41,716 bases of DNA from Candidatus Nomurabacteria bacterium (lineage in GTDB: Bacteria; Patescibacteriota; Minisyncoccia; Phycocordibacterales; UBA1006), in contig JANPGR010000032.1 in assembly GCA_031424015.1 (NCBI GenBank), positions 1-41,716 of the forward strand, in the 5' to 3' direction. Shown here one piece after another: positions 1-41,716 of this stretch. The position numbers and the translations under genes were made by a program. The notes beneath the pieces are model-generated. The model was not told the DNA's origin, searched no databases, and saw only the letters and a list, made by a program, of their open reading frames with translations. Position 1 is the first letter of the stretch. Each line of letters opens with the position of its first letter.

Positions 1-3
1 GTA

Positions 4-1242
4 TCATTTCTCCGACGAAAAACTAGCGAATAATTTCTGTTTTGCTGCTCGCATTGCTGATGCTGATGCGGCATGACTCTGAATCTTGAGCTTTGCTTCC
101 AGTATGTCTCGTGTAATACCAGGAGCGAAGTACTGCTCGCACTTGGGTAGCGAGAGCAGTCTTTGAATAGGTATGAGGTAGGTCTCATACTTTTTCTTGA
201 TCTTACCTCTTGCATCAACGGTATCTGTCGGGTATGCACACGGGCGATGGTAATTGATAAAGTCATCCATATAGTCTCGGTAAAACTGATTGATGACAGG
301 CGCGTGTTTCTGCGGGATGTGGGCGTGGCCCATGATCTTTCGTACTACCGCAGCATTCTTGCCTTCAACCAATGCATTGTCATTGGTTTTACGTGACCTG
401 CTCTTGGTTTGGTCTATCATCAGTTTGTTGAGCAGTGCTGCCACAGTATGATTGATGTACTCACTGCCATTATCTGAATGGAAGTTGATAATGACAAATG
501 GGAATAGCTCTAGCATTTGCTCTAGTAGTGGCTCTAGGAAATACTCGGAGATTTTCTCTACACAGCCAATGAATTCCATCTGAGTTACTTCATCTACCAT
601 GTTGATGTGATATACGCCCTTTTGCTTGTCTAAATCACCCTGGTGGACCGAATCTACCCTTACATAGCCTGGTTTCCCCCATGGGGCAGGCTTACGCCTT
701 TCACCAATTGCGACCTTCGTTGGGTTCGTTTTTGTATAGTGCAGAGCTGTTGTTTTGTAGACATTAGTTTTCTTTAGATTGTAGATATGAGCTACTGAGA
801 TATTACAAAGACTGCTGAACTTAGCATCACCATAGAGGTGATACATATCATGACAGACCTTCTTCAAGGCGTGACCATTTTGATGATGATAGTCATTAGC
901 CAGTTCTGCTAGTACCTTGATATCGGTAGAAGTATATATCGATCCAAACTTGTTTTGTGTACGAGTCGCCGGTTTGACTGTACCCAGGGTTTTCTTGCGC
1001 TTGATGAGTTTATCGATTCTACTGTCGCTGTATCCAGTCATCTCCTTGAGATATGTTTTGACGGTACTGCGCTCCTTCTTTTTCAGAGAGAAGTATTTGA
1101 ACTTACCCAATGTTCGACCTATCCATTCATACTTGCTTTCCAGAGTATCACATGAACCATTGGAAATACTCCGGGTTAGATTGAGTATTTCTTTGAGTTG
1201 TGCAATACTCACAATGTGGTCATCGTTCATATTTATTGTCAT
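4..1242 (-). CDS. DDE transposase/integrase with retroviral-integrase (rve) type catalytic core and an N-terminal HTH-like region
   Basis: Complete 412-aa ORF (ATG at 1242, TGA at 4-6). A DDE signature is visible: ...YVRVDSVHQGD..., ...INFHSDNGSEYIN..., ...NDNALVEGKNAAVVRK... (E followed by K/R, as in IS3/IS481/integrase cores). Confidence 0.8.
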   Translation of the reverse strand: MTINMNDDHIVSIAQLKEILNLTRSISNGSCDTLESKYEWIGRTLGKFKYFSLKKKERSTVKTYLKEMTGYSDSRIDKLIKRKKTLGTVKPATRTQNKFGSIYTSTDIKVLAELANDYHHQNGHALKKVCHDMYHLYGDAKFSSLCNISVAHIYNLKKTNVYKTTALHYTKTNPTKVAIGERRKPAPWGKPGYVRVDSVHQGDLDKQKGVYHINMVDEVTQMEFIGCVEKISEYFLEPLLEQMLELFPFVIINFHSDNGSEYINHTVAALLNKLMIDQTKSRSRKTNDNALVEGKNAAVVRKIMGHAHIPQKHAPVINQFYRDYMDDFINYHRPCAYPTDTVDARGKIKKKYETYLIPIQRLLSLPKCEQYFAPGITRDILEAKLKIQSHAASASAMRAAKQKLFASFSSEK

Positions 1243-1268
1243 AAATTACTATGATACGGATTCCACCC

Positions 1269-1293
1269 AAAAAGGCACCTTCGGTGTCTTTTT
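1269..1293. terminator. Bidirectional intrinsic-terminator-like hairpin (A5-stem-loop-stem-T5)
   Basis: aaaaaGGCACCttcGGTGTCttttt: a 6-bp stem (one G-U pair) flanked by an A5 run and a T5 run. It lies 27 nt beyond the transposase start codon. Confidence 0.5.
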
Positions 1294-1347
1294 GCGTTAG
1301 AATTGGATTTCGTTTGGGTGTAATCGTGCGTTGGACAAGACTTACTA

Positions 1348-1376
1348 TTGTTTGTATTATTTTTTGCCAGTATAAT
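1348..1376 (+). promoter_or_regulatory. Candidate sigma70-type promoter for the SGNH hydrolase gene
   Basis: TTGTTT at 1348-1353, a 17-nt spacer, and a perfect TATAAT at 1371-1376, about 40 nt upstream of ATG 1418. Confidence 0.3.
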
Positions 1377-1417
1377 GTGGAGGACCGACAAAAAACCATT
1401 ACGTGAACTATTATCTT

Positions 1418-2084
1418 ATGAAGAGCATTAAAATCTTATCAGTACTTTTATCTGTTTGTTTGGCACTACTAGTGTCATGGTATTTAGTACGCCAAACAAA
1501 AAGCGTAGAAGTCACTTCAGATACTGTAGAAAAAGGTTCTTATGTTATCGTTGCTTTTGGAGACAGTTTGACTGCTGGATATGGGTTGCCCTTGTATGAG
1601 AGTTACCCTCAGCAACTAGAAGAAGCCCTAAAAGCAAAAGGACTCGATGTGAGTGTCATTAACGCTGGTGTCAGCGGTGAAACAAGCAGTGGAAACAATG
1701 AACGTGCTAGCTTTATAAAAGATCAAAATCCAGATATGATTATTTGGGGTATTGGTGGTAATGATGCTCTGAGAGCTCTTTCGGTAATGGAAATGAAAAA
1801 ACATGGAAAGTACCATCCAAATCCTTCAGAGTGGGCAACCCAAACCAGAAATACTCATGCTCGAGATGCAATCACCATTAAATGCTGGTATACAATATAA
1901 AAGAGAATTTGACGCTGTCTATCGTGACCTATCTAAAAAATATAATTTACCATTAGTGCCGTTTCTTGTGGCAAATGTGTTTTTGAACTCAGATTATATG
2001 CTACCAGACAGGATTCACCCAAACAAAGATGGTTATGCAAAGCTTGTAGAAGAGCACCTTTTTAAGGTAGTGTATAAAAAGTAA
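1418..2084 (+). pseudogene. SGNH/GDSL hydrolase (TesA/arylesterase-like) interrupted by a +1 frame change in an A6 homopolymer
   Basis: ORF 1403-1900 has a signal anchor and SGNH blocks I-III (VAFGDSLTAGYG, GVSGETS, IWGIGGNDALR). ORF 1803-2084, one frame over, carries block V (DRIHPNKDGY). The two halves join collinearly at 1796-1801 (aaaaaa). Removing one A gives ...SVMEMKNMESTIQIL..., which parallels the TesA layout. Confidence 0.75.
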
Positions 2085-2099
2085 AATCTCAAAACTGAT

Positions 2100-2374
2100 G
2101 ATCTATATTTAGGCTTGAAACAGGACTAGGGGGTTACAAAATTACCACAAAATCATCAGCAGATTTTCTCACCTTTTTCATGCTCAATACCTCGGCTCTG
2201 CTATCTGCCTGTATAAGTTTTACAAAATTTTCTGACTGGGCAGAACTGCGTCTACACCTCAAACAGGACACTAGGCACTTCAAAAGCCTGCAAACGTATT
2301 CAAGCCCTGATACCTCGGTGGCCCTGCCCTGAGGTTGTTTCATTAATGGCATTTTTCGCTATAAAATATAGATC
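2100..2374. repeat. Long palindromic intergenic element closed by nested inverted repeats
   Basis: gatctatattt (2100-2110) pairs with aaatatagatc (2364-2374). Nested inside are ggcttgaa (2112-2119) / ttcaagcc (2300-2307). The internal direct repeat tacctcgg occurs at 2189-2196 and 2311-2318. Confidence 0.35.
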
Positions 2375-2451
2375 TTACTTGTGTCGGGTTGAGATTGTGA
2401 AGACAGGTTCTTAGACTAAAATCAAGTGACTGGATTCTCTATCTGAACACA

Positions 2452-2616
2452 TTATAATGAGTTCCTATTGTATATCCATAATCCAACAAATGCACCTATA
2501 GTAGTGAATATCAGTGAAGTAAAGGATATCTCGCTCACACCCCACAGCATCGGCAAAAATCCACCGACAGTCATACCGACACTAATTGCAAACCAAGGTG
2601 AATCAAAGCTAAACAT
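2452..2616 (-). CDS. Small (54-aa) two-TM membrane protein, possibly GlsB/YeaQ/YmgE-like
   Basis: An internal ATG at 2616 of the 2452-3045 minus ORF gives MFSFDSPWFAISVGMTVGGFLPMLWGVSEISFTSLIFTTIGAFVGLWIYNRNSL. It has Gly-rich hydrophobic helices and a GAxVGLWIY tail like YeaQ-family proteins. The rest of the 197-aa ORF overlaps the large plus-strand gene and looks spurious. Confidence 0.4.
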   Translation of the reverse strand: MFSFDSPWFAISVGMTVGGFLPMLWGVSEISFTSLIFTTIGAFVGLWIYNRNSL

Positions 2617-2722
2617 ATATATACAGTGTAGCACATACAAATATGATACTTTTCCTAAAAAAACAATTCTGTGGATTCGAATATTTTGTACGTTCGAGTT
2701 AGTGTATACTACTACCATACCT

Positions 2723-5700
2723 ATGCTCCGCCGCATCCTCACCATCATCTCTCTCATACTTGGATTCCTTCTCCTTGCGTTTCTACTCATACGGTTTTTC
2801 TTGCCCAGTTCTGCTGATGTCTCTGGGTTACCTGGATACTTGCCAAAGATAATCAATACAATAATCCCAGGAGAAAAGAATACCAACACTCCCAATATTC
2901 TCACCCAAGGTCTCACCATTCCAGACCTCGTTATTGATGACCAGAACCTCACCTCAGCACAACAGAGTATCACCACAATAGAATCAACGATAACAGAAAT
3001 GAAAGGTAAACTAGAGGAAACAGAGAAAAAGATCAAACAGTACAATGATTACAAAACATTACTCGGACAAGGGAGTACGAGAACCACAGGAACAACCAAT
3101 AATCCAAGTACTGTGGATACAAACACAGGAGGAGACTCTTCGGATATTCTCGGGACAGACTTTGAAGCAACTCTCGAGAGGCTCCGTGGAGACGTGGTCA
3201 AGTACACAGAGCTCATAACAGGATACGAGATAATGCTCGACAGATTCCAGAAATCTATTGTGTATTACTATTGCAATGGATACGCGCAATATCAACCAGG
3301 AGATACAGTAGACATCTCGAGGCTCCACAATAATATCATCATCATAACCCATGCAAATGGATCCAGGGAACAGATCTCTTGTGGATGGAAGGGTATTACC
3401 ACCGAATTCACCCCAGATTCACCCTACTATCCAAAGAACCTCTTTGAGAATCTTCCTGATGTATTCAAAAATGTCCCAAACCCTTTTAGAAATATTCAAA
3501 CAAACTATATTAAACTCACCAACTGGGCAGATATTGATCACTCCTCTGACCCAGTAGACTGGCAATCAGCTCCACCTGTATGGTCATACTACTTCAACAT
3601 ATTTCTCAATCTCTTTGTCTCGTTCTCTCTCGATTTCTCTGTATCCATCAGTCAGTACTATTCTGACTATTTTGCCTTGTACCCCATAGATGATATTACT
3701 CGTCACCAATCAGTAACCATCTGGTTTGATCGGTATAACTCCTATCGTTATCGCAATGACTTTACAGTAACAGGGAGGATCAACACAGGTACCAATACAG
3801 ACCCTATCTGTGCTAATCTCAGAATCGGAATCCCCAAAACCTTTGATACTAATCGCTCAACCGACACCGTATACCTGAATACAGTATTCGATCTCCTGGA
3901 TCCCGTCTCCATTCAAACCAAACCTCTCGAATTCACTGTACTCGACAGAGACGGAGAACCAACCAGTCAAACAGAGGAATGTACTGTCACAGGACCCGGA
4001 ATCTGGAAATCATTCCGAGTTATTCTCCGTGATGTAGATATCAATAAACCCTATCTCTTTGATATCATAGACAGAGACTTTACTTCCTATCGCATAAACC
4101 GAGGTACCGGTCGGGTATCCCTCCTCCCATATCGTTACTGGGGACCACAGACTGTTCGTAACCTCGACACCTTGACCCCACAGGTATTTCTCTCCTACAC
4201 ACCAGTCACTACAGTGGAACAACAGACATCCATAGGAATACTCACCCCAGACAAAACAAAACAATACCAAACCCAATATGATCCAGTAACTCAAAAACTC
4301 TCACTCCTATTCCAAGTACTCGTACACGATGACAGACTCAGTAACATCATTACCAATTCAAATGTACTCAACATCAATCCAGCTTCAAACGGAGGACTCT
4401 GTACCCGTGAACTCCCTGACCTCAAACTCCATCTCGATAGAGTAGATGGAACCAGCACTGTATTCTCTAATCCCCTCGAGACGGTAAGGGTACCAACCAG
4501 TACTATCCCAGGAACTGACACTCCCAGTCCCAATACCTTTCTCTGTTCCTTTATCTATACCAATATCGATGCAAAACCTGATGATCTCTTTTACTTTGTA
4601 AATGAGTTCACTGAGACTCTCCTCTATGGTGAGGAGAAGGTAGAGGGGGTGGGTCAGAGTACGAACCAAGACGCATATGGTTGGTGGTATTACTACAAAA
4701 CATTCAATCCTCTAGTTGAAGGCGAGTATTATAAATCCGAAGCTGAATGTAAAACGGCCGGTCTCAAAATAGAAAAGAGGCAAGTTACCTGTTATGAGAC
4801 AGCACTCGTACCGGCTATTACTCTGTCATATGTAGAGCCTACAGAACGAGATCCAAAAGGGGTTGCAATAGGAAGTAAAATCACAGAAACATCAGCGCAT
4901 CTGGTGTTTAGAGCAAAAACTCAAAATAAAAATGTTGTTTTTAGAATGAAATATGGAGTCAAATCATTAGAAACTGATTTTGCAAAACGATTTGCAGCGA
5001 TGAATTCGGTAGATCCAAATGTCACCCTAATGACTCAGCACAACAAGACAAAAGACATATTCTGGGACATATCAGGATTAGAAAAAGATAAAGAATACGA
5101 ATATGTAGTGTATGGTATACCTGCTGATGGTCGAGAATATCTAGGGGCAAAAGACTCCTTTGTTGAAGTTGTAAATATCGGTGACCAAACAAAACCGCGC
5201 ACGGCATTGTTTTATACGGATACCTTGAGTACAACCCTACCCTCAAAAGGGATTGGAGAGGGACTTTCTTTTAGTGGATTGTTTGATACTTCTGGAATGA
5301 CTGCTGGCGCTGGCGTAAAAACCAACATAACTGGCAGCACTGGGCCACTGGTTCCTTGCGGGTGGGATATCAATGGTAATGGTCATATCGATGCACCAGA
5401 TAGAAAACGCTATGTACTCAACCCAGATGGCTCCATTAAAAAAGATGCAAAAGGTAGAGAAATACTAGAGTATTACGCTACACCAACAAAATGGGACCCT
5501 AACAGAGGAAAGCTCGCAGACGGCACCATAGACCCCAATTTCAAGCCCGATCCAAATGGAGAATTGTGTACCTTTAATCACCTCATTCAAATGACTTCAA
5601 ATATATTGAACCTGTTCTTTACTACAATATTAGTTATTCTGATTGTATTTCGTTTTGGTTATGTTGGATATCTATTCATTACTAGTGGATCTAATCCAGG

Positions 5701-5827
5701 AAAACGCAATGAAGCAAAAGGTATTTTGAAGTCAGTATTAAAAGGTACATTAATTGCTTTGCTCGCATGGATTATTGTTGCAAGCCTCTTTAGTCTACTG
5801 GGAATCGAGACATGGTTAGACTTTTAA
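2723..5827 (+). CDS. Giant membrane-anchored surface protein (1,034 aa) with a C-terminal TrbC/VirB2-like two-helix 'pilin' module
   Basis: An in-frame ATG at 2723 gives MLRRILTIISLILGFLLLAFLLIRFF (signal anchor). A coiled-coil-like stretch follows (TITEMKGKLEETEKKIKQYNDYK). A long region with no motif I recognise comes next, then an FN3-like stretch (...GLEKDKEYEYVVYGIPADG). The C-terminus reads GPLVPCG...CTFNHLIQMTSNILNLFF[TM]...ITSGSNPGKRNEAKGILKSVLKGTLIALLAWIIV[TM]. Confidence 0.85.
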   Translation: MLRRILTIISLILGFLLLAFLLIRFFLPSSADVSGLPGYLPKIINTIIPGEKNTNTPNILTQGLTIPDLVIDDQNLTSAQQSITTIESTITEMKGKLEETEKKIKQYNDYKTLLGQGSTRTTGTTNNPSTVDTNTGGDSSDILGTDFEATLERLRGDVVKYTELITGYEIMLDRFQKSIVYYYCNGYAQYQPGDTVDISRLHNNIIIITHANGSREQISCGWKGITTEFTPDSPYYPKNLFENLPDVFKNVPNPFRNIQTNYIKLTNWADIDHSSDPVDWQSAPPVWSYYFNIFLNLFVSFSLDFSVSISQYYSDYFALYPIDDITRHQSVTIWFDRYNSYRYRNDFTVTGRINTGTNTDPICANLRIGIPKTFDTNRSTDTVYLNTVFDLLDPVSIQTKPLEFTVLDRDGEPTSQTEECTVTGPGIWKSFRVILRDVDINKPYLFDIIDRDFTSYRINRGTGRVSLLPYRYWGPQTVRNLDTLTPQVFLSYTPVTTVEQQTSIGILTPDKTKQYQTQYDPVTQKLSLLFQVLVHDDRLSNIITNSNVLNINPASNGGLCTRELPDLKLHLDRVDGTSTVFSNPLETVRVPTSTIPGTDTPSPNTFLCSFIYTNIDAKPDDLFYFVNEFTETLLYGEEKVEGVGQSTNQDAYGWWYYYKTFNPLVEGEYYKSEAECKTAGLKIEKRQVTCYETALVPAITLSYVEPTERDPKGVAIGSKITETSAHLVFRAKTQNKNVVFRMKYGVKSLETDFAKRFAAMNSVDPNVTLMTQHNKTKDIFWDISGLEKDKEYEYVVYGIPADGREYLGAKDSFVEVVNIGDQTKPRTALFYTDTLSTTLPSKGIGEGLSFSGLFDTSGMTAGAGVKTNITGSTGPLVPCGWDINGNGHIDAPDRKRYVLNPDGSIKKDAKGREILEYYATPTKWDPNRGKLADGTIDPNFKPDPNGELCTFNHLIQMTSNILNLFFTTILVILIVFRFGYVGYLFITSGSNPGKRNEAKGILKSVLKGTLIALLAWIIVASLFSLLGIETWLDF

Positions 5828-5833
5828 TTGTCT

Positions 5834-8467
5834 ATGCTGAAAAGAACCATAAAAACCATATCCTTAGGAATAATTCTATCGGCAATATTTACATATTCTG
5901 CATATGCAGAGTCAGAAATTATTCCAGACGTATATATCGTTAAATTCGATACATATCAACCCATAACGTCTCTCGATGATATTACCGTAATCGAGACGTA
6001 TCCAAAACTAGGTCTAGCAGCAATAGAATCTACAGAATTAAATATTGATTCTTTGATAGCACGAGGGGAGTTAATATCTGCTGTACCAGTACGCAAGTAT
6101 TACTCAGAAGCATCAGACCCAAATATCTCTCTCTTGTCACAGAATAATCTTGTAAATTCTAGTTTAGAGGGGGTGACAGGAATAGGTACATCAATTGTTA
6201 TTATTGATACCGGCGTTGATGCGCATCATCCTGCATTCTTGAATCCTACAACAGGGGAATCTCGCATTGTTCGTGAAGCATGCTTTTCAAATATTTCAGG
6301 CACAGCAGTGTCAATCTGTCCTGATGGAACAAGTACTGATACTACAAATCTAAATGATATAGGCTCTGCGACCCCTTGCTCGATTGCTCACTGCGATCAT
6401 GGGACCCACGTTGCAGGTATCGCTGCCGCTGGAGAGTATACTTATAATGGAAAAACAATACGAGGAGTAGCCCCAGATGCAAATATTATAGCTATACAGG
6501 TTTTCAGTCGTGATGATTCTGACCCTGCGTCACCAACGCTCTTTACTACCGATATAGAATTGATCGCAGCATATGAATATCTCGCTCGTTTGGTAGACTA
6601 CAACACCCTTACTGTTGCTGCTATTAATATGAGTTTAGGTACCGATACTCTCTATACAAACACAGAAGATTGTGATAATGATTATGGCCCTGTCCCGGGA
6701 TCTGATTCTGCCGGGTTGGCAGCTGCTGTACATGGACTTGAAAATAGAGGTGTCCCAACCATTGCAGCAGCAGGGAATCGTCGTACTAATAATGGAGTGT
6801 CGGGCCCCGCGTGTATTTCTGGAGTTATTTCCGTATCGAATAGCACAGATAACGACACGGTTGCATTTAGCGCTAGTGTAGGAGGGCTGACAAGTATATT
6901 TGCACCAGGAGTCAATGTGTATTCGACAATACCTGGAATTGGAATAGCTTCAAAATCAGGATCATCCATGTCCTCGCCTCATGTTGCAGGAGTTTTTGCA
7001 CTACTAAAATCAATAACACCAAAATCCACACCCCTCCAAACAATAACCCAATCGATATTAACGAGTGGACCTCAGGTATCTGACATCAGAATTATCTCCC
7101 CAGAAATTATTCCGTCGAGCAACCCAATCTCTCGTCGTAGGATCGACGCACCTGCTTCATTAATTACATTGAATACTATAATTGCAAAACCACCCGAAAT
7201 AGAAATGGAATCGAGTAATGAATTATCTGTTATTCCTCAAAATATTTCTTTTACAGTTCGAGATGATATAGCTCTCGGCGAGTTAAATCCTACAGTTGTC
7301 TCAAAACTGAATCCAGATTCAATCGCACAGGTTGAATGTGTAAAAGTATCACGACTAGAGAAAAAATGTACATTTACTGTAGTATTACCAGATACTATTA
7401 CTATTACTGTAATGGATAGTGGAAACGTAGCTTCAAAAAAAGAAATACTTTTTATTCATACTATCACCCCACCCGTAAAGGACTCTATTAGTATTCGATC
7501 CGGAACTACGTTTCCTAATTCTTTGAGTGTGCCTATTTATACTGACATAGCATCCTTACGTACGTCACCGTATCCAATAATGAAATCAATACCCGATATT
7601 TTCATCGAAGGCATTGCGCCCGTTACTACTCTCACATCCGGAAATATAACACTCAATTCCCACACTATTACAGATGATTTGATATTTGTTTCAGGTGATT
7701 TTGATAGTGTTTCGACATTGCTTCATATACCTATCGGTACGTCTATCTCTAGTTTGGGAGATTTTGGCGCGATAACACCAATACCTAATCCAACTATTGA
7801 TCAAGGCACCACCCCTACAATTGCATTTTCGATTCACACTCCGAACGAGCCCTATACATTCACAGAAAAGAATCCAGAGATCTGCATACCAAATGCCGAA
7901 TCTGTATTTGGTACTTTGGATACTTCACGAATTTTTATACAAGGCAGTATGGATTCTATATCCTGGACACGAGAAGCTCTGATTCAACCGCGAGTGTCTC
8001 AAGGGAGTCTTTGTTTTCAGATTTCTCATGCTAGCTCATATGCGTTGGGAGTAATCCCAATAACACCATCAACTCCTGTACAATCTTCTGGAGGTGGAGG
8101 TGGAGGTGGAGGATCTCTTTTTTCTAAAATCAACCCAAAACAACAAAACCTTAAAACCCCAATAGAAATAAAAAGAGAGGTAGACTCTTTTTGTGACGCT
8201 CTTTTTATAGCACGGTCTGTTTCAAGTCAAAAAACTCTTGTCACACAATTTTTACAAACTGTGCATTATATGACGGGTAACACTACCAAAAACAAGCAAA
8301 CACTAATGAAATCCGCCTTGGCAAAAGCATTTAAAGATTCTGGATATATAAAAAAAGTGAAGCAAAACAATTATCCAGGGTTAAATAACTATGCAAAAGA
8401 GCTCTGTAAAAGGCGGCCCTCAGTAAAACGCCACACAGTTTCTGTGAACCAGTATACTCAAAAATAG
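5834..8467 (+). CDS. Secreted subtilisin-like serine protease (peptidase S8) with a long C-terminal extension
   Basis: ATG at 5834, 6 nt after the upstream stop codon. Signal peptide MLKRTIKTISLGIILSAIFTYSAYA. I9-like propeptide (VYIVKFDTY...). Catalytic D/H/S motifs IVIIDTGVD, HGTHVAGIAAAG and GSSMSSPHVAG, plus the oxyanion motif NMSLG. About 450 aa of beta-rich sequence follows, then a Gly8 linker and a basic tail. Confidence 0.9.
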   Translation: MLKRTIKTISLGIILSAIFTYSAYAESEIIPDVYIVKFDTYQPITSLDDITVIETYPKLGLAAIESTELNIDSLIARGELISAVPVRKYYSEASDPNISLLSQNNLVNSSLEGVTGIGTSIVIIDTGVDAHHPAFLNPTTGESRIVREACFSNISGTAVSICPDGTSTDTTNLNDIGSATPCSIAHCDHGTHVAGIAAAGEYTYNGKTIRGVAPDANIIAIQVFSRDDSDPASPTLFTTDIELIAAYEYLARLVDYNTLTVAAINMSLGTDTLYTNTEDCDNDYGPVPGSDSAGLAAAVHGLENRGVPTIAAAGNRRTNNGVSGPACISGVISVSNSTDNDTVAFSASVGGLTSIFAPGVNVYSTIPGIGIASKSGSSMSSPHVAGVFALLKSITPKSTPLQTITQSILTSGPQVSDIRIISPEIIPSSNPISRRRIDAPASLITLNTIIAKPPEIEMESSNELSVIPQNISFTVRDDIALGELNPTVVSKLNPDSIAQVECVKVSRLEKKCTFTVVLPDTITITVMDSGNVASKKEILFIHTITPPVKDSISIRSGTTFPNSLSVPIYTDIASLRTSPYPIMKSIPDIFIEGIAPVTTLTSGNITLNSHTITDDLIFVSGDFDSVSTLLHIPIGTSISSLGDFGAITPIPNPTIDQGTTPTIAFSIHTPNEPYTFTEKNPEICIPNAESVFGTLDTSRIFIQGSMDSISWTREALIQPRVSQGSLCFQISHASSYALGVIPITPSTPVQSSGGGGGGGGSLFSKINPKQQNLKTPIEIKREVDSFCDALFIARSVSSQKTLVTQFLQTVHYMTGNTTKNKQTLMKSALAKAFKDSGYIKKVKQNNYPGLNNYAKELCKRRPSVKRHTVSVNQYTQK
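8090..8113 (+). repeat. In-frame hexanucleotide microsatellite (GGAGGT)x3 + GGAGGA encoding a Gly8 linker
   Basis: ggaggtggaggtggaggtggagga lies inside the S8 protease gene (protein ...SSGGGGGGGGSLF...). Confidence 0.9.
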
Positions 8468-8482
8468 CTTAGACTGTTCAAC

Positions 8483-8621
8483 CTGAATCCGAAAAGTCAA
8501 CGAAAACCCACGTGTTCTCGCAATGCGAGCCACTTTTCTCCAAAAATATATCAGTTTTTTTGCAAAAACTGATTATTTTTCTTGGCACAAGAGGGTGTTT
8601 CTTTTGACTTTTCGGATTCAG
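8483..8621. repeat. 139-nt palindromic element with a predicted three-way junction (candidate ncRNA, MITE or complex terminator)
   Basis: A perfect 18-bp closing inverted repeat: ctgaatccgaaaagtcaa (8483-8500) pairs with ttgacttttcggattcag (8604-8621). Two inner hairpins: GTG-tt-CTCGCA-a-TGCGAG-c-CAC (about 8511-8533) and atcagttttt-ttgc-aaaaactgat (about 8550-8573). Confidence 0.5.
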
Positions 8622-8727
8622 ATTGCTCACCATTGACAAAATAGCTCTAAACTATTACTTCGTTTAACTATGAAATTTAGCTCTATCCACTAGGATTTCC
8701 TTTTTTGTTGTGATAAGATGTCTGTAT

Positions 8728-11223
8728 ATGTCATCAATCCTGAAATTTCTAACCGGAGACCGTACAGCAGCGTTTTTACGTAAAGCCCAAAAAATTGTCA
8801 ATGCAGTAAATGCCTTAGAATCCCAAATGGAACATATTGATTCTGCTGATTTTCCAGCAAAAACCCAAGAATTCCGAGATCGCTACGCGTCAGGAGAATC
8901 TCTCGAGAGTATTCTACCGGAAGCATTCGCGCTCTGTCGTGAAGCTTCAAAGAGAGCTCTCAATATGAGACATTTTGATGTTCAGATTATTGGTGGATAT
9001 GCACTGCATTCAGGGAATCTGGCAGAAATGCGAACAGGAGAAGGAAAAACTCTCGTTGCAACATTGCCAGCATATTTGAATGCTATTACGAGTGCGGGCG
9101 TCCACGTCGTTACCGTAAATGATTATTTGGCGACTCGTGATGCACAGTGGATGGGCCCACTCTACAGTATGCTCGGTATGCGAGTAGGTATTATCAATGA
9201 TAACTTTATTTCATACGAATTCGACCCAAACCACAAAGACGAAGAATCAAAACTCATAGAAACAGGAGATTATCAGATTCTCCATTCTTTTTTGCGTCCT
9301 GTTTCAAAGACAGAAGCATATGCTTGTGATATAACCTATGGTACCAATAGTCAGTTCGGCTTTGATTATTTGCGTGATAATACTGTCCAGTTTGCTACTC
9401 AGTTGTCACAGCGAGGGCATGCATATGCTATCGTGGATGAGGTTGACTCGATCTTGATCGATGAGGCGCGTGTTCCTCTGATACTCTCTACGAGCTCAGA
9501 CGAAGCGAGCAGTACCTATAAAACCTTTGCAGACCTGGCTCGTACACTGATCCTCGACGAGGACTACACTGTTGACGAGAAATATCACGCTATTCAAATG
9601 ACAAATGCAGGATTAGACAAAGCAGAAGCATATCTCAAGGTGGAAAATATCTATACTTCAGCGAATATCGCCCTGGCGCATCATCTGGAAAATGCTGTTC
9701 GTGCAGAAGCACTCTACATTAGAGATCGAGAATATCTCGTCCGTAACGGAGAGATACTCATCATTGACCAATCAACAGGTCGCACCCAAGAGGGTCGCCG
9801 TTGGTCAGACGGTCTGCATCAAGCTGTCGAAGCAAAAGAAGGAGTAGAAATCAAACAAGAAACACGCACTCTCGCATCGATAACGTATCAGAACTACTTT
9901 AAATTCTACAAAAAGCTCTCGGGAATGACCGGAACAGGAAAAACGAGCGAAGAAGAATTCCAAAAAGTATATAATTTGGATGTTTTGCCAATTCCAACCA
10001 ATCGGCCTAATAAACGAAAAGACAATATGGATTTGATTTTCTTGAATGAAAAAGCAAAATGGCGCGCAATCGCAGCAAAAGTAAAAGAACTCCATAGCAA
10101 GGGTCAACCAGTATTGATCGGTACTGTCTCTGTAGAGAAAAACGAGCTTTTGTCAGCATTTTTGAATCAGCAAGAAATTCCTCACGTACGTTTGAATGCA
10201 AAGAATCACGAATCCGAAGGTGCTGTTATCGCATCAGGTGGGAAACGTGGTTCTGTTACGGTTGCAACCAATATGGCGGGTCGTGGTATTGACATTAAAC
10301 TAGGAGGAGCGGACGCAACACCAGCCGAAGCAGAAGAGATACGAGAATTGGGCGGACTCTACGTGATTGGAACAGAGCGACATGAAGCACGCCGTATTGA
10401 CAATCAGCTACGTGGACGATCAGGTCGCCAGGGAGATCCAGGAGAGACACAGTTCTATGTCTCATTGGACGATCATTTGATGCGTGTATTCGGGTCTGAC
10501 AAGGTAAAGAGTCTGATGCAAAAGCTCAAAATGCCAGAAGATATGCCTATTCAACATAGTATGATATCGAGCAATCTGGAAAAAGCTCAAGAAAAAATCG
10601 AAGGATTCAATTTTGATGCTCGAAAACACGTTCTGTCCTATGATGACGTACTCGCAAAGCACCGAACTGTGCTCTACACCCGTAGGTCAAAACTTCTCCA
10701 TCGTGATATAATGATGATAGAGCAAATGTGGAATACTCAAATTGTCCCACAAATGCCTGATTACACAGAATCGTTCACTGAAAAACGAGCAGAATTAGGA
10801 GATGCAGATTTTGTTGAGTTATTTGCTCGTGTTGCTCTCCAATCTCTCGATCGATTGTGGATGGAACATCTAGAGTTGATGGACCAATCTCGCCGTAGTG
10901 TGGGACTCCGTGCGTATGGTCAGCGTGACCCGTTGGTTGAATATGCAAAAGAAGCATCACGTTTGTACAAAGAACTCGAAGGAGTATTCTATTCTGATAT
11001 TACACAATTCTTCTTTAATCTCGACGTGAGCACCTTTAAAAAGGCAGTAGAAATAGACAAAGAGGAGTCAGAAGAAGACGATGAAAAAAAGAAGGAACCA
11101 TCTAGCCTCAATTCAGAATATACAACTATTGTAAAAGGTTCTGACTCTCGTCAAATCAAAACAAAGAAACTCGGCCAGTGGGTAGAAGCGGGCTGGACTA
11201 TTGTCCAGGCAGGAAGAAGATAA
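8728..11223 (+). CDS. secA: Preprotein translocase ATPase SecA
   Basis: N-terminus MSSILKFLTGD...; Walker A MRTGEGKTLVATLPAYLNA; DEAD-like VDEVDSILIDEARVPLI; ATNMAGRGIDIKLGG; RGRSGRQGDPGETQFYVSLDD. I prefer ATG 8728 to GTG 8710. Confidence 0.95.
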   Translation: MSSILKFLTGDRTAAFLRKAQKIVNAVNALESQMEHIDSADFPAKTQEFRDRYASGESLESILPEAFALCREASKRALNMRHFDVQIIGGYALHSGNLAEMRTGEGKTLVATLPAYLNAITSAGVHVVTVNDYLATRDAQWMGPLYSMLGMRVGIINDNFISYEFDPNHKDEESKLIETGDYQILHSFLRPVSKTEAYACDITYGTNSQFGFDYLRDNTVQFATQLSQRGHAYAIVDEVDSILIDEARVPLILSTSSDEASSTYKTFADLARTLILDEDYTVDEKYHAIQMTNAGLDKAEAYLKVENIYTSANIALAHHLENAVRAEALYIRDREYLVRNGEILIIDQSTGRTQEGRRWSDGLHQAVEAKEGVEIKQETRTLASITYQNYFKFYKKLSGMTGTGKTSEEEFQKVYNLDVLPIPTNRPNKRKDNMDLIFLNEKAKWRAIAAKVKELHSKGQPVLIGTVSVEKNELLSAFLNQQEIPHVRLNAKNHESEGAVIASGGKRGSVTVATNMAGRGIDIKLGGADATPAEAEEIRELGGLYVIGTERHEARRIDNQLRGRSGRQGDPGETQFYVSLDDHLMRVFGSDKVKSLMQKLKMPEDMPIQHSMISSNLEKAQEKIEGFNFDARKHVLSYDDVLAKHRTVLYTRRSKLLHRDIMMIEQMWNTQIVPQMPDYTESFTEKRAELGDADFVELFARVALQSLDRLWMEHLELMDQSRRSVGLRAYGQRDPLVEYAKEASRLYKELEGVFYSDITQFFFNLDVSTFKKAVEIDKEESEEDDEKKKEPSSLNSEYTTIVKGSDSRQIKTKKLGQWVEAGWTIVQAGRR

Positions 11224-11241
11224 TACTTTATAACCATTTAT

Positions 11242-11266
11242 AAAACCCCAGTTTTCCTGGGGTTTT
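11242..11266 (+). terminator. Intrinsic terminator downstream of secA
   Basis: aaaaccccag-ttttc-ctggggtttt: a 10-bp perfect stem followed by a T-rich tail. Confidence 0.75.
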
Positions 11267-11339
11267 ATATTTGATTAATCTAAATTTTTTGTTATACTGT
11301 TCCTGTCTGGGTTGTTTATTGCTAAATAATCCATTACTT

Positions 11340-11413
11340 GCGAATATAGCTCAGCTGGTTAGAGCGCGTCACTGATAATGACGAGGTCCCAGGTTCGAAT
11401 CCTGGTATTCGCA
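11340..11413 (+). tRNA. tRNA-Ile (anticodon GAU)
   Basis: Hand-folded cloverleaf. Acceptor gcgaata/tattcgc plus discriminator A. D arm gctc-agctggtta-gagc. Anticodon arm cgtca-ctGATaa-tgacg. Variable loop aggtc. T arm ccagg-ttcgaat-cctgg. CCA is not encoded. Confidence 0.93.
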
Positions 11414-11425
11414 CACGAGTTTCTT

Positions 11426-12253
11426 ATGTCAAAGGATCATACAACAACCGAACATGAACACACACTCTTTGCAGAGCAGCTATTCAACATCGGGGGTTTT
11501 CCTGTTACTAATGGCATGGTAACGAGTTGGCTTGCTCTTTTTGTGATTATTGCGCTTTCTCTTTTTGTTGGTTCTCGAATACGGATGATACCTGGGCGCG
11601 TACAAAGTTTTTTTGAATTGCTCTGTGAGCAGTTTTTAGAGTTATGTGACCAAGTGACAAATGATAGGGCAATATCGGAAAAAGCCTTTCCTCTAGCAAT
11701 AGGAATGTTTATTTTTGTATTAATCAATAACTGGATGGGTATTGTTCCTGGTGTTGGTTCACTGTTTATGACTACTCATACAGGAGAGAGTATTGCTCTC
11801 TTGCGAGGTGCAACAGCTGATATCAATACTACACTGGCATTGTCCCTCTTTTCTGTTGTTGCTTCTAATCTGGTCGGAATACTTTCCGTAGGGCTCTGGG
11901 CTACTCTAACAAAGTTTGTCCCAATATCAGAATTATTCAAGGTAAGGCAGATTATAAAAAACCCAACACTGATCATACAAATTCCCGTAAATATTTTTGT
12001 TGGGCTTTTGGAATTGTTAGGGGAAATGGCAAAAGTAGCAGCTCTATCATTCCGACTCTTTGGAAATGTTTTTGCAGGAGAAGTCCTCCTCGCGTCAATG
12101 TCAGCATTGTTAGCATATGGGATACCGGTGCCATTTCTGTTTTTAGAATTTTTCGTCGGAATTATCCAAGCGTTTATTATATCACTCCTTACGGTCGTAT
12201 ATATAACTCTTGCATCACAGGTTCATGGAGATGCAGAATCCCATGCCCATTAG
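11426..12253 (+). CDS. atpB: F0F1 ATP synthase subunit a
   Basis: Polytopic membrane protein with the conserved LSFRLFGNVFAGE motif, first gene of the atp cluster. I use ATG 11426 because the longer ORF (11378) overlaps the tRNA. Confidence 0.9.
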   Translation: MSKDHTTTEHEHTLFAEQLFNIGGFPVTNGMVTSWLALFVIIALSLFVGSRIRMIPGRVQSFFELLCEQFLELCDQVTNDRAISEKAFPLAIGMFIFVLINNWMGIVPGVGSLFMTTHTGESIALLRGATADINTTLALSLFSVVASNLVGILSVGLWATLTKFVPISELFKVRQIIKNPTLIIQIPVNIFVGLLELLGEMAKVAALSFRLFGNVFAGEVLLASMSALLAYGIPVPFLFLEFFVGIIQAFIISLLTVVYITLASQVHGDAESHAH

Positions 12254-12267
12254 GTAGACGCGATAAT

Positions 12268-12298
12268 TCTCGAAATATACATTTGTATTGTTTCGAGA
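12268..12298 (+). other. Intra-operon hairpin between atpB and atpE
   Basis: tctcgaaa (12268-12275) pairs with tttcgaga (12291-12298), 8 bp, with a 15-nt loop. Confidence 0.4.
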
Positions 12299-12335
12299 TT
12301 GGTCTTGTTTACTCATTATTATCTAGTTAAATTAA

Positions 12336-12578
<243 letters not shown>

Positions 12579-12590
12579 TCATTTCTTTGT

Positions 12591-13088
12591 ATGCAAGAAT
12601 TATTATCAACATTTCATGTAGACGGCAGACTCATTATTGCTCAACTGGTTAATTTTGCCATTGTTTTGGTAATGATTAACTATGTAATAGTCCGACCGCT
12701 CAGACGAGTAATAGCAGAGCGTACAAAAATAATCCAATCTGGAGTTGATAATGCCCAGCATGCAGAAACAATTCTGAAACAAACAAAAGAAGAAGCAGCC
12801 GAGGTACTGCTCTCTGCAAAGCAAAGTGCAGCAATAGTACAGTCTGATGCGAATCGTCATGCTGACACAATAATCACAACAGCAGAAACTACCGCCCAAG
12901 AAAAAGCAAAATCTATAATAGAACAAGCAGACAAAGATATACAAAAGCATCGTCAACTCGTGGAAACAATGATTCGTAATGACTCTGTTGATATGATCAT
13001 TGCTTCTGCAAAATCAGTGTTACAAAAAGAGCTTTCTAATACTGCAAATGCAAAAGCTCACACAGAATCTCTGATTCAAAAAATATAA
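12591..13088 (+). CDS. atpF: F0F1 ATP synthase subunit b
   Basis: N-terminal TM helix followed by a long charged helix (RPLRRVIAERTKII...AEVLL...). Sits between c and delta. Confidence 0.85.
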   Translation: MQELLSTFHVDGRLIIAQLVNFAIVLVMINYVIVRPLRRVIAERTKIIQSGVDNAQHAETILKQTKEEAAEVLLSAKQSAAIVQSDANRHADTIITTAETTAQEKAKSIIEQADKDIQKHRQLVETMIRNDSVDMIIASAKSVLQKELSNTANAKAHTESLIQKI

Positions 13089-13091
13089 TAT

Positions 13092-13511
13092 ATGAAAATA
13101 ACTCCTAAAAATATTGTGCATACTATTCTCGAAATATACAAAGAAAATCCTGCAGATAGCAATTCTTTTTCCCTCGGTCTCAAGTCTTTTTTAGAAAAAA
13201 AGAATATGATGTATATGTTGCCAGCTATTATTCGAGAATTTTCTGTTGCAGAAAAGAAAGAGCTCATAAAGAATACTTGCACAATAACGCTCGCTGATTC
13301 TATGCATAAGGAGTTATTTTCAAAAGATTTGGCATCAAAAATAGTTAGTACATCAGTTGATTCAGTTGAATATAAGATTGATTCGAATATTGTTGGAGGA
13401 TTTATTGCTGAATATAATTTTCTCGAATATGATGCAAGCGTTAAGTCCTCGTTAGAATCTCTCAGGCAACATTTACTAGAAAAAGCCCTTTCATCATCTA
13501 ATTCCCTATAA
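13092..13511 (+). CDS. atpH: F0F1 ATP synthase subunit delta (OSCP), short form (139 aa)
   Basis: Sits between b and alpha. The C-terminal pattern IVGGFIAEYNFLEYDASVKSSLESL is like the OSCP tail. The N-terminal part is poorly conserved and short. Confidence 0.7.
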   Translation: MKITPKNIVHTILEIYKENPADSNSFSLGLKSFLEKKNMMYMLPAIIREFSVAEKKELIKNTCTITLADSMHKELFSKDLASKIVSTSVDSVEYKIDSNIVGGFIAEYNFLEYDASVKSSLESLRQHLLEKALSSSNSL

Positions 13512-13516
13512 TATTT

Positions 13517-15013
13517 ATGCAAACATTTATCTCAGATTTAAAACAACAATTATCGAGCTGGACTCCACAGGCTCAGATTTCTGATTATGGTATTGTCACT
13601 TCGGTGTTCGATGGTATTGTTCGTATTGCTGGATTACCGAATGTTTCCATGTCAGAAACATTACTAATCGAGACAGATACTGGTAATGTTTCTGCATTGG
13701 TACAAAACCTGGAACAGGATTCAATAGGGGCTGTTATGTTCGGTATCGCTAGTTCGGTCAGAGAAGGGGATAGAGTTCGTGCTACCGGTACGGTATTTTC
13801 CTTGCCTGTGGGGGCTGATTGTTTGGGGCGTGTGCTCGATCCGTTTATGAAACCTCTCGACGGGAAACCTGCGCCTCTTGCTCAGGATCAGTATCCCGTA
13901 GAACGCACGGCTCCTGGTGTAATGCACCGTCAGTCGGTCAACCAGCCCTTGCAGACAGGAATAAAGGTTATCGATGCATTAGTGCCAATCGGACGAGGTC
14001 AACGAGAATTGATTATCGGGGATAGACAAACGGGAAAGACAACCGTCGCAATCGATGCAATACTCAATCAAAAAAATACAGGAGTAAAATGTATCTATGT
14101 CGCAATAGGGCAAAAACAATCCAAGGTCATGCGTATAGTCCAAGATCTAACAGTTGCGGGAGCTATGGAATACACTACTATCATTTTAGCGAGTGCTTCT
14201 GACAGCGCTTCTCAGTTGTATATTGCTCCTTATGCAGGAGTTACTCTGGCTGAATATTTTATGGACAAGGGACAGGATGTGCTCATTGTGTATGACGATC
14301 TATCAAAGCATGCAAATGCATATCGAGAAATGTCTCTTCTCTTGCGTAGACCACCAGGGCGCGAAGCCTATCCTGGTGATGTATTTTACCTGCATTCACG
14401 ACTACTCGAGCGTGCTTGTCGCAGAAACGCTGAACATGGAGGTGGTTCGATTACTGCGCTCCCGATTATTGAAACACAAGCGGGTGATATTTCTGGATAT
14501 ATTCCAACAAATGTTATTTCCATTACTGACGGACAGATTTTCTTGGAATCAAGTTTGTTTAACAAGGGGGTTAGACCTGCAATTAATGCAGGGTTGTCAG
14601 TATCTCGTGTCGGGGGGAGTGCACAAATAAAATCAATGAAAAAAATAGCAGGACCTATGAAACTCCAACTCGCTCAGTATCGAGAGCTCGAATCATTTTC
14701 CCAGTTTGATTCTGATTTGGATCCTGCGACCAAATCAACTCTCGAGAGAGGAAAGAGGCTGACGGAGCTACTAAAGCAGGCTCCTGCAAAGCCAATGTCT
14801 ACAGGTGCCCAAGTCGCAGTACTCTATTTTGCTTCAAAGGGTTACCTCGATGCTGTTCCTGTCGTAAAAGTTCGTGAAGTAGAAGAGTTGTTTGTTTCCT
14901 ATTTACAAAACAGCGAACCAGAAATTCTCTCAGCTATTGAGTCAGGCTGGTCTGAGGAAATAGAAGTAAAATTACGTGATGCGATAGAGGTATTTCAATC
15001 AATGCAACAATAA
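13517..15013 (+). CDS. atpA: F0F1 ATP synthase subunit alpha
   Basis: Walker A GDRQTGKTTVAID; YDDLSKHANAYREMSLLLRRPPGREAYPGDVFYLHSRLLER; ITDGQIFLES. Confidence 0.97.
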   Translation: MQTFISDLKQQLSSWTPQAQISDYGIVTSVFDGIVRIAGLPNVSMSETLLIETDTGNVSALVQNLEQDSIGAVMFGIASSVREGDRVRATGTVFSLPVGADCLGRVLDPFMKPLDGKPAPLAQDQYPVERTAPGVMHRQSVNQPLQTGIKVIDALVPIGRGQRELIIGDRQTGKTTVAIDAILNQKNTGVKCIYVAIGQKQSKVMRIVQDLTVAGAMEYTTIILASASDSASQLYIAPYAGVTLAEYFMDKGQDVLIVYDDLSKHANAYREMSLLLRRPPGREAYPGDVFYLHSRLLERACRRNAEHGGGSITALPIIETQAGDISGYIPTNVISITDGQIFLESSLFNKGVRPAINAGLSVSRVGGSAQIKSMKKIAGPMKLQLAQYRELESFSQFDSDLDPATKSTLERGKRLTELLKQAPAKPMSTGAQVAVLYFASKGYLDAVPVVKVREVEELFVSYLQNSEPEILSAIESGWSEEIEVKLRDAIEVFQSMQQ

Positions 15014-15017
15014 TCAT

Positions 15018-15875
15018 ATGCAAACAAAAGTCATTCAGTCGAAAATGAAGAGTATTAAAAATATTCGCAAGATAACCAAAACAATGGAGATGGTTTCTGT
15101 GAGTAAAATGAAACGAGCAGTCAATCAGGTCACGCTCGGTACAGGGTATGTAGAGCAGGCTGAAAAAATTATCTCTACTATTAGTAGTGAACATATTTTA
15201 AAGCATCCCCTGGTTCAACCTCGAAAAGAAGGCCGAGAATTGTTAATCTTAATCGCGTCAGATAAAGGACTCTGTGGTGGATACAATACATTGCTCTACC
15301 GAGCACTTTTCCAGCACTGCGGTGATCATACACAAAATTTTGATTGTATAACAATAGGTAAATACGCTGATAGAATTGCACGAAGAGTCGGGGTTCCTGT
15401 AATAGCTAGCTTTGGAGTGTTGACTGAAAACATAGATGATTCGGTTATTTATTCAATCACAAAGCTCATTATTGAAAAATTCACCATAAATACAGAATAC
15501 AAAAGTATAAAAACTATTTCTCAGAAAATCTTACAAGGCATTACATTTTCTCCTGGAGTAAAAGCGTTTTTGCCAATAACATCTTATTCAGGTAAACAAG
15601 CAGGAGTAGAAACAGATACGTATCTTTTCGAGCCGAACCCTACAGAAATATTAGATATTGTACTCCCCGAGATCCTGCAGGCAATTTTATTGCAAAGAAT
15701 ACAAGAAGCTCGTGCCGCAGAGCATACTGCTAGAATGGTCGCCATGAAAAATGCAACAGATAATGCGACGAATTATTATGATGCCTTGTCGCTCAGTTAT
15801 AATCGGGCGAGGCAAGCAGGTATTACTCAGGAGATTGCAGAAATAGTAGGTGGAGCGAGCGCATTAACAGGTTAG
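15018..15875 (+). CDS. atpG: F0F1 ATP synthase subunit gamma
   Basis: N-terminus IKNIRKITKTMEMVSVSKMKRA; C-terminus NRARQAGITQEIAEIVGGASAL. Confidence 0.93.
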   Translation: MQTKVIQSKMKSIKNIRKITKTMEMVSVSKMKRAVNQVTLGTGYVEQAEKIISTISSEHILKHPLVQPRKEGRELLILIASDKGLCGGYNTLLYRALFQHCGDHTQNFDCITIGKYADRIARRVGVPVIASFGVLTENIDDSVIYSITKLIIEKFTINTEYKSIKTISQKILQGITFSPGVKAFLPITSYSGKQAGVETDTYLFEPNPTEILDIVLPEILQAILLQRIQEARAAEHTARMVAMKNATDNATNYYDALSLSYNRARQAGITQEIAEIVGGASALTG

Positions 15876-15892
15876 AATATTATAAGTATTAG

Positions 15893-17299
<1,407 letters not shown>

Positions 17300-17302
17300 T
17301 AT

Positions 17303-17725
17303 ATGAATACAATTCCCTTTACTTTGGCAACTACCGGGAAAACCCTCTATACATCTGATGTTTTGAGGATTACTGTTATGACAAAATCAGGAGAAATAAC
17401 AATACTGCCAGGACATATACCTCTCGTAACTGTAGTTGTCCCCGGTGAACTGACGATAGAGACGAGTAATGGTATAATGCATTTTTTCGTCGGACAAGGC
17501 GTACTATCACTAGATAAAGAGCAGTGTACTATCCTCAGTAGTGTTACAGAGTTATCCGATGATATTGATATAGATTTGGTGAATGACGCGATACGTCGAG
17601 CCGCTGAATATTCAGAAAGCCAGTCAGACAAAAATGACAGGGAATATGCACGCCTCCAAGCCCAAATAGAGCGCGACTTAGCGCGTGTTCGTGTCAAAAC
17701 AAAATGGAGCACAGAGAGGTTCTAG
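17303..17725 (+). CDS. atpC: F0F1 ATP synthase subunit epsilon
   Basis: 140 aa, last gene of the cluster, with GEITILPGHIPLVT and a C-terminal helical hairpin. Confidence 0.88.
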   Translation: MNTIPFTLATTGKTLYTSDVLRITVMTKSGEITILPGHIPLVTVVVPGELTIETSNGIMHFFVGQGVLSLDKEQCTILSSVTELSDDIDIDLVNDAIRRAAEYSESQSDKNDREYARLQAQIERDLARVRVKTKWSTERF

Positions 17726-17802
17726 ATTTTGGTAGTGTATAAAATAGTTTTTATAAACATTCTTTTTCGCAATGTGGCAATTTTGTGATATACTATATTT
17801 CT

Positions 17803-18621
17803 ATGAAAAATTATTTAGAAAACTTTAACCCACGAGAGACATTGTTTACAATGGCTTCGTTATTTTTACTCATTTTATCAATTGGAGGAGTAGTCATGGT
17901 AGTGCGTCAGATATCTCAAACTGATTTAAACGCGAACGCCCGAACTATCAATGTAACCGCATCAGGTGAGGCATACCAAACACCTGACATAGCGCAGTTC
18001 AGCTATACAATCCAAAAAGAAGGCAAAGACGTAGCATCTACTCAAAAAGAAGTTACAAAGCTCTCTAATCAGGTAATGCAAAAATTAGCCGACCTCGGAG
18101 TTGATAAAAAAGACATAAAAACTACAGGAATTAGTGCAAATCCAAAATATGAATGGCAAAACAAAACCGTTGTATGCCCTATTGGCTCCTACTGTCCACC
18201 CGAGGGAAAGAATGTTCTGGTTGGATATGAATCTAGTGTGAATGTAGAAGTCACTGTCCGTGAGCTAGCATCATCGGGTACTATATTACAAGCCCTCGGA
18301 GAGGCAAATGTCACTAATGTAAATGGACCTAGCTTTACCACTGAGGATCGTGACAAAGCTCAGAATGAGGCTCGCAATAGCGCTCTGGCAAAAGCTCGTG
18401 TAAAAGCAGAGGGGATGGCAAAAGCAATGGGGGTTAAACTCGGAAAGGTTGTTTCTTTTAGTGAAGGAGGATCCTACCCTATGCCTATGATGGCTCGTGC
18501 AGAAATGGCAACTATGGCATATGACGCTGGTGCAGTAGCAAAATCAGCTCCAACACTGCAGATTTCAGCAGGTCAAGACAAAGTAACGGTTGATGTTACG
18601 GTTACTTATATTATTAAGTAA
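17803..18621 (+). CDS. SIMPL/DUF541 (BP26/OMP28-like) periplasmic or cell-surface protein
   Basis: An N-terminal TM anchor is followed by a typical SIMPL layout (INVTASGEAYQTPDIAQFSYTI..., KDIKTTGISANPKY..., NEARNSALAKARVKAEGMAKAMGVKLGKVVSF). I prefer ATG 17803 to GTG 17785. Confidence 0.8.
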   Translation: MKNYLENFNPRETLFTMASLFLLILSIGGVVMVVRQISQTDLNANARTINVTASGEAYQTPDIAQFSYTIQKEGKDVASTQKEVTKLSNQVMQKLADLGVDKKDIKTTGISANPKYEWQNKTVVCPIGSYCPPEGKNVLVGYESSVNVEVTVRELASSGTILQALGEANVTNVNGPSFTTEDRDKAQNEARNSALAKARVKAEGMAKAMGVKLGKVVSFSEGGSYPMPMMARAEMATMAYDAGAVAKSAPTLQISAGQDKVTVDVTVTYIIK

Positions 18622-18637
18622 TTGTATACTAAAAAAT

Positions 18638-19669
18638 ATGTCAGAAACAGTAGCAGATATAGCTAAATATCAAGAAAAAGATATTAAAAAAATAGAATCT
18701 TGGGATGATCAGATAAGTAAAATACAGCCATTTACAAAACAAGAAACGTTCAATCAATGGAAACGAGAAAGTCCAAAATCTTTTGAAAAGCTTTTCCCAA
18801 AATGGGAAGGAAAAAGAGTCGCAATAGTCTGTATGGACGAGCGATGTAGTTGTGCAAGATTTCAAAAAGAAGACCCAAAATTTATCACATTTAATGGTGC
18901 GGGATCCCTTTTGTTGTTCGGATCAACACCCGAAGAAATTGTAGACAACTTTTGGCCGATATTTTTGCGTCTGATCGAACGAGGTGCAACATTAGATATT
19001 ATAACTGGTCACAAAGGCTGTGGTGCTGCAGCACTCGTGAACCTAGATAATCCTGATAAGATAGCGAATCCAGATAATATTGCGTATCAAAAGCTTGAAA
19101 AAGTTGTAGAACTTTTGAATGCAAGGATTGTGGCCGAGAGCATAAAACATCACGCGGAAATAAAATTCGAAAAAATAACAGAGCTCGAAGGGGACGATGA
19201 TTATCATCACGCGGTTTCCTGTTTTGTCAATTTGCAGCCTGATAACAGTATCTCCGTCGGATCTTCCAAAGATTTTCCCGATGCATTTGCATTGAATGCT
19301 CGCAAGATTAGAAATTTCGAACAGACTCGTAATGAAATTATGGTGGCAATCGCTATTGCAACAGGCGGGCACGGATACGGTATCGCATCAGAAGATAACG
19401 CTTCTAACTTTGGATTTTCCTCAAAGAATCCATTCAGAGTGGTTGTTGTCCGTGACAAGAAATCCGAAACACAAAGGGAATATAAATACCATAGTGAACA
19501 GCTTCAGAACCCTTTTCAAGAGAATCTGTTTGATGGCCCTAGTCCATTTACTGGTGGTACCTCAGAAGTAGAAAAAGATCTCAATAACAAATGGAAACAT
19601 GCAAAAGAACTTATAAAAAAAGGCATTGTTACTTTTGTAGAGCTCGATACCTCCTCGGCTGAGGAATAA
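18638..19669 (+). CDS. Hypothetical protein with a beta-carbonic-anhydrase-like CxDxR...HxxC zinc-site signature
   Basis: 343-aa ORF from ATG 18638. VAIVCMDERC (C65, D67, R69) and IITGHKGCGAA (H125, C128) have the spacing and context of the beta-CA metal site. The remainder, including a roughly 200-aa C-terminal half, is not recognisable. Confidence 0.4.
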   Translation: MSETVADIAKYQEKDIKKIESWDDQISKIQPFTKQETFNQWKRESPKSFEKLFPKWEGKRVAIVCMDERCSCARFQKEDPKFITFNGAGSLLLFGSTPEEIVDNFWPIFLRLIERGATLDIITGHKGCGAAALVNLDNPDKIANPDNIAYQKLEKVVELLNARIVAESIKHHAEIKFEKITELEGDDDYHHAVSCFVNLQPDNSISVGSSKDFPDAFALNARKIRNFEQTRNEIMVAIAIATGGHGYGIASEDNASNFGFSSKNPFRVVVVRDKKSETQREYKYHSEQLQNPFQENLFDGPSPFTGGTSEVEKDLNNKWKHAKELIKKGIVTFVELDTSSAEE

Positions 19670-19698
19670 ATACCATATACAGTATGTATAAACCCTAT

Positions 19699-19726
19699 AA
19701 AAACCAGTTGAAATATACTGGTTTTT
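19699..19726 (+). terminator. Intrinsic terminator
   Basis: aaaaaccagt-tgaaatat-actggttttt: a 10-bp perfect stem with a T-run. Confidence 0.75.
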
Positions 19727-19840
19727 ATATTTAGATAGTAGGTTAGCCTAAAATAGGCAGTATGTTTTTCATTCGTATCGGATTTCATCCACAGGAGCTA
19801 GAATGTGAATTTCAAATCTCTGTGCTAGACTGTGAGTATT

Positions 19841-21265
19841 ATGTCAGGCATAACCACAAATGAAACAGCAATGTCGGGTACCGTAGATTGGGTTGATATC
19901 AATCTGGTTCTGCCGAACCCCTATCAACCGCGTCGCGAATTCGTCGACGAATCTCTGACAGAGTTGGCAGATTCGATAGCGCAATATGGCATTTTACAGC
20001 CCTTGACGGTATCAGAAGTCATTTCTCTCGACGAGTCATCAGGCAAAGAGTCAAAACATTATGAACTCGTCGCAGGAGAGCGTCGTTTGCGTGCGTCAAA
20101 AATTGCAGGATTAGCCCGAGTGCCAGTGATTATCAGAATGGGGGATACCAACAAAACAAAATTGGAATTAGCAATCATAGAAAACCTCCAACGCGAAGAC
20201 CTCAATCCTGTTGACAGAGCGAAAGCTTTTCTCCAACTCGCATCAGAATTCAATCTCTCGCATACAGAAATAGGAAAACGAATGGGGAAGAGTCGTGAAT
20301 ATGTATCAAACTCATTGCGCTTGTTGGCACTACCTGAAATAATGCTATCAGCATTGGCAGCAAAAAAGATATCAGAAGGTCACACTCGTCCACTGTTGAT
20401 GCTCTCTGACAAGCCAGAAGAACAGCTAGTTCTGTTTAACGACATAATGAATTACAAAATGTCTGTTCGCGCAGCAGAAGCCAGAGCTAGGAAAAGCGCC
20501 CAAGAAAAAGTGAGAAAAGAGCACTTAAAAACAGACAGAAAAATCTTGGATATAGAAGAGACATTATCAAAAAGACTCCACGCTCGTGTTGCAATAGAAT
20601 CAGCACGTGAGGGGGAAGGGGGCCGTATCGTCATTAGCTATATGAATCCAGAAGAGCTGGGTGATCTGATCCGTACAGTGGGGGACACCGATGGTAGTGC
20701 TGCTGTGTCTGTGTTGCGCGAGAAAATTTCTCATGATCAAGTAAAAAAAGGAATAAATGTAAAAAATTCTGGGTCTGAGTCTGATAAAAGTAAGGCAAAA
20801 TCATTTAGCTTTAAAACAGGTTTTATCGATGATGTGAACCTATCTGATGATTCACAAGGTGATATGTTGTCTCGTGAATTAGTTATGAATGATTCGCCAA
20901 CACAAAAAGAATTCAATCTCATCGATGCTGCCCTGGCACCTGAAATTATGGAGATAGAGATTCCAGAGCATACAGAAACGAAAAAAGAGTTTGACACAAT
21001 TCCGAAAAAACAGATAACAGAACTCATCGATACTAATGATTCTGATGACGAATGGATGCCTTTGTCGGAATTCACACTAAATCTGACACCAGAACGAGAT
21101 AGAGATAGCGCGCCGACAGACACAGATGCTAACACTCCACAAGACTTAGAATTCTCTAATATATCAGATCAGGATTTGGATACGAATTACAGCCCCTCTC
21201 TCGATGATGTTAAAAAATCCCAACCGAACAATGATACATTGTATTCCTCGCTCTTTAATGTGTAG
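19841..21265 (+). CDS. parB: Chromosome partitioning protein ParB/Spo0J with a long acidic, low-complexity C-terminal extension
   Basis: ParB N-terminal box LPNPYQPRREF...LQPLTV...YELVAGERRLRASKIAGL; HTH LSHTEIGKRMGKSREYVSNSLRLLALP. About 180 extra C-terminal residues are rich in D/E/S/T. Confidence 0.9.
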   Translation: MSGITTNETAMSGTVDWVDINLVLPNPYQPRREFVDESLTELADSIAQYGILQPLTVSEVISLDESSGKESKHYELVAGERRLRASKIAGLARVPVIIRMGDTNKTKLELAIIENLQREDLNPVDRAKAFLQLASEFNLSHTEIGKRMGKSREYVSNSLRLLALPEIMLSALAAKKISEGHTRPLLMLSDKPEEQLVLFNDIMNYKMSVRAAEARARKSAQEKVRKEHLKTDRKILDIEETLSKRLHARVAIESAREGEGGRIVISYMNPEELGDLIRTVGDTDGSAAVSVLREKISHDQVKKGINVKNSGSESDKSKAKSFSFKTGFIDDVNLSDDSQGDMLSRELVMNDSPTQKEFNLIDAALAPEIMEIEIPEHTETKKEFDTIPKKQITELIDTNDSDDEWMPLSEFTLNLTPERDRDSAPTDTDANTPQDLEFSNISDQDLDTNYSPSLDDVKKSQPNNDTLYSSLFNV

Positions 21266-21319
21266 GTCAAATGTTGCATGCTATACAAGACACTAGTAAA
21301 TATGCTACTATAGAATTAT

Positions 21320-21991
21320 ATGGATACTCTCGCAAAACTTTTCGGATCATCTCTCCGTATCAAAATTATGAGACTTTTCTTGTTCCAGACAGGGGAGGCT
21401 TATAAAATAGCGGATATTGTTACTCGAACCCAATCTAAAACGCCTCTCGTACGCAAAGAACTCAAAAATTTAGAATTAATTGAATTTATAAAAACAAAAG
21501 AAATAGAACCAGAATCTATATTAGAAATAACAACCGAAGCTCCAGAGCCAAAACGAGGTCAGAAAAAAGCTCGCGCAAAAAAGACGAGAAAAACTATTCC
21601 ACCTGTGTTGGGCTATACTTTGAACAAGAGATTTCCTCTCGTACGAGGTTTGTCCGAACTATTGATAGAATCCAATCTAATTTCAACTCGAGATATGCAA
21701 AAATATTTTGCAAGTCACACACAGATTAAACTTCTCGTAACCTCCGGTATTTTCGTAAAAGACACTGAATCAAAATCTGATATGATTATTGTCGGTGAGA
21801 AAATCGATACAAAGAGGTTGGATATAACTGTCAAAATGATCGAATCAGAAATAGGCAAAGAGATTCGATACACAATATTCACACCAGAAGAATTTATGTA
21901 TCGCATGAATATGTATGATAAATATTTGATAGACATTCTGAATAATCCTCATGAAAAGATTATAGAAAAATTAGAAATACCAAAACCCTAA
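21320..21991 (+). CDS. Hypothetical protein, with a possible N-terminal winged-helix DNA-binding domain
   Basis: 223-aa ORF. The N-terminus LRIKIMRLFLFQTGEAYKIADIVTRTQSKTPLVRKELKNLELIEFI resembles ArsR/MarR-type wHTH. A Lys-rich linker follows. The C-terminal half is unassigned. Confidence 0.55.
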   Translation: MDTLAKLFGSSLRIKIMRLFLFQTGEAYKIADIVTRTQSKTPLVRKELKNLELIEFIKTKEIEPESILEITTEAPEPKRGQKKARAKKTRKTIPPVLGYTLNKRFPLVRGLSELLIESNLISTRDMQKYFASHTQIKLLVTSGIFVKDTESKSDMIIVGEKIDTKRLDITVKMIESEIGKEIRYTIFTPEEFMYRMNMYDKYLIDILNNPHEKIIEKLEIPKP

Positions 21992-22000
21992 TAAGGGTTG

Positions 22001-23278
22001 ATGTATAGTATGAAGTCCCTTATTCAAAGGATGTTTCCTTTTCTCATATCTCAAAAAAAATCACCCAAAAAGAATTTAGTATATTTGGACTATGCAGCGA
22101 CAACCCCTATGGATCAGCGTGTTTTGCAGGTGATGAATAATGTGTATTCGCATTCCTATTGGAATTCTGGTGCTCTGTATACCTGTGGCACAGAAACCCA
22201 TTCTCTCATAGAAGGTATTCGAAAAAATCTCAAATCGCTACTCCACACACAAAACCACCAAATTATTTTTACCCGTGGAGGTACTGATGCTTGTAATACT
22301 GGGATTCGTGGAGTTTTGAATGCTGTTCAGGTTCGTAATTCGGATGTTGTACCTCATATTATTCTCTCGCCAATAGAGCACAGTGCGGTCAGAAAAACAG
22401 TATATGCATTGGCAGGCTCAGGATTGTGTACCTATGATGAAATCGCAATTCAGAATTCTGGAGAAATTTCTCTAGAATCTGTGGCGCAGTTACTGAGACC
22501 AGAAACAGTATTAATCTGTGTCCAGTATTGCAACAACGAAACAGGTGTTATTCATCCTATCCGTGAATTAGCAAAAATGTTACGAGATCAGAGAAAAAAA
22601 CAGAATTCAACATATCCTTATTTGTTCTGTGATGCAATCGCAGCAGGATACATGGCAGGCATTCATATCCAATCGCTTGATGCAGATATGGTGACTCTGT
22701 CAGCGTCGAAATTCTACGGACCAAAATCAGTAGGAATTCTGGCGGTCAGAGACACCGTCGCCTTGATACCCAGTATTACCGGTGGCGATCAAGAATTCGG
22801 AATTCTGTCGGGTACTCTCGATCCTGCGCAGATTGTAGGACTAGGCAAGGCGTACGGGCTGGCTTGCGAGGAGCGTGAATTAGTGCGAACAGAGATAAAA
22901 CTGATAAAAAATATCCTGCAAGAATCACTAGAGAAACTCTCTCGGAAATATCCTGGCAAGATTCTATGTAACACTCCAGAAAAATCTATTTCACACATTG
23001 TGCATTTTTCAATACTTGGGATTGATAGTGATTATGCGGTACTCTATTTTGATAATGCGGGATTTTGTGTCGCGAGCGGGTCTGCCTGCAGTGCAAAATC
23101 TGGGGGAATTTCTCATGTCGTTGAGTCTTTGTGGCAGGCGAATCAATATGGTATTCCTGCCAAGGAATATGCCCATATTCGGGTTTCTCTTGGGAGAGGT
23201 ACGACCCAAGCCCAAGCCAAAAGCTTTTTACTGACGCTAGAAAACTTGATGAAAAAGACAAACAATTCACACAAGTGA
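22001..23278 (+). CDS. Cysteine desulfurase (aminotransferase class V, NifS/IscS-like)
   Basis: VYLDYAATTPMD; PLP-lysine context LSASKFYGPKSVGIL; active-site Cys loop ASGSACSAKSG; C-terminus IRVSLGRGTTQ. Confidence 0.88.
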   Translation: MYSMKSLIQRMFPFLISQKKSPKKNLVYLDYAATTPMDQRVLQVMNNVYSHSYWNSGALYTCGTETHSLIEGIRKNLKSLLHTQNHQIIFTRGGTDACNTGIRGVLNAVQVRNSDVVPHIILSPIEHSAVRKTVYALAGSGLCTYDEIAIQNSGEISLESVAQLLRPETVLICVQYCNNETGVIHPIRELAKMLRDQRKKQNSTYPYLFCDAIAAGYMAGIHIQSLDADMVTLSASKFYGPKSVGILAVRDTVALIPSITGGDQEFGILSGTLDPAQIVGLGKAYGLACEERELVRTEIKLIKNILQESLEKLSRKYPGKILCNTPEKSISHIVHFSILGIDSDYAVLYFDNAGFCVASGSACSAKSGGISHVVESLWQANQYGIPAKEYAHIRVSLGRGTTQAQAKSFLLTLENLMKKTNNSHK

Positions 23279-23319
23279 AAAACTTGTCAAACAAAAGGGA
23301 TATGATATAATTTTGATAT

Positions 23320-26025
23320 ATGAAAAAACAGAATGAATTACCCGCATTTTCTCAGTTTACCACAAAGGCAAAACAGTCTATCCAAAAGGCTCACGAACTC
23401 GCAGTGGATAGGGGGCAGACCTATGTGGGGACTTCGCACCTTTTGGCTGCACTTATGTTGCATGACGATTCTTTTGTTGTGGAGATTTTAGATTTTCTCA
23501 AAATTGACGTGGAATCTTTTGGTGATATTGTGGTTGATTCACTGGGTGGTGACGAAGGAGCCACTGGTGAAATGATCGAAGGATCCATCCAAATGTTTCT
23601 GACCCCTGACTTTGCTTCTGTTCTCGAAGAGTCCGTAAAAATCACCCAAGGACTCAAAGAAGAATGGTGTGGTGTAGAGCATATATTCCTAGGCCTTCTC
23701 TCTATTCCAAACGAGATGTCTGAATTGTTCAGTAAATTTAAAGTTTCGCGTGATACTGTTTGGGATGCGATCGTACAACTACGCAAACAACCAGCAGAAA
23801 TGCGCAATCAACATCAGATCAAATCAAAACCAAAAACTCTGGAAAAATATTCTCGAGATTTGACAGCTCTCGCTCGTGCGGACAGACTCGACCCGGTAAT
23901 TGGTCGCGATACAGAGATTATGCGTATTATCCAGATTTTGTCACGTCGCACCAAAAACAATCCAATACTGATCGGAGAGCCAGGGGTCGGGAAAACCGCA
24001 GTGATAGAAGGACTTGCTTCTCGTATTGCACGCAGTGATGTACCAGAATCACTTCGAGGCAAACAGCTCCTCCTGCTCGATATGGGACTCCTCGTTGCAG
24101 GTACAAAATATCGAGGTGAATTCGAAGACAGATTGAAAAAAGTCATCAAAGAAGTAGAGGATTCAAAAGGAAATATAATATTGTTTATCGACGAGATTCA
24201 TACATTGATAGGTACTGGAGGACCAGAAGGCTCTATGGACGCAGCCAACATGCTCAAACCGGCACTCGCTCGAGGTGAAATGCGTGTGATCGGTGCGACA
24301 ACATTGAATGAATATCAAAAGCACTTTGAAAAAGACGCAGCACTAACAAGGCGATTCCAGAGTGTTACCGTGCAGGAGCCAAATACCTTTGACGCTATAG
24401 CTATTTTACGTGGACTCAAATATCGATATGAATTATTCCACGGAGTGCGCATTACTGACGATGCTATTGTCGCAGCAGTAGAGCTATCCAGTAGGTATAT
24501 TCCGAGTCGATTTTTGCCTGACAAGGCTATTGACTTGATCGACGAGGCTGCATCAGCCCTCAGAATCATTCTCGAAAACAAACCCGAAAATTTGGAATCA
24601 GCACACAGAAAAATCCAGAGAAATGAAATCGAATTAGAAGCATTAAAAAAAGAAGAGGGAATTACAGCGCAAAAGAGAATCAATGAATTGGAGTTGGAAA
24701 TCAAAACAATAAAAAGCGATATAAAATCAACCGAGATACAATGGGAATCAGAAAAAGCATTGGTCTCTGAAATCTCTGTTGCAAAACAAGCATTGGAAAA
24801 ATTAAAACTAGAATCTGATAATGCAGAATTATCGGGCGATTTGGCTCGTGTCGCAGAAATACGCTATGGGCAAATACCCGTTATGGACACACTCATTTCT
24901 GATAAAACCATCAAACTCGAGAGACTCCAAAAGCGTGTAAAAATGCTCCGCCAAGAAGTAAACTCAGAAGACATAGCAACGGTGGTTGCAAGGTCAACAG
25001 GTATCCCTGTGACAAAATTGGTCGAAGCAGAAAATCATAAGCTCAGCCGCATGGAATCAGAATTGAAAAAACGAGTAAAAGGTCAAGATGAAGCAATCGA
25101 AAAAATTAGCCACGCTATTAGACGTGCCCGTGTTGGGATAGGGGATCCTCATCGACCTATTGGGTCATTCCTGTTTATGGGGCCGACAGGAGTTGGAAAA
25201 ACGGAACTAACCAAGGCGTTGACCGAATATATGTTCAATGATGAAAAGGCGATGATCCGTGTGGATATGTCAGAATTTATGGAGAAACACAGTGTTTCGA
25301 AATTGGTTGGAGCCCCACCTGGATATGTAGGCTTCGAAGAGTCAGGAAAATTCACCGAAGCAGTGCGCCATAGACCATATTCTGTGATCTTGTTCGACGA
25401 GGTAGAAAAAGCTCATCCAGAAGTGTTCAATATACTCCTCCAAGTTCTCGATGACGGTAGACTGACTGATGGTCGAGGTAGGGTGATTGATTTTAAAAAT
25501 ACGATCATCATCATGACCAGTAATATCGGATCCCAGCACATTCAAAAGATGCAATCAATGGGATTTAGAGGAAATGACAGCGCCGAGTCCCATTACTCAG
25601 AAACCAAAGAACGTGTCATAGAATCCCTCAATGACTATTTCCGTCCTGAATTTTTGAATCGTATTGATGACATTATTGTGTTTGATACGCTTTCACCAGA
25701 AGTTATTCGTACTATTGTGTCACAACATTTGGATTCTATTATTGCTCGATTATTAGAAAAAGGCCTGACAGTAGAATGTACTACAGAGGCATTAGATTTG
25801 ATTGCTGACAAGGGTTTTGATCCTAAATACGGTGCTCGCCCAATGAAACGATATATACAAAATGAGATTTTGAACAAAATAGCGCTCATAATGATTAGCG
25901 ATACAAAGCAAAAACACCTGACAATTATGGTGAACAAATTGGGTCTCCTCGAGATCCTTCCGACAAAGAAATCAGTAGTAAAATCAACAAAAGTGATAAA
26001 GAAACCAGTAAAAGTAAAAGCTTAA
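23320..26025 (+). CDS. clpB: ATP-dependent chaperone/disaggregase ClpB
   Basis: Clp N-domain repeats; NBD1 Walker A GEPGVGKTAVIEGLA; coiled-coil middle domain (about residues 420-560); NBD2 Walker A GPTGVGKTELTKAL; GARPMKRYIQ. Confidence 0.95.
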   Translation: MKKQNELPAFSQFTTKAKQSIQKAHELAVDRGQTYVGTSHLLAALMLHDDSFVVEILDFLKIDVESFGDIVVDSLGGDEGATGEMIEGSIQMFLTPDFASVLEESVKITQGLKEEWCGVEHIFLGLLSIPNEMSELFSKFKVSRDTVWDAIVQLRKQPAEMRNQHQIKSKPKTLEKYSRDLTALARADRLDPVIGRDTEIMRIIQILSRRTKNNPILIGEPGVGKTAVIEGLASRIARSDVPESLRGKQLLLLDMGLLVAGTKYRGEFEDRLKKVIKEVEDSKGNIILFIDEIHTLIGTGGPEGSMDAANMLKPALARGEMRVIGATTLNEYQKHFEKDAALTRRFQSVTVQEPNTFDAIAILRGLKYRYELFHGVRITDDAIVAAVELSSRYIPSRFLPDKAIDLIDEAASALRIILENKPENLESAHRKIQRNEIELEALKKEEGITAQKRINELELEIKTIKSDIKSTEIQWESEKALVSEISVAKQALEKLKLESDNAELSGDLARVAEIRYGQIPVMDTLISDKTIKLERLQKRVKMLRQEVNSEDIATVVARSTGIPVTKLVEAENHKLSRMESELKKRVKGQDEAIEKISHAIRRARVGIGDPHRPIGSFLFMGPTGVGKTELTKALTEYMFNDEKAMIRVDMSEFMEKHSVSKLVGAPPGYVGFEESGKFTEAVRHRPYSVILFDEVEKAHPEVFNILLQVLDDGRLTDGRGRVIDFKNTIIIMTSNIGSQHIQKMQSMGFRGNDSAESHYSETKERVIESLNDYFRPEFLNRIDDIIVFDTLSPEVIRTIVSQHLDSIIARLLEKGLTVECTTEALDLIADKGFDPKYGARPMKRYIQNEILNKIALIMISDTKQKHLTIMVNKLGLLEILPTKKSVVKSTKVIKKPVKVKA

Positions 26026-26173
26026 CTCAATATAGTACCTTATTCTACTACTTTTCCAATACGTTTTACTAATTTTTTCGACCTTGCAAAACTCGACTAT
26101 GGCCCCAAAGCCGTTTCAGGTCTACAAAAATTGTAAAATGTATTTGTCCTCTGATGTTTCAAACAATCAATTC

Positions 26174-26724
26174 CCCTTGGCTCTGCCAAGTGGGTATCCG
26201 CATAGAGCAGGAAAGTATAGAAAACCAGCAGGTTTTCATATAAACTAAGTACATATGACTACATCGAGAAACCACTCAACCTATGATACTCACTATCATA
26301 TCGTTTTTCCTGTAAAATACAGAAAGAGTTTACTCCGAGACGAAATAACAAAAGCAATTAAGGAAATTGCTCAAGATATTTCAGAAAGATACGACATCGT
26401 TTTTGAAAAGATAGGAACAGATTTAAATCATATCCATATACTCTGCTCTTTCAAACCGAGTTACAGCGGAGCAGATGTCGTTCGTATATTCAAATCCATT
26501 ACAGCCAAAGAGCTCTTTGTGCAATTTCCAAAATTGCGTAAAGAGCTCTGGGGCGGTCAGTTCTGGAGTGACGGCTATTATATTGCCACTGTCTCGGAGA
26601 GAGGTAATTGGTCAGTTGTAGAAAGGTATGTAGCCAACCAAGGAAAAACGAATGATGGAGACAAACAACTCAGTCTGTTCTAGTCATATGTACCCACAAT
26701 ACCCCGACGGCTTGGCCGCGTGGG
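26174..26724 (+). mobile_element. IS200-type (IS200/IS605 family) single-ORF insertion sequence. The coordinates span the two subterminal hairpins, and the true ends lie slightly outside.
   Basis: Left hairpin CCC-TTGGC-tct-GCCAA-gt-GGG (26174-26194). Right hairpin CCC-CG-a-CGGC-ttg-GCCG-CG-t-GGG (26702-26724). They flank a Y1 transposase gene. A further hairpin, gaaaacc-agca-ggttttc (26220-26237), lies 18 nt upstream of the ATG. Confidence 0.7.
26255..26683 (+). CDS. tnpA: IS200/IS605 family Y1 (HUH) transposase TnpA
   Basis: 142 aa. YHIVFPVKYRK; HUH motif DLNHIHILCSF; catalytic Tyr region FWSDGYYIATVS. Confidence 0.92.
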   Translation: MTTSRNHSTYDTHYHIVFPVKYRKSLLRDEITKAIKEIAQDISERYDIVFEKIGTDLNHIHILCSFKPSYSGADVVRIFKSITAKELFVQFPKLRKELWGGQFWSDGYYIATVSERGNWSVVERYVANQGKTNDGDKQLSLF

Positions 26725-26815
26725 TGGTTTATTGCTAAAGATTATATAGTGATGTGTAATAGTATATTATTTACAATTCGAATCTGGTCAAAGTAAAGCC
26801 AAATTACTAACAGAT

Positions 26816-27262
26816 TTACTTCTGTCCAGAATCTCTACCTAGATGAGGATAACGTTTCCTCGACAACGCAGACATCAATCTGTGTTCGCTGTGTTGTGGA
26901 GTTGCCAGGTTGCCACGTTCACGCATTTTTTCTTTTAGATTGGTTTCTTCTCGTTCGAGAATTTTTATTATTGACAAAAGGAGTTTATGCAGAGACCTGA
27001 GGAGCTTATATAGAATATATTTTGCATACCTAACACAGAGGTAGGTCCATTTTCGCAAAGAAATATCATGGACCCAGAGCCAGATCCGCGCCAAAGTATT
27101 TTTCCAATAGCGTAGATTGGGTGTGTACCATTCGCTCAAAACAGGATAAGGAGAATCATTCTGCGAATGTGAATCATCGATAATGATGGATTTACGCAAA
27201 ATAATAGCAGTCATCCCTATGAGGGATGCAAAAAATATCAAAAATGAAATATGATAATCCAT
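26816..27262 (-). CDS. Hypothetical membrane-anchored protein
   Basis: 148 aa from ATG 27262 (MDYHISFLIFFASLIGMTAIIL... is a TM helix). The rest is basic and helical with no recognisable motif. The longer ORF start at 27304 would run into the terminator hairpin. Confidence 0.6.
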   Translation of the reverse strand: MDYHISFLIFFASLIGMTAIILRKSIIIDDSHSQNDSPYPVLSEWYTPNLRYWKNTLARIWLWVHDISLRKWTYLCVRYAKYILYKLLRSLHKLLLSIIKILEREETNLKEKMRERGNLATPQHSEHRLMSALSRKRYPHLGRDSGQK

Positions 27263-27302
27263 AGATACCTTTATTATATCATAAAATTTTTGGTAAATAT
27301 AC

Positions 27303-27330
27303 AAAGCCGCCTCCCTCGGGAGGCGGCTTT
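27303..27330. terminator. Strong GC hairpin (intrinsic-terminator-like, usable on either strand)
   Basis: aaagccgcctcc-ctcg-ggaggcggcttt: a 12-13-bp perfect stem with A3 and T3 flanks. Confidence 0.65.
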
Positions 27331-27331
27331 A

Positions 27332-27606
27332 CTAGATAGGACTTCTGCATTAGACTTCTTTCAAAACCTTCCAAAACACGAGTCACGGCTCTCATCCTTA
27401 TCGACCGCAGCCTTTATGGGCAAGATATCACCACTGGTGTTGTCGACTGCGGATAGGTTTTCTCAGTGTTTTGAAAGAAGTCTATTTTCCTCCAAAACAC
27501 GCAACGTAGTGCTCATCTCAGCGATATGCAACCTTTTGCCGATATGTAACCCATTGTGTATATCGCTTCCGATAGGTTTTTCTAGATAACGCAGAAGTCC
27601 TACTAG
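27332..27606 (+). repeat. Double copy of a structured repeat family (two sub-hairpins inside one closing stem)
   Basis: Closing stem ctagataggacttctgc (27332-27348) / gcagaagtcctactag (27591-27606). Sub-element A is closed by a perfect 16-bp stem, agacttctttcaaaac (27352-27367) / gttttgaaagaagtct (27468-27483). Sub-element B (27489-27590) shares the block CCAAAACACG-N8-GCTCATC-...GATAGGTTTT with A and with the copy at 41547-41673. Confidence 0.7.
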
Positions 27607-27628
27607 AGACTCTGTAGAAAGGTCTGAA

Positions 27629-28087
27629 TTATGCTCCGATCTGCATTCGTACCAGTTTGGTAACTTCGATACGTTCTCCCAATTTTTGCATTGCTGATTC
27701 GATAACCTGGTGAATGGTGCGTTCACCATCGATGATGAATACTTCTTCGTTGATCGTTTCGAGGGTCGATCCCATAGCTGTTGCATGCATCGCGATCTGG
27801 GTCGCCAACTGAACGAATTCAGGGTTGATAGCGACGAAATCTGTCTCGCATTCGAGCTGTACCAGTGTTCCTACTGTTTTGTTGCTGTGAACATAGCTCG
27901 CAACAGTCCCTGCTGCCAATTCTCGGTCTGCCTTTTTTGCTGACTGACCTGCGGAGAATTCTCTGAGGATTGCTTTTGCAGCCTCGATGTCGCCATTTGC
28001 TGATTCGAGGGCTTCTTTACATTTCGCGATAGATATTCCTGTCTCGTCGCGGAGTTGCTTTACGAGTTCGATAGATATAGTACTCAT
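27629..28087 (-). CDS. tsf: Elongation factor Ts, short form (152 aa)
   Basis: UBA-like N-terminus ISIELVKQLRDETGISIAKCKEALESANGDIEAAKAILRE. Core LVQLECETDFVAINPEFVQLATQIAMHATA. Confidence 0.9.
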   Translation of the reverse strand: MSTISIELVKQLRDETGISIAKCKEALESANGDIEAAKAILREFSAGQSAKKADRELAAGTVASYVHSNKTVGTLVQLECETDFVAINPEFVQLATQIAMHATAMGSTLETINEEVFIIDGERTIHQVIESAMQKLGERIEVTKLVRMQIGA

Positions 28088-28115
28088 AGGATGAAAAATA
28101 GGTTATAGAGGTAAA

Positions 28116-28784
28116 TTATTTTACCGATTCTAATAGTAATGAGATGACGTAGTGAATCGTCTGCATATTTGCATCATTCGCTACAATTGGATAACTAATG
28201 TCAGCGATGTTACAGTCAGTATTGGAAAGTGCGATTACTGGAATGCCTTTTACTGCACATTCAGCAACACAGATGTGTTCTGCACGTGGATCGATTACGA
28301 TTACTGCTCCTGGTGCTCCTTCGAGAGATTCAATTCCGAGGAATTTTGATTCGAGGTCTTCGATTTCGCGCTCGATCATCAGACGCTCCTTTTTCGTCTT
28401 GTATACCAATGTGTCCGTATCTCGCTGGTCTTTGAGAGTTTTCATTTTGGTGATACGCTTTTTGACTTCGGGCCAGTTGGTAATCGTTCCTCCGATCCAA
28501 CGATCAGTAACGGTTGGGATACCTGCGTGTCCTGCCAATTTGCGTACGATTTCGCGTGCTTCTGGTTTGGTGCCGACCACGATGATACTCTTGCCGGCTG
28601 CTTTTACTGCTGCGAGGGCTAGGGTAGCGTCACTGATCTGGCGTACTGTCCATTCGAGGTCGATGAGATCTGTGCGATTCTTCATTCCATAGAGAAAAGG
28701 AACGACAGATGGATGACGACGAGAACGGGAATACCCCATATGAGCACCGCGTTCGTATAATGATTCGAGTATTTCTGCTGACAT
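28116..28784 (-). CDS. rpsB: 30S ribosomal protein S2
   Basis: MSAEILESLYERGAHMGYSRSRRHPSVVPFLYG...DLIDL; ...IIVVGTKPEAREIV...; VIVIDPRAEHICVAECAVKGIPVIALSNTDCN. I prefer ATG 28784 to 28814. Confidence 0.93.
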   Translation of the reverse strand: MSAEILESLYERGAHMGYSRSRRHPSVVPFLYGMKNRTDLIDLEWTVRQISDATLALAAVKAAGKSIIVVGTKPEAREIVRKLAGHAGIPTVTDRWIGGTITNWPEVKKRITKMKTLKDQRDTDTLVYKTKKERLMIEREIEDLESKFLGIESLEGAPGAVIVIDPRAEHICVAECAVKGIPVIALSNTDCNIADISYPIVANDANMQTIHYVISLLLESVK

Positions 28785-28934
28785 ATAATGTGTACGTGTG
28801 TATGTATCCTGCACAAATCCGAGTAATAATGGTGGATTTGTTTCTCGCTGGCCACAAGGTGCTATTCTGATGAATTTTGCGCTTTGTGTACCCTTCGACG
28901 GGTGATTGATTTTGTTAGAGTGGGATTATTCCCG

Positions 28935-29043
28935 GTAACATACATCCGAAATTGTATTTCTGCGAAACCGTCGACATGCTTTTTTGAAAATAGAGACTGT
29001 TACTGGCTTTTATTCTCGAAAAAAATTTCAGATGTATGTTACC
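28935..29043. repeat. Long hairpin element (about 20-bp stem, about 69-nt loop)
   Basis: ggtaacatacatc (28935-28947) pairs perfectly with gatgtatgttacc (29031-29043). After one mismatch the stem continues with gaaatt/aatttc. Confidence 0.5.
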
Positions 29044-35684: not shown

Positions 35685-36342
35685 TTCCAGTTTTTCTGGA
35701 TCCTCGCATGGTTTTGGTAGTGATAATTCTACACGGATTGTTGCCGTGTTGTTTCTATTCGTTTTAGCACTCTATATGGCATTGCCGGTATGGGTTCAGC
35801 CTATTCAGTTTGTTTGGAGTAGAGCATCACAATCTCGCACTGCTGTAGAGAGTAGTGTTCATAGTGCACTTGTTACTCAGCTTGCTATCGGAGAGTGTAG
35901 CATTATAGCAATACCACCTCAAATAGAATATGACGTAATTATCACTGAGTGTAACAAGGGTGACGACCACGTAATCTCAGGTCAAAGAGTATATATTCCT
36001 TATGGGGGGAATATATTTTGGTTTGGAAATATTGTCTCTGTCCAAGGTAGTTCAGTGATAGTCCGTATTGTTAGCGACCCTAATAATTCCCAAAAGAGGG
36101 TTACTATTGCAGGTGTTGTCGAACAGGTTCCTGTGATTCCTATCGGTGGAGGAACTTTTGTTGCCGAATTACCAAATAGTGTCAGTGTTGCCGTGAACAG
36201 CCTCGTGACTGATTCACTCTCGGGTGAGCCAATTGCATATGTATCTGGTACTGTTGCAGAAAATGCCACATTGATGCAGAGGGTGTATATGCGGATTCCG
36301 GTTTCTTTTGAACGTATGAATATTATACAATTACATAAATAA
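35659..36342 (+). CDS. mreC: MreC-like rod-shape protein (divergent)
   Basis: Immediately follows mreB and overlaps it by 26 nt. It has an N-terminal TM helix (IVAVLFLFVLALYMALPVWV) and beta-rich domains with GQRVYIPYGGNIFWFGNIVSV, like the MreC G-x-FP-x-G-x-IG-x-V region. No coiled coil is evident. Confidence 0.5.
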   Translation: MGKYWSKNNSSFSGSSHGFGSDNSTRIVAVLFLFVLALYMALPVWVQPIQFVWSRASQSRTAVESSVHSALVTQLAIGECSIIAIPPQIEYDVIITECNKGDDHVISGQRVYIPYGGNIFWFGNIVSVQGSSVIVRIVSDPNNSQKRVTIAGVVEQVPVIPIGGGTFVAELPNSVSVAVNSLVTDSLSGEPIAYVSGTVAENATLMQRVYMRIPVSFERMNIIQLHK

Positions 36343-36344
36343 TT

Positions 36345-37553
36345 ATGAATTTTTTTGACATTATTACAAACTCACACAATGATACCTTGGCTAGGACAGG
36401 GATTATTCATACACCCCATGGGGATATTCATACTCCTGCGTTTATCGTAGTCGGTACTAGTGCAGCAGTACGCGCTGTCGATACAGATTCTCTGGCGGGG
36501 TTGGGTGCGCAGGCGGTGTTGGCCAATACGTATCACCTGTATCTGCAGCCTGGTATGGAAATAATCCGTCAGCATGGAGGATTTGCACCGATGATGGGGT
36601 GGACTGGTCCTACATTCACCGATAGTGGTGGATTCCAGGTGTTTTCGCTGGGGACTGCGTTCGGATCACACGTGAGCAAATTTGCAAAAGGCGAACCAGA
36701 ACAAGGTGTAGTAGGACTAGAAAAAAAAGAAAAACCTAAAAAACTCGCGACCATTGATGACGAAGGCGTCACATTTCGATCGCATAAAAATGGTTCATCA
36801 CATCGATTTACTCCAGAATCTTCTATGGAAATTCAATGGGATTTGGCTGCTGATATTATATTTGCTTTTGATGAATGTACGAGCCCGACAGATACATTGG
36901 AATATCAGAAAAAAGCCCTCGACAGGACACACGCATGGGCAAAACGATCTCTGGATCGACATACTGAGCTCGATACTGATAATAGACAAGCATTATTCGG
37001 AGTTGTCCAAGGTGGAGCATTCCCTGATTTGCGTAAATACAGTGCACAGACACTCGGTGCGATGGAATTCGATGGGTATGGTATTGGTGGGTCATTCACT
37101 AAATCTGACCTCCAGACTGCAGTGATGTGGGCTACAACAGAATTACCCGAAGGCAAGCCGAGACATCTCCTCGGGATTGGGGATCCTATAGATTTCTTTC
37201 TTGGGATCGAGGCGGGGATTGATACCTTTGATTGTGTATCCCCGACTCGCATTGCTCGACACGGAGGATTTTATACCTATGACGGTATGGCCCACATCGC
37301 AAATAGGCAACATCGCACGAGCATGCTACCGCTCGATACGCACTGCGATTGTAGTACCTGTACTCGATATACGCGTGCATATATCGCACACCTGTTCCAT
37401 GCTCGCGAAATGTCAGCAGCGACACTATTGTCTGTACATAATTTGCATTTTATTGTTCGCCTCGTTGATACCATACGAGATACACTCAGAGATGGTTCAT
37501 ATAGTGAATTCAAGGCTGCATTTTTGGCACGATATTATTCTGGAAAACTCTAG
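36345..37553 (+). CDS. tgt: Queuine tRNA-ribosyltransferase
   Basis: TPAFIVVGT, LANTYHLYLQPG, FTDSGGFQVFSL, FDEC, GVVQGG, GYGIGG, and the zinc site CDCSTCTRYTRAYIAHLF. Confidence 0.95.
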   Translation: MNFFDIITNSHNDTLARTGIIHTPHGDIHTPAFIVVGTSAAVRAVDTDSLAGLGAQAVLANTYHLYLQPGMEIIRQHGGFAPMMGWTGPTFTDSGGFQVFSLGTAFGSHVSKFAKGEPEQGVVGLEKKEKPKKLATIDDEGVTFRSHKNGSSHRFTPESSMEIQWDLAADIIFAFDECTSPTDTLEYQKKALDRTHAWAKRSLDRHTELDTDNRQALFGVVQGGAFPDLRKYSAQTLGAMEFDGYGIGGSFTKSDLQTAVMWATTELPEGKPRHLLGIGDPIDFFLGIEAGIDTFDCVSPTRIARHGGFYTYDGMAHIANRQHRTSMLPLDTHCDCSTCTRYTRAYIAHLFHAREMSAATLLSVHNLHFIVRLVDTIRDTLRDGSYSEFKAAFLARYYSGKL

Positions 37554-37574
37554 TGATGGGGAGTGAGGGTAAAA

Positions 37575-37613
37575 GAATATGCCGTTTTTGGCGGAGCCAA
37601 AAACGGCATATTC
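37575..37613. terminator. 17-bp perfect hairpin between convergent genes
   Basis: gaatatgccgtttttgg-cggag-ccaaaaacggcatattc. Confidence 0.65.
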
Positions 37614-37657
37614 ATATTCTTGATATTTCTTTGCTGTTCCTCTATCACAAAACACAA

Positions 37658-38128
37658 CTATGAAGTTTTATTAAAAGGAATTTTATCACACCAACCTCGA
37701 GCCTTTTCAAAGAGATTATGAACCCTGGTCTTTTCTGTGTTAACTGCTGACTCTGGATTCGAAGCCTGACCATTAGCAATAGATTGGCGAATGCGCAGAA
37801 TAGCAGAATCTACCAGAGCGTCAACATTTAGAAGTTTTTGGATACTGGCAATACTATCGATGGTAGGCGGGGTAGTTTCAGTCGGCGTGACTGGTGTAGT
37901 TGTATTAGAATTTGATCCGAGGATTATCGCATTTGATTTTTCATCGATGAGGTTTAATACTTTTGTTTCTGTTGTTGTTAGGGTTGTTTTACAGCTCTCT
38001 GGGCTCTGGAACAATCCAATGTTAAATCGGTCAGAATAAAAATACCACAAACCATATAAACATATACACGCAACAATGATACTAATCAAGGATTTTTTAA
38101 TGGATTCCATATAGCTATAGTATACCAT
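37658..38128 (-). CDS. Hypothetical membrane-anchored protein with a Thr/Pro-rich linker
   Basis: 156-aa ORF, with an alternative start MESIKK at 38110. TM helix SLISIIVACICLYGLWYF. Linker NSNTTTPVTPTETTPPT. Confidence 0.65.
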   Translation of the reverse strand: MVYYSYMESIKKSLISIIVACICLYGLWYFYSDRFNIGLFQSPESCKTTLTTTETKVLNLIDEKSNAIILGSNSNTTTPVTPTETTPPTIDSIASIQKLLNVDALVDSAILRIRQSIANGQASNPESAVNTEKTRVHNLFEKARGWCDKIPFNKTS

Positions 38129-38174
38129 ACAGTATAGACCTAAATATAGTGCATGCGTGAATAACTCATAAAAG

Positions 38175-38203
38175 AAAAACCATCAGATATTCTGATGGTT
38201 TTT
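38175..38203. terminator. Intrinsic terminator (13-bp stem, A/T-flanked)
   Basis: aaaaaccatcaga-tat-tctgatggttttt, immediately downstream of the 486-aa minus-strand gene. Confidence 0.75.
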
Positions 38204-38213
38204 CAAAGTATTT

Positions 38214-39674
38214 TTATCTTTGTTCTTTTGTGATGCCCTCTGGGAGGGTTATGATGATTTGTTCTGAGACGGTAGGTATTTCAGTACTTTGGAGTGCTGG
38301 GATATCTGTGGATGATTTCGTATTTGTTGGTAAAATAGAATCAATGAGGGTAGGGGTATCTTTTGTAACCACTTCTTGTTCTTTATTTGATTGTTCTGAT
38401 TTTTCTAGCAATGCGTATACATCCTTTCGCAAGAGTCTCGCCCTTGCTACATCAGCTTCATTTGGAGATTCTATTTTTTGTAATTGTACGAAAAGCTCTT
38501 GATACTCCTTGAGAGGATCCGTTGATAAGGCGGGCTCAATCTTTATCACACCATCGACAGAACCAGAAACATTCAGACTAGGTGAATCAGTCGATAATTC
38601 ATCTCTAATTTCATTTGTAATTTTGAGAGTGTCTTTCATTTGGACTTTTTCATCGACAGGTTCAGTGATAGAAGATTCTTTTTCAGGTAGAGCAATAACT
38701 TCTGTTGTTGATTCAGTAGATTCGATTGAATCTGGTTTTTGTAATGTAGTTTCTGGTACTTTTGATGCGGGTTCTTTTTTCGTAGATTGCTCTTGGTTTA
38801 TGAGCTTTCGTAATCCTGAATCGATATCTTGGAGAATAATAATGTATTGGGCGGATTCTATTGTCGTCTTTTTTATATCTTCACTAATTTCTGGTATTTT
38901 ATTAGTATCAAGAGATAGTGCTTCTGTTGGCGGTTGGCTTGCCACGATTTGGGCTTGGGCTACTGCGATATTCTGGGCAGAGTTAGAAGCGAACAAAACA
39001 GTGTCGAGAGGTGACAATACTGATTCGATTGTTTCAGATATTTGATCAGAAGGATTTGGAAGTCCTACCGTAGATGTACTAGCGATACTATCACTCGGAA
39101 CAGAGTTAGTCTGCTGCACTGTTTGTGTTAGTGACTCTTTTTCTTTTTCGATGGTTTCAATGAGAGAAGCAGACAGTGATAAACTTTGTTCTGAATTCGT
39201 AGTTGCCAAATCAGAAAGCAAATCACCAGCCGCATCTGTGTGTTCAGAGATTTTTTCCGCTAAATCAGACGCAATTTCTTGTGTGAGTGCATTTGTACTT
39301 ATGAGCTCTTTTGTTTCTTCCATTCTGCGTTTTGTTTTTTCGATGTTCCAGTGGATTTTGGATTCCGGTGTTGTTTTCGTCAAGGTCTGGATGGGTTCTG
39401 TGATGTGAATTTTGATAGGGTATAAAATAGAATTTGGCAAGGAATTTTCAGCAGCAGCAGCCACGCTACCAGTACTCGAAATCAACAAAACACAGAGGGC
39501 AGCTATAACATAATCTCGAAAGAGAGATTTGTGTGTGCTTTTTATGGGAGATGCATAATATCGAATCGAGAATCGAGATTGCTTTGGTGCAGGAGAAATC
39601 TCAGCAGAAATCTTTGTCCAGAGTTCGGCTTTTTCTTGGTTGTTTAGGTTTCGATATTGGTCTGTATAATGCAT
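38214..39674 (-). CDS. Single-pass membrane protein co-transcribed with the ECF sigma factor (putative anti-sigma or sigma-associated protein)
   Basis: Starts 7 nt after the sigma-factor stop codon. It has a short cytoplasmic N-terminus, one TM helix (VIAALCVLLISSTGSVAAAA), and a NSILYPIKIHITEPIQ segment like DUF5667-type proteins, as I recall them. A long Ser/Thr/Glu-rich extracytoplasmic region follows. Confidence 0.5.
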   Translation of the reverse strand: MHYTDQYRNLNNQEKAELWTKISAEISPAPKQSRFSIRYYASPIKSTHKSLFRDYVIAALCVLLISSTGSVAAAAENSLPNSILYPIKIHITEPIQTLTKTTPESKIHWNIEKTKRRMEETKELISTNALTQEIASDLAEKISEHTDAAGDLLSDLATTNSEQSLSLSASLIETIEKEKESLTQTVQQTNSVPSDSIASTSTVGLPNPSDQISETIESVLSPLDTVLFASNSAQNIAVAQAQIVASQPPTEALSLDTNKIPEISEDIKKTTIESAQYIIILQDIDSGLRKLINQEQSTKKEPASKVPETTLQKPDSIESTESTTEVIALPEKESSITEPVDEKVQMKDTLKITNEIRDELSTDSPSLNVSGSVDGVIKIEPALSTDPLKEYQELFVQLQKIESPNEADVARARLLRKDVYALLEKSEQSNKEQEVVTKDTPTLIDSILPTNTKSSTDIPALQSTEIPTVSEQIIITLPEGITKEQR

Positions 39675-39681
39675 AGAGTGT

Positions 39682-40206
39682 TTATGATTCAGGGTTTGGC
39701 TCGAGAGAGAGAATTTTTTGTACAGCGAGGATACCTCTTTTGATGCGTTGAGATATAGTATTAGGGCTCACGTCGAATATATCAGCGATATCTTGAACGG
39801 GCATTCCATCAATATAACGATAGAGGAGAGTTTCTCTCTGGGTGTCAGGTAACGTATTGATGGTTTGTAATATAATGCGAAGTTCAGATTGCTCTATGAT
39901 ACTACTAGAATCTATTGACAATATATCTAATAATTCGTCTGATAGAGGAAAAACACGCTGGAGAGCCACTGATCGATACTGATCGATGATTTTGTTCCGG
40001 ACTATAGTGTAGAGGAGGGCTCGTGGATTGTGAATCTCTTCTCCGGATCGTATCACTGTCCATAGTTTAACAAAAGCGTCTTGTACGATGTCCATTGCCT
40101 CTTCTCGCTCGCGAACACGGCTAGCACAAAACCCAAAGAGTTCGGGGCTGTATGTTTCGTACAGAGTTTGACAGAGTTCAAGGTCGGTGGGTTTTAATGG
40201 CTCCAT
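39682..40206 (-). CDS. RNA polymerase sigma-70 family, ECF-type sigma factor
   Basis: Region 2 EEAMDIVQDAFVKLW...YTIVRNKIIDQYR. Region 4 LPDTQRETLLYRYIDGMPVQDIADIFDVSPNTISQRIKRGILAVQK. Confidence 0.9.
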   Translation of the reverse strand: MEPLKPTDLELCQTLYETYSPELFGFCASRVREREEAMDIVQDAFVKLWTVIRSGEEIHNPRALLYTIVRNKIIDQYRSVALQRVFPLSDELLDILSIDSSSIIEQSELRIILQTINTLPDTQRETLLYRYIDGMPVQDIADIFDVSPNTISQRIKRGILAVQKILSLEPNPES

Positions 40207-40351
40207 AAGAGTAGACGATTGATAAGGGCAAATGTGTGTTGGATTCTTTTGCTAAATGAGAGGGGAAAATCACTTTTGATCGGGTTCAACACAGTCGCTT
40301 TTTAGCAAAGTTTTCTTATCGTCTTTTCTATGGTATCATAGAAAGTATACT

Positions 40352-41542
40352 ATGAATACAAATACCTTTGTTCAACCTGTGAATATCTTGATTATTGGTG
40401 GAGGGTTTGCTGGTGTGGCGTGTGCGCGCAAACTAGTACAACAGTCCGGTGTTACAGTTACACTGATTTCTAATTCTGATCAGTTCCAGTATTATCCAGC
40501 TATATTCAGAGCATTTGGAAGTCGTAATCGTGTATATAGTGATTTGCCTTTACAAAAAATGCTTCCACAGAAATGCAATCTAATAATCGACAAGGTAACA
40601 TCGATTGATGTCGGGAACAAAATGGTCACAACAGCAAAGGGTGGTGTTTATAATGCAGAGTATATAATATTGTGTACTGGTATGCAGATATCGTATTTTG
40701 ACATTCCTGGTATGCCAGAAATGGCATTGCCATTACGAACGACAAATGATGCTATTCATCTGACGAATCACATTGATGAACTGTTCGCACATTATTCTGA
40801 CAAGAATAGAAAAGAACAGCTGACTGCTTTTTCTTTTGTGGTTGTTGGTGGTGGCCCTGCAGGGTGTGAAATAGCAGGTGAAATAATTCTCTATGCAAAA
40901 TCAAAAGCAAAAGAGTACGGAGTCCATTCTGAAGTTGTTTCTGTTCAAATTCTTGAATCACGTGATCGAATACTATCTATGATGACAGAAACAACTTCAA
41001 AAAAAGTAGCAAAACGATTAGAGCGATTAGGGGTAATAATTCGCACGAATAGCACACTGATAGAAGGTCACGGAATCGTCGCTCAATTGTCAGATGAAAA
41101 TATCGAAACGAGAACTATCGTCTGGTCAGCGGGAATTATGCCAACTCGCATTACTCAAAATATTGCACAATTGGAATACAACCCAAAAGGGAAAATTATG
41201 GTGGATGAGCACCTAGTCGCGCTCGGCACAGAACACGTCTATATCGCGGGGGACATAGCTGCAACCGAACGGTCCGGATTGGCACAGACGGCGATTCATG
41301 ATGGTGGATTTGTCGCAAGTGATATCATCTCAAGAATAAAAAAAGGGGAGAGGAAAAATTATGTAGTGCCTACGATAGCAAGTATCGTGCCAACAGGTAG
41401 AGGATATGGAGTTCTGGAGGTTGGTGGGCGGAGTTATTCTGGATACATTGGGTGGTTGGCACGTGCAGTTGCTGATATGGGGTATTATTGGTCCGTGTTG
41501 CCATTGGGCGAGGTGATAAAGAGGTTGAGAGGGATACTGTAA
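40352..41542 (+). CDS. Type II NADH dehydrogenase-like FAD-dependent pyridine nucleotide-disulfide oxidoreductase
   Basis: Two Rossmann GxGxxG motifs (ILIIGGGFAGVACA; FVVVGGGPAGCEIAGE) and the FAD motif VYIAGDIA. Confidence 0.85.
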   Translation: MNTNTFVQPVNILIIGGGFAGVACARKLVQQSGVTVTLISNSDQFQYYPAIFRAFGSRNRVYSDLPLQKMLPQKCNLIIDKVTSIDVGNKMVTTAKGGVYNAEYIILCTGMQISYFDIPGMPEMALPLRTTNDAIHLTNHIDELFAHYSDKNRKEQLTAFSFVVVGGGPAGCEIAGEIILYAKSKAKEYGVHSEVVSVQILESRDRILSMMTETTSKKVAKRLERLGVIIRTNSTLIEGHGIVAQLSDENIETRTIVWSAGIMPTRITQNIAQLEYNPKGKIMVDEHLVALGTEHVYIAGDIAATERSGLAQTAIHDGGFVASDIISRIKKGERKNYVVPTIASIVPTGRGYGVLEVGGRSYSGYIGWLARAVADMGYYWSVLPLGEVIKRLRGIL

Positions 41543-41546
41543 CAGA

Positions 41547-41673
41547 GAACTTCTGCGTTACCTTCCAAAAACACGCAACATAGCGCTCATCTCGGCGATA
41601 TATACCTTTTGCTACTCATTCTGTAAATGTATATCGCCTGCGATATGTTTTTTGAAGAATAATGCAGAGGTCC
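41547..41673 (+). repeat. Single copy of the structured repeat family also seen at 27332-27606
   Basis: Closing stem gaacttctgc (41547-41556) / gcagaggtcc (41664-41673). Second stem ccttccaaaaaca / tgttttttgaag. Apical stem ggcgatata / tatatcgcc. The block 41562-41602 matches 27489-27528 at roughly 35 of 40 positions (hand alignment). It starts 5 nt after the NDH-2 stop codon. Confidence 0.7.
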
Positions 41674-41716
41674 TATAAAAGACAGATTTTTTTGGGGATT
41701 GGAGGAGTGTGGGGGG

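Follow-up and report, generated by a model that had tools for sequence, protein, structure and literature searches.

A candidate giant modular VirB2-like pilin, with a complete C-terminal PF18895-family pilin unit, encoded next to a secreted subtilase in Candidatus Nomurabacteria

VirB2-like pilins and arrays of pilin genes are widespread in Patescibacteria, and in Southlakia the array is essential (PMC12102498, PMC10633639, PMC12857230). The described pilins of the PF18895 family are proteins of about 100-150 aa with a cleavable signal peptide, often encoded in arrays near virB4 (PMC12102498). PrgB-like adhesins were not found in the published work (PMC12102498, PMC10633639, PMC12857230), and even for the small pilins the formation of a pilus by these systems is treated only as a possibility (PMC12857230). 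The window analysed here, i.e. the whole 41,716-nt stretch of contig JANPGR010000032.1 (Candidatus Nomurabacteria bacterium, assembly GCA_031424015.1), encodes a 1,034-aa protein whose last 160 residues line up position by position with the PF18895 pilins of Southlakia epibionticum and Nanosynbacter lyticus TM7x. It differs from the described pilins in that an anchor-plus-ectodomain of about 870 aa (873 residues) takes the place of the signal peptide; moreover, its gene is solitary and has no T4SS gene within 41.7 kb, unlike the arrays near virB4. Three parts can be distinguished in the protein: a hydrophobic anchor at the N-terminus, an orphan ectodomain of approximately 840 aa and the pilin unit at the C-terminus (Table 1).

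With the TrbC/VirB2/TraA pilins of diderm T4SS (PF04956; F-, T- and pED208 pili) the giant protein shares the two-helix hairpin, the short positive loop and the predicted termini-out topology; however, it has no PF04956 match and the structural similarity is not significant. Some of these conjugative pilins are cyclised or acetylated, and none is known to carry a large fused domain. In modular type IV pilins (Streptococcus sanguinis PilB and PilC) and in the tip adhesins VirB5 and PilY1, a functional module is grafted on a pilin module for polymerisation or anchoring, and the product is probably a minor or tip subunit. The giant protein may be likened to these by design principle, with no homology detected. 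Type IV pilins have an unrelated fold, carry the graft at the C-terminus and use the type IV pilus machine, whereas in the giant protein the graft is N-terminal and the machine would be a T4SS.

Table 1. Features of the giant-protein and subtilase genes (positions in the window)
Feature	Position	Strand	Basis
Gene of the 1,034-aa protein, candidate extended (modular) VirB2-like pilin	2723..5827 (stop codon included)	+	ORF list; start backed by homolog N-termini; identical sequence in Logan contig L003
N-terminal hydrophobic signal-anchor (residues 1-34), then conserved LPGxLPK juxtamembrane motif	2723..2824	+	Kyte-Doolittle; G38 invariant in 7 relatives
Orphan N-terminal ectodomain module (residues ~26-660), conserved Cys, mostly beta structure	2798..4702	+	Homologs; no Pfam, no PDB relative
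Two long predicted helices (residues 74-116 and 144-183), possible coiled-coil hairpin	2942..3271	+	AF2 secondary structure, low confidence; weak sub-threshold Pfam matches to helical families
'Type A' C-terminal half (residues ~617-1034), also behind unrelated N-terminal parts	4571..5824	+	Matches in P0130, P0129, P0124
Trp/Tyr-rich mini-motif with Cys pair (WWYYYK...C676...C690) at the junction of N-terminal module and C-terminal half	4682..4792	+	Regex
Gly/Ser/Thr-rich flexible linker (residues 835-873) ahead of the pilin unit	5225..5341	+	Sequence; pLDDT about 20; comparable linkers in relatives
Complete mature pilin unit (residues 874-1034): GPLVPCG, Cys879...Cys949, helix 1, TSGSNPGK loop, helix 2	5342..5824	+	Alignment with 72 small pilins; AF2
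Expanded 69-aa loop between the two conserved Cys, with DINGNGHID motif (Ca2+-binding-like, by eye)	5360..5566	+	Loop-length comparison
Pfam PF18895 T4SS_pilin match (residues 957-1019)	5591..5779	+	31.0 bits vs gathering score 26.6
Secreted S8 subtilase gene, 877 aa	5834..8467 (stop codon included)	+	ORF; Peptidase_S8 108 bits; triad motifs; no TM beyond signal peptide
S8 catalytic domain (residues 117-408)	6182..7057	+	Pfam; thermitase and subtilisin among PDB matches
Orphan C-terminal extension of the S8 protease: Gly8 run (753-760), Lys-rich basic tail (760-877, pI 10.2)	7058..8464	+	No Pfam, no covering homolog; composition
Terminator-like hairpin past the S8 gene	8517..8529	+	Consensus scan; counts not above shuffled expectation, weak

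The gene starts at an ATG at 2723 within the ORF 2468-5827 (+) and ends with a TAA at 5825-5827. This start is supported by the homologs P0002 and P0003, whose N-termini align from M1, and by a small Transgly_assoc-like ORF on the minus strand (2452-2613) upstream of the ATG. A Kyte-Doolittle scan located hydrophobic segments at residues 1-34, 954-989 and 1000-1032, the first of which is the N-terminal membrane anchor proposed in a preliminary description of this DNA. No signal-peptidase site is conserved among the relatives of the giant protein, as judged by eye from their sequences.

The preliminary description had also recognised a TrbC/VirB2-like module at the C-terminus and named PF18895 as the accession of T4SS_pilin. 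The accession is correct, and the profile matched the giant protein above its gathering score (E 2.7e-7, profile positions 8-68 of 71); PF04956 (TrbC/VirB2), on the other hand, gave no match at E<=1. The Mbov_0395 pilin-like conjugal transfer family matched weakly over the same residues as PF18895. In an alignment with 72 small pilins (A4), the GPLVPCG of the giant protein coincides with the mature N-terminus of the small proteins, where it directly follows the signal peptides. C879 and C949 fall in invariant or nearly invariant Cys columns, and all signature positions of the small pilins are kept, namely LVPC, both Cys, the TSGSNPGK loop and the AW motif. The inter-helix loop is short, basic and of the TSGGNPGK type (TSGSNPGKRNEAKG). 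AF2 predicted a helical hairpin for the pilin unit (residues 951-987 and 992-1025) with pLDDT values of 87-95. The last ~160 residues thus constitute a complete mature PF18895-family pilin unit, and the data support genuine membership of the C-terminus in the VirB2-like pilin family of the CPR. One departure from the described pilins is the loop between the two Cys, which measures 69 aa instead of about 10 (median 10, quartiles 6-16 in 142 family members). A Foldseek search of the PDB with the pilin-unit model gave nothing significant (E>2.7); 8dfu (TMt 0.51) and 8cue (TMt 0.43) appeared at E 7-8 among unrelated helical proteins, and a profile search with A4 found no pilin among the PDB sequences.

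The fusion of a pilin module to a large protein had appeared exceptional, which does not hold for the family as a whole. The module forms the end of proteins of 205-1,119 aa in 64 of the 145 top representative matches, so that a small size (~100-150 aa) directly after a signal peptide defines the described subgroup and not the PF18895 family. An N-terminal hydrophobic segment is present in 52 of 63 extended-pilin proteins. PF18895 matches 70 of 72 long proteins, whose fused domains are FN3-like, PKD and Ig, while PF04956 matches 7/72 at E<=1e-3 (P0130, with 20.3 bits, stays under the cut-off of 27.9). The locus L020 even encodes a pilin fusion of 1,582 aa with TIG and a metalloprotease-like motif, and in the L010 array long and short pilin genes stand together (605, 342 and 133 aa).

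The ectodomain module (residues ~26-660) is 44-48% identical to P0003 and P0002 and 33-34% identical to P0125 and P0126. It has no Pfam match, and a profile search with its alignment (A5) found no PDB relative. The family is very rare, with about 10 representatives among 1.84 billion, and two genome_contigs scans and one metagenome_contigs scan revealed no relatives of the ectodomain. The AF2 model of the full-length protein, based on an alignment of 3 sequences, reached a pLDDT of 37.8, which is too low for a fold search with the ectodomain. The FN3-like stretch mentioned earlier has no Pfam match at E<=1, its sole support being beta strands in this low-confidence model. We refer to the ectodomain as 'adhesin-like' by analogy only. 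The mini-motif at its junction with the C-terminal half occurs in the window protein, P0003, P0124, P0125, P0126 and P0129, but in 0/206 background ORFs.

Comparison of the relatives revealed a mosaic family, in which the N-terminal module and the C-terminal half with the pilin unit are recombined independently of each other. The matches to the giant protein span its residues 617-1029 for P0130, 571-1030 for P0129 and 469-1034 for P0124, and in P0129 and P0130 the type A half follows other N-terminal parts. P0003 and P0126 end in 'type B' tails, which have lost the Cys pair and the loop signature and score only 17-18.5 bits with PF18895. At the DNA level, L005 and L008 share 2,789 nt at 100% identity and are unrelated beyond; L001 and L006 share 655 nt at 93.7% identity and diverge beyond. 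In the relatives, identical N-terminal parts occur with alternative C-terminal halves. Such mosaicism fits surface proteins under diversifying pressure, as expected. A silent type B cassette in the window, as in a shufflon-like switch, was sought by tblastn and none was found.

We favour the view, with a probability of roughly 0.55, that the product of the gene is a modular VirB2-like pilin with an N-terminal extension, which presents its adhesin-like ectodomain either from the membrane or on the pilus of a T4SS whose genes lie elsewhere. The protein would be inserted by Sec with its N-terminus in the cytoplasm and the ectodomain outside the cell, and the pilin hairpin would lie in the membrane as in VirB2, with the basic loop on the inner side and the two ends on the outer. 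The three hydrophobic segments and the basic loop fit this topology. The membrane pool would present the ectodomain on the cell surface. The most likely fate of the protein is uptake, as a minor or terminal pilus subunit, by a T4SS with its genes at another place in the genome; the N-terminal extension would in that case stick out from the exterior of the filament as an adhesin-like host-contact module. A homopolymer of giant subunits is implausible due to steric crowding. The N-terminal anchor may remain uncleaved, in which case the protein would be tethered at both ends and its extraction into a filament hindered.

Neither virB4, virB6, virB3/prgI or trsD nor a second pilin gene or pilin array was detected in the 41.7-kb window, in line with the earlier statement that a T4SS ATPase, a coupling protein and a relaxase are lacking there. 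The link of the giant protein to a pilus machine is therefore inferred. The window also encodes a PF18915 protein and a 152-aa EF-Ts, which by family content point, together with the PF18895 protein, to a Patescibacteria/CPR bacterium. The solitary position of the gene outside any pilin array and the lack of T4SS genes around it would also suit a surface protein that never enters a pilus, for which the pilin-like hairpin is a C-terminal membrane anchor only and which acts independently of a T4SS. The degenerate type B tails of P0003 and P0126 point in the same direction, suggesting that the pilin module can degenerate into a plain anchor, as do the big extracellular domains on a large fraction of the family members. 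Furthermore, 813 of 1,948 assemblies with VirB2-like pilins have no pilin gene near virB4 (PMC12102498). Nevertheless, a plain anchor would need none of the small-pilin signature positions, every one of which is kept in the giant protein, and the L010 array combines long and short forms. We consider a purely anchoring role somewhat unlikely.

The gene downstream of the giant pilin candidate encodes an S8 subtilase whose ATG lies 6 nt past the stop codon of the giant gene, as described before. Peptidase_S8 (PF00082) matched with 108.3 bits, and the catalytic triad and the oxyanion Asn are canonical: IIDTG (D125), HGTHV (H189), AAGN (N315) and GSSMS (S378). The approximately 450 extra C-terminal residues reported earlier correspond to residues 409-877, which have no Pfam match and are spanned by no homolog. 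An I9-like propeptide, in contrast, was not recovered, with no PF05922 match at E<=1; the ~90-residue stretch between signal peptide and catalytic domain could be a divergent propeptide. The catalytic domain is generic. The best non-self homolog of the enzyme shows 41% identity over only 36% of the protein, and two near homologs reside in unrelated gene contexts. With the T7SS mycosin MycP and LPXTG-anchored cell-envelope proteinases the enzyme shares the catalytic domain, the signal peptide and the position by an envelope-protein gene. It differs from them in that its score with the mycosin-type model TIGR03921 (90.6 bits) is far under the cut-off (278.75), in having no TM segment beyond the signal peptide and no LPXTG anchor, in the orphan C-terminal half with its Gly8 run and Lys-rich tail, and in that the adjacency is not conserved. 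The subtilase is possibly retained on the cell surface.

Translational coupling of the two genes, as postulated in the preliminary description, cannot be inferred from the 6-nt spacing, on which that claim was built. Shine-Dalgarno motifs are missing from all genes of the window, and the lack of one upstream of the S8 gene is therefore uninformative on coupling. The S8 gene has the same orientation as the pilin gene and is probably co-transcribed with it; a consensus scan found no terminator-like hairpin between them, the counts of the promoter and terminator scan being at chance level. The short spacing and the shared strand would also agree with a pro-pilin or processed surface protein cut by the subtilase, either in the Gly/Ser/Thr linker before GPLVPCG or at the N-terminal anchor, which would yield a mature pilin or a free ectodomain. 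The linker occupies the very position of the signal-peptidase site in small pilins. In L020 an independent S8 gene is located directly upstream of the unrelated 1,582-aa fusion, and no other S8 gene turned up in the 376 kb of pilin-bearing loci. However, no S8 neighbour exists at five related loci, i.e. L010 and the four loci that share the ectodomain or the C-terminal half of the giant protein (L001, L006, L008 and L007). The window and L020 enzymes are only 29% identical, in the catalytic domain only, and their C-terminal domains differ; added to this are the generic homologs in unrelated contexts and the low mycosin score. With the window left out for ascertainment bias, a rough estimate gives a loose association of S8 genes with giant pilins (p~0.04), and in view of L020 the S8 gene may not be wholly incidental. 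Processing of the giant protein by this subtilase appears highly doubtful. Of the processing or display system proposed earlier, surface display remains reasonable, given a pilin unit behind a large extracytoplasmic region, while a dedicated protease partner gains little support and no conserved partnership was found, L020 being the lone counter-case to the five loci.

Finally, although in arrays small pilin genes are frequently located behind genes of other secreted proteins, we rejected as hardly credible an artefactual fusion, in which a frameshift, assembly error or read-through merges two separate genes, one for an ectodomain and one for a small pilin: the reading frame is continuous and identical across the junction in Logan contig L003, an independent assembly from another sample, the pilin unit has no signal peptide of its own, and P0124, P0125, P0129, P0130 and dozens of other relatives show the same unbroken architecture.

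In the sole genetically tractable Patescibacterium, the T4SS and the pilin array are essential for epibiotic growth; what they do there is unexplained, and published surveys have revealed no adhesin as a partner (PMC10633639, PMC12102498, PMC11665869). In extended pilins a complete pilin unit is joined to additional extracellular residues, from hundreds up to more than 1,400, with FN3, PKD, TIG or enzyme-like domains, and these proteins are obvious candidates for the host-contact components that are still missing. Their design is common but little described, as only small pilins appear in the searchable literature. The locus adds an extreme, orphan and mosaic example and hints, though weakly, at subtilases as companions of the largest fusions. 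It is doubtful that, more generally, T4SS filaments of Patescibacteria carry giant modular pilins with N-terminal adhesins or enzymes, matured at linker or anchor by an adjacent subtilase and re-targeted or varied in display by swaps of the pilin-bearing C-terminal half among genes that are otherwise identical. Should the hairpin serve as an anchor only, the finding would still reveal a device by which surface proteins are commonly anchored in these organisms. If giant modular host-contact pilins exist, the essential T4SS of epibiotic bacteria would gain a concrete role in attachment.

The coding sequence of the giant protein begins at ATG 2723 inside an open reading frame spanning 2468-5827 (+), giving a 1,034-aa product. 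This start is the right one because the N-termini of the homologs P0002 and P0003 align with it from residue 1, M1, R3 and R4 being invariant, and because an ORF on the opposite strand occupies the upstream region (see the table). A hydropathy scan located three hydrophobic segments, at residues 1-34, 954-989 and 1000-1032. The sole significant Pfam family was PF18895 T4SS_pilin (residues 957-1019; 31.0 bits, gathering score 26.6; E 2.7e-7). The preliminary description had given this accession and assignment, and both are correct; its observation of a pilin-module C-terminus in a 1,034-aa protein, with an S8 gene adjoining, is confirmed as well. Pfam did not confirm the 'FN3-like' stretch it had listed for the giant protein or the 'I9-like' stretch of the protease.

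An exhaustive phmmer search at E<=1e-3, covering 1.84 billion representatives, returned 1,316 matches to the giant protein, nearly all covering residues ~940-1030. The last 170 residues were aligned with 72 small matches, which share a layout of signal peptide, (G)LVPC, a loop of ~6-16 residues, Cys-x-Phe, helix 1, a TSGGNPGK-type loop and helix 2. GPLVPCG (G874) of the giant protein lines up with the mature N-terminus of the small pilins, C879 and C949 sit in Cys columns that are invariant or nearly so, and the loop and helix signatures are retained. By this alignment the tail is a whole pilin, more than a helix pair. The two cysteines are 69 residues apart compared with a family median of 10 (quartiles 6-16), and the insert contains a DINGNGHID motif that by eye looks Ca2+-binding. 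An AF2 model built from the pilin alignment shows a helical hairpin at residues 951-987 and 992-1025 with pLDDT 87-95. Foldseek of this model against the PDB gave no significant match, the archaeal conjugation pilus 8dfu and the T-pilus 8cue appearing only among noise, and the pilin-family profile found no pilin among PDB sequences. The link to VirB2 is therefore drawn from the Pfam family and from PF04956 co-matches in some relatives, not from structure.

Fusion of the pilin module to a large protein is a common design. Among the 145 top representatives matching the module, 72 are proteins of <200 aa, 64 are proteins of 205-1,119 aa that have it at their C-terminus and nine are longer proteins with the module near the N-terminus. 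PF18895 was matched by 70 of 72 long proteins, in which it is fused to FN3-like (Pur_ac_phosph_N, fn3, PhoD_N), PKD and Ig-like domains; an N-terminal hydrophobic segment, as in small pilins, is present in 52 of 63 C-terminal-module proteins. Metagenome contigs, when scanned, yielded 140 pilin ORFs at 47 loci, for the most part in arrays of genes for 100-150 aa, and also fusions of 731, 781 and 1,582 aa. Locus L010 has a mixed-size array (L010:5595-14176) whose first gene encodes a 605-aa relative of the C-terminal half of the giant protein and which also includes pilin genes of 342 and 133 aa; all three products match PF18895. Three orphan genes of the same orientation (451, 492 and 511 aa) come before this array, housekeeping genes flank it, and virB4 is absent within 10 kb of it.

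The ectodomain of the giant protein is a rare, mosaic orphan: two relatives were found by word-indexed search and about ten by exhaustive search. Over residues ~26-660, identity is 44-48% with P0003 and P0002 and 33-34% with P0125 and P0126, and the C-terminal half (residues ~617-1034, type A) occurs again in P0129 and P0130, where it follows unrelated N-terminal sequence. A Trp/Tyr-rich Cys-Cys mini-motif sits at the junction of the N-terminal module and the C-terminal half. Relatives of the giant protein combine the same 5' parts with different 3' halves: contigs L005 and L008 match at 100% identity for 2,789 nt, after which they are unrelated; L001 and L006, which come from one sample, share 93.7% identity for 655 nt and then diverge. 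After the shared 5' parts, the 3' halves encode either the type A pilin half or a type B tail, a degenerate hairpin scoring 17-18.5 bits on PF18895. Paralogs, co-existing alleles or switching recombination could be the cause; no silent type B copy is present in the window. The full-length AF2 model had a pLDDT of 37.8 and a PDB profile search with the N-terminal ectodomain module gave no match, so the fold of the ectodomain and the label 'adhesin' remain inference.

In L002 (2074-2853), the P0002 homolog breaks off after 666 aa and the homologous frame resumes ~490 nt later, which means either a disrupted gene or a misassembly. Upstream of the P0125/P0126 relatives lies a gene (L008:3-542; the same gene at L005:2-433) that has no Pfam match and ends ...GFFLLSFFDESGRIVKTEKIIKVQ. 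By eye this end resembles a T9SS-type C-terminal sorting tail, which raises a question over the taxon of those contigs.

The S8 protease has a signal-peptide-like N-terminus and a Peptidase_S8 domain at residues 117-408 (108 bits), with an intact triad D125/H189/S378 plus N315. Its 470-residue C-terminal part, for which neither a Pfam match nor a homolog was found, ends with a Gly8 run followed by a Lys-rich tail of ~118 aa (pI 10.2; window 8090-8464), which may be a cell-surface retention module. The 6-nt gap between the two genes suggests co-transcription. Translational coupling, as initially proposed, is not specifically indicated by this gap, because a Shine-Dalgarno-like purine run was seen at none of 25 inspected gene starts in the window, whose upstream regions are AT-rich. 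Promoter and terminator scans of the window gave results at chance level.

A dedicated partnership of the two genes had also been proposed. One observation speaks for it: across 376 kb of pilin-bearing metagenome loci there is a single S8 ORF, and it sits immediately upstream of the largest pilin fusion, that of L020. In a rough estimate that left out the window, since it had been selected for adjacency, and assumed a background of ~1 S8 per 400 genes, one match in ~16 visible neighbour slots corresponds to p roughly 0.04, which is no more than suggestive. Identity between the window and L020 S8 proteins is just 29%, and their C-terminal domains differ. The catalytic domain of the window protease is of the generic thermitase/subtilisin type: its best non-self homolog is 41% identical across 36% of the protein, two near homologs lie in unrelated gene contexts, and a mycosin model scored far below cut-off. 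Related genes in L001, L006, L008, L007 and L010 have no adjoining S8 gene. The proposed processing or display system is partly supported; the subtilase is most likely just a neighbour, a dedicated partnership not being demonstrable on present evidence.

The remainder of the window is ordinary chromosome, with genes for SecA, the F-ATPase operon, SIMPL, ParB, ClpB, a 152-aa EF-Ts, S2, an aminoacyl-tRNA synthetase, MreB and TGT. The split GDSL lipase reflects a frameshift, pseudogene or sequencing error, and the ECF-type sigma factor and DUF5667 protein are a possible sigma/anti-sigma pair. The overlap with tRNA-Ile places the true start of the ATP synthase a-subunit further downstream. No VirB4-like ATPase, VirD4-like ATPase or relaxase is encoded in the window, and a profile from 73 pilin sequences detected no second pilin ORF in its six frames. 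The presence of PF18895, PF18915 and the very short EF-Ts suggests that the organism is Patescibacteria-like.

Features of the window and of the L020 locus
Feature	Position	Strand	Remarks
rve-type integrase/transposase (IS)	4-1242	-	window edge, adjoins giant-protein region
GDSL-type lipase	1403-1900 and 1803-2084		split in two overlapping ORFs
Small Transgly_assoc-like membrane protein	2452-2613	opposite to giant gene	upstream of ATG 2723; 23.2 bits
Giant-protein stop codon	5825-5827	+	
S8 gene start ATG	5834	+	next gene after the stop; 877-aa product
tRNA-Ile(GAT)	11340-11414		overlaps first listed ATG (11378) of ATP synthase a-subunit ORF
IS200-like Y1 transposase	26255-26683	+	
Orphan 693-aa protein	30362-32443		signal peptide; no Pfam match
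ECF-type sigma factor gene, then DUF5667 (PF18915) protein gene	38214-40206	-	
L020 S8 gene	1383-3431		product includes Big_7 Ig domain
L020 1,582-aa PF18895 fusion gene	3696-8441		TIG domains and HEMGH metalloprotease-like motif

The best-supported reading takes the giant protein to be an N-terminally extended, mosaic VirB2-like pilin presenting an orphan ectodomain outside the cell. Display could be simply from the membrane or on a T4SS filament encoded elsewhere; the filament is preferred because every pilin signature is retained. The papers searched cover small pilins and their arrays only; according to them the pilin array is essential in Southlakia, and they found no PrgB-like adhesin (PMC12102498, PMC10633639, PMC12857230, PMC11665869). 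Within a limited literature search, we found no description of extended forms. The main value of the giant protein is as a pointer to extended pilins as a large, undescribed class in organisms whose T4SS is essential yet of no known function.
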